Shown in pieces: positions 1 through 64,000 of a DNA stretch of 64,000 nucleotides. The position numbers and the translations under genes were made by a program. Source of the DNA: Lingula anatina (Eukaryota; Animalia; Brachiopoda); assembly GCA_051362555.1 (NCBI GenBank), contig CM120645.1:9920001-9984000 (forward strand), in the 5' to 3' direction. The notes under the pieces were generated by a model. The model had not been told where the DNA came from. It saw only the letters and a program-made list of their open reading frames with translations, and searched no databases. How positions within the stretch are numbered: position 1 is the stretch's first letter; each line of letters begins with the position of its first letter.

Positions 1-594
1 AAGATCAGCATTGGTCAGAATTGTACCGGAAGTGACGTGTAGTGGCGTAAGACGTAAAGCTGAGTGGTCATTTTTAGCTGGAGGTGAATGGGAATGAAGA
101 CGTGGGCTTGGAGAAAAAAGCAGTTATTCTAACAACACGGTAAGATAACATTTTATCTTTATGCTTTGGGGAAGAGAATACTTGTTGAAACAATAGCTAG
201 CACATGATATGAAAACGTGTCACGGAACTTGAAGGTGCAAAATCATGGTTAATTTGCAGACAACTTGTTTTGAAATACATGCTGCATAAAAAAAGATACA
301 TCTTTGCACAGCAGTCGTAGATCGGTACGATTCAGTTGTCAATTACGAACTACTTCCTGGTTTTCACAAGGTCCTTCAAAACCTCTAAAACATCATTATA
401 ATTGCAGCACATACCATAAAACACCCAAAAATACTTAGATATGGACATATCAGATTATATAAATGTCAAAATTCTAAATGACAACGATTTATAGCCTCCC
501 GGGAATTTTTTTTAGAAGTTGAAGGGGGGGTGGTCAGGATCCCCCTATCATCCCCTAAATCCGCCACTGATGTATGTATGTATGTATAGACAGA

Positions 595-596
<2 letters not shown>

Positions 597-648
<52 letters not shown>
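597..648. repeat. (GT)n(GA)n compound microsatellite
   Basis: directly visible. Confidence 0.95.
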
Positions 649-662
649 CATGGTAAACATAC

Positions 663-2268
663 CTGCCAGGTTTTTCATCATAGATCATAAACCATGGGCA
701 GTATGTCTCCGTGGTGTTGGCAAGATTGTCTCTAGGATTTATTGGCACACAAAATCCACCCTCCTTTTTGTATGTGCCCCGTCGCCCCCAAAAACCACCT
801 TCACATCTGTGCGTGTGTCGTCGCATGGGTGACGCTATGGCTACTGCGACAACTAGTACGGCAAAGAGGTACAATCCCTGTAAAAGCAAAATGTGACAAT
901 TGTCCGATTTTAAGATTCAGTGGTCAAGGTGTTTGTAAATTTATTCATGATTGATATTCAACGTTTTAATATATATATATATATTTTTTTTCTAATACAA
1001 CTAAATAAACTTATTTGATCTTAATTTAATACTTTAAAGCAATAATAGCTCTTCCTTTGAGATTCAAAATTCCGCATGAAATACATTGTAAACAATGCAT
1101 GGAAATATATTCTATTGTATTTTACCACTAAAACGGCCGTTATTGTAGTAAAACTAAAATCTGTGCTTGTCAATAGGGCTTTCGATGCCAATTTCCCGGT
1201 CATCAAGGCATTCGTTGCTAATAACGTAATGGTGTCACGCGGATTCTCGCGTTCATTCGAGACCAAAATAACATATGGCGCCAAACGCATTAATGCAGAC
1301 GCAGACGTAAGTTGCAAGTTTTTGTACAGTGCGTCGGATAACGAAAAGACCAGAATGGCACACATTGTGGATATTAATGTATTTTTAACAAAAAGACGAA
1401 TATATCTCATGAATCTTATATAGTGTTGTTGTTGTCTGCTTTTCCCGCGGTTTTAAGTAGGTCAACAGTGACTATGCGATGTCAGAGAGAGCTCCGTCAG
1501 TTAAAATCTCTTAAGAGATTTTAACAAAAAAACTGACGTTTAGGAAAAAAACCCTGGATTAACTTTGAATGCAGGAATGGGGTCGTTGACCATTGGTAAG
1601 TACGGGAAAATTGCCGTTTTTTTCCGGGAAAATCCAATTTTTGGCCAAAACGAAGAGTTATTATGACTTTAAGTCGTTTTTCCAGCCGACTTAAAGTGAC
1701 AAACACTCATTCAACGTCAAGTAACATAACATACACCACTTCTTGATTTAAAAGTCAAAATAATTGTTAAACTGTTCATGGTTGATATACAGCGTTATTT
1801 GAAATACGCCTTGTTTGAGGGAGAGCAACACTTTTTGATCATATCTTCACAGATTTATATGTCATGAATTAATGTCGAGAAAAATTATTCAAATTTACTC
1901 CGACGACTTCTGACGAACATCGTCGCCTGTGACCCGCCATGCCAGTTTTAAATTGCCGCGGGGTACGGGAGTCGGTGCGAAAACTGAGCTCGAAGTGATG
2001 GCAGAATTTGAAAAAAAATAATTTAAATGTGGGGTTAGGACTTAATTGTCCCAAAATAACGTTTATAAGATTTTCAAGGGAACAATGTACATTTCAAAAA
2101 ATTTAAGATAACGCTGTCGGTCACAAGAAGTCTGTATTTATGCAGGGTTTTACTTGCTGGGCTATTGGAGCATTTACAGTAACCTTTCTTGATATTTCTC
2201 TTATTTTAAACTGAACAATTGATGAAAAACAAATGCGCATTCACACAAATACTCACTTTGATTTCCAT
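663..2268 (-). CDS. Secreted cysteine-containing protein, IL-17/cystine-knot-like (5' two coding exons: 2268-2257, 877-663; 3' exon not identified)
   Basis: ATG GAA ATC AAA|gtgagt splices in phase to ttttacag|GGA TTG..., giving MEIKGLYLFAVLVVAVAIA (signal-peptide-like) ... TETYCPWFMIYDEKPGR|gtatgt, which resembles the IL-17 'CPW....D..RYP' motif; TATAAAA on the minus strand at ~2404-2410. Confidence 0.55.
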
Positions 2269-2402
2269 GATAGTGCTTTTGACTTTTCCAACTTCGAGGA
2301 TAATACGATAAACCCGCAGCCTTGCTAAAAGGGACGGCGTTTTAAGAACCAACAAGAATCGAAGCCCAACGAGTCCGATATGGATAGGACAGGATAGCTG
2401 CA

Positions 2403-2410
2403 TTTTTATA
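2403..2410 (-). promoter_or_regulatory. TATA box of the IL-17-like gene
   Basis: TATAAAA on the minus strand ~135 bp upstream of the ATG at 2268. Confidence 0.45.
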
Positions 2411-2689
2411 AGATCTAGAACAATAGAAAATAACGACTTCCTCTTGTTGATTCTGTTAGTCACAGGAAGACATTTATAAAAAAAAAAGAATTAGAACATT
2501 GTATAAGACCTGACCGCTATAATCAGGAACCAAAGCACCGAATCTTGGACACCCTGTGTAATTTTTTTCAAAGGCTGGTTTTCTCGCCCACCCCGTGGTA
2601 TAATAATATCGTAATGCCCTTTTACCCAGAGCGAATACAGTCGCTGACGGGTTATACAGGGCGTTTAGGCGGGTTATACAGGGCGTTAT

Positions 2690-2776
2690 AGGTCAAATTT
2701 TACCCAGAGTGGACCTTTTCCCAGCAAAAAGGGTGGTTCTTTCGAACCCCCCGAACCCCCCCTGGCTACGGGCCTG
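2690..2776 (-). mobile_element. Partial copy of the CAGGCCCGTAGCCAG-terminated MITE (empty-site version of 8777-9121)
   Basis: Reverse complement matches the 5' part of 8777-9121 but lacks the nested insertion. Confidence 0.75.
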
Positions 2777-4257
2777 AAGACATTTGGTTACTTGGTTCAC
2801 ACATTATTTTGAGTGTACTGTCTGTAAGAGATGACAACGAATCCACTGTACATTCTTTTGTGGGACTTAATCCCTTGAAAAATACTCATTCCTGTATTCG
2901 GTCTGTTACGTGCATACGTATAATATATGTAGAAAATTCTAGCGTTGGGGCCATCTCGTGAAAAGTTTATTTCATTCTCGTCATAGTCATTAGAATCATT
3001 CCAATTAATAACTTACTTTAAGTCGTATACATGTAGTGTACATATGTCTTTTTTCATACAGGATTAGGTCGAAAATAGTCAAAAGAAAGCCTGCTTTTGC
3101 TACTGCTTCAGTTGATCCTGTTTCTTAATCTACATTAAAAGATCGTATTCTACTTCATTTATTGCCGATTTTGTTTGGCAGGAAGGGTGTGATAGGAGAA
3201 GAAGGAAAAGGAAGTTAATGTGATATAGCCGCAAAGACGGGATCCGTCATACCTGTACTTGGTGCATTAGTGTACAGTATTTGGTTCAATTTTCGTTCTT
3301 TAATAGTTAAGTAATTAATTTTCAGGACATTCATATTCTCAAACCCACCCTGGGGCCGGGACTAACAAGTTATAATCAAGATTGAAGTAATTATCTGTTC
3401 ACCTTTACCTGACCAGGTAATTTTGTTGTAACCAAGTCTGTCAGAGTGAACAGACGAAACAGTCAACAGGTAGATCAAATATGTGGATCTTCTATAAATG
3501 AAAACTTTTCGACTGATAATATAGAATAATGAGACAATATTGCAGTTCAAAAGGTGCTAGAAAAAATAGGTGAACGCGTGATCGGTAGAAAGAGATTAGA
3601 GTATAAGTATCCCAGTATGTATATGTACAAAAAGGAAAGAGTCGGTTAATAAACGTTTGAAACTGCAAATCGCCGCCGTCATAACAAGAGTGCTTTTCGC
3701 GCGCGTGCGTTGGATGCGTTGAGCTCAACTCAGATCGTCGTCTTGATCAGACCATAGTGAGAAAATTGGATTGTACTCGAAATCCATCATCATGTTTTGA
3801 AGTCGACTTTTTAAATCAATAGTAATATATTTCTTTGATTTATCAGTTTCGTTTAAAAGCAACTACAGCGAAGTTGAATTTAGAATAAATGAAGACAACT
3901 TGGTCATGGCTATTTCTGCATAATCGTGCGTCTCACGTCCTCTCGAAAAACATTTCCTCTGCGTTTTTATAATCACCATATTCCGTCAAGAAAATCTAAA
4001 TAAATAAAATTATTTCGATCTTGAAATTAATTTTATTCACCCACATCAGTGTTTATTTTTTAAATAAAACAGGGCGTCGGTCAAGATGCGGAACGTACGC
4101 CAAACGTCTTAGTTCCGACACTGACGGGGCGTGAATAAATCAACAGGTCTGTACTTCCATGTATCTCGTCTATACTTCCCTGTATCTCTTCCTTTGATTT
4201 AAAAAAATTAGACATGAAGAAATGGTAAAGAATTTGAGTGTGTCCTAAAGTGTAAGA

Positions 4258-4424
4258 CTGGGGCGGATCCAGAGATATTTTTTGAGTCTTCCAAATTGTC
4301 TTTTTTTATCCATCCTCAATTTTTGACAGTCTTCCGACAGAAAATTTAAATCCCCGTCAATGTAAACTTGAAAAATTCTGACCGTCTTCCATAAGACCGA
4401 GAAGAGGGCCTCAATCCGCCCCTG
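4258..4424 (+). mobile_element. ~168-bp MITE, CAGGGGCGGAT-terminus family (hAT-like)
   Basis: TIR ggggcggat...atccgcccctg; near-identical copies at 7651, 8838, 13046. Confidence 0.8.
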
Positions 4425-4436
4425 TTAAACTTGAAT

Positions 4437-6425
4437 TTCGCCCAAACTTTGTAGTAGTGTCATACACAGTCTCAAATTTATTAACGAGGGGAGTGATCAT
4501 CATAGATCATCATAGTAAAGATACTGTTAGCCTCCACGGGGAATACGACGTCAATTTTTAAAATTTATTTACGATGTTGACGCCTAGAAACACACGTTTG
4601 ACTTCAATGACGGAACTTAATCTTAAATTCCATTTGGAATAAAGAGGCAATGTAAATAAAACGCGAGCACAAAATGACTAGGACAAATAGATCATATAAT
4701 ACAAATAAAACGAGTTTAATGGGAAAGAAAATATGTCCTATTGACACGTTAAACTGCATGCTTTTATAGTACACAACTATTAGGCAAATAAACGATTACA
4801 CCAACCACGGCATAATTGAGGAGGGTCAAAAACGTCAGTTTTGTGATTTCAGTCCAAAAAAATTAGAGAAAAATACAATTTCTACAAAAGTGACAATTTC
4901 AAATAAAACTAAAAGAGTATATATTCAATTAAAAGATTTGCAATAGTTACGCGTATCTGTAACTTATGCCTTTGAACGTGTCAAGGTTTAACGCATGAGA
5001 ATGAAACCCCCCGCCCCCCTTGAAAAAGCCCCCTCCTCTAAACGAGATAGCCTTGGGTGTGAACCACTTCTACACCTTGAAGCTTTTCCTTTAGGGCGAC
5101 ACATTCCCTACATTTCTTTAAGTGAGGCACACTTCGGATATTTGACGCCTCACTTTGACAAACATTTACCTTGCGATCAAAAGAAATAAAATACAAAAGA
5201 GGACGACCTTAAAATGCACCATCATTGTACCAAGCGAACACCACAACTTTGGCGAACGTAGCAGAGCCGTGCGTATATGTTGAAGAAAATACCTGAGGCT
5301 GAGCTATCTGTTTAAGACCTACAAATATAAACCGATCTGTGCACATCTCTCTCATTAATATGAGAAAAAAAATGATGTGATGAAGTGTTGAAGAGATTGA
5401 GTGTCCTAAAGCTTTCAATATCACCGTTGTGGAAAGAGCCTCTAATAAACACACTGAAATTGTTGTGGCGGTATTCTAACACACCTCACACTATTAAACT
5501 TCTTTTAAAGAAGTTGTTTCCACATAGACGGACGCGATTACAGTATGATATGTAACATAATATTCACCCAAACTTTGTAGTAATGTCATACACTGTCTCA
5601 GACTGATGAAAGTATAGTAATAACATATAGATACTGGATAATGATACGGTCAGCCTCCACGCGGAATGCGACGCCGTTTATTTAAATATATATATATTTT
5701 AACTATTTTTGTATTTAGGACGTTGATACCAACTAATGTTTGACTTAAGTGACGAAAGTTAACCCTGAATTCAAATTGAAATAAAGAGGCAGTGCAGTTC
5801 TGTGGAAATAAAGTGCGAGCGGACAATAGCCGGGTCAAAATCCAAATCATGCAAATAAATCAATTCTTTAGTGTGCAAGAAAACACGTTCTATTTATAGC
5901 TTAAACTGTAAGATTTAACAATACACCAATATCAGCCATAGAAACTATTTTACCAACCATATCATTCACTTATGCTTTTTGAATGTGTAAAGATTTAACG
6001 CGACAGGATGAAACCCGGCTTTGAAAAAATCTTCTTCCCTAAACAAGAATGCACCAACATCGCACCAGGCGAACCTCGCAACTTAGGCTTCGTTCACATG
6101 CAATGTCTATTTTCTAAATTCTATTTTCTATTTGCGGCATGTCTTATGATCACGGTCTGTGCTCTGAATATCCCGCCGCGTAATTACTGGCAGCGCGAGC
6201 CAGTTACTATAAGTTACTATAAGTAACTGGCTTGCGCTGCCAGTAATTACGCGGCGGGATATTCAGTGCACAGACCGTGATCATAAGATAGCGCGAATAG
6301 AAAATAGAATTTAGAAAATAGACATTGCATGTGAACGAAGCCTTAGTCGAACGTTCCAGAGGCGTGCGAGGCTGAAAGAAGTATGTCTGTGGGTGGAGAT
6401 ATCTGTTAGAGACCTACAAATACAA
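4437..6425. repeat. Old diverged tandem duplication, ~1.1-kb unit
   Basis: Colinear matches: cccaaactttgtagt(a)gtgtcatac 4440/5567; agcctccacg 4529/5652; atctgtt..gacctacaaata 5306/6401. Confidence 0.7.
6086..6342. mobile_element. Fully palindromic 257-bp MITE, PIF/Harbinger (Tourist)-like
   Basis: ~120-bp near-perfect arms ggcttcgttcacatgc.../...gcatgtgaacgaagcc; TTA on both flanks. Confidence 0.85.
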
Positions 6426-7650
6426 TGAAGGAGGTTATTTTATCGACTGTCCACTGGCATTCATCTAGACACTGAGTGACAAAAAGTAAGAGAATTCTGG
6501 TGGTTTGAGGGAAGGGAAAGGGCTTACATGCATGACGACCCCCCTAAAACATAAGGAAATGAATATTAAAAGTAAAAAGAAAGAAAGAAAAAATTAAAAC
6601 TTTTGAAGTGATGGGTGCTCTGTAAGGTATTAAGCAAACCAAAAACTGTAATACATAAAATTTGAAATCATACATTTAAAATTTTGTTTAAATATCATAT
6701 CAGGGTCCTGTAGTGTATGTGGCTCAAAACGTACATTTTTGTGTGTGTATGTCGTGTCAGTACACCAAACTGAATCCTTTAAGCACAAGGTGGAAGGGAG
6801 TTTGTATCAATGGTTTTGATAACTATCCTGATGTAAAGTCAGAATACTCACTAACTTTCGTGTGCGCTCGGCTTAATTATTCCTCAGCTTCTCGAGGAGG
6901 CGTGGCAGGCAATTGAGCTGATTACATTGATTGCACTTAAGCAAGAAACTCCGCAGAGTTGGATCGACCCAGCTGGTACGATGTCTGAATCTGAATGCTC
7001 CCTGAGACACGTGTTTTACAGTGCCTTATTACTGTGACCTGTTACATGTACGTCATACGCGTTGATTTAGTTACTAATTATTATTCGACAGAGGTCACGG
7101 CTAGATAGGCATGTCCAGCGGATAGATATATAGTTTTATTGAAATCAAATGCACCACTTCCACAGTGATTAGGCACAATTCGTTCATAATACAACAGAAA
7201 AGGTATGTAAAAAAAAGAAAATACAACTTAATACAATAAGCACAAAAACAACTACCAAGATTCTTGATTAAGAACCTGGCTTTTAAATTATTTTACATTA
7301 TAGTTAAGAATAATTTGAAATTCTAAACCCCCTTATATGTTACGCACCTTGCGTGCATATAGTCCTTCACTGGCGAAATTGGATGGAATTATTCTAATAT
7401 TAAAAATGATCAAGATTATAAGCTTTAAAACTAGAGTTGACTGTTTTATGCAGATGCAGAGCTAGAGGCGTTGTTTCTGAGGGTGCAGGTCCATACATTT
7501 TTATATTAATATTACTTATTTTGCCCCAACAATAAAGGCATCACTAAGAGTTTGGAAAATAAATTTTTTCATAATGCCTCACATTCCACAAGGTTTTAAT
7601 TTCTTATAATTGTTATCATAGCAAAATAAAAACTCTCTTTGTCACGTATA

Positions 7651-7818
7651 CAGGGCCAGATTGAGGCCGTCTTCTGGGTCTTCCGGAAGACAGTCAGATT
7701 TTCAAGTTTACATTGACGGGTAACTAAATTTTTCTGTCGGAAGACGGTCAAAAATGAAGGAGGGATCAACAAAGAAAATTTTGAAGCCTGTCAGAATATA
7801 TCTCTGGATCTGCCCCTG
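7651..7818 (-). mobile_element. MITE, CAGGGGCGGAT family
   Basis: Reverse-orientation copy of 13046-13214; flanks cgtata/cgtatg. Confidence 0.8.
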
Positions 7819-8776
7819 CGTATGTACCGAAAGTTGGTGATATTTTTTTTTCTATTATTGCACATAAATGTAACCTTTCAGCTGTTCATCTTACGCAGTG
7901 GCACATGACATGTAGCTCATCTTTCAATTCTAAGGTTAGATCGGGCAATGAGTCCCCTTTTCCCCCATTTCCCCCTTTGCGTGTCATATCGTTAAATGAC
8001 TTTTTGGTGCAGGTGTTGAAAAATAAATACAGGTGTTTTATCAAACACCATTTAACCACAATATTTTATTAAATACTTTATAGGCCTATATTTGAGGTTG
8101 TTCGAGCCTACTTAATTTATTTACGTTATTTTGCCATTTTTTTTATTTCTACAACTATGCAGTAAATTGTTTATGCCCACGTTTTTCGTGTAGGTGAATA
8201 TCAATAATAAGCAATCTGAATCTGGCTTCCTGTGTGTGGTTTTTGGACGACGCCCACTGGATTACGATGGCAAAATACTACTTTATTATCAATTTTTGGG
8301 TGGTCCCACTTTCTCTTTCGTCTGAAATACTCAATCATTTAAAGAAACGTCCTACATGTTTCAGATCATGACCTATAGAATTTCCATTAAACGCTGTAAT
8401 TTCATATTTGAAGAAAGTGTACTGACAGTTGTGTACGTGAAGGCATTTTGTCATTATCCTGAAATTCTTTTTGTAAAATATTTCAATTTGACTCGTTGAC
8501 AAGTAAATGAAGAAGGCAAACAGCATGAAAGTGGTTGGTTATTAAAATAACACCCACTTGACTGGAATAGGCCCTACTTTGCAGCTGAATGTTACTCGAA
8601 AATTAAAGGTAAATTTAACGTGCCAAAACCCCATGGGGGATGATGACAGGGCTTTTCACTATACTTTACCGAAACCACAGAATTTGTTTGCTAGATATCC
8701 ACAGATATTTATATGGCCATTCAGTGCACATTTCTATAATGTTTTTTTAAAATAAATATATCGATGTCATCACTTG

Positions 8777-9121
8777 CAGACCCGTAGCCAGGGGGAGTTC
8801 GGGGGGTTCGAAAGAACCCCCCTTTTTGCTGAAAAAACAGGGGCGGATTTAGGCCGTCTTCTGGGTCTTCCGGAAGACGGTCAGATTTTCAAGTTTACAT
8901 TGACGGGTATCCAATTTTTCCTGTTGGAAGACGGTCAAAATTGGAGGATGAATCAACAAAGATAATTTGGAAGACTGTCAGTAAATAGCTCTGGATCCGC
9001 CCCTGAAAAAGGTCCACTCTGGGTAAAATTTGACATAAGTAAATGGGGATTTTTCGGTAAAAGGTCCACTTTTTCAGAAAAAGACCCCCCCCCCCCTTTG
9101 AAATTGCTGGCTACGGGCCTG
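8777..9121 (+). mobile_element. MITE (CAG.CCCGTAGCCAG TIRs, 5-bp TSD acttg) containing a nested CAGGGGCGGAT-family MITE at 8838-9005
   Basis: TIRs cagacccgtagccag/ctggctacgggcctg; acttg on both flanks; nested element flanked by A-runs. Confidence 0.85.
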
Positions 9122-9900
9122 ACTTGTCACTGCTTCGATCATCTGGGCCCCGTAACTCGAAAGCATCGCGTATTGTGAATAGCGATATTACATAGAGGCT
9201 ACAATGTATTATATGGGGCGAGTGTGGGCCAGTTATGGCATCAAGACACTTGCGGTCGGTCGCCTGTTCCGTTGAACGAAGATCGACGCTCAAGAGACAT
9301 GTAAGGTCATTCCATAATTTCTTCCGTGCAGTGAATATGGTCAAAACGCAGATGAAATTCTTTGTCATTTATTGGTATTGGAATGAAAAATCATTGTATA
9401 TTATGTTGTAAAGTTATTAACTTACGCTTTCCCTATTTGCAGATAATAATCAAAACGGAATCAAACGAGTAAAAGGATAGGGAGTTATTGAGTGTAAGTC
9501 ATTTCTTTAAGAGTTAACGAGTGTAGAAAATGTTTTCGTGGTAGGAAAATATGGAACATGTCAAAGTCACATATAGTTCTATTTGATTGGTTAATTTCTC
9601 AATAGAAATGCAAGTTTCTGACACGCGTAAAACACCTATAAAGTAAGGATAGATTTGGTCCAAGCATGAGTAATTCAAATAATATTTTTAATTGAAAACA
9701 AGTCTCTTAGAAATTACTTAATAAGAAAATGGTGAATGGTGGTTTGCAACAATGGAGAGAAGTGAGCGCATGATCAGTACGGAGAAATAGAGTAGGCCTA
9801 TAAATACTTGTGAAATTGTATGAAAAAGGCAGGCGGTGAATAAAAGTTGAAAGCTCCAGATCGTTGTTATTGTCACTATATTAATTCGTATGATAGTTAA

Positions 9901-10688
9901 GGATATTGTCAGCCTTCACCAAAAACCCTTATTTACTACCTTATATGCATTTTTGGGGGTAAATGATAAATCTTCAGTATTCAACGACTAAATAAATTAA
10001 CGTTTACACATATGCCATCTTACGGGTGACTTCATAATTGCGATTTAGGGGAAAAAAACTGAAAAATAGGTTTCTCAAATTTCTCTTTTATCCTAGCACC
10101 CACGATCACCTTTTCAACGAAAAATTTAATGACATCATTAAGTACTCCAAAACCCTGCCATCGATTTTTCTTAATAGTCTTTGTTCAGATGTTATCGTTC
10201 ATAAAACCATCTAATGCTTTTACTTAAATGAAAATCTGAAATTGGGGGCTCACAACTCCATATCAAAAACTTTTAAACCAAAATGACGGCACGGGATTGT
10301 AGCCTAAATTTAGTTACAATCCCGTGCCCATTAGAAACAGTGTTACAGCTCTCTCATGGAAATCCTGGGAATTGACTCGTTTATTTTATTTTTATTTATT
10401 TATTCTATACACTCGGGGCCAATTTTCGTGATGAAATCTTTTTACGACTAAAAACGATTGCTATCTCACCTCAAAATAGAAAGGTGTTATACAGACTATT
10501 AAAGCTTCGAGTTGCCTACGTTTATACATTGCAACGAGAATGATAAACACCGATATTTTAATTTTTCGAGGATTTTTTATTGTTTTATTGTGTTAAATCA
10601 GCACAAATATAGATGCATTATTTCATAATTAGATGCAAGAAAAACCTCATTTTCGGTATCTGGATGATAATTAAGGATAACAATATCC
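9901..10688. mobile_element. Non-autonomous DNA transposon with TTAA TSD (Kolobok-like, RR termini)
   Basis: ttaa|ggatattgtcagcct ... aggataacaatatcc|ttaa (15-bp TIR, 2 mismatches). Confidence 0.65.
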
Positions 10689-10862
10689 TTAAATGCACCA
10701 AATATTATATGCAATGAACAGTTCAACTTACAGAGACATTAGAATATCTTTGACTGCTGGAAGACTTACTGAAAATATTTGCTTTAGAAAATATTTTGAA
10801 ACTATCAGATACTTTATTGCATTACACTTTTATTTTTAGGGGGGTTGGTTTTGGTTTCACAT

Positions 10863-11118
10863 CTGGCCCCGGTTTCCCAAAAAAAAAAAAAAAATAAAAA
10901 TAAATAAATAAATAAATAATAATAAAAATAATAATAATAATAATTCTGGGTCCCTGGCAAAGAACTTAATTACCAACGTTACATGGGCACGTGTGCGTGT
11001 CTTATCCCATCAGAAACAGCGTTACAGCTCTCTCATGGAAATCCTGGGAATTGACTCCTTTACTTTTTATTTATTTATTTTTTTTTAATTTAATTTTTTT
11101 TTGTGAAACTGGGGCCAG
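10863..11118. mobile_element. MITE in the ALG10 3' UTR region
   Basis: TIRs ctggccccggtttcccaaaaa / tttttgtgaaactggggccag; internal ~60 bp shared with 10327-10390. Confidence 0.65.
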
Positions 11119-11153
11119 CTACATTTTATTACCAGACAGATAATTCATCTCCC

Positions 11154-14100
11154 CTACCACATGAACCTCTGAACATCATTGGAGTTTGGCCAAGTAAATG
11201 GCCTGTTCAAGAAAAGATGGATTGTGACAGCATTCACAGCTATCGCAATCACCAACTCCATCATCAACTTGCTTAAGTTTGAGAGAGGGGAATGAAGCCT
11301 GAATAACAAATATGGGATAATGAAATATCTAAACTCCATCAGCTGCTGAGGAACGGTGGAGAGGAACAAAGCCACAGCGTAGGTTAATTTCCACCATACA
11401 TGTCTGTTTTGGAGATTTTCATGTATGGCCCAATAACAGTAAATATACGCAGGGATTAGGATGTACCTCATGTATGGATGAAGCAAATAAATCCTACGCC
11501 ATATGTAAAATGTATAATGACGATTGTCTGCCAGCAAATAGGGATGCTCGTATGTGAAGTACATGGCAAGTACACAGCTGATGAGATAACACATAAAAAA
11601 TAGCACTGGTCTTCTGAAAAGAAAATCCACAAAGTGAAAAGCCTTGAAAAGCGTTAGCATGTGTGGAAAGGCAAATATAAATGTCACGCATGAAAAATAG
11701 AACAACTGAGGAAAATTTAAAACTGCTACATGAGCCGAACGGTCACCAACTACAATTCCCCCATTGAACACTATAAAGGCAGCAAATCCAACAAAAAGCA
11801 GAATGTAGCTCCAGGTAGATGACAAGAAACTTGAAAGCAGCTGCTGAAATTCTTTAGTCCTGTCTTTCAATCCAACGAACAACAGGTACACTGAATAAAT
11901 GAGAAAATCCATGCTTCCTATGGCTTCTTTCGGTATATCCCTCTTCTCTGGGCCCACATATCGGACCACAAGGTCTCCAAATTTGACTCCAGCAACAAAA
12001 GCCACCCATATGACATTAGTCTGGCGAAACAAAATGGCAACCAAACCCATCATGGCCGCCACCTTATGGTTGTCATGGAGACTGAGCAGGTACATGAGTA
12101 ATGTGAAGAAGGTTGATCCTGGGTCTGTGTAGTAGAGGAAGGTGAAGAAATACATGACTGGAAACAGGCTCAGCACAACCGCTGTCACCACAGCAACCGT
12201 GTCTTGGTAATTCTGAAAGTATAAAAAGTCAGAAAAGGTAATAAATCAAACTGTCCGATTAAAAGATGTGCTGGTAACTTTGTCATATCTTAATGGTCAA
12301 GTAAAATTCATATATACTGTCCAGTGGTCTTGAAAAATTATAGTTATTGCTTCATCAAACATACATATTTGATGATCTCATTTCCATTTCCACAAATGTG
12401 GCTGAAATTTAGATTGTTACATAATATAGCCCAATAACTGAAGGAAAGAAAAACCAGACTAACATAAATTTCAGTGCAAAAAAAACACCTAGTGTGCACT
12501 TACCTTGTCTTTACCGTGTATTTTCCGTATGAGAGCGAGAAAGAGGTAGAAATTCCCAATGCTGAACATGATGTTGATGGCCCTGAGGTTGAGTACGCTG
12601 CACGTCGTGTCTTCATCCCATCCCATCAGCCATCCCACTGGCTTCAGCACACCCAGGCTGATCAGGTAGAGACCAGGGAAAGTGGTGATTTTGGGATCCC
12701 ACTGTAAAAGAAACAAACTGTCACTTACACCCCTTTTCCATAGATTTTTAGATCGATCTATCCCTGTGGGGAGTCTTACTAGATTACTGTCAGCTTGGCC
12801 AGCTTAAGCGTCTGTCCCGCCTACTAAAAGCTGTCAAGGGGTAATTAACTATGGTGCCCGCTCGGCTGACTGCAATTTAGCGTGAACCCCCAGGGAGTTA
12901 GGTCGATCTAAATCTTAATCTTTAGATCAATCTAAATCTCTGGGAAAGCACCCTTACACAGGACATCCGAGATAGCTTCCACTCAGAAAACACCACATGA
13001 AGGTGCCCAACAACTTTTTTTTATTCATTACCACACACGTGTACACAGGGGCGGATCCAGAGATATTTTCTGACAGCCTTCCAAATTATCTTTGCTGATC
13101 CATCCTATATTTTTTGACCGTCTTCCGACAGAAAAAAATAGATACCCGTCAATGTAAACTTGAAAATCTGACAGTCTTCTGGAAGACCCAGAAGACGGCC
13201 TAAATCCGCCCCTGTGTACATGCATCTCCACCACCAACATGAAGTCCTCACTATCTTTCCAAAAGCTCCCACCAGAAGGACGACACAATCCTGTGTCCCC
13301 TCCACCGCAATCAAGATAGCTCCAATTATAATACTTAACACAAACAATGCTTATGGCGAATGCTGAAAGTACAACATGTAATATTTGTATGCTTGTCTAC
13401 CAGTTGTAATATAGACCACCATGAAATGAAAACCAGTTGAATAAAAATTCTAAACGCACAAGGAAGGTCAAATACTGATGCAAAATTTCTTCCCACCAAG
13501 AAGCAACCTACTGTATAGAATCGTGTACAGTGGGAGTTGCACAGCGAAAGTGATTATTCCAAAAATTTGAGAGTTTGCTTCCAGGTGGGGAACAATCTCT
13601 AATGTACATCTCGCAATCAGAAGTCTGCTTCACGTAATATAGTAATATGAGTGATAAGTAATATGAGTGCTTCAAGCATTTCGGGAAATAAAAAATGGGT
13701 TTCTCAGTTAAGGATAATACCCAATGGGACCCTAAGTACAAAAGCCATTGCGTCTGTTTGTGGAATTACATGCTACACAGATAAGGCCTCATACTGACAT
13801 GTGTTCGAAACACGCCTCCCCATGTGTCGTCCCAATGGAGCTGAGATTTAATGACTGTACCCCCGCAGGGACGACGCGTGGAGGGGCGTGTGAGAGGCGG
13901 TGAGACTATTAAAAGATTAGACGGTTTTTCTTTCATGTACGTCCGCCATATTTTGTCCCAGGATTTGTAAAGCCTGGCTCAACTCGATGTGAATGCGGTC
14001 TTACACTAGTTACAGATATGCACATAATCACCTCATAAAAATTGCCTTCGCAATATTTGATGACCTGTCCAATGTGGAATTGTTCGTCCATGTACGGTAC

Positions 14101-14205
14101 CGGTTGTTTCTCGTCAAACTTGAACAGCAGAGTGGCAGCCAAGCAGAGTAAAACCCCGCACACTTCGAGGGCTGCCAACGTGTGCCTTCCACCGGGGGCT
14201 GCCAT
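11154..14205 (-). CDS. ALG10: Dol-P-Glc:Glc2Man9GlcNAc2-PP-Dol alpha-1,2-glucosyltransferase (exons 14205-14032, 12701-12504, 12212-11154)
   Basis: Motifs PYMDEQFH, WDPKITTFPGLY, LYYTDPGS, FRQTN, HPYLLADNRHYTFY, EFRYFIIP, C-terminal QRFMW; GT-AG introns in phase 0. Confidence 0.97.
12727..12953 (+). mobile_element. ~220-bp MITE-like repeat (second copy at 58428-58644)
   Basis: Shared core tagatcgatctatccc...ttagcgtgaacccccagggagttaggtcgatcta with imperfect TIRs. Confidence 0.7.
13046..13214 (+). mobile_element. MITE, CAGGGGCGGAT family, 6-bp TSD tgtaca
   Basis: caggggcggat...atccgcccctg flanked by tgtaca on both sides. Confidence 0.85.
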
Positions 14206-14434
14206 CTTGGTTATGCGTATAAAGACTTTAGTTTCGCAACTTTAAAATCACACGTTTTCACTCTTGCAAAGCGACTGCTTCATTAAAATGCAGTGGCACC
14301 GATAGAAAATAAATATGATTTAAGCTGTTCAGTAGCATATCCAAATACATTCATATATTTTTAATTGAAAAATAAATCGAGTGCTTCGAAACTTATTATA
14401 AGTACTGTATACCACTCAAGCTACTCAAGCTGTG
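14206..14434. promoter_or_regulatory. Bidirectional promoter ALG10/TPRKB
   Basis: Divergent start codons only 229 bp apart; YY1-like AAGATGGC over the ALG10 start. Confidence 0.75.
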
Positions 14435-16152
14435 ATGGGTTTGAAGAGTTATGAAAACTTTTTAGGCTCTAACTTAACGCTTTCGATAGTTCTCTTCAAA
14501 GACGTAAGAAACCTTTCAGAAGTGAGAAAACTGGTCATTGAAGGAAAGTTTGAGGCAGCGCTTATTAAACCCAGTGTTGTAAGTATTTGGGGAAATTAAT
14601 TGTTTCATAAATCGCCAGTCACGTTTCTTTTTCACGACCATTTGTCACCTTGAAACTTGAGGGTTGATTCAGTACAATTAAATGAATGGCAGAATTACAA
14701 ACGTTTCCTGTTATGCAAATTCGAAATAAATCAATTTTAGCATGTTACCAGTAAACATTATATTTAGCATGATAAATCTAAATATTTTGTTTTGTTTCTT
14801 TAGTAACTACTAGTACTCTCATCTACAAGACACACTGAGGATCACTCTTTTTGAAAATCACACTTTAATGTATGTCTTATATTGTGAATTTTCCCTTATT
14901 GCAATGAAATGTTCAAGAAAGAGAATGCAATACTCGTTTATTCTATTTAACATTATATATTACTGTATATATATATGATTGTATACTATGTTTTAGTATG
15001 TTATGCTTTATGGATACTTCACTACTATTTGTACGAATCAGGAATATTTTAAAAAATGGTAGTTATATTATTAAGATAACATTGAGAAGTCAATAGACTT
15101 ATTGTTAGAAATGGGTATTACTGATTTAAACAGAGCTTACATTTCCACATATCTTTACCTCAATTATTTCCACATTCCATTGCCTTATTTCCAAATTTCT
15201 TAACATTTTCACAGATTTTAACTTTTTTTCCACATTTCACTCCCTTTGCTTTTAGGTTGTGGACCCTTTTCAAGTGCTGGTAGCAGTCAACAAGGCAGTT
15301 CACCTTCACAGTAACAACAAGAAGTATACCAGAACTCTGCATTCAGAAATCTTGTACAGCTTGGCTCCCTCAAAGAATGTAAGTCTGATCAGTGTATATG
15401 ATGGTTAATACATCTAATGATATAATTCAGGTCAAGAGCTATGAGATATTGTATGGTATAAGCTCCAATTAGTTAGTTCTGCAGCTGAACGTGGACGATA
15501 CTGAGTACCAAGAAAGTGAAAAAAAATTGTCAAGATTATATGCTTTAAATTAAAAAAATTGCTGCGCTTATCTTTCACAGATCTCGGACTCCTACAAGAA
15601 GTTTGGTGTCACAGATCAGGAGACTTCAGTGCTTATTGTCTCACTGGCTGAAGAGAGCACCAAGCTTCAAGACTTCCTTAGTGTGATTCAAGGACAACAG
15701 GTGGCGTTGGAGTCCTTACCAGAGTTCACAGATCTGGAGACTGTTAAAAAGGTCAGTAGCATGCTATTTCCAATGAGTGCAGGGTTGCCCGTAATGAAGT
15801 AATAGGGGAAACCAATTCAGAAAGTCCTTAATGATGTAGATGAAAGTTTCAGTTTTAGGGAATGTTTACTTATTTGACAAACAGATTACTTATGCTTATT
15901 TCTTATTACCTTCATGTGTCTGTATATAAATAGCGCTAGATAGCCTCTAGGTGGATTTAAAATAATCTTGTAGAGTGGTCTGTCTAAGAGAGAGACCTTG
16001 ATTGAATTACAGATCTGTGTGATTTTATAGGAATTCATTTTATTCAACCTTTTTTCCAGGTATACAAAATACCAGATATTGAACTCAGTATTGGAACGGC
16101 ATTGGAGGCAGTGGTTAATAGGATTGCCAGCAAGGACATAGTGTCTCTGTAG
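14435..16152 (+). CDS. TPRKB: EKC/KEOPS complex subunit TPRKB/CGI-121, 176 aa (exons 14435-14578, 15256-15378, 15581-15751, 16060-16152); missed by the ORF track
   Basis: Spliced translation [23 protein letters not shown]|[33 protein letters not shown]|[13 protein letters not shown]|[14 protein letters not shown]; all introns GT-AG, phase 0. Confidence 0.93.
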
Positions 16153-16484
16153 CGGAAGGAAAGAAGGAAGGAGAAATACACATAAAGCAGTGACAGACTT
16201 TTTCATTTTGTGTCATATTTACGGCCATAAAAACTGCAGGGTAGACACTGAATTATTATAACTGTCGGCAAGGTTTTGTTTCGTTAGTGAGAGGGACATT
16301 GTAGCAACAAAGGCACCAGTGAAGACACTCCCGTATGAACGAAGCTGTTAATAATAGAGGCATTTGTTAAAAAGACATAAAATTTTCCTTTTTGTTAAGA
16401 TAAACCACATTGTTATTTATTACAGGGATTTTTTTACACTCACTAAGGACAAACACTTGTTAAACGACGCGGACAGTAACAGAC

Positions 16485-16739
16485 ATGGCCTTAAGTCGCA
16501 ATCCGCTCATTGATCGAACACCTCCCATGAAAGGAAGTTTTCCTTTGGATCACGAAGGTGAATGTAAAAAGAAAATGAAGGAATATTTGCGCTGCCTAAA
16601 GAACAATAAGCAGGATAATTCTGCATGCAGGGACGTAGCCAAAGATTATCTGCAGTGTCGCATGGACAAAGATTTAATGGCAAAAGAGGATTGGAAGTCC
16701 TTGGGGTATGGAGACAAGGATGGTGGGAAGGGAGACTAG
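16485..16739 (+). CDS. COX19: Cytochrome c oxidase assembly protein COX19 (twin CX9C), intronless
   Basis: PPMKGSFPLDHEGEC-X9-C...C-X9-CRMDKDLM; AATAAA at ~16989. Confidence 0.95.
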   Translation: MALSRNPLIDRTPPMKGSFPLDHEGECKKKMKEYLRCLKNNKQDNSACRDVAKDYLQCRMDKDLMAKEDWKSLGYGDKDGGKGD

Positions 16740-18466
16740 TTCAAAGTTTGAATATTGGATTTATTGAGTGCATTGTGAAGGAAAAAATTCCAAGTGTTCC
16801 TAGTCGGGAAATTTGGTACATTTGATTTGATTACATAAATTTATTTCCCATTGTATATCTTTTTTAACATTTCAAGAATTAATCAATTTTGCAGAAGGAA
16901 GTTAGTGGTCTTACACCTTGCATATGCTTTCAGGAATTTTTGTCAAAGTTCTGTGATCACCTTTTGCAGATGTAAGGTTATGTACTCTAATAAATAAATT
17001 TCAAAAATATACTCTCAAGGCACTTTTCTGCCAGCTCGGAAACATTTTTTAATTGTTGAGAAGATGTTGACTGGGTTAATTGATAGACTTACATGGTCAA
17101 TGTTATTCATTTCATTTAAAACTGGGGAAAAATTTTGGAATCTTGAAAGAGAAAAGGGAAGACCCAAGATGAGGCTATATTATCTGTTTTTCACTTTATA
17201 GTCTACAATGAAAGAAAAGAATCCAGAGGAACTTAATATTTTACCATCCAAAAAGATCCATTCAGGAAAAGTGGAATGATAACAAGGAGTCCCAAGTTGA
17301 GTGAACCTGAGGAATTTGGGAATGAAATCTGGGCAACGTTCAGGACAAGAAACGTTCAGTAAATAAAATGTGAAGGCCCATTATACAAAAAAAGTTTATT
17401 GTTCAACACAAACAAGTGCCAACTCTTACTCATCATTTCTCTTTAGCAATATTCCCTCGCATGCACTGACGGATGTGTTTTAAACTGTGTACGTATATCA
17501 AATGAAGCTCACCTTAGTTTTAGGATAACAAGCAACACCAATAAGAAATACAAATTTGATTTATAGGTTTGTGTAAACATGCACGTAGACATTATAAATA
17601 TGAAATTGTCTGACATTAACAAATGAACTAATTCCATTGTTTAAGGTTGTCAGCTATATCGACTTCAAATTTGACCAAGAGAACCAAAATAATTCTGGTC
17701 AGTAACAAGAGTTTAATGCTACTATGTAATAAAACATATTAAGCTTCTACACAAAGTCATGAAGAGTACAAACATCAACTTTAACACTGAAAATTACATC
17801 ATCATATATTAAAAAAATAATAAAGTAGCAAAAATTATGAAATAACTAGGTAATTTCCACCCAACTTTCTGGGGCAACCATATCCAGACTTACTAAACAG
17901 ATTTTGATCAAGTCGGTTTTAATGCAAGCTACTGTTTTTTTTCCCCTTTACACTGGTCGTGAAATTATTCGAAGGACACATGAATTTCAGTCCATTACTC
18001 CATTCATATTGTCAAGTCTGATGCTTTTTCCAACTTGAAAAAGTTAATTTTCATTCTTGCCAAATAATTGCAATTCAAAACTTAAAATTCAGTGTGAATA
18101 TGTTGATTAATTCTCAAGCAATATTGAATTCAGTCAATGACTGATAGAAAAAAGTGTAAACATTCTTTAACTGCCCTTCAGTTTGAGAAAAAAGAAAGTC
18201 GCATCCCCTTCATCATATCCAACAAACAATTTGTGTCGCATCAGATCAACTTCCCACATTTAATTTCAAAATCCAACCTGGATGTTTTGCTTGGTGGGGG
18301 AAACTCACTACCGCCAGTATCTACAAGTACCTTCAGATGGCCTACATATAAATTTTCAAATGCTGCAGGTGGCATTCATGTAAAATTGCAAAATTGTCCT
18401 CAAGATGGCGTTAATGTCACATATCGAACTCCCCATCCCAATGTGGCATTACTGAAAATACTACCA

Positions 18467-19202
18467 CTAGAGGGCACCGAGATCAGTCTGAAGGTCACTG
18501 GACTCCTGTATCCCACTGTCTGGACTCAACATGCCCTGACCTTTGACCTGTATTGCACTGTCCTCGTCCTGTTCTATGCTGTCGTCTGCTGCATTTTGGA
18601 ACTGTCCCTCGACAATGCCCTCTTCAGCATCTGCTGCAGCAACTTTTTCTACGTCTGCCTCATTTTGTGCTGCCTCCTTGTGGAAATCCACCTTCATGAA
18701 TTCACTGACAGGCATGGCACCAAGCGAGCTGAATGATAGAAATTCAAAACTTGTAGTTCCCTGATGTTTTGAATAATTATATGTCTCTTTATTATCAATC
18801 CTTACTGCTAAAATACAGAAAGTTAATTCCAGAATTTTCTAACGCTATGAGCACATTTTCTCACTGAGCTGTCTATGTATTATCCAACTCTTCCTGGGTT
18901 GCCAGATTATTTATTTATAATAACAACAGCTACTGTTAAATTTACAGTAATGCGCAGACATTCTGTAAATTGGAAAAAAGAAAACCCTGCTTACTCCGAT
19001 GGCACCTCCACCGTGCAACCTCTGCCTCGCCCACCTCCCTCCATCTTTGTCTGCTGCGACAATGGAACGGCCATGCCTGAGCGCCCTCTTTTGGGCTTTG
19101 CTGTACTGACACCTCTTCCATGCTGCAAGAATGGGAAAAGTTATCATCCTCTGCTATTTGATGTAATTGTTGCAGTATATAACAAAAAAAAAAAAAAAAT
19201 AA

Positions 19203-19241
<39 letters not shown>

Positions 19242-22200
19242 GGAGAAAACACCGACAGCAACTGTGAACTGCTTGTTTCACATGTTTAAAGAATTGTTTT
19301 AAACAAAAATTGATAAAATCTGTCCACTACTGCTTCTATGTAGTTACATTACATTACATGGTTAAAGAAAAATGGATCAGATTCTCTTAATATTTGTTAT
19401 TAGATCAACACATTAATCTATACAATCAACTAAGGCAAGAAAAAAGGTGATTAACTCTATCAGGCATTTGTTTGAGAAAAACCCTGCTGTCCCACCTGCA
19501 TTCTCCCTGGCCCTTGCGCAAAGTGCGTGCCTCGCCCACGCATTCCGCTGTGCATGCCTGGCATCCCACCGCCGGGTCCATACCTGTTTTGAAGAGAGAA
19601 AGACAAATTTTGACTTTGGAATTTGAAGAGGCGTTTACTGTATCCTCCCCAGGAGTAATCACTGTTGACACATATAACAGTTCAACAAAAACATTTTTTA
19701 AAAATTCACAAACACTATATTTAAGTTGGATAGTGCTGAACCCTTGTGGGGGAGCCAACTAGTAAAACCAGATAACTCATTTAAAATGACTTTTTCCATT
19801 CTTTATTGCCTGTCAGTTGTTTTGCCTGAAAGCTCTTCAAGGATGCACAAGTTTTATAATTATGAGTATTATTATTATTATTATTATAATATCAACCATC
19901 AATCTTTTACAAACTGTACCATGTAGATACCTCATTACTTGATCCCCTTACCTTCTGGGAGGCACTGGTCCCAGTTGGTTGATATGTGTGCCCCTCCCCC
20001 GGGGCTGTGGCCCCCACTGCCCAACCACCACCCCCGCTATAGACAGCTGGCCACCCCTGGGGTCTATAGGACTGGGGCCTGGAGGGGTTAGAAGATAAAG
20101 ATAGAACACACATAAATGAAGTACTTTTCATTTACTGATGCAAAAAATTTAAAAATAAAATACTAGTAAATAAATCATTTCAATTTTGAAAAATAGATCT
20201 GCAGTATACCAAGAAAACATGAAATATTTTAAATTTGGAGTCTTAATTTCCAATGGTATCAAAAGTTCCAAGACTCTCTCAAAGAAATTTTCAATCAAGT
20301 TGTGAATATATACTATACTAACATTTTCTTAAAACATTTTATTGTCAAAATTAACCAAATTTTAGCCAATGACGAAAAAAAATGGCAGAATGATGTATGC
20401 CAAACGGTCCCAGCATGCATCACTCACCCAGCAGGCCCCTCCCACGTCCGTCAGGCGTAGGGTGCATTCCCATCATACCTTGGTGCGGTGGAGTCGGCTG
20501 TGGTCGCATGTTGTGCCCCATGGGAGGAGGTACGGGCATCCCCGCGGGACGATATGGTAAATATGACGGCTCCAGAGAGACTGGGGGCAGAGGTAGAGCT
20601 GGCTTGGCAAAGTCCACTGTTAACCCATGGAGGATTGCCTGTCGCATCCTTTCCACCCTCATCACCTGTTCCACCTGGGAAAAATAAGAATGACATGAAA
20701 TTGTCTAAAACCAAACTACTTCATGAACCATACTTATGTTTTTAAGTTGTTATTTCTAGAACTTTATTCTGGTCTCGTGAGTCAGTTATCTATGAGAATA
20801 TAAATATGAACAGTAAAATTTCATGTGGATTTGTTCCACCTTGGGAGATAAAAAATGCTGTGTTTAATAAATGATAATAAAACATTTTAACAAATATTAA
20901 AAATTTTCAGTAAAGTATGAGCAACTTGATTAAATGAGGGCAACCACGTCCAGGTAATAACATTCAGTACATAAACTGGATCAAAACAATGATGTACTAC
21001 TGATACGACAGCCTCCATACTCACAGAGCCATCACAAATATCAACGAGTGGAGTGTTATTGTTGGCCTTGAGCAGCTTATAGTGGAACAGTTTGCCATCG
21101 AAGTACAGCCAGGGGCAGGTCATGGTCCAGGGTACGGGGGCACCGCAGGCGTCGTTGGCAAAAATGGCACATTCTACACCCCTCATGAAAAGAGCACCTA
21201 GTTGTACGCCTCGCGTGGTTAACATTGGAAGCTGAAGAAAAGATTGGAATAAATGTGTTTTAATTAGTAGACCTGTATGAGGGTTCCTTACATAATAGCA
21301 TTGTTTTATACCTTAATGTGTAATGTTTTAGTAGTGTTTATAATCCAATGATTTACCTTTTAATTATAAAACTTCACCCACAGGTTTGCAGCTGTATACT
21401 GTATTTTTTTTTCAATATTTGAAAATTAAATCATTTGAACATCACTTTTATAATTATCATATCAAACCTGATAGTACAAAAACTATAATGATGAAGCAAA
21501 ATGATGAAAAATTTCAGCTTTTAGTGACAATTTACAAGTCTTAGAATAAACATTACTACCAGTAATATTTATTAGGCATTAATACCAGTTCAGCAACAAT
21601 ACTGGAACTTACATTAGGTCAGTAGCTAAGTTCCAGTATATATATAGTTCTCAATACCTTGTTCAGAGTTCTAATACCCACCTTCATGTCTTGCATTGTT
21701 TGGATGTCTTGCAGTAAAGGAGAGACGGCCTGGGCCAAGAACGCATCAAGCTCTTGTCTGCGTAGGACTCGATGTTTCTCCTGTGACATCAGGTATCTAG
21801 GAGGAATTAACAGGATAATCAGGTCTCAGTGAAATCCATCCAGAAAAAAAATTTTTTTACAGATTATTTCGATGCATTTCATTGAACATGCTGCCTTCTT
21901 AATGGAAATCATAAAGATGGATGTCAATAAACAATATTAAAGGCTCTGATGTGCATGTGTGTATGCTTGTGCATGAAAAAGTGTCAACCTTCTGAAGGCT
22001 TCTCTTTCCCAAAATAAGAGTACAGCACCCAAGAATCACCCCCCAGCCTCATTTGGCACTTCTCAACCACTGCCCAAAAACTAAATGATGTTACTTTATA
22101 CTGACAGGAAATCTGGTAGTTAGAAATTATTATCATGAGAATGACAGGCTTTCACATTACAAACCTGAGTATGCAGCACATAATCAACAAGTGCTGAGGA

Positions 22201-25200
22201 ACGTAGGAAGTATTGAGCATCACCGGGGAGTCACTGCGCATGCACGTGAGAAAAGCACGGAGTCGACGATTTTTATCCTCTATCTGCTGCCCTAGCCACA
22301 GACGATGGATGGTCGGCACCATCCAATCCATGGTGATGGCCTGTACGTCTTCGCACTGGGGCCCCTCCTTGGTATAACTCCTCTCTTTGATCACTGCTTC
22401 TGGTACAGGAGAACCTGGGGGGTGAGACAGAAACAAACAGTCACGGTGGTCATACTTGAAATCAAGAACATTAAACACATTAAATATACATATTACAGCA
22501 CTTCACTGAATGCAACATACAGTGTAATTTCATAGAGGCGAAGCTGAAACATACAAGTGGCAGAACTACATATATATCTGTAGAATTGTGACACAAAGCT
22601 GGACCATGTCTACATGCTAACATCATTCATCCCACAACCAGCAATCCAAACAATATGATAATTACACTTGTATTTCACTTACTCTCACGCCTGTATTTTT
22701 ATATGCTTAGGCCACACTTTTTTATTTTTATGGATGACATCCTCTGGGTACCCCAAAATCGGTGCGAGAGGGCGAAAAAAAAAAAAACAGTCCAAAAAAA
22801 AAAAACTGCTTAAGTAAAGGAATGCTGTCAGTACACAGCTGGAAACACGTATCAAACTAACAATATGTCTTTATCCATGCTCTCAAAATATTAAAGCATT
22901 GTGAATACTTCGTAGAAATGTAAAAAAAGTCATGAATTGATATACTTCATATTACCAAATCTATTTAAGGTTATTTCATGCATTCATTTGGTATAGCAAT
23001 CAATAAAACAAATATCAATCAAACAGTGCGTCTTTATTATTGTATTCTCAGAATATTAAAACATTTTGAACACTTCACAGAAATGTTTAAAAAATGATGC
23101 AAAGATATGCTTAATACTACCAAATCTATTAAGGTCATTTCAGACGATGCCATTTTGTCAACTTCAACTCACACGAAGCAGCTAAACTGTCAGGTGGCCT
23201 GTCCGACCTTCAGCCCACCAAATACCTCGACGCCCTTGTCGACCCTTTTTTCGCTACAGAAAACCTGGTATTAATGTGCTGCTTTATACAGAATGTCACA
23301 GAAATGTTTCGGCCGCCGCCAGCCTTTCGCACAATTGTAAAAAGGTGATATCTCCATGCCCAATATCAATGGCATACCAATCCAAAACGATGGCGCCCGT
23401 TCTCTTGATGACTTTTATTGTTGTGTAATTTGAAAGTAAACCTAGAGATGAATTTGACAGCAAAGTGGCCGCATTTCCACGTGGCGAAAATACGCATGCG
23501 CAGAAAGCTCATTTCCTTGCAAATTCAATAACAACGTTTGCGACAACCGACTTCGTTGGGGGCTGGGGGGGGGCTTTTTTTTTTTTTTTGAGAACGGGCG
23601 AAAATCCGTGCGCGCGCAGGATGTCATCCATAAAATTAAAAAAGTGTGGCCTTATGCACATTCATCCTATTGTTTGAAGCTCCAGACGTGAGACAAGTCA
23701 GTTACAACTACTGTTCTTTCAATGTATGTCACATACAGGAGCAAGTTATATCTGCGCCCCGATGTAATTACACTCATGTATGTCGCATTCAAGGGGCGAC
23801 TAGTGTAACAGTTGTAACTATTTCTTAGTTATAATAAGCATTTGGTTTGGTCCACAATACTTATAACATAACACTCTCATTCCTTAAAAACTTTGGAAGC
23901 TTTTAATATCTACCTGATTGTGATTTTTTATCCCTTCGGAGTTTACTCAAGTTAAACAAGATGGCGTACACATATTGCCTGATTGGACGATAGAGTTGGA
24001 CCACAGGCAGGAACTCGCGCCCGTTTTCATCCTCCAGTGACACAGAAATTTTGATTTCACCCTGGAGCAAAGAAAAATGGGAAAGATGATTCACTTAACT
24101 TGAAAGGCTAAATATTATACCTGGCATCTCTGATCACACGAAGAATATGTTACTCTACAGTACACAACAGTCCACGTAACATGACCATCTGAAGGTAATG
24201 ACTTATGCTTAAAATCTTATTATTCCCAGGGAGCAAAACCCTACTGATCATCATTTCACATTTGCCTAAGACGTTCAAATCCATACTGCCATTATGATCA
24301 ACACTTTACAGCATGATTATCCAAAGACTTATTTTATGGCTTATCCAGTATAATAATAACCATTAAAGGTGGAATTAAGTCTCACCTGGGCCAGGCACTG
24401 GTATATCCATGGCATCATCAGGCCCTTCTGGTGACGCTCACTGACGACGCGCATGATCTCTGGGGAGACGGGAGGAAGATGGTCGCAACCTTGGCGTCGC
24501 ATGCCACTTCTCATCGCAGGAGGTTTTACAGGGATCTGGATCAATTTTTTAATGGCACTCAATTCAGATTTCTTTTAAGAGTCTAAGAAATTAATCGATA
24601 GATTATTCAAGAAAGCCTGCACTCACAGTAACATGTTTCAGATTGGTGCTTTTGTTTTTAAAATGATTCAACTATGCCACATTTTCATTAAAGCATGGGC
24701 AACAAATGATACTGATATACAGTATTCTTATATCAGATGAAATATATAATATTCTTTCAATGAGCTAATTTTTATTTACAAAAACAACCAGATGACAAAA
24801 CAGGAAAATAGCTCAGAAAATAACTGAAATTATTTCAAACAAGAAAAATAACAATCAAAGAAAGGTTAATGAAAACTTGAGTGCAGTTAGAAACAACAAA
24901 TCTCTCCCATTGGTAAAAAAAACCCTGAACTCCATTTAAAATGTGAAAATTTGAAGGGCGAGAACATATTGGCAAAAGGGCACGTAGTAATCCAAAAACA
25001 TTTCAGCACTTCTTTTGCCAATTTCAATCAATCTCTCAGTCAAGAATACCTCAACAAAATACATGATGGAGGGATCTCCCAGAATGAAAAGTCAACAGAA
25101 TAACTAGTGTTAGTAAACAAGTGCTTACAGCGGCATTAGCGGAGGCGGCCAGGTTGGCACCCCATGTTACCTCAGCACTGAAGTGGTGTGGACTGCTGCC

Positions 25201-28200
25201 GCTGCTGCTGCTACTGGAAGACGAGAGCAGTGCTTCAGGCCTGTCTCCTCGCTGCAGCTGAAGGTGTGAGGTGTCTGGAGAGTGCAGATATAGAACTATA
25301 TTATATAAACATACATATTATACAAACATATATTTCATGCTTCAGGCCTGTCTCCTCGCTTCAGCTGAAGGTGTGAGGTGTCTGGAGAGTGCAGATATAG
25401 AACTATATTATATAAACATACATATTATACAAACATATATTTCATGCTTCAGGCCTGTCTCCTCGCTGCAGCTGAAGGTGTGAGGTGTCTGGAGAGTGCA
25501 GATATAGAACTATATTATATAAACATACATATTATACAAACATATATTTCATGCTTCAGGCCTGTCTCCTTGCTGCAGCTGAAGGTGTGAGGTGTCTGGA
25601 GAGTGCAGATATAGAACTATATTATATAAACATACATATTATACAAACATATATTTCATGCTTCAGGCCTGTCTCCTTGCTGCAGCTGAAGGTGTGAGGT
25701 GTCTGGAGAGTGCAGATATAGAACTATATTATATAAACATACATATTATACAAACATATATTTCATGCTTCAGGCCTGTCTCCTTGCTGCAGCTGAAGGT
25801 GTGAGGTGTCTGGAGAGTGCAGATATAGAACTATATTATATAAACATACATATTATACAAACATATATTTCATGCTTCAGGCCTGTCTCCTTGCTGCAGC
25901 TGAAGGTGTGAGGTGTCTGGAAAGTACATATAACTAAGTTATGTAAACATATATATATTATATATGGCTTACAACTAGAAAAATCACAGGAAACAGGTTT
26001 GAGTTGATACTGTTACCTGAAGAAATCGAGCTTTATGCTAAGATTTTTCAATAGTAAATACAAACAGATTTCAAGAGGCCAGAGACAGATCAGAGAACCA
26101 TCAATTCTCACCTCCTTGTCCAGCACTTCCATTTATCTCCTGCGTCTCACGGTCAGGCTCGCTATCGTCTGTCTTCTCAAGTGTCATGGCTTCCATCCTG
26201 GCGGCCAGATCTCCGGTTTCTTTCCTCTCTTCCTCTGCGGGAGGTTCCATGCTGTTCAGAACAGGAGGTTCTATAACAATCTGCGGTGTGGGAAGGTCGG
26301 CGCTTGCCGTGGCCTCAGCACCGTAACCTGAGGGCGCTTGTGTGTAAATGCTGTCGGCTTCTATGTCCAGTTCTTCCTGGAAATTAAGAATTAAGTTTAG
26401 AAGATCACTGATTGATTGTTGAAATAATTCAACCTTAGAAAGAATGCCAACCTTAGAAATACTGCCTGTGCAGTGAGAGAGAGAGTAACTGGGGTTGAAG
26501 TACCAAACACCATTTAAACTATCAAACTTTAAGCTGCAGGTTAACTCAAATAAAAACAATGATACAACTGTGGTTATTGGTACTTCATCTTTTCTTATTC
26601 AACACTGCTACAGATATTACGAAAAAATAAAATACATAAAAAAACCCCTGCATATATAACTAAATTCAACAAAGTTTCAGCCATTCAATATGTACTACTT
26701 AACATATTTGCCACAACAACACATCAGGGCCATGTTACCGTTTTCTGTGCAGTGTTTCCAGTCTCAGCAGAAGCTTCAGACTCCTGTTGGATCACCGTAT
26801 CAGGTTTCTGTTCTTGTTTCCCTGTCTCCTGCCCTATGTCTCCACTGGCCTGCTGTTTGGGGTATCTACCAGGCTGGCCTGACGTCAACCCTGAGAGGTA
26901 TAAGACAGCATTCGTAAAACAGTCTGTAACATTAGCCATTGGTCCTATGCACACAACCAGTAAAGTTTTGTTTGAAACAGTAGATTTTTCAGAAATGTGT
27001 GATTTTAGTGGTCCAGCATGGCCATTATATTTTTTTCTTAGTTTTCAAAAGAGCTTCGGATTTGATTTATCATTTTCTGAAATGTAACTGTTTCAGATAA
27101 AACTGATCCTTAAAAAACAAAAACAAAAAAAAAAGGTAATAATAAAAAAAAAATTAAAAATAAATAACTAATGCATGAACCAATGGTGCACATCTCTATA
27201 TGATGGGTCCAGGGGAGGCGGAAATAAACCGATGCTTAAATATCTCGATATGTAGATAAATCTTTCATCTCTAAAACGCAGATACCTCAGGCATGCTGAA
27301 AAAAAAAAAGCTCAGAACATTCTCAGACCAGGCCAACATGTGCAAGTTGAATGTCTTAACTGAGAACTACTTGTTGTCAAATGTCACATATTCTACCAGT
27401 ATGGACTTAGATCTGTATTACATGATCTGTATTACTTCCAATCTTGATTCCTACCAAGACTTTTTCTTTGCCACATGAATGATACATACCTTGAAGTTTG
27501 GGTCTGTATTTAAGGAAACCATCTTCTGTTCCATTAAGGTAATACTGTACAGATTGTTTAAAGCGGCCAATCTTTTCTTCTATTGCTTCTGGGCAATTTC
27601 TGGAAGGTGAAAATTGTACCACATAAAACTTTCATCAAATTTTGGTTTTCTGTTAAAAAAATTTATTAAAACAAAAGCGTGTTCTAATCAAAGAAAATGT
27701 CCAATTTGAAGAAGGAAAAATAAGAAAATATTATAATATATATGAAATATATACAATTTTATACTCCTCAGCTTAAAAACCCCAAAAATCTATTCAATGT
27801 CTATCTCCAGCATTTTCCTCAGTAAATATGGAAAGTAAATGACAATTTCATTATTGCTGTCAATTAAGAAAAATGACTGCCTTTTTTAACAACAGATGAA
27901 ATTCTTGGCTGACACTTAATATTCACTTTACCCTATAAATAAAGTTCACCTAAATATAATTCTTCCAATGGCATCTAGATCATCAATGGAAACAAGCTCG
28001 CGGACAAATGATGCTACTTCTAGAATCAGCTGTTTGGTTGGCTGTGCCTGAAACATAAATAGTTAAACATGATATTAAACATTTCAATTATTCATTGCAA
28101 ACCTATAACAAAGCTGTTAGTTTTCAAGGAAGCATATAGTGACTTCTGCAGAGAGAGGATTATTTCACCAGGCAGCGGATAACACTTATGATATTATTGC

Positions 28201-29791
28201 ATATCTTCCAAGTTTCTTTAATAAATTTAACATCCCCCCCCCAAAAAAAAAAAATAAATAATTTAATTTAAAAATGGAGAAAAAATGCACGTAGATTGTA
28301 AATCAGTGCCAAATTAACTCATTCATTGAATAAATATCTGACACCTGTTAAATTTTTGACTTTTTTATAAGGGTACATTCATTTCTTACTAATATCACAT
28401 TATTATAATATTACATTATATAATAATAAACTAGATCATTCCAACCTACCTTTACTACACCTGGCTCATTTACTGTTAGTAATTCTCGAAAAAATGGACG
28501 TAGATCATCCTCAGGCAGAATGTGATCACCTTGGAAAAAATACAGATTTAGATACAAAATGAAGACAAAATAATAACTGCAAATTTCATTTATCTACAAA
28601 AGATATGCGTAATTTACTGCATAAGTTGCCTTAATTTGTGAATTACTTAAAAAATTTTAAACAATGTTTGTTCATGGGAATTTTATTGCAAAAACATGAA
28701 TAATAATAATATTAATAATAATAACAATAATAATAATAATAATAATAGCAACAACAACAACAAAAAGCATGATGCCACCTACTGTCATCAGAGTGAACAA
28801 AGTTGTGGTACAAAAAAGAAAAGATTCTCTGTAGATTTTTAATAAGTAAGAGCATCAGTTTAATGATTTAAATTTCGTAAAGACTGTGTGACTGTGCATG
28901 TGCGTGCATGTGTGTGCACATGCATGCTGTAAAAGGGTTGGTTACAAGGCCACACCCCTTTTTCACAGTACAAATATATGAGCTTAAAAACACAGTAAAA
29001 CTCAATATTCCAGCCTTCTCAAGTTGATCAAGGAAAAAAATAACTGGTCATGTACTGATTTCATAAAGAACCTACAAAAGTCTAATACCTAGCAGAGCAG
29101 CAAATACACAGAACCTTGTTGGATTGAGATCCAGCGCTTTTGCCACAGCATTTACAAAATATTCTCGTGTCTCTAATGTCCCTTTGTAGGTCAGCTTCAA
29201 GTGCTCAGAAGAAAAGTAGCGTGGAGGATCAAATATGGTATAGACTGCATCTTGGGCCAAGATACCCTGAAAGTCGTTCTCTCGGCAATACGCGATCACT
29301 TCTTGATGGTGATCGTCCATAGAGCATGCCACCTGTACGCCCATGTGTCGTAAAGCCATACGCAGGCATGGGCGCAGGCACACTGGGGGCAGCCACCAAA
29401 CTTTAGGGGGCGGTGTGGCTTTATTAAAGACGTGCTTAAGCACCAAGTTGGCACGCTTTCGTTTCTCCGTTTGCTCTTTTTCCCAGTCTCTCATTTTCTC
29501 TTTTTCCAAAGCGCCACTGAAAAACACGACCAACTCCAAGTTGGCACCGCGGCAGGCCTCTGTTAAATTGGTCAGGAAGTGGACCATGCGGTTCCACTCC
29601 CCTCCACAAGCCCAGTCAGAGTAAAAGCCGCCATAAAGACGGTCAAGGCAGCTCTCTGCGTCAATCACAAGGCGAAAGCGCCCTGCCGCATTTCCCCGAC
29701 TATATCCTCGTGCAATTTGCAGAAGATCCACTGGAACGCAGGCCTCCTTACAGCTCGCCTCAATAAATTCATGCAAGCTAGAAATACCCAT
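18467..29791 (-). CDS. FAM120A: FAM120A-like (constitutive coactivator of PPAR-gamma-like protein 1 / Ossa) RNA-binding protein, ~16-17 exons; first exon 29791-29089; 3' end either TAA at 18991 or a further exon to 18467
   Basis: N-terminal RLVIDAESCLDRLYGGFYSDWACGGEWN, PPPKVWWLPP, DHHQEVIAYCREN; later RGVQLGALFMRG, CPWLYFDGKLF, GGQLSIAGVVVGQWG and RG-rich tail; the exon junctions that were checked chain in phase. Confidence 0.92.
22710..23651. mobile_element. PIF/Harbinger-like non-autonomous element in FAM120 intron
   Basis: ~35-bp TIRs ggccacacttttt..tttatggatgacatcct / aggatgtcatccataaaa..aaaagtgtggcc; TTA on both flanks. Confidence 0.85.
25231..25920. repeat. 107-bp tandem repeat (~6.4 units) spanning a FAM120 intron/exon junction
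   Basis: Units start at 25271, 25378, 25485, 25592, 25699, 25806, 25913; nearly identical. Confidence 0.97.
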
Positions 29792-30203
29792 GCTCTCTGG
29801 TGTGTGGTAACTAAAGTCCGAGAGTCATAACTACGGAAAATAGCTTCACCGGTGCTGAACTCCTGGTTGGAGAAAGATGTGCACTTTTGTCTTTGCTTGT
29901 CAACTCCCCACCGACATGTGGTCGACTTCAACGCGGCGATTGTAACGCATGCGTATTGAGGCAGGAAGTCGGCGTATGTTGCAAAAACTTGGGATGGGCG
30001 TTTTATTCAAATAGATTAAGAGGAATCTAATAGTGTAGCAAGACTTTATTGATTAATTATGCAACAGGGAAATTCCCAAAAAGATTCTGTTCATTAATTA
30101 TTCATGTTGGCCAGTCAATCCCAGTTTGACCCGGATTTGACCTTCTCGGTTTTAAAAGTAGGGCACCTGCCTTCCCAGAGATCATTGCGAAAACAGAACT
30201 CCG
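29792..30203. promoter_or_regulatory. Bidirectional promoter FAM120A/copine
   Basis: Divergent starts 412 bp apart; CGCATGCG (NRF1-like) ~29946 and CAGGAAGT (ETS-like) ~29962. Confidence 0.7.
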
Positions 30204-41713
<11,510 letters not shown>

Positions 41714-44055
41714 CTGAAAACAGATCTGGTTTCATGAAAAGATCACGTACCACATGGAGTATTGAGCACAAAGAACAGTACATGGTTATGAAGTGCAAGA
41801 AATAACAGATTTATAATTCATTAGAAATCATTTGTTTTAAACAAGGAGAAAGATGTTGTTTTTTCATAGCGGAGGCATGGTAACATTTGTACATTATAAA
41901 CAGACCCCCTCCCCATTCCCAGTTGTTGTACATAGATAATGTATAAATCTCTCCTAACCTCAGTGTCTCATTTTTATGTACAAACATGCTGCCTTGTTTT
42001 AATTCCGGTAATTGTATATACTTGTACGTAAACAGACTACTATCTCTTTTGTATTGTACTAGAGATTATTATTTATAAAAAGTAACATTTTCTTTAGCAT
42101 AACACCTTGTAAATGTTGACAAATCAAAGATGTTTTTGGAGGCATGAAAGCCACTGTGTTATCAGTAGTTCAGACTGCACAGACAATATTGTAGGTCCTA
42201 TCATTAGTTGTAAACAGTGCTGCCATCTAGGGATTAAGCACAGAATTATTTTCCCATGACCAGTTTAGGAGGCACGGGGACAGAGAAGCAATAATTATTT
42301 AGCTGAGCACAGAAAGCATTTATAACTTATGTATGAATCCCATGCAAAGAAAACACACACTCTTTTATGAAATGTTGAGTGATTTCTTTTAAATGTTTTG
42401 ATGACAGAAATATGAAGAAAGGAGGAGAGAGAAAAATAATTATACCCTTGCATATTTTACATTGTCTTCCATTTTTCTGTGATTTTATCATTTTTGAATG
42501 ATATTAAATCATTTTTAAATTATTTTTATTTCTCACAGATTATAAAATAAAATTAAAATTTATGTATTATGTGCTAAATAACAGAATATAGTTGCCTTAA
42601 TTTTCGGATGTCAAGATCATGGCCTTGTAAATATTTCATTTGATTGTTGTTTGTTAAAATATAAAAAAAAAGTTCAATTTGTGAAAATTGTTATATGCTA
42701 AGAGACGATCTTCATCCCAATTAGCAATCTCAAGACTTTATTTTACCTTTCTCTTGAAAGAAGGACCTCAAAAAATTATGAAAGAGCACAAAAAAGATTA
42801 GTTATTATGTCTATGAGACTGCTCAAATTGTGTTTACCCCGTTATTATGAATTCAAATGGAAAAGATTGAGCTTGTGGATACTGTCTTCTGAAACTGAAC
42901 AAAGATGTCAGTTGCGCCAGGAATTTTCAGTGTGTAATAACAAATTTCTGGTCACATTTTAATGCTCATATAAGAATTCTGTGTGGTCTGTGATGTCTGA
43001 AACGATGTGTTGTATTATAAACGATACCTTTGTAGTAGTTGCTGTAGATAACTCTATCACTTTAAAATGAATTGTTTGTCAATTTTGTTGCTACATGGTT
43101 TTGTAGGAAAATACACATCTACATTTATTACACATCGCAATACATGCACATTGCAATTAAAAGAAATCTTTTTACCTTTCCAAAGTTAGCCATTAATCAG
43201 ATTCATTGTGTATATTTTGTAACTTCCTTGGTATATAGGAGGATTATTTTACCATTATTTTTCTACCCAAGTTTTAAAACGTTATTCCATATGTTTTGTG
43301 ATATCTAGTCCATAGTCTATACCATACATATGTAATACCTCCACTAAAATTACAAAGTTATATGGGTTCGTAATGTGAATTCATTTGTGTTCACTGTCTT
43401 TGCTGAAACTTATTCTGTTGGTTTTATTAACCAATTTAATTCACCAGATTTGTTATAAGGTTAAAATATAAAATAAACTATATCCAAAAAATGAGATATG
43501 GTTATTCGTTGTATCCATGTTTTTTTTTTTTTTTTACTGCATTTCATTTATGGGCCAGGCACGTGCGTGCGCACGCATGCACGTGCCACAGTCCAGGAAA
43601 GAAACCAAATTCAGACAAGTAAACGTACCAATATTTGGACGAGTTTCCAATGAATTAGAATCTGGATTAAGAAGGACTGCCGTTTCCATTTTTGGATGAA
43701 GATTTACTCGATTTATTTGCTGATCTTATGCGTGGATTGAGCCTGATCACCGTTTATAAATGTACAGTCTTCCGTTTACATTTTACTGCTTGCAGAGAAA
43801 AATGTTTTTCTGATATAATGCGCCTTATTTTAATCCCTTTCTTTGAACGACGATCTTGAGTAAGATTGCCTGTCATTGATCACCCTTTGCGCAAGGCACT
43901 GCGCCCGCAGACGACAGAACATGCCCTCCTTGTCGTAAACTCTAAGACAATTTAAGAGGCTGTCGACGAAAAATCAAGTTCGATGATCGATTTTTTCATA
44001 TTCCTCCCAAACACATGATGGTTTTTGTTAATCTAGAAGTTGCACTTCATATAAT

Positions 44056-44355
44056 CAGGGGCGGATCCAGGATTATTTGAGGGGGGGGGGGCGGATCGAC
44101 AGGCCTCGGATGCGAAGCAGACTATTGCTCCCTTGGCGTGGGGTTCGTGGCCTGCTAAAGGGCCCCGAAATATTTTTATTTTTTTTGTGTTTTGGACAGC
44201 AAACAGTGCCCTTTTGTAGGCCTACGGTTTAGAACTAAAATTTCAAAATTCTAATTTCAAAAGGGGAATATTGGTGCGATGTATTTTTCAGAAACCGAAG
44301 GGGGGGAGGGGTCAGGAACCCCCCCTCCCCCCCCCCCTCTCTAAATCCGCCACTG
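44056..44355 (+). mobile_element. MITE with CAG(G/T)GGCGGAT termini, 6-bp TSD tataat
   Basis: tataat|caggggcggat...atccgccactg|tataat. Confidence 0.85.
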
Positions 44356-44600
44356 TATAATAAAGAACGCTACTTTGGGAAAAATAAGAAAAAATAGTAT
44401 TGCAATTTATGTAAATGCTCTCTCCTTCCCCTCCCCCTCTTATATTTTAAGATTAAACCATGCATTGCGTTATGTTTCATTCCAATTTACTTTTTTACTT
44501 AAGAAAATATAATAATAATGATAAAAAATATGGTTTGCTATCCAATGTTACGTTCTCAAATAGCCGTGAGGAGAATGATAGGCAGTACAGCATATTTAAT

Positions 44601-44859
44601 CAGTGGCGGATTTAGAGGGGGCATCAGAGGGGTCCTGACCCCCCCCCCCCCCTTCAATTTCTGAAAAAAAAAAATCACATCAATGGTCCCCTCTTGAAAT
44701 TTTTATTTTGACTAGCTGAATCATAATTCTAAACTGTACCAAATGGCACCATTCGCCCTCTAAAATACCAAACCCACGCCAAGGGGAGGGGGGGAGGGGA
44801 AGGGACGGCTTCTCATCCGCGGACCCCTCTTTCAATAATTCTGGATCCGTCGGCCCCTG
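44601..44859 (-). mobile_element. Inverted related copy, 6-bp TSD tttaat
   Basis: tttaat|cagtggcggat...gcccctg|tttaat; a fragment of the same end also at ~515-569. Confidence 0.8.
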
Positions 44860-45575
44860 TTTAATGCAGTTTTCGGTATTTTTACTATTTTATAAGCGGC
44901 CTGACTTTGAAGGAACTTTTGACGTCTAGTACTTTTATTTAAGATGTTTAATAGTTTTTAAGGTCTGAATTTGGAAAGATTAGTAGCTTTGCAGGATAAG
45001 TTAACATATACATTATAACTTTTAAAACTTGTCAAACCCGTAACTATTGTTTGCTCGCCTCTTGCCTTTTTGCTTGCGCGCCACGTATCGACGAAATCAC
45101 GTTATCAGAGCGGAAAAGCCGCTCTGTTTTCATTTATTATTTGCTGCCATGTAATACTCCGCACTTTGTAAGCCGGTTGGAGATATTTTGCAATAAAGGT
45201 ATTTTATATTTGTTACTATCCACTGTGAAAAATAATTTTAATGAGAAATAACTTCAATGAGAAGTTCAACTTTTCTTGTTCTCCACACGAATGAAGTTGG
45301 ATGCATTTTCATGTTTGTGTAGCGATGCCTCAAAGTGAAGCGAGTTCCTTTCGTTTTACGCATGTTGTGCACGTCTAGAATGTCTAAGATAGAAAAATGA
45401 GGCAACATAAAGAGTAAACTGCCATTGGTAACAATGAATTTATTAAATGTGATTTTTAGCTTCATGAACCGATCAAAGGGGCAGCAGAGTTAGTCTCGGG
45501 GGCCAGTGCAAGTGGAAGATCTATTCAAAAATCACTTATGACTTAAAATAATTTGCCCATTTAAATATGTTTCAG

Positions 45576-48500
45576 ATGGATCCACCGATCATAAACAAAG
45601 GATCTCCAGCATCAGAGCCAGATTCAGCGAGCTCTGATCCCAAGGCCACAGGACTAGTGCAGACTGAAAATCCATCACCAAATTCCTGCGAGGGGGGTGT
45701 AGGGGATGCCCCAGCCCCTGCACCACAGGTAATGCACTGATCAGTACTGATAACATGTTCCTACTTGTTATTGTCAAATTTACCTGATTAGACAGATTAG
45801 TTTGATATAAGGTTGATACTGATATATATGGGAATATTATAACTTTCAATTTTGCTTTCAGATTCATATTGCTTGACAATTCTTAATTCTCTTAATTGTT
45901 ATATTGTATTTTATGTATCTCTCTACAATACACATGGACATACAGGTAGCAGTTCGTTGCCTGTAAAGATGTTAAGTTTGCCTGATTCACTGCAACTGAG
46001 CAGTTGGTTCTTATAGACACTGAATTATGTCTACTAATATGGTTCATTTATGAAGTCAATAGAAGACTTAGGCAGCATTCACAACAGAAGTTGATTCTCA
46101 GCCTAACAGGTCAGTGGATCAAGCATGCATGGCCTACCGACTTGAAATCTTACCAGTGGGGAATCTGTACAGTGTCTATTATGGAACTATGCAGCAAGCT
46201 TTCAAGGGGCATCTGCCGTATTTGGTCCTCGGATCTGATAATTAGGCCACGGATCTACTTGTTGTGAATGTACCATTAGACTTTCACTGTGCAAATTAAT
46301 TTGTTTATAATGTGACTTTATAATCTAGGCACAGTGCTATGTGTAGTTTATGGCATATTGTTGGGTTTGTTTCAGACAAAGAGTGATGAGACCCCATCCA
46401 ATGTTAAGACACAGTCAGTTAAACCAAAGGTAGGAATTCAAGGACATTTTGTAAAAGATTGAATATATATCAAGACTATCTCTGCAATGTACCTGGGTAT
46501 CAGCTAGGGCAAGAAATGCTTTACGTATTAATCTTCTTCATTTTGTCTCTTTTTTTTTCCTGAAAGAACCACCCTTTTAGCTGGAAAAGGTCTGCTTTAA
46601 ATTATCAAATTATGAATTAAATTTAATATGTACGACAGGCTTCTCAAGTCTTTGCAGTTTTTCAATTTTGATTGACTGATGGGTTTAAAAGTTCACTTTT
46701 TCAGAAAAAGAAGCCCCATATGAAATTTCTGCCTTCAGACCTGATATACCCACTAAGTTATGTGAGAAATTTCACCTCTTCCGATTTCAACAGACTTTAT
46801 TAGTTGCAGCTTCTTCCATTTTTATGTCTGCCCCTGACTTCAGTAAATTTTACAAAAACCAAGTCTTTGACATGTTCAAATTTACAGAATAACTAAAATG
46901 TTTGCCATCATAAAACACAGTTTTTTAAATTATGTATATATACATGTAAAAAGTCATAGCGGGATGGTTTTCCAGATAAGATCCGGGTACATCTGTTTTG
47001 TGTGCACTAGGTAAATACATACCATATGCAGGTACATGTTGTTGTATGTTGCATAATTCATTGTTGCTGTTTTTTTTCATTAGAATAGAAACACCACATG
47101 CTATCTGTAGACAGATTTTTCCATTGGTTATATGAACATATAAATGAAGTGTTCGCAATTCTGATGCGATCATTTCACGCTTTTTCACGCATATTGCTAC
47201 AAACATTAATTTATTGATCCCAGAAATCGGCTAGTACGGGTAAGAAGAAAGGCAAGCAGTCCAAGGGACCCACACTGGAAGAACTGAAGAGAAGAGGACG
47301 AGACACCCGCCAGCACCCCCACCAAGATAATATACAGATCATGGACAAGATGGCTGACCTGGTATGTTATGGCTGTTTTGACACTTCTTGATGATGTTTG
47401 CCATGTTCAGAATTGACCGAAGCTGTGACTTAAGAATGTTTGAAAACATGAAGTGTCATCCAAGCTCCTAAATTAATCTAATTAATGTTATCTTAGTAAT
47501 CTTTGCCAGTTTTATAATTGGTCTATGCAGTTCTAATACACTTGATTAGTGTATTCTGAATATAACTGATTTTAAATTTAGCTCAGGAGGTTTGTGTGTG
47601 TGGTGGGGAGGGGGGGGGGGATACTGATTGTTAATAACATACATGTATAATTGCTATGGGTAATTGGGAAAATAACACTTAAAGCATGTTTGTCTTTTAT
47701 AGCTGAACGCTTTTTACACAATTTTCTGTGTGAAATTATATGGTTTTTCACTTATAAATAATTCTTTGAACTTTCTTTATTTGCAGTCCATGAAATCAAT
47801 GAAATTAACAAATCTGGGGTAAGATTAAATTTTCAAATAAATATTAGACTTTACTTGTTACAAGTTGTTCCTTCTCAGTAATTATGAATTATTGCTGAAA
47901 ATTACACTAGCTTCCACTCCTGTGCAGGTTTTATTTTCAAGATTGGAAAAATTTGTCAAGATAGAAAATCAAGGCACAGTAACTACTTTCAAAATTTCCT
48001 ACAATATTTTAATAAGTATGAATATAAGAATATGCAGCAGGCTTGAATGGAAACAGTTATGATACAAAATAAATATTTTACCTTTGAGTAAACAGTACTA
48101 CATAAAACCCATTTTATTGATAAAATTTCAAACTGAAATGAATCAGATGTACAAGGCAACTTCACTGTATATTTTATGTTTACATGTTTGTTTTTTTAAA
48201 ATTTATATTTTATCGGTGTCAAATTCTTTTTCATATAGTACGGGGTTGATCTATGATCACTTCATGACCCAGCACAGGTGTGAGTGGGACCTCCTGCACC
48301 CCGAATGTCCTGACAGGATAACAGAGCCTTATCTAAGATGTCTACAGTATGGTCTGGTCACCAGATGTGTACCCATATTGGTAAGTACAGACCCAGTAGG
48401 GGATAAATGCGGACCAAGTAGGGCATAAATTTCAGAGAAGGGCATAAATTTCTTTTGTACACTGGTTGAATGACCAGAATTACAGTAATGGTATAGCTAT

Positions 48501-51500
48501 CGTTTTTGAACATTTATTTAAACAGTATGGTTTTACTTTCATCATATTTGTAATCCTGTTTATTGTTTTATTCAGATAAATATAAACAAATTTGAAAATG
48601 GTCAGCTGTATTAACAAGTTTCAGGTTTATTAGTACCACCAGCGTGTACGCTGGCGGTACTCATGGTTTTAGTCCCGACCCGTCTCGTACAGCTCCGCCG
48701 GCTCCTGCGGCTCCGCCGGCTCCTGCGGCTCCGCAGTCGGGCGCCGGAAACAAGTCACCGTTACCGCTTCTCCTCCTAGACCGCAAAGACCTGTGTCCCC
48801 ATCTCTTGGATTTAGGTCACATATAATCTCAACTTGAACACCCTGGTTTTTTTGTCTCCATCGGTGCACTGGCCTGGGCATGACGCTTGTTGAAACGCAC
48901 CCTTGTCAAAATTTTTGAAAATTCAATGCTTAATATCTCCCAAACCAAAGGAATTATGGGAAAAATTACTAAAGAAGTGTGACCCGAAAGTCATATGTGG
49001 AGATTCCAAATATGCCCTTGGATTTGACTTTTGACCTTTTTTTCAAGGTCAAACAAGCCAAAATTTTCTAAAAATGGGAATTTTCTGTAAAAAAATATTT
49101 GTTTGTGCTAATTTTAGGAAACTACACAGCCCTAAGCTCTCCTGTTATAATGAGGGGTTACCTTTGGGGACTCCTTTCATCTTTGGGAGTTTGGGGTCAT
49201 TCGGTGCATTTTCACGGGAGAAGCAGCCATTAGATACCGAAACTGAAAACTCGCTCTAAATCTGGAACGGTAAATGCCAGAGACCTCTTTTTTATTGCAT
49301 TTTGTAGACCTTGTCAAGTGCAATACTGGCGGTGGTGTCCATTTTTTTGTTTATGATATGGTTTAGGCGTTGCCCTATATCAAAAATTACAACATCACAA
49401 TATTCAGTGGGGAAAATGTGAAATACTCCAAAATTAGCAGAGATACGCCCATAGTTACTATTGAACTTGAATAGGAAGTCATATACTGATAATCTAACTG
49501 TGACCTTGAAATTGACCTTTGACCTACTTTTCAGTACTGCACTTTGCAAGTTTTCTGATCTTTATATCTCCAAAACTGGCAAAGATACGCCTATAGTTAC
49601 TATTGAACTTGAATAGGAAGTCATATACTGGCAATCTAAATATGATCCTGAAATTGACCTTTGACCTACTTTTCACCATGAACTGAACTTTGCAAAATTT
49701 TCAACCCTTATATCTCCAAAACTGGCAGAGATACACCCATAATTACTGTTGAACTTTAATAGGAAGTCATATACTGGCAGTCTTATTGTGACCTTGGAAG
49801 TGACCTTTGACCTACTTTTCACCATGAACTGAACTTTGCAAATTTTCTATCCCTTATATCTCGAAAACTGGCAGAGATAAGTCCAAAGTTACTATTGAAC
49901 TTGAATAGGAAGTCATATACTGGCAATCTTACTATGGCCTTGAAATTGACCTTTGATCTACTATTTATGATGAACTGCACTTTGCATGTTTCCTGGCCTT
50001 CATATCTCCAAAATTGGCAAAGAAATGCCCATAGCTACTATTGAACTTTTATAGGAAGTCATATACTGTGACCTTGAAATTGACCTTTGACCTACTTTTT
50101 CACCACAAACTGAACTCTGCATATTTTCTTGCCCCTCATATCTTCAAAGCTAGCAGAGATCTGCCCACTGTTGTCCCTAGGTTTTCTCTTTTGTCAGCAA
50201 ATATGCAATACTGATAACGCATTTCAAGGAAAACCAATTGTCTATTGTCTAGAAAATCACAGGAGTGATCAGTGTTAGGAAAATACAGCTCAATTTGAAC
50301 AGTTGCTTGTTTTGAACAGTTATGTTTGTTCGATATATATATATATATTTTTTCATATTTTGAGGACACTTGTTTATTGCATTTCATAGAGCTTGTCAAG
50401 CACAAGACTGGTGGTGGTGTTCATTTTTTGGGGATGGGGTTTCCATGAGAATGCGCTTACTCCAGCTGGTGGTACAATATCCAGAGGCGGTATCGCCTCT
50501 CTGATCCTCTAGTTTAGATTATATGTTTACAGCAGATGTTTGATAAATGACATAACAAGTTAGTATGGCTGACATGCCTTCAAGCGTCATTTTCAGTTAA
50601 GCTAAAATGTGTTATTGTAATTCCTATTGATAATTTCATCATGAGTACAAAAAATGAGTTAGAGTTAATTAAGTGGCATTACACTGCATGTCTACAGAGT
50701 ATTATCTATTTTTTTTCAGCATATTTACATACACTGTAAGCTCTCAAGTGTACTGGGCCATACTAGCCACTTGAGCAATTAAAGTGAATACTGAATCACT
50801 GATATCAGTGATATGTGAATGTAATCTGATGAATTTAACCCGGTGATGATCTTGACTTCACAACCTTGATCTACTGTTCAATTCCAGGCACGGACTGCAA
50901 GTGAAGACACTATTTTAACTCTGCATCACCCAGAATTAGTTGCTAATGTTAAATCCTGCTCTGATCAGGATGTTAAGGGGTTAAGAGAGCTTTCCAGTTC
51001 GTTGTATGATGATGTTGTGTTTCATAATGTACGTTCCCACTAGAGGTCACTGTAGAACACACTTTGTTTTGGCCAATTAACCAAAAATTTGACCAATTTG
51101 TGAGAACATAACTAACTGATAAAATTTTCCTATTTTCATTGATTATTACATGTTCTCACATTAATATTAACAGACAGTCCTTGTAATGCTACCTTAGCCT
51201 TGTCACATCTGTTTTTTTTAACAGCTTGCTTTTTACCCTAGCTGTCCCTGCTGGTATTGTTTTTATCCAAGTCAGCCTAGTTTTAGCTTTTTACATTTCT
51301 TACTTGATGCCTATTTATTAAAAAAAACTGGTCTTCAACATTAACCTGTTTTAAAACAACATGTGTTCTTGTATATGTCATTGTATTGCCAAGTAAGTAT
51401 GGATGCTGCCAAATTGATCAATATTAAATGGATAGAGCAATGTCTATATGTATTTCAACTGTGCAAATTAAAAAAAAAAAAAAGATAAATTATAGTACTG

Positions 51501-54500
51501 TAGGCATCTTGCTCACTGGTGTGTTTAGATTTTATATAATTTTCTTGCATTTCGAACAGGCTATTCTAACATTTTCTCCACATGTTTACGTTCCAACATA
51601 AATATTTAATCTGATTCAGTGGTGAACTTATTCCTCAAAAGCTACTGGTACTTACATGATACACGAGAAAACAAAGTAGAACAAGAAACCAGCTGTTATT
51701 TGGTGAAAAAAGGGGACATACTGGTACATATGATAATAATCAATATAAGCCTGAATAAAAACTGGATTTTCACTTTTTACCCAACTAAATAAGTTAAACT
51801 TTGCTTTGTATGCTATCTTTGATATTTTATACATTTGAGTATGCTCTGGTGACCTGCGGGGAAAATATTTGAATAGCCTGTAAGTGAGCCTTCTCCATTT
51901 TCTTACTTGTCACCACTGTGCAGTATTTTCTGTATTTGCTTGCATATTAGTAGACTAGCATTAGTGCAGCATGAATTTAATGTTTATCTTTTTGATGAAT
52001 GTTTGTTTGTATTGTTTGTTTTTCAGACAGGTGTTTAGAATAGGAGTGTAGCAAATCTCCCCTAGTGGTTGCATGATTTTGTAGCATTTAATTTGCAGTT
52101 TAATCATCAATTTCTATTTATTTAGGATCCTTTAGGTGAAAGAAATGCAGTGCTGATATCATATTATGTCCAAAACATGATTGAGAATATATTATTTTGG
52201 CCAAAATGCCACATTTGTTTGTCTTTATGTTGGGATTTCAAAAATGTAAGGATATATACTCGATGTATCTTTGTCTGAGCTGGGGGTCATGGCAAATTTC
52301 CAAGGTGAAGGTCATTTGAGGTCAAAATGACGTATGAAAAAATCCATTTATATACATGTCCAATTTCACAGTTTTACATTCCTGAAGATTAATTGTGCCA
52401 TTAAGACAAGAAAAATGATGAATATGAAGTGCTGCTAGGACAACAAAACGTTGAACCTTAGTATTGCCATGAAATCAACAAAACTGATGAGCCTCACTGT
52501 TACCATGACAATATGTAAAATTCCCCATCTCTCTGAATTTAATTAACATCATTGGGTGGGGGAATTAGTCGTTTCAAATACTACCGATTGTTCCAAAATG
52601 AGCTCAAATTTTTGTCTTACATTTTCTGAGCACAATTGGTAACTTAGCAAATATGAAAAGGGAATTCTGCCATTCAGTGAAAGGTTACTTTATAGTGTTC
52701 TGAGTTGCCTATCATTACCAAGGCTTTAATGTATCTGACTTGGAAGTTATGGAGTTTTCTTTTGTTTTCTGATTTCCACCCAGAGGAAGACAGCAAATCA
52801 GATTGAGGCAGTTTAATTTAAGAAACTCAGTGCTCAATCATTGGTGATTTTCAAAGAATTTATACTCAGGTTGACTTGACATATTTAAATTAGGAATTTT
52901 AAAACATAAAAACAATTATGAGGTGCACACACATTTTTTTCTGTTTTAATTTAAGTGATTTGGGTAATTTCAGCAATTAATATTATATTCATATTTACAT
53001 TAATTTATATTCTTTATTTAATATCAGACAAGTCTTGCTTTTAAATTACTATGAACTTTTGATTTTTATGAATATTTCATTTTGTAGCCCAAAAAGTCTG
53101 TTGATGAAGCTGCTCTAAGTCAGCATAGTCCAGAATACCTGAAGCTTTTGAAGGATTCTCAGTTCCTTAGTGAGATCCAGCCTCTTCAAGACCTCTCAGA
53201 AAAATATCATGGCATTTATTTTAACAGTGTATGTACACAACAAAATATATTTTCCTGGAAAAAGTTTTTTTTTTTTCTGGCAAAGTGTGTGCTCTCTCTC
53301 TCTCTAAGTATACAGTGCTGAGTGTGATATCTGTAAAAACCGAACTTATTTTAACTTTTTATTTATCTTAAGAAACAAAGACTGCTAGCTTTTGTTCAGT
53401 TTCTGAATATAACAGAAGTTTATTTTTCAATACTGTTAGCTTATCCTATTTAGTTTTGCTTTGTGTTTTGCCTCCTTGTTTAAGGTGTCAATGTATTTTA
53501 TATCTTTTTGTCCATTTGCTTCCTTTTTTTGTTGCTAATAGTTGTAGCTATGAATATATGTGTGCACATTTTTGTATCTTGGTCACCAAGCTGTTATTAT
53601 GGCATAAGTTAAAGAAATCCTTGATGGCATTATTTGTTGAAAATGACGGGAAGTCCTGTGGATTTGTAATGTTTCTGGCAGCAGTATTAAACCCCAGCAC
53701 CAATGTCCACATTAGCACTCGCACAAACAACATCTCAGTTCCACTAGCTTCTAAACTAAGATATTTTACCATTAAACTTCACTGGATGATTTTTCCTCAC
53801 CAGAAAACCATTCCTCCACTTATTCTGACAATCTGTGATCATTTGTAGCCTAAAATGACTTCAGAGAAAGGGCACTCCCCAGAACCCCTCTTACCAAGGG
53901 GGGTCCAGACACTCCAAGACCTCTCGGGGAAATATGACTCCATTTACTTCAACAGCGTAGGTGCACGACAACGGTATCTTGAATTATTTAAAAAAAGAAA
54001 AACTTTTGAATGGAAAACAAGATATCTGAGAATTAAAAAGAATAATGGCCAAATCAGCACTGTAAATTACAAGAAAGTGCTGTTATAGCTTTTCATTGTG
54101 CAAGCAAGCACCTGCATGGCTTCCACGTAGTTAGTGCTTTAATGTGACTAACTTAAACAAAGTTAAATTATAATAACCAATTACTTAGGATTAATTTGTG
54201 CTGTTCCGTTTTTAACAAAATTGAGTTAGATAAAAATGAATTTATGTACTTTTAATTTTGTTTTTTCCCTTGCTTTTTATCATACCTTGCAGCTTTTGCT
54301 TGCATAATTGTACCACCAGCGTTAGCGCTGGCGGTACACATGGTTTCGGTCTCGTCCGGATCGTTCCGCCGGCTCCGCCGGCTCCGCCGGTTCCGCCGGC
54401 TCCGCCGGCTCCGCCGGACGGCTACCGTTACCGCTTCTCCTCCTAGACGGTAAGGCCCCCCATACCCATCTCATGGATTTAGGTCACCTATAATCTCAAC

Positions 54501-57500
54501 TCGTTCCACGTAAAATTTGGGCTTTGTCGGTATTGGGGTCTGGGTGTGGCACTCATTGCAATGCACCCTTGTCCAAAAATGGCAAAATTAAATGCTAATT
54601 ATCTACCCTACGGAAGGAGTTACGGGAAAATTTTCTACAGACGGCTTTCCAAAAGTCATATGTGTAGATTTCAAATATACCCTCGGATTTGACCTTTGAC
54701 CTTTACTTCAAGGTCAAATGGGCCAAAATTTTCAAAAAAATGAAATTTTTTACGAAAAAAAAATTTTTTGCCCTGTTATTCAGACACCACACAGACTTAA
54801 CCAATAATATTATTGGAAAGTGTTACCCTTCAGGTCATCTTTCATCTCCGTGAATTTGGGGTCAATCGGTGCATTTTCACAGGAGTAGCGGCCATAAGAT
54901 ACCGAAACTGAAAACTGTCTCTAATTCGGGAACCGTTAATGCTAGAGACCCATTCTTTTTTGCATTTTGTAGAGCATGTAAAGCCCAACACTGGAGGTGG
55001 TCTCGGTTTTTTTGTATTCCATACGGTTTTCGAGTTACGCTGTATCAAAAAGTACATATTGGTGGTGAAAGGAAAATGTACGGAAGCCCACTGGTGCCAT
55101 ATGTAGAAAAAAAAATTATCTCGAAATTTCGAGATACTATTTTGAAATTTGAACAAAAAAAATTTACCACCAGCGTTAGCGCTGGCGGTACACATGGTTT
55201 CGGTCCCGTCCGGTCCGTTCCGCCGGCTCCGCCGCCATGTTACCGTTACCGCTTCTCCTCCTAGACGGTAAGGGCCCCCGTACCCATCTCATGGATTTAG
55301 GTCACCTATAATCTCAACTCGTTCCACGTAAAATTTGGGCTTTGTCGGTATTGGGGTCTGGGTGTGGCACTCATTGCAATGCACCCTTGTCTAAAAATGG
55401 CAAAATTAAATGCTAATTATCTACCCTACAGAAGGAGTTACGGGAAAAATTTCTATAGACGGCTTTCCAAAAGTCATATGTGTAGATTTCAAATATACCC
55501 TCGGATTTGACCTTTGACCTTTACTTCAAGGTCAAATGGGTCAAAATTTTCAAAAAAATGAAATTTTTTACGAAAAAAAATTTTTTTGCCCTGTTATTCA
55601 GACGCCACACAGACTTAACCAATAATATTATTGGAAAGTGTTACCCTTCAGGTCATCTTTCATCTCCGTGAATTTGGGGTCAATCGGTGCATTTTCACAG
55701 GAGTAGCGGCCATAAGATACCGAAACTGAAAACTGTCTCTAATTCGGGAACCGTTAATGCTAGAGACCCATTCTTTTTTGCATTTTGTAGAGCATGTAAA
55801 GCCCAACACTGGAGGTGGTCTCGGTTTTTTTTGTATTCCATACGGTTTTCGAGTTACGCTGTATCAGAAAGTACATATTGGTGGTGAAAGGAAAATGTAC
55901 GGAAGCCGACTGGTGCCATATGTAGAAAAAAAAATTATCTCGAAATTTCGAGATACTATTTTGAAATTTGAACAAAAAAAATTTTTATCTCGAAATTTCG
56001 AGATAGCATTTTGAAATTTGAACAAAAAAAAAATTATCTCGAAATTTCGAGATAGCATTTTGATATTTGAGCAAAAAAATTTATCTCGAAATTTCGAGAT
56101 AGTATTTTGAAATTTGAACAAAAAAAATGCTATCTCGAAATTTCGAGATAATTTTTTTTTTCAACATATGGCACCAGTCGGCTTCTGTAAAAATGTGCAG
56201 TACGGTAATGGATAATAAATTTTGAACTCCGGAAAAATAAAACATAATGCTTGGCAAAGCAGACAACTTGTGGTCAAAAATGACATTATTTTATCAAATT
56301 TAAACTTCTGCAACTTCAGAGAACCTCCCATTTCAAGAACTTTGACCAAAATGACCTTTTCTTTATTTTAATTAATTTTTTCTGTAGGCAATTTATGGCA
56401 CATTATGGTAACTCCAAAATTATAACATTTAGTCCCTTATATCTCCAAAACTGGCAGAGATAGGTCCATAGTTACTATTGAAGTTGAATAGGAAGTCATA
56501 TACTGGCAATCTTACTGTGACCTTGACATTGACCTTTGACCTACTTTTCACCATGAACTGAACTTTGCAAATTTTGCTTCCCTTTTATCTCCAAAACTGG
56601 CAGAGATAGGTCCATAGTTACTATTGAACTTGAATAGGAAGTCATATACTGGCAATTTTACTGTGACCTTGAAATTGACCTTTGACCTACTTTTCACCTT
56701 GAACTGAACTTTGCAAAATTTGCTTCCCTTTTATCTCCAAAACTGGCAGAGATAGGTCCATAGTTACTATTGAACTTGCATAGGAAGTCATATACTGGCA
56801 ATTTTACTGTGACCTTGAAATTGACCTTTGACCTTCTTTTCACCATGAACTGAACTTTGCAAATTTTGCTTCCCTTTTATCTCCAAAACTGGCAGAGATA
56901 GGTCCATAGTTACTATTGAAGTTGAATAGGAAGTCATATACTGGCAATCTAAATGTGACCTTGAAATTGACCTTTGACCTACTTTTCACCATGAACTGAA
57001 CTTTGCAAATTTTGCTTCCCTTTTATCTCCAAAACTGGCAGAGATAGGTCCATAGTTACTATTGAAGTTGAATAGGAAGTCATATACTGGCAATCTTACT
57101 GTGACCTTGAAATTGACCTTTGACCTACTTATCACCATGAACTGAACTTTGCAAATTTTGCTTCCCTTTTATCTCCAAAACTGGCAGAGATAGGTCCATA
57201 GTTACTATTGAACTTGAATAGGAAGTCATATAATGGCAATTTTACTGTGACCTTGAAATTGACCTTTGACCTACTTTTCACCTTGAACTGAACTTTGCAA
57301 AATTTGCTTCCCTTTTATCTCCAAAACTGGCAGAGATAGGTCCATAGTTACTATTGAACTTGCATAGGAAGTCATATACTGGCAATTTTACTGTGACCTT
57401 GAAATTGACCTTTGACCTTCTTTTCACCATGAACTGAACTTTGCAAATTTTGCTTCCCTTTTATCTCCAAAACTGGCAGAGATAGGTCCATAGTTACTAT

Positions 57501-59581
57501 TGAAGTTGAATAGGAAGTCATATACTGGCAATCTAAATGTGACCTTGAAATTGACCTTTGACCTACTTTTCACCATGAACTGAACTTTGCAAATTTTGCT
57601 TCCCTTTTATCTCCAAAACTGGCAGAGATAGGTCCATAGTTACTATTGAAGTTGAATAGGAAGTCATATACTGGCAATCTTACTGTGACCTTGAAATTGA
57701 CCTTTGACCTACTTTTCACCATGAACTGAACTTTGCAAATTTTGCTTCCCTTTTATCTCCAAAACTGGCAGAGATAGGTCCATAGTTACTATTGAAGTTG
57801 GATAGGAAGTCATATACTGGCAATTTACTGTGACCTTGAAATTGACCTTTGACCTACCTTACAATGAACTTAACTTTGATTGCACCATTTTTAGTTATAT
57901 ATATTTTTTGCATATTTTGAAAATTCTTGTTGATTGCATTTTTACAGCTTGTCAAGCACAAGACTGGTGGCTGCACCCCTTATTTTGTGTATGTGGGGGT
58001 CTATACGAATGCGCTTGCTCCAGCTGGTGGTACAATATTCGGAGGCGGTATCGCCTCTCTGATCCTCTAGTTATTTAGATTTTTATTGTAAATTTGTTTC
58101 AAAAATGTTTTGATTTGATTTTAACTTTATTTAATAAAGGTATAATAATGGACAAATTCATTATAAATTGTTTTGGGTCTGTACTTGTTAGTAATTTTTA
58201 ACTGAATTATTAAATTAATGATTATAATAATGGTTAAATAGTATAGTCTTTTATCATTTGAGAATATATTTGATAGAAATAAAAAAAGAGAATGATTAGT
58301 TCTTATTGCCAATTTTCAGAAAACATTTGAATGTGCACAGCTTTCTCTAGGCAGTACCATAGAAATGACAGAACAGATCTTGCAAGAAAAGGTCAGTTTA
58401 CACATATTGTTATAGACATGTTAACTTTGGCTCTATTCCCATAGGTTTTAGATCGATCTATCCCCGCGGGGAGTCTCACTAGATTACTTTCAGATAATCC
58501 GACTTAAATGTCCGTCCCGCCTACTACAAGCTGTAAGGAGGTAATTAACTTTCGTGTCCGCCCGGCTGACAGCTATTTAGCGTGAACCCCCAGGGAGTTA
58601 GGTCGATCTAAAGTAGGTCGATCTAATCTATGGAAATGGGGTGTTTGATTCATCGTGTAGAGGTCCGAATATTATTTTAAAGACATGTATAGATTATGTG
58701 GAAAAATTAATGACATTGCATATATATTTATAGATGGTATTGTTTGTGTATGTCTGTTTATGAAGTTTATTTATTTCAGGTTAGAAATGGGTTTGCCATT
58801 GTAAGGTAAGCATTAAAGGAGGAATAATAAAGTTATAAAGATTATCTTGTACCAGTAATTAAAATGTTAAGTTTTTAAACATACCCATTTTTTTAAAATA
58901 TCATTAGAATGTACTTCTCACTGCAGATATTTCAATATTAAAAAAAAAAACTCTTTAAGTAGTCCATAGCCATTTAACATGTTTAAAAGGTTGAGACTTT
59001 CAGAGCTGGGCTTCTGTATCTCTTTAATATTACTAAAAAATAATTTTTAAACTTGCTATTTAATTCCTTTCCAGACCCCCAGGTCACCATGCAATGTACA
59101 AAGAGGCCTGTGGATACTGCTTCTTTAACAATGTGGCCATTGCTGCAAAACGCGCTCTGGACAAGTTTGGTCTGGAAAGGTACTCACTATGGGCTTATTC
59201 TCAATGAAGTTTTTGTTTGATTTAGATTGATGCAACTCTGCAGGGACTCTTGCTGAATGCAATCAGATTGACAGATTAACACCCCTCCTCCTGGCATTGA
59301 GTAGAATTCAGAAAAGCTGGTGATTATACAAGTACGTTGGAAACAAGTGGAGGCGTTTCAATTTGTTTGTTTGCATTAAACAAGAGTCCCCATGATTGAT
59401 CTACTTGGTACGGTTCTTTCAGTGGAAATGGGCCTTAAGCTCTTTGTCATGTTTGTTTTATATAGTGCTATAATGTCAAGTATTCAAGGAATGGGTGAGC
59501 TGGTTTGAGGGAAAGTATATAGAAATCAGGTATGTGTTTGGTGTGGTATGGTCTAATAATTACTGAGATATATTTCAATGT

Positions 59582-59615
<34 letters not shown>

Positions 59616-61996
59616 GTCCATGCCAATATACTTATTGCTTTACAGAACATAATGCCAAAAATTGTCAATATTTAAAACCACTGATTTCTAACTGACTGTA
59701 TATTTGATATGTCAGGGTGTTGATAGTGGACTGGGATGTCCACCATGGTCAAGGCACACAGTACATGTTCTATGATGACCCAAGGTAAGAGAAATAGATG
59801 GAATTAACTTGCTGAATTAAAAGTAATAATAAACTGATGGTATTTATAACTTGATGTAATGCTTTGTAAAAGATATATGAAAGGGATGCTTTCAATTGTT
59901 TTGAAAAGCAAGTTTTGTTCGTAGGAGAAAGTCTGATTTTGTAAGAAACTTGGAAAAATTAGTGACCTGTGAGGGATGAAGATGAAACAGGAAATGGTAG
60001 TTTTTATATATGTCAGACTGAGAGCCTAAATACTGTCATATTGCACATGAAATATAAAATGTTAATAAGCTATTCATAAATAATAATCCTGGTGCAAGTA
60101 TTTCAGCTTGTGTTTAATTATTATCATATATGATACAACTACCAAGCTAATGAACATGTTTGCTTAATAATCCTGGTGATTTTGTGTCTTTCAGAGTGAT
60201 GTATGTGTCTATCCACCGCTATGAGTATGGCAATTTCTGGCCAAACCTTCGAGAGTCCGACTATGACTATATAGGAGAGGGTCGAGGTACAGGCTACAAC
60301 ATCAATATACCTCTCAATAAGGTAATTATCACATTCATCAAATGATATTATTGGCATAAAATTGGAGAAAGGGATTTGATTTTATTCAAAATAGACACAG
60401 CTGTCCTGATGCTGTGCATGATCAGTTGATATGATATCTTGGTGACAGAAATAAAGTTGGAATGAAAAAGTGTATATAAGTGAGTTGAAATAATTATAGT
60501 GACTGAAGCAGGGATGAGATTTTTCTGACTATTGGCAGATTTCAGACCTTTTAGGTGGTGTTGATGCTTACAACAGTAATGAGATTTTTCTGGCATATCT
60601 GCAAATTTCTGACTTATCGGGAGCCAGAAAGTCTCATCCCTGATATATAAGTAAAACCCTATGTATATAGATATTTTCTGCTCTTGATATTGTATAAACT
60701 TGACTATATGTCTGTTGGAATGTGCAATTGTTTTGCAAGGTGGCTACAAAGAACGTGCAGTTAGAAAAGGACATAACTGCTAATTTTAATATAGCAAATT
60801 AATAAATTTAAAAACAAGACAAGAATACTACTGTTTATTCAGTCCAGTGAATTACTTAATGAAAACACAAGTAACTAGACAAGAACTGTGTTACACGTCA
60901 ACTCATAATTTAATCCACCGAATTAATACATTTAAACGCAGGGAAGACGAGTTTAACTGTTTATTCATTTCAGTGAATTTATAAATGAAAACTTTGGTTT
61001 CAGACTGGTATGACTAACAGTGACTACATGGCTGTGTTTCATCAACTACTCATGCCTATATTCTATGAGGTAATGGAAATCTTGTTTCAATTAAAATTTA
61101 CCTTTTTCTGTAATAATTAGGTTACTGCAGTGTTAGTAAGATATTATGTTTTGCAATTAGTAATGATATTGAATAATTGCATTAAGTAAGATATTTGTTC
61201 ATACAGTTAGCAAATGATAAGTAGAGAACAACAATTGCTTATGGCTAAGAGCAATATTTATTATTTTAAAAGTGTAATACAGCTGTATAAACTATTTTAA
61301 GTTGAAAATTGTTGTTTTAGTTGTGAAATTGCACTAGGTGTGACAAGATTGAGATTGTATTAGGTGTGACAGTGTGATATTGTGGTCATTGTGGTAGGTG
61401 TGACAGTATGATGTGGATGGCATTGTGTTTGTTGTGACATTGTCATATGGTTGACATTGTATAAGGTGTTACAGTATGGCAGGTTTGATTGTTACAAGTT
61501 TAATATTGTGTTAGGTGTGAATGATAAAGTTGACATTATATTAAAATGTATAACAGTATGATATTGTTAACATTGTGTTAGGTGTGCCAGTGATATGGTT
61601 AACATTGCGTTAGGTGTGACAGTGTGTTGGCTGTGACAGTGTGTCACATGTGACAGCTGAGTGTGTTGAATGCTCCATTAACAATGATATTGGACATCCC
61701 TTTACACTTCTCCCCCATACATTACAGTACAACCCTCAGCTGGTATTGGTCTCCTCTGGTTATGATGCAGCTATAGGATGCCCAGAGGTACAGATGTGCA
61801 TGCTATATACTGAGTTTCCCCTGTGTTAGAAATAGCAACACCTGTTCAAGAAACTCATTGTTTACACTGCTTAGGTTATTGTACACAGACCAATAAGGGT
61901 GTGGTCCACTTTATTTGTGCATGTTCAGACATCACTTTTTTTTTTCAATCCAAAAAGAGACTGGTTTTACTATTTCAAACTTCTCGGTCAAGCCAA

Positions 61997-62038
<42 letters not shown>

Positions 62039-63697
62039 TGAAACACATTTTTTGGCAAAAGTAGATATTGTTTAAAAGCAGGCAGTTGCATGGCACTATT
62101 ATTCGACCAGAAGTTGTGACATTTTGATCTCTTACTTGAAATAATCATAGGTTATATTACTCTAGATCACCATCACCAAAACAATTTTCTTATTAAAGAT
62201 AAAGGAGCAATTGATATTGCACAAACAGCATGGGTGTCAATCAGTTTCTTGAACAGGGAGATTGCAATTAGTCCCATAGCATGAGTGTTATGCTTGTAGT
62301 ACTAATTATTACAGTGCCAGTACTAGTGTTCTTCCTTTTCCTCCTTTAGTTTTGTCCCCAATTGGTTATAGTTTCTAGTGGATTTGACTCAGCACTTGGA
62401 GACGAGAAGGTATAATACCTGATGCTACTTTTGTGTTCTTTGAACAACCATTAACTGTCTTAACTTGTTTCTACTTACTATTTTCTAGTTACTTTTTTGT
62501 AATGATATTGAATACAAGTTTCACAAAAGATTGTTTTGCCCCCCCCTCCAAAAAAAAAAAAAAAAAATTGGTCTAAATTTTTAGATCTCAGCATTTTGCC
62601 CCACGATAATCTTATTCCGTAGTATTAGTCTAATTTTATGAAGTGTTTGTCCTCTTCTTGTAAGAAGAAAGACATGACTGATGTTTCAAACCAACACTTT
62701 TTTAGTGGAAAACTGCAGATCAGGCAGACCATATATTTTAGTCCAATAGTTTTGCCCAATTTTGAATGACTGCAGTATCTTTTGTGAAACTGCTCAGTTT
62801 TGTAATGTCTTACCCTTCCATTTGACAGATTGCTCCTGCTTTTGATTATTTATTTACAAAGATTCATGAATTGATGTAATCAATGTTTTTAAAAGTTTTA
62901 CTTACTAGTAAATGTTTTAAATTTGTAAAGAGTTAAAAGTTCACTTGTGGCACTCACAAGTATGGAAAGATAAAAACATTTGATAGAATTCTGATCTCTT
63001 TATAATATGATTGAATGTAACTTAAAAACTATTTTAATACAGACAAATATAACATCAGCTTATATTTTGCTAAACCTCAGGCTGTTTACTTGGCTGTTAT
63101 AAGTTCTTTTCTCACAAGTACACAGTTTTTTCAATCATTTGTCCAAAAATATGCACTTGCATATTCATTAGTTTACCTTTGTTGTATTGTAGGGAGAGAT
63201 GGAGGTGACCCCAGCTTGCTATGCTCATTTTATCAACATGCTCAGTGCTCTGGCTGATGGCAAACTGGCTGTTATACTAGAGGTAAATAAATATGTTGAA
63301 ACATGTGCCAGTGTGGTAGATGTGACAGTGTGTTGGGTGTGACAGTGTGTTTGATTTGACTGTGTTTGGTAGAACAGTGCACTTGGTAAATGTGTGGAAG
63401 TTTGACGTGAATTGTTGTTATAAATTTAACAAGTACCTTCCAAAAATCATCTACATAAGACATAATATTTAATGTCCATATTTTTTAAGAAATCAATTTT
63501 TAAACTTTGATAAAGTGTTGAGCAACACCACATTTTAATCACCACTGTTTAAAGTAAAAATATATGACCTGGACATTATGCTCTCCATAGGGAGGATACT
63601 GCCTGAAGTCTCTGTCTGAGGGCGTGGCTCTCACACTGAGGGCTCTACTGGGAGACCCGACACCAAGGATAGGACCACTACAGCAGCCTAATGATGT
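45576..63697 (+). CDS. HDAC6: Class IIb histone deacetylase, HDAC6-like (N-terminus and catalytic domain 1; 3'-incomplete). Exons 45576-45728, 46376-46429, 47224-47361, 47787-47818, 48239-48380, [50888-51028 | 53088-53228 | 53849-53956], 58320-58391, 58780-58805, 59075-59179, 59716-59784, 60195-60321, 61004-61069, 61728-61787, 63193-63282, 63591-63697
   Basis: Basic N-terminal [20 protein letters not shown]; [14 protein letters not shown]; [25 protein letters not shown]; [13 protein letters not shown]; [19 protein letters not shown]; LEGGY; all splice phases consistent. Confidence 0.9.
48629..50514 (+). mobile_element. Helentron-associated interspersed element (HINE/DINE-like) with ~5 internal ~146-bp repeats
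   Basis: 5' taccaccagc..gctggcggta hairpin, (ccgccggct)n microsatellite, central tandem repeats, 3' subTIR gctggtggta, stem-loop agaggcggtatcgcctct, ends ctagtt. Confidence 0.8.
50888..51028 (+). CDS. HDAC6: HDAC6 alternative exon A (141 nt)
   Basis: ccag|[47 protein letters not shown]|gtacgt, phase 0/0, no stop. Confidence 0.8.
53088..53228 (+). CDS. HDAC6: HDAC6 alternative exon B (141 nt)
   Basis: gtag|[47 protein letters not shown]|gtatgt, phase 0/0. Confidence 0.85.
53849..53956 (+). CDS. HDAC6: HDAC6 alternative exon C (108 nt)
   Basis: gtag|[36 protein letters not shown]|gtaggt, phase 0/0. Confidence 0.75.
55898..56189. mobile_element. MITE nested in the HINE, internal ~42-bp repeats with palindrome tatctcgaaatttcgagata, 6-bp TSD aaaatg
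   Basis: aaaatg|tacggaagccgactggtgccatatgt ... acatatggcaccagtcggcttctgta|aaaatg. Confidence 0.8.
56435..57875 (+). repeat. 146-bp satellite array, ~10 units
   Basis: atctccaaaactggcagaga at 56441, 56587, 56733 ... 57755. Confidence 0.95.
58428..58644 (+). mobile_element. MITE-like repeat, same family as 12727-12953
   Basis: Shared internal sequence and imperfect TIRs. Confidence 0.7.
61330..61660 (+). repeat. Degenerate minisatellite (ttaggtgtgacagtgtgatatggttgacattgtg-like)
   Basis: Repeated ggtgtgacag motif at roughly 30-40 bp spacing. Confidence 0.65.
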
Positions 63698-64000
63698 GTA
63701 AGATATTTCATGCCTTCTGCCCCTCTTGTTGTGATTTTTTTTTTTTTTTTTCATTTTCTTTTACCAGACAAATTAAAGACAGGATTCACTTATAACATAA
63801 ATTTCTGTAAGCAGGATGATCGATTCTTGAATTCTATATTCACATCATATGCATGGTAATTTAGTGATGTGTTTTTCTTACTTTTATCAGCAATAACTGT
63901 GAAAAAAATAGTCAGAAATTGTAGACCAGTGTTATGAATTTTCTTGATGTTCATATTTTACTAAATAGATGTGAAATGGGAGACAGATGTGGCAAGAGGA

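Follow-up and report, generated by a model that had tools for sequence, protein, structure and literature searches.

Tandem exon duplications in catalytic domain 1 of Lingula anatina HDAC6, including a candidate substrate switch

The HDAC6 gene and its L2-loop exons

The window, a stretch of 64,000 nucleotides from the brachiopod Lingula anatina (GCA_051362555.1, contig CM120645.1), carries on its forward strand the HDAC6 gene, which extends beyond the window end. Its protein model, P0006, contains PF00850 and PF02148 domains and matches zebrafish HDAC6 with E=1e-246. It has the features of a class IIb HDAC6: tandem deacetylase domains, the RPPGHH and DWDVHHG motifs and a C-terminal ZnF-UBP. 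Vertebrate HDAC6 likewise has two deacetylase domains and a ZnF-UBP. Among other invertebrates, hdac6/10 genes are present in annelids (PMC12153100), and the class IIb set of the fly, mosquito and scorpion consists of one gene (PMC7288346).

Coding exon 1 was placed at 45576-45728, with the ATG at 45576, by tblastn of P0006 and RNA junctions. A constitutive exon of catalytic domain 1 (CD1) at 48239-48380, identified from junctions and alignment, starts in phase 1, reads TGLIYD...CVPIL from 48240 and acts as donor for exons B and C described below. It encodes the L1 loop, which aligns without gaps to zebrafish HDAC6 CD1 and has no HDAC10-type insertion. Three further constitutive exons frame the duplications: 58320-58391 (KTFECA...QEK; translation and junctions) directly after the L2 cluster, 61004-61069 (junctions and tblastn) before the gatekeeper pair, and 63193-63282 (GEMEVT...; tblastn) after it.

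The L2 cluster consists of three tandem homologous exons of compatible phase and open frame: A (50888-51028), B (53088-53228) and C (53849-53956). Their coordinates, lengths (141, 141 and 108 nt), AG/GT ends, 0/0 phase and open frames are all as the first-pass annotation had them, and its reading of the three as paralogues of the L2-loop segment of HDAC6 CD1 is borne out by homology and by a family HMM. An HMM of this segment, built from 113 homologues, gives A 35, B 37 and C 24 bits; shuffled versions (100 each) reach at most 6.7, so chance does not account for the three exons. When the 10-kb interval was scanned loosely for stop-free AG..GT stretches, seven candidates emerged, with A counted twice through two donors.

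That the exons are strongly diverged holds for A and B, which share 8 of 47 residues and 75 of 136 aligned nucleotides, but not for B and C. The latter are identical at 75 of 108 nucleotides (z=10) and at 12 of the last 15 residues, and their similarity continues into the donor-side intron. In a tree of the 47-residue L2 segments no branch was starred; B and C grouped together (91/89) and A was unplaced. A appears as an old paralogue and C as a younger copy of B, 11 codons shorter. The full-length exon B has a non-canonical YHG in its loop, where C ends in YDSIYFNS. The HG pair of B occurs in none of 119 homologues, 65 of which have DA and 43 DS.

Splicing and proposed decay of the L2 cluster

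RNA evidence came from raw-read runs under the same species label; about 6% of each run was read and junctions were listed from 3 reads upwards. In run X1, the upstream exon is joined to B by 9 reads and to C by 10, and the downstream exon is entered from B by 4 reads and from C by 22, so that B and C are each joined to both flanking exons. A GT..AG junction from B to C is covered by 21 reads with 16 starts. In X4, X5 and X6, B leads straight to the downstream exon (7, 4 and 10 reads) and the depth of C is 0. B is therefore spliced alone in X4-X6 (the minor form in X1) or onto C in X1. The RefSeq protein XP_013408875.1 also joins B and C.

Alternative splicing at the cluster, as the first-pass annotation expected, is confirmed by the B-only, C-only and B+C junctions. 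The mutual exclusion it proposed fails for B and C, which are routinely co-included in X1. Of the junctions it expected from 48380, those to B and C were found; none to A was listed in four of four runs, at the threshold and read fraction given above, and the depth of A (0-1.1) equals that of the adjacent intron. No convincing docking/selector pairing was found in the A/B/C region. An expressed spot at 52070-52102 was considered as an exon and rejected, both of its loose ends being unrelated sequence.

We propose that B was duplicated and that the copies then decayed in complementary ways. B would have kept the N-terminal helices while its L2 loop drifted to YHG; C would have kept the canonical YDS loop and lost the N-terminal helices. 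If so, B+C would yield the most canonical pocket and C alone a damaged CD1. Judged from the alignments, the joined form likely rebuilds the normal pocket plus a 36-residue loop-out. A composite of the N-terminal part of B and the C-terminal part of C scores 44 bits in the L2-segment HMM, above each single exon, and 137 bits with flanks included, compared with 133 for B and 130 for A, C being split. The HMMER alignment of P0006 to zebrafish HDAC6 breaks in the same manner, following B to residue 213 and C from 241. An AlphaFold model of B+C, with pLDDT 94-98 at residues 171-200 and 241-260 and 48-58 at 201-230, agrees with a loop-out but is not independent support, because alignment A1 is gapped at 203-238. 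Exon A would be an older copy, rare, stage-restricted or recently silenced. Lingula would then offer a case of duplicated tandem exons that apparently decay complementarily and are spliced in combinations.

In X1, C-only splicing accounts for 10 of the 19 upstream junctions, roughly one half, a surprising share should that form be damaged. Amino-acid variants of C comprise P13Q, T21I and L25F in X1 reads and S10L, P13H and L14F in RefSeq; L25F falls in the supposedly retained half.

The cluster could instead reflect tolerated drift, with C decaying, A recently silenced and splicing noisy, as CD2 carries the main activity. We find this tenable but somewhat doubtful. The loss of 11 codons and the many variants of C would fit, as would the seeming restriction of the cluster to Lingula and the HMM scores. 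At 22-37 bits against 35-69 for the reference sequences, A, B and C all rank below the four controls from vertebrates and hemichordates and at or close to amphioxus. Yet C retains exactly the YDSIYFNS that B lost, its versions in the window, RefSeq and X1 show no frameshift or stop, and C-containing forms prevail in X1, supplying 22 of the 26 junctions that reach the downstream exon. Rather unlikely is that X1/X2 differ from X4-X6 by genotype and not by regulation, with some populations or cryptic species lacking exon C or unable to splice it. Three runs from a single study give C a depth of exactly 0 and a second study gives it a high one, and the runs vary in their likeness to the window; C is nevertheless carried by the window sequence, by the RefSeq animal and by X1/X2, and a depth of 0.45 was recorded for the C bin in X7.

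Very improbable is the original proposal of three mutually exclusive exons giving three CD1 specificities: although each of the exons has an open frame, keeps phase and matches the family profile, and B-only and C-only junctions exist, B is joined to C far more often than to the downstream exon in X1 (21 vs 4), A has no listed junction and only intron-level depth, and no alternative L2 version appears in the 18 clusters with the CD1 L2 segment shown. In favour of the proposal, exon A keeps consensus residues lost in B despite their low identity and only 4% of its shuffles are stop-free, so that A has probably been long under selection. The specificity argument from the Asp at the HDAC10 D94 position is weak, as D94A barely altered zHDAC10 kinetics (PMC5454378).

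A tandem exon pair at the gatekeeper position

A second tandem pair in HDAC6, absent from the first-pass annotation, lies at 61728-61787 (exon D) and 62350-62409 (exon E). The two are homologous exons of 60 nt each, in the same phase and with AG/GT ends, identical at 34 of 59 nucleotides (z=4.9); exon E has an open frame and intact splice sites. Exon D, identified from junctions, tblastn and alignment to HDAC10, ends in GCPE. Its residues 1-20 align to HDAC10 255-274, so that its last residue, Glu, is matched with the HDAC10 gatekeeper E274. Exon E, identified by tblastn and alignment to CD1 (...GDPK), ends in GDEK, with a Lys at the position of HDAC6 CD1 K330.

Intronic repeats dominated the RNA reads mapped over 20 kb and 211 joints fell outside the listing; the one D/E joint among the junctions listed is 61069->61728, into exon D (45, 42, 9 and 3 reads). 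On these junctions, D is the major form in the runs examined; the bin depth of E is 0.23, 0, 0 and 0.54. The D-E intron contains an inverted repeat at 61841-62257, whose arms (61841-61860 and 62238-62257) are complementary at 19 of 20 positions, a candidate splice-choice element. Folding of the whole intron shows no advantage over shuffles (z -0.65), leaving the 20-nt stem as its one conspicuous element.

By its sequence, the predicted E isoform is of the HDAC6 CD1 type, with a lysine gatekeeper (K330 in zebrafish, K353 in human) and the same GD.K ending. A vertebrate-dominated set of 91 proteins (P0227-P0317) shows a single gatekeeper type, GDPK in 80 of them, whereas in Lingula HDAC6 the gatekeeper exon is present twice and the L2 exon three times. 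The D isoform shares the Glu gatekeeper with HDAC10. It differs from HDAC10 in having no etaA2 (PECE) insertion in L1 (definition in PMC5454378) and GCPE in place of GDPE; unlike HDAC10, it also has a ZnF-UBP and a second catalytic domain that is intact.

Conservation and likely function of the pair

Both Glu and Lys versions were found in 9 of 10 clusters and in 4 of 6 further protostome clusters, or 13 of the 16 chosen. The pair is annotated in insects, crustaceans, molluscs, ribbon worms (nemerteans) and a rotifer. In all 13 species pairs, column 18 is C in one version and D in the other, and column 20 is E and K, respectively; in the tick, scorpion and Teleopsis clusters no other than the E form was seen. 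The first 17 columns do not sort Glu from Lys exons, so that a single origin of the pair is not proven. These cross-species data are mostly automated gene models. Same-length single-exon isoforms are modelled in 12 other species, but models of oyster, Lineus, Penaeus, Daphnia galeata, Hermetia and Cydia co-include both exons, the Glu exon preceding the Lys exon in six of six, and strict exclusion is therefore not established.

The GC.E and GD.K versions are thus already contained in RefSeq HDAC6 isoforms X1/X2 of insects, crustaceans, molluscs and nemerteans, as automated models without a functional reading; our literature search found no paper on these isoforms and no description of the duplicated-exon findings in HDAC6. 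Tandem duplicated alternative exons retune PKM1/PKM2, ketohexokinase A/C and FGFR IIIb/IIIc, where paralogous exons of the same length and phase likewise swap a functional segment. Unlike in these proteins, the swap in HDAC6 falls on a substrate-charge gatekeeper whose two states match two vertebrate enzymes, and co-inclusion of D and E is in frame and occurs in gene models of several species.

The gatekeeper is the residue with a proven role in specificity, and it is switched by the exon pair 61728-62409, not by the L2 exons. In HDAC10, E274L reverses specificity, and in HDAC6 CD1 K330 dictates anionic substrates (PMC5454378). Splicing of D or E likely switches the substrate preference of CD1. 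C-terminal acetyl-lysine would be the preferred substrate of the Lys form. The Glu form would prefer cationic substrates, for example acetyl-polyamines, though probably to a limited degree, the etaA2 helix being absent. Altogether, we lean slightly towards HDAC6 carrying two tandem duplications in CD1: an L2 cluster, with B and C spliced singly or together and no splicing seen for A, and a protostome Glu/Lys pair that is likely a substrate switch.

A single HDAC6/10 pro-orthologue would then cover by splicing the roles of vertebrate HDAC10 and of HDAC6 CD1. More tentatively, and at slightly under even chances, the exon switch may since early protostomes have yielded a polyamine-leaning (Glu) and a C-terminal acetyl-lysine (Lys) deacetylase, the Glu form being the invertebrate counterpart of HDAC10 and vertebrates having split the functions between two genes. 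The pair may also be real without producing a polyamine deacetylase, its Glu/Cys exon tuning or damping CD1 or serving other basic substrates. This we hold to be the less probable case, though worth weighing: HDAC10 deprived of etaA2 was 15-fold less active on polyamines and 16-fold more active on lysine (PMC5454378), and the invariant Cys in place of Asp at column 18 is unexplained. Against it, Glu is invariant in 13 of 13 Glu-type exons at the very site where one HDAC10 substitution reverses specificity. Descent of HDAC10 from the GCPE exon is not supported: exon E outscores D against HDAC10 (19.5 vs 17.5 bits), and HDAC10 need not derive from that exon.

The gatekeeper isoforms are a natural pair differing in 20 residues, one of which corresponds to the site where mutation inverts the specificity of HDAC10. 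The pair bears on the function of HDAC6 CD1 and on where polyamine deacetylase activity comes from in animals that have only one class IIb gene, and, being natural isoforms, makes both questions testable in insects, Daphnia or oyster. Work on HDAC6 in invertebrates may unknowingly have relied on just one of the isoforms. At the same gatekeeper site, amphioxus has a Met/Lys pair.

A gatekeeper exon pair in HDAC6

The gene that carries the flagged cluster of tandem L2-loop exons (A, B and C) also holds a second pair, exons D and E, which constitutes our main result. Exon B as a query matches a single protein, P0006 (RefSeq XP_013408875.1, Lingula anatina histone deacetylase 6-like), whose exons were placed on the window from 45576 up to its end. 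Its domains are two deacetylases and one ZnF-UBP; against zebrafish HDAC6 it aligns with E=1e-246.

Exons D (61728-61787) and E (62350-62409) lie downstream of A, B and C. Each is 60 nt long and in phase 0; they end in GCPE and GDEK, respectively. Exon D aligns gap-free to zebrafish HDAC10 255-274, its last residue falling on E274, and exon E to the stretch of zebrafish HDAC6 catalytic domain 1 (CD1) ending in GDPK: these alignments identify the two as gatekeeper exons, Glu in D and Lys in E. PMC5454378 names this position as the gatekeeper: in CD1 it is K330, which goes with C-terminal acetyl-lysine, in HDAC10 E274, which goes with acetyl-polyamines, and in the remaining human HDACs Leu or Met; the change E274L lowers polyamine activity 20-fold and raises lysine activity about 100-fold, and helix etaA2 is likewise required for HDAC10 specificity. 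We infer that a choice between D and E would switch the substrate preference of CD1. Since the Lingula L1 loop aligns gap-free to HDAC6 CD1, the Glu isoform lacks the etaA2 insertion and is not classed as an HDAC10; it may work in part like one.

Raw RNA reads under the same species label (runs X1, X2 and X4-X7) were used in two mappings, reading about 6% of each run, and 25% of X7. Among the joints listed, 61069->61728, leading into D, is covered by 45 reads in X1, 42 in X2, 9 in X4 and 3 in X7; depth of the bin with exon E is 0.23, 0, 0 and 0.54 in the same runs. The D-E intron contains an inverted repeat (61841-61860 / 62238-62257) with 19/20 positions paired, matched by none of 200 dinucleotide shuffles and by none of 15 further intronic stretches, whose best value was 18; its extended duplex reaches -37 kcal/mol. 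This stem is a candidate splice-choice element. A branch-point-like motif, TACTAAT, lies near 62300.

Gatekeeper forms across animals

Among 119 homologues, CD1 ends in E alone in 85, K alone in 21, E then K in 6 and M then K in 1, with 6 other or unparsed. We hand-picked 20 multi-member isoform clusters so as to cover a wide range of taxa. Both versions are present in 9 of 10 clusters (oyster, Daphnia, Aedes, Polistes, Penaeus, Lineus, Tubulanus, Haliotis and Schistocerca, not tick) and in 4 of 6 further ones (Hermetia, Cydia, Pecten and the rotifer Brachionus, not scorpion or Teleopsis), the K version of Cydia only inside co-included models. The sea urchin cluster has the K form only. Three amphioxus clusters hold a GDRM/GDPK pair, which may be an independent duplication; the two exons are 16-17/20 identical, placing Met against Lys at the gatekeeper site of Branchiostoma HDAC6 (P0222, P0329, P0332, P0334, P0223, P0336).

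In 13 species pairs, picked since both forms are present, GC.E and GD.K are invariant, but E-type and K-type exons do not sort apart on columns 1-17. Because order and motifs are shared, a single ancient origin of the pair is likely, though not proven. Gene models of six taxa include both forms together, so strict exclusion is unproven.

Annelids have hdac6/10 genes (PMC12153100), and a single class IIb gene is present in each of fly, mosquito and scorpion (PMC7288346); such gene sets are the reason why a switch by splicing would be of importance. Retuning of proteins by tandem exons is in itself well known. E- and K-form isoforms are already in RefSeq, without interpretation. A search of the open-licence literature listed no paper that describes either cluster; subscription papers, and supplements that catalogue mutually exclusive exons of Drosophila, may list D/E.

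Two side observations concern domain architecture. In HDAC6 of the rotifer Brachionus calyciflorus (P0017, P0338), a CD1-type domain (GCFE/GDEK) follows a CD2-type one (GDPL), so that the usual order is turned round. Decapod crustacean HDAC6 (P0007-P0014) is about 2000 residues long, several with three deacetylase domains.

Descent, splicing and possible role of the L2 exons

All three L2 exons, A (50888-51028), B (53088-53228) and C (53849-53956), are flanked by AG/GT and stay open in phase 0; the sequence bears out the coordinates, lengths and ends in the first-pass annotation. Their scores on an L2-segment HMM, built from 113 homologues, are 35, 37 and 24 bits, against at most 6.7 for shuffles (100 per exon) and 42-67 for five deuterostome controls. 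A and B share only 8/47 residues. B and C agree at 75/108 aligned bases (z=10) and at 12 of the final 15 residues; the likeness extends into part of the donor-side intron. Exon C is hence a more recent copy of B that lost 33 bases, and A is an older copy.

The same annotation had proposed that A, B and C are mutually exclusive and yield three deacetylase specificities. In the mapping on 50530-54290 (X1, X4, X5 and X6; at least 3 reads per joint), the sole joint listed is 53228->53849, from B to C, with 21 reads, 16 starts and GT..AG ends, all in X1. Flanking exons (48239-48380 upstream, 58320-58391 downstream) were recognised from loose read ends: in X1, 9 for upstream->B, 10 for upstream->C, 4 for B->downstream and 22 for C->downstream. 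B->downstream has 7 in X4, 4 in X5 and 10 in X6, and upstream->B has 5 in X6; exon C has zero depth in X4-X6. Strictly, counts of joints cannot be set against counts of loose ends; loose ends alone give very rough X1 shares of 15% B-only, 30% B+C and 50% C-only. RefSeq likewise joins B to C. B and C are therefore alternative exons, not mutually exclusive. Exon A has no splice row in these four runs at that threshold, with depths of 0, 1.1, 1.1 and 0.3 (adjoining intronic bin 0, 0.6, 1.1 and 0); in the wider mapping its bin has 0.26 in X2 and 0.25 in X7. It is unsupported by reads, yet not disproved, and three-way exclusion is not supported. A 33-nt stretch at 52070-52102, 25-31 reads deep, was rejected as an exon: both ends run on into unrelated sequence, marking a transcript of another locus.

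The specificity argument from Asp or Ser at L2 is weakened as well, because D94A left zebrafish HDAC10 kinetics without substantial change, D94 being the counterpart of S568 in human CD2 (PMC5454378). The labels S150 and S531 come from the first-pass annotation and turned up in no paper of our literature search.

The L2 cluster is likely a case of duplicates, B and C, decaying in complementary ways. The HG pair of exon B occurs in none of 119 homologues (DA 65, DS 43, other 7, unparsed 4); exon C retains YDSIYFNS, and its N-half has lost the helices and differs among individuals. In a HMMER alignment with zebrafish CD1, the B+C protein matches through the N-half of B up to residue 213 and the C-half of C from 241, and this composite scores 44 bits on the L2 HMM, above each single exon. 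An AlphaFold model of B+C agrees, but its choice is inherited from its alignment. On this reading the B+C form would come closest to a canonical pocket, with 36 residues looped out; B-only would have a variant pocket, and in C-only CD1 would probably be damaged. Points against complementary decay are that C-only is plentiful in X1 and that L25F, one of the exon C variants in X1 reads (P13Q, T21I, L25F; RefSeq has S10L, P13H and L14F), sits inside the retained half. The splicing contrast between X1 and X4-X6 may instead reflect genotype. The CD1 L2 segment was compared for 18 of the 20 isoform clusters, and none of them shows a second L2 version, so the A/B/C cluster looks lineage-restricted.

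Other features of the window

Intronic repeat elements at 48630-50515 and 54307-58070 are strongly transcribed, with depth up to about 1000-fold from other loci; they include a tandem unit of about 160 nt (56430-57860) and a duplicated unit of about 850 nt (54325-56020). A small MITE-like element at 58435-58644 carries ATTCCCATAG...GATCGATCTA as terminal inverted repeats, and fold-back reads are numerous there. By eye, we take the neighbouring genes to be a copine (36300-41715, +), FAM120-like (30006-18470, -), ALG10-like (14241-11157, -), TPRKB-like (15554-15799, +) and COX19-like (16464-16736, +).

Follow-up and report, generated by a model that had tools for sequence, protein, structure and literature searches.

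The HDAC6 gene of the brachiopod Lingula anatina carries three tandem copies of one exon (A, B and C), for which homology, phase, splice junctions and the complementarity of nearby intron sites can all be read directly from the data. Three forms of HDAC6 occur in RNA, with B alone, with C alone and with B and C together, and the use of C depends on the sample. The initial annotation of this DNA had taken A, B and C to be mutually exclusive and had seen in the surrounding introns a three-way RNA switch; mutual exclusion is refuted here. Since B and C are spliced singly or together, the complementary intron sites are not a strict exon selector, and likely at most tune the skipping of C. The reading that we favour, tentatively and with slightly less than even confidence, is a lineage-restricted triplication with sample-dependent combinatorial splicing, in which an 11-bp helix bracketing C is the likely brake on C; that any helix forms or matters is something we infer.

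The window, by which we mean the whole 64,000-nt stretch of DNA analysed, contains the HDAC6 gene on its + strand. Exon B matches NCBI protein P0001 with 100% identity; to this protein Pfam assigns PF00850 and PF02148 (two deacetylase domains plus a ubiquitin-binding zinc finger), and its nearest solved structures are zebrafish and human HDAC6 (E about 1e-246). Together with the alignment of the exons, the protein match and its domains bear out the earlier identification of the gene as an HDAC6 with three homologous exons. The upstream constant exon U, in catalytic domain 1 (48239..48380, +), translates as in P0001, and its 3' end is the consensus of the loose read ends found before B and before C; the downstream constant exon D (58320..58391, +) also matches P0001, and the consensus of the loose ends that follow B and that follow C is its 5' end. 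Exons A (50888..51028, +; 141 nt), B (53088..53228, +; 141 nt) and C (53849..53956, +; 108 nt) are all bounded by AG and GT and are all of phase 0 at both ends, and thus form a series of tandem homologous same-phase exons. A is homologous to B, while C is a shortened duplicate of B, with 11 codons (33 nt) fewer and 75% identity to it across the last 75 nt, donor included. Scored over the nine positions of the splice-donor consensus, the donors of B and C match at 5/9 and those of U and D at 7/9.

Several other features of the neighbourhood deserve mention. The introns flanking the cluster hold tandem arrays of a 146-bp unit (49426-50167 and 56433-57878; 5.2 and 9.9 copies) and copies of a repeated element (54310-56150), with one end of the element, at 50200-50520, represented abundantly in the RNA of other loci. 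Upstream of HDAC6 are the 3' exons of another gene (window about 40330-41713, +), which from their translations we take to be copine-like. A possible decayed fourth exon copy at 51851-51885 was rejected, as 115 of 200 shuffles score as high, and so was an extra exon near 52030-52140 hinted at by RNA depth, where a 33-nt match (52070-52102) to another locus has loose ends on both sides in three runs.

The triplication appears, as far as examined, to be restricted to Lingula, the named matches including no other brachiopod. Between two anchor motifs, a protein with one copy of A or B has 108 residues, one with C alone 97, and one with B+C 144; the homologues have 107-108 in the rows displayed and a mean of 107.4 over 158 segments. 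Annotated isoforms carry a single version of the segment in 27 of 29 species groups, which were taken from the top matches having several members, with a pooled genus and a truncated model as the two exceptions. A search with exon B alone gave P0001 as the only match among 17 candidates, which is weak evidence.

Exon use was read from raw RNA reads of the same species in six of nine available runs (X12, X13, X15, X16, X18 and X19), at 6-26% of each; X12 and X13 come from one study. Among the junction reads listed, X12 has 9 for U-B, 10 for U-C, 21 for B-C, 4 for B-D and 22 for C-D, and X13 has 7, 10, 16, 4 and 12, respectively. The B-C joint is the commonest junction at the 3' end of B (21/25 in X12 and 16/20 in X13, or 80-84%) and makes up 62-68% of the junctions at the 5' end of C in these two runs, although junctions to U and D were counted as loose ends matching those exons and may be undercounted relative to the B-C joint. 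X19 has nine B-D reads and no C junction among those listed. X15, X16 and X18 were judged by depth and joints only; in their mapping, the repeat at 50200-50520 lay in the mapped stretch and crowded the loose-end table. In these runs exon C has a depth of 0 (X15, X16) or about 1 (X18, with a single B-C read), and exon B a depth of 4-5. Exon B is thus expressed in all six runs, and exon C is near absent in four of them and heavily included in X12 and X13, with sample, study, tissue and lineage confounded as causes of the difference. The NCBI model P0001 itself joins B to C and omits A, and it is this model together with the B-C junctions (21, 16 and 1 reads in X12, X13 and X18) that refutes the choice of one exon out of three. 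Skipping of all three exons, from U to D, lay outside what the mapped stretch could show.

Differences among alleles bear on how C and A are to be seen. Exon C is carried by both alleles in the runs that include it, the other letter at 53881 occurring in 31/50 reads of X12 and 14/26 of X13. The exon-B alleles of X18 and X19 are common to X10, a divergent Lingula DNA run (the one mapped out of 11) with 215 substitutions listed by kind over a 3.7-kb stretch. Exon A has a depth of 0 to 0.9 in 6/6 RNA runs, an intron-like level, with no listed junction in the 6-26% of each run covered. In X10, the displayed rows give exon A at least five substitutions (three missense and two silent) and no stop, no indel and no splice-site change, and its similarity to homologues is close to that of B (mean local score 56 vs 59 over 158 segments, which include some of the second domain). 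Exon A may be used in unsampled cells.

The three exons differ at a position of the L2 loop that binds substrate. By the alignment ranges, residue 42 of B, a Gly, aligns with D94 of HDAC10, and at this position A has Asp and C has Ser; D94 has been equated with D101 of HDAC8 and with S568 of HDAC6 domain 2 in the available portion of PMC5454378. An AlphaFold model of P0001, the B+C form, has a pLDDT under 50 at residues 214-231 (the end of B and the start of C) and of 93-94 at 241-260 (the end of C). It predicts that the B+C protein places the L2 loop of C (Ser) in the fold and expels that of B (Gly) as a surface insertion of roughly 36 residues, a choice of loop that may follow the input alignment. 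The C-alone protein, 11 residues short, would probably be impaired. Elsewhere, the Ruditapes HDAC6 isoforms P0033 and P0155 differ from each other at the corresponding L2-loop segment in domain 2, possibly through an independent duplication of the same kind of exon.

A second set of exons in domain 1 is likely the more striking one. Two predicted alternative exons, each of 60 nt, phase 0 and bounded by AG and GT, end in Glu (61728-61787, +) and in Lys (62350-62409, +); the Glu aligns with chain position 274 of HDAC10, and the Lys with that of the zebrafish HDAC6 domain 1 motif ‘GDPK’, which, by the zebrafish numbering together with PMC5454378, we take to be K330. Same-length HDAC6 isoform pairs of molluscs and shrimps have a single differing stretch in 12/12 cases. 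Both the Glu and the Lys form are annotated in 20 of the 29 protostome-rich species groups, namely 11/11 molluscs, 4/4 Penaeus, two Aedes, Athalia, Bemisia and Folsomia; six higher flies, Tetranychus and Ixodes have the Glu form only, and a gecko the Lys form only. One oyster HDAC6 model joins both exons. K330 of zebrafish HDAC6 domain 1 and E274 of HDAC10 are described as gatekeepers for anionic and cationic substrates (PMC5454378), K330E inhibits free acetyl-lysine hydrolysis (bioRxiv 10.64898/2026.05.22.727066), and annelid hdac6/10 genes are mentioned without a Glu/Lys pair (PMC12153100), in each case within the accessible text of the source. From alignment, the pair is a candidate splicing switch of substrate specificity. 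Titles and the starts of abstracts yielded no report of such a pair in HDAC6, though it may be listed in subscription papers or in a catalogue of mutually exclusive exons. With a Lys/Glu exon swap found across protostomes, it becomes testable whether invertebrate HDAC6 also serves as a polyamine deacetylase. The intron between the two exons contains a 20-nt inverted repeat of 95% complementarity (61841-61860 / 62238-62257), which could shorten that intron or bring its ends together.

Returning to the A/B/C cluster, the initial annotation had described a site downstream of C that would pair in turn with sites in the upstream introns, and the motifs (the 12-mers at 54053 and 52146, the 11-mer at 53311, the 7-mer at 54076 and GATATC at 54021) all lie where it placed them. 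The candidate docking site (54053..54064, +) begins 97 nt after the donor of C. Candidate selector 1 (52146..52157, +), in the A-B intron, forms 12 bp with 54053-54064, one of them G-U (-18.0 kcal/mol), and candidate selector 2 (53311..53321, +), in the B-C intron, forms 11 perfect bp with 54054-54064 (-16.9 kcal/mol), so that it brackets exon C together with the docking site. A local 7-bp partner (54076..54082, +) gives a hairpin at 54055-54082 of -12.2 kcal/mol (z -1.92, with 10/200 shuffles as good; a fold of 101 nt gives z +0.48). The docking bases are common to all three helices, which exclude each other, as had been stated. One downstream site is thus complementary to a selector after each upstream exon, with the same bases competed for, and the downstream-docking layout of tandem exons and a single site with partners after the upstream exons is present. 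The proposed extension of both pairings through GATATC does not stand: at the first partner GATATC begins within the helix, at 52155, and the two pairings cannot be complete at once, while at the second it begins at 53326; pairing with GATATC at 54021 has a probability of 0.000 in all three folds containing it. An A/T-rich repeat pairing (53250/53991) was rejected as well (probability 0.000 in folds), and the upstream docking geometry gave no 11-bp triple.

How unusual these sites are depends on whether they are taken singly or together. In the comparison with shuffled introns that had been suggested as a check, 5.2% of 691 dinucleotide shuffles equal the best A-B-intron pairing and 4.1% equal the best B-C-intron pairing, borderline in each case, and one site with both upstream partners (the triple) is found in 0/691. 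In real windows of the same geometry within this stretch, a stricter control than shuffles, 6 of 209 other overlapping windows reach the energy of the triple, several of them via G-runs. By helix length (at least 11 bp, at most one G-U, low complexity removed) 6/208 windows have such a triple, 1/208 with at least four G/C and 0/208 with at least five, with thresholds and a 350-nt downstream region that were set once the motif was known. The triple is thus uncommon, roughly in the top 0.5-3%, and not extraordinary. Selectors 1 and 2 are identical at 11 of 12 letters, whereas the alignment of their flanks scores 20, a value that 77/200 shuffles reach; such a likeness without flank homology could be due to chance as well as to retention by selection. 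A fold of 53229-54110 gives the helix of selector 2, in the B-C intron, a probability of 0.97. Which helix is predicted to win changes with the stretch that is folded (selector 2 at 0.97, the local hairpin at 0.93, selector 1 at 1.00), and therefore folding cannot rank the three helices. The 3.6 kb of the cluster contain 217 inverted repeats of at least 10 nt, some stronger than the selector helices. Contigs of X10 span all the motifs, and metagenome scans yielded no orthologous DNA.

Four further observations concern the same introns. The strongest inverted repeat of the A-B intron (51556-51585 / 51852-51881; 30 nt, 83%), with -30.2 kcal/mol and a local-fold probability of 0.999, is stronger than the pairings described in the initial annotation, which omits it although it shares an intron with selector 1; the 3' arm of this repeat ends on a donor-like GTAAGT at 51880. 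The reading frame of C stays open for 43 codons into the intron (53957-54085), across the docking site, where intron depth is near zero. The stretch 53999-54013 is similar to the first part of exon D. Two haplotype contigs of X10 separate immediately after 52157, and these contig ends, given assembly words of presumably 31 letters, suggest a variable site inside the GATATC at 52155.

In the mechanism that we favour, pairing of 53311-53321 with 54054-54064 would place C in a loop and B would be joined to D, whereas with the docking site held in the local hairpin or by a protein, C would be available and could be spliced after B or instead of B. Because C use differs between samples, a factor outside the RNA fold (tissue, stage or genotype) would have to set the balance. 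The 52146 partner would favour A, the use of which was not seen in the six RNA runs. Of the outcomes predicted from the three pairings, B alone (C looped out) and B+C (nothing looped) are both found in RNA, and A alone, the outcome expected from the strongest helix (52146:54053), is found in 0/6 runs. C alone, with 10 reads in each of X12 and X13, is a product of none of these loops and would need B to be skipped in some other way, and a counterpoint to any brake is the heavy inclusion of C in these two runs despite the helix.

Nearly as likely is that the complementarity arose by chance or was left over from the duplication, and that B and C are independent cassettes with weak donors under protein control only. 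The donors of B and C, weaker than those of U and D, agree with this, as do the single pairings at the 4-5% level of shuffles, the 6/209 real windows that match the energy of the triple, the 217 inverted repeats, some of them stronger, and the fact that the strongest helix predicts an exon unseen in RNA. The rarity of the triple (0/691 shuffles and 0-1/208 windows of comparable G/C) tells the other way. So does the position of the sites, exactly in the layout known for duplicated exons from the available part of PMC6071210. A switch of the 14-3-3/Mhc type that picks A, B or C singly, with B+C as a leak and A confined to unsampled tissue, would account for the layout and for the finding of both B alone and C alone, and would give meaning to the splice sites, canonical 47-residue length, near-B similarity and open frame in X10 that A has kept; we nevertheless consider it improbable, as B-C junctions at 80-84% of the 3' end of B and 62-68% of the 5' end of C are too many for a leak, decay cannot enforce exclusion because all exons are of phase 0, the NCBI model is B+C, and A is unseen in 6/6 runs. 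The proposal of an independently evolved three-way HDAC6 switch of the 14-3-3zeta/Mhc/Dscam type accordingly fails on the one-exon choice (B-C 21/25 and 16/20).

A very improbable account is that C is a decaying duplicate, its inclusion noisy or dependent on genotype and without regulated role, whatever the pairings do. Its loss of 11 codons relative to B, the several coding differences between its alleles and its low use in the runs with X10-type alleles (X18, X19) point in this direction, but it has kept its frame and, in the L2 loop, the canonical Asp-Ser lost from B, both of its alleles are included in X12 and X13, and X16, which has the window's letter at 53113 (0/5 other), is nonetheless without C. 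We also regard as unlikely an independently evolved, non-exclusive docking system whose single site would switch between three partners and yield A, B, C or B+C, with Asp, Gly or Ser in L2, and would act with the Glu/Lys pair to reprogram domain 1 at two active-site positions. Our preferred reading stays with a triplicated exon whose third copy may be restrained by the helix around it.

Among known systems, the closest in layout are the insect 14-3-3zeta, Mhc, MRP1 and Dscam exon 4/9 clusters, which, in the available text of PMC6071210 and PMC4691838 (to which all that follows from these two sources is likewise limited), share with Lingula both the tandem homologous exons and a downstream site that can pair with one behind each of the upstream exons. 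In the insect clusters exactly one exon is included, and the elements are conserved and have been tested by mutation, whereas in Lingula B+C is a major form, A is unseen in RNA and C is 33 nt shorter; because the one-exon rule fails, we do not class the Lingula cluster as a mutually exclusive member of the docking-site group. In srp, joint splicing of both exons is an aberrant result of broken pairings (PMC4691838). The birth of selectors by duplication of a stem arm, as modelled by Ivanov and Pervouchine (PMC6071210), resembles Lingula in the near-identical partner pair beside duplicated exons, but here the flanks of the two partners are without detectable homology and the outcome is not mutual exclusion. 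By analogy, the Lingula cluster may work like the ordinary loop-out of a cassette exon: in a minigene of Dscam exon 4, an exon enclosed in a loop is included less (PMC4691838), and skipping by complementary flanking introns is described there and for human ATE1 (PMC7797038, available part), with the arms of the Lingula helix lying 538 nt before and 97 nt after C. Unlike those systems, the Lingula case has a short single helix that is a candidate from sequence alone. HDAC6 of other animals has the same two deacetylase domains and zinc finger with a single copy of the segment, in contrast to the A/B/C copies of Lingula, and we found no report of an HDAC6 cluster of this type among titles and the starts of abstracts. 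Lingula HDAC6 is thus not a new mutually exclusive switch, although its pairings may still have a modulating role; it is a natural case of a docking-type layout that does not, or no longer does, enforce exclusion, and as such it bears on the origin of these clusters (PMC6071210).
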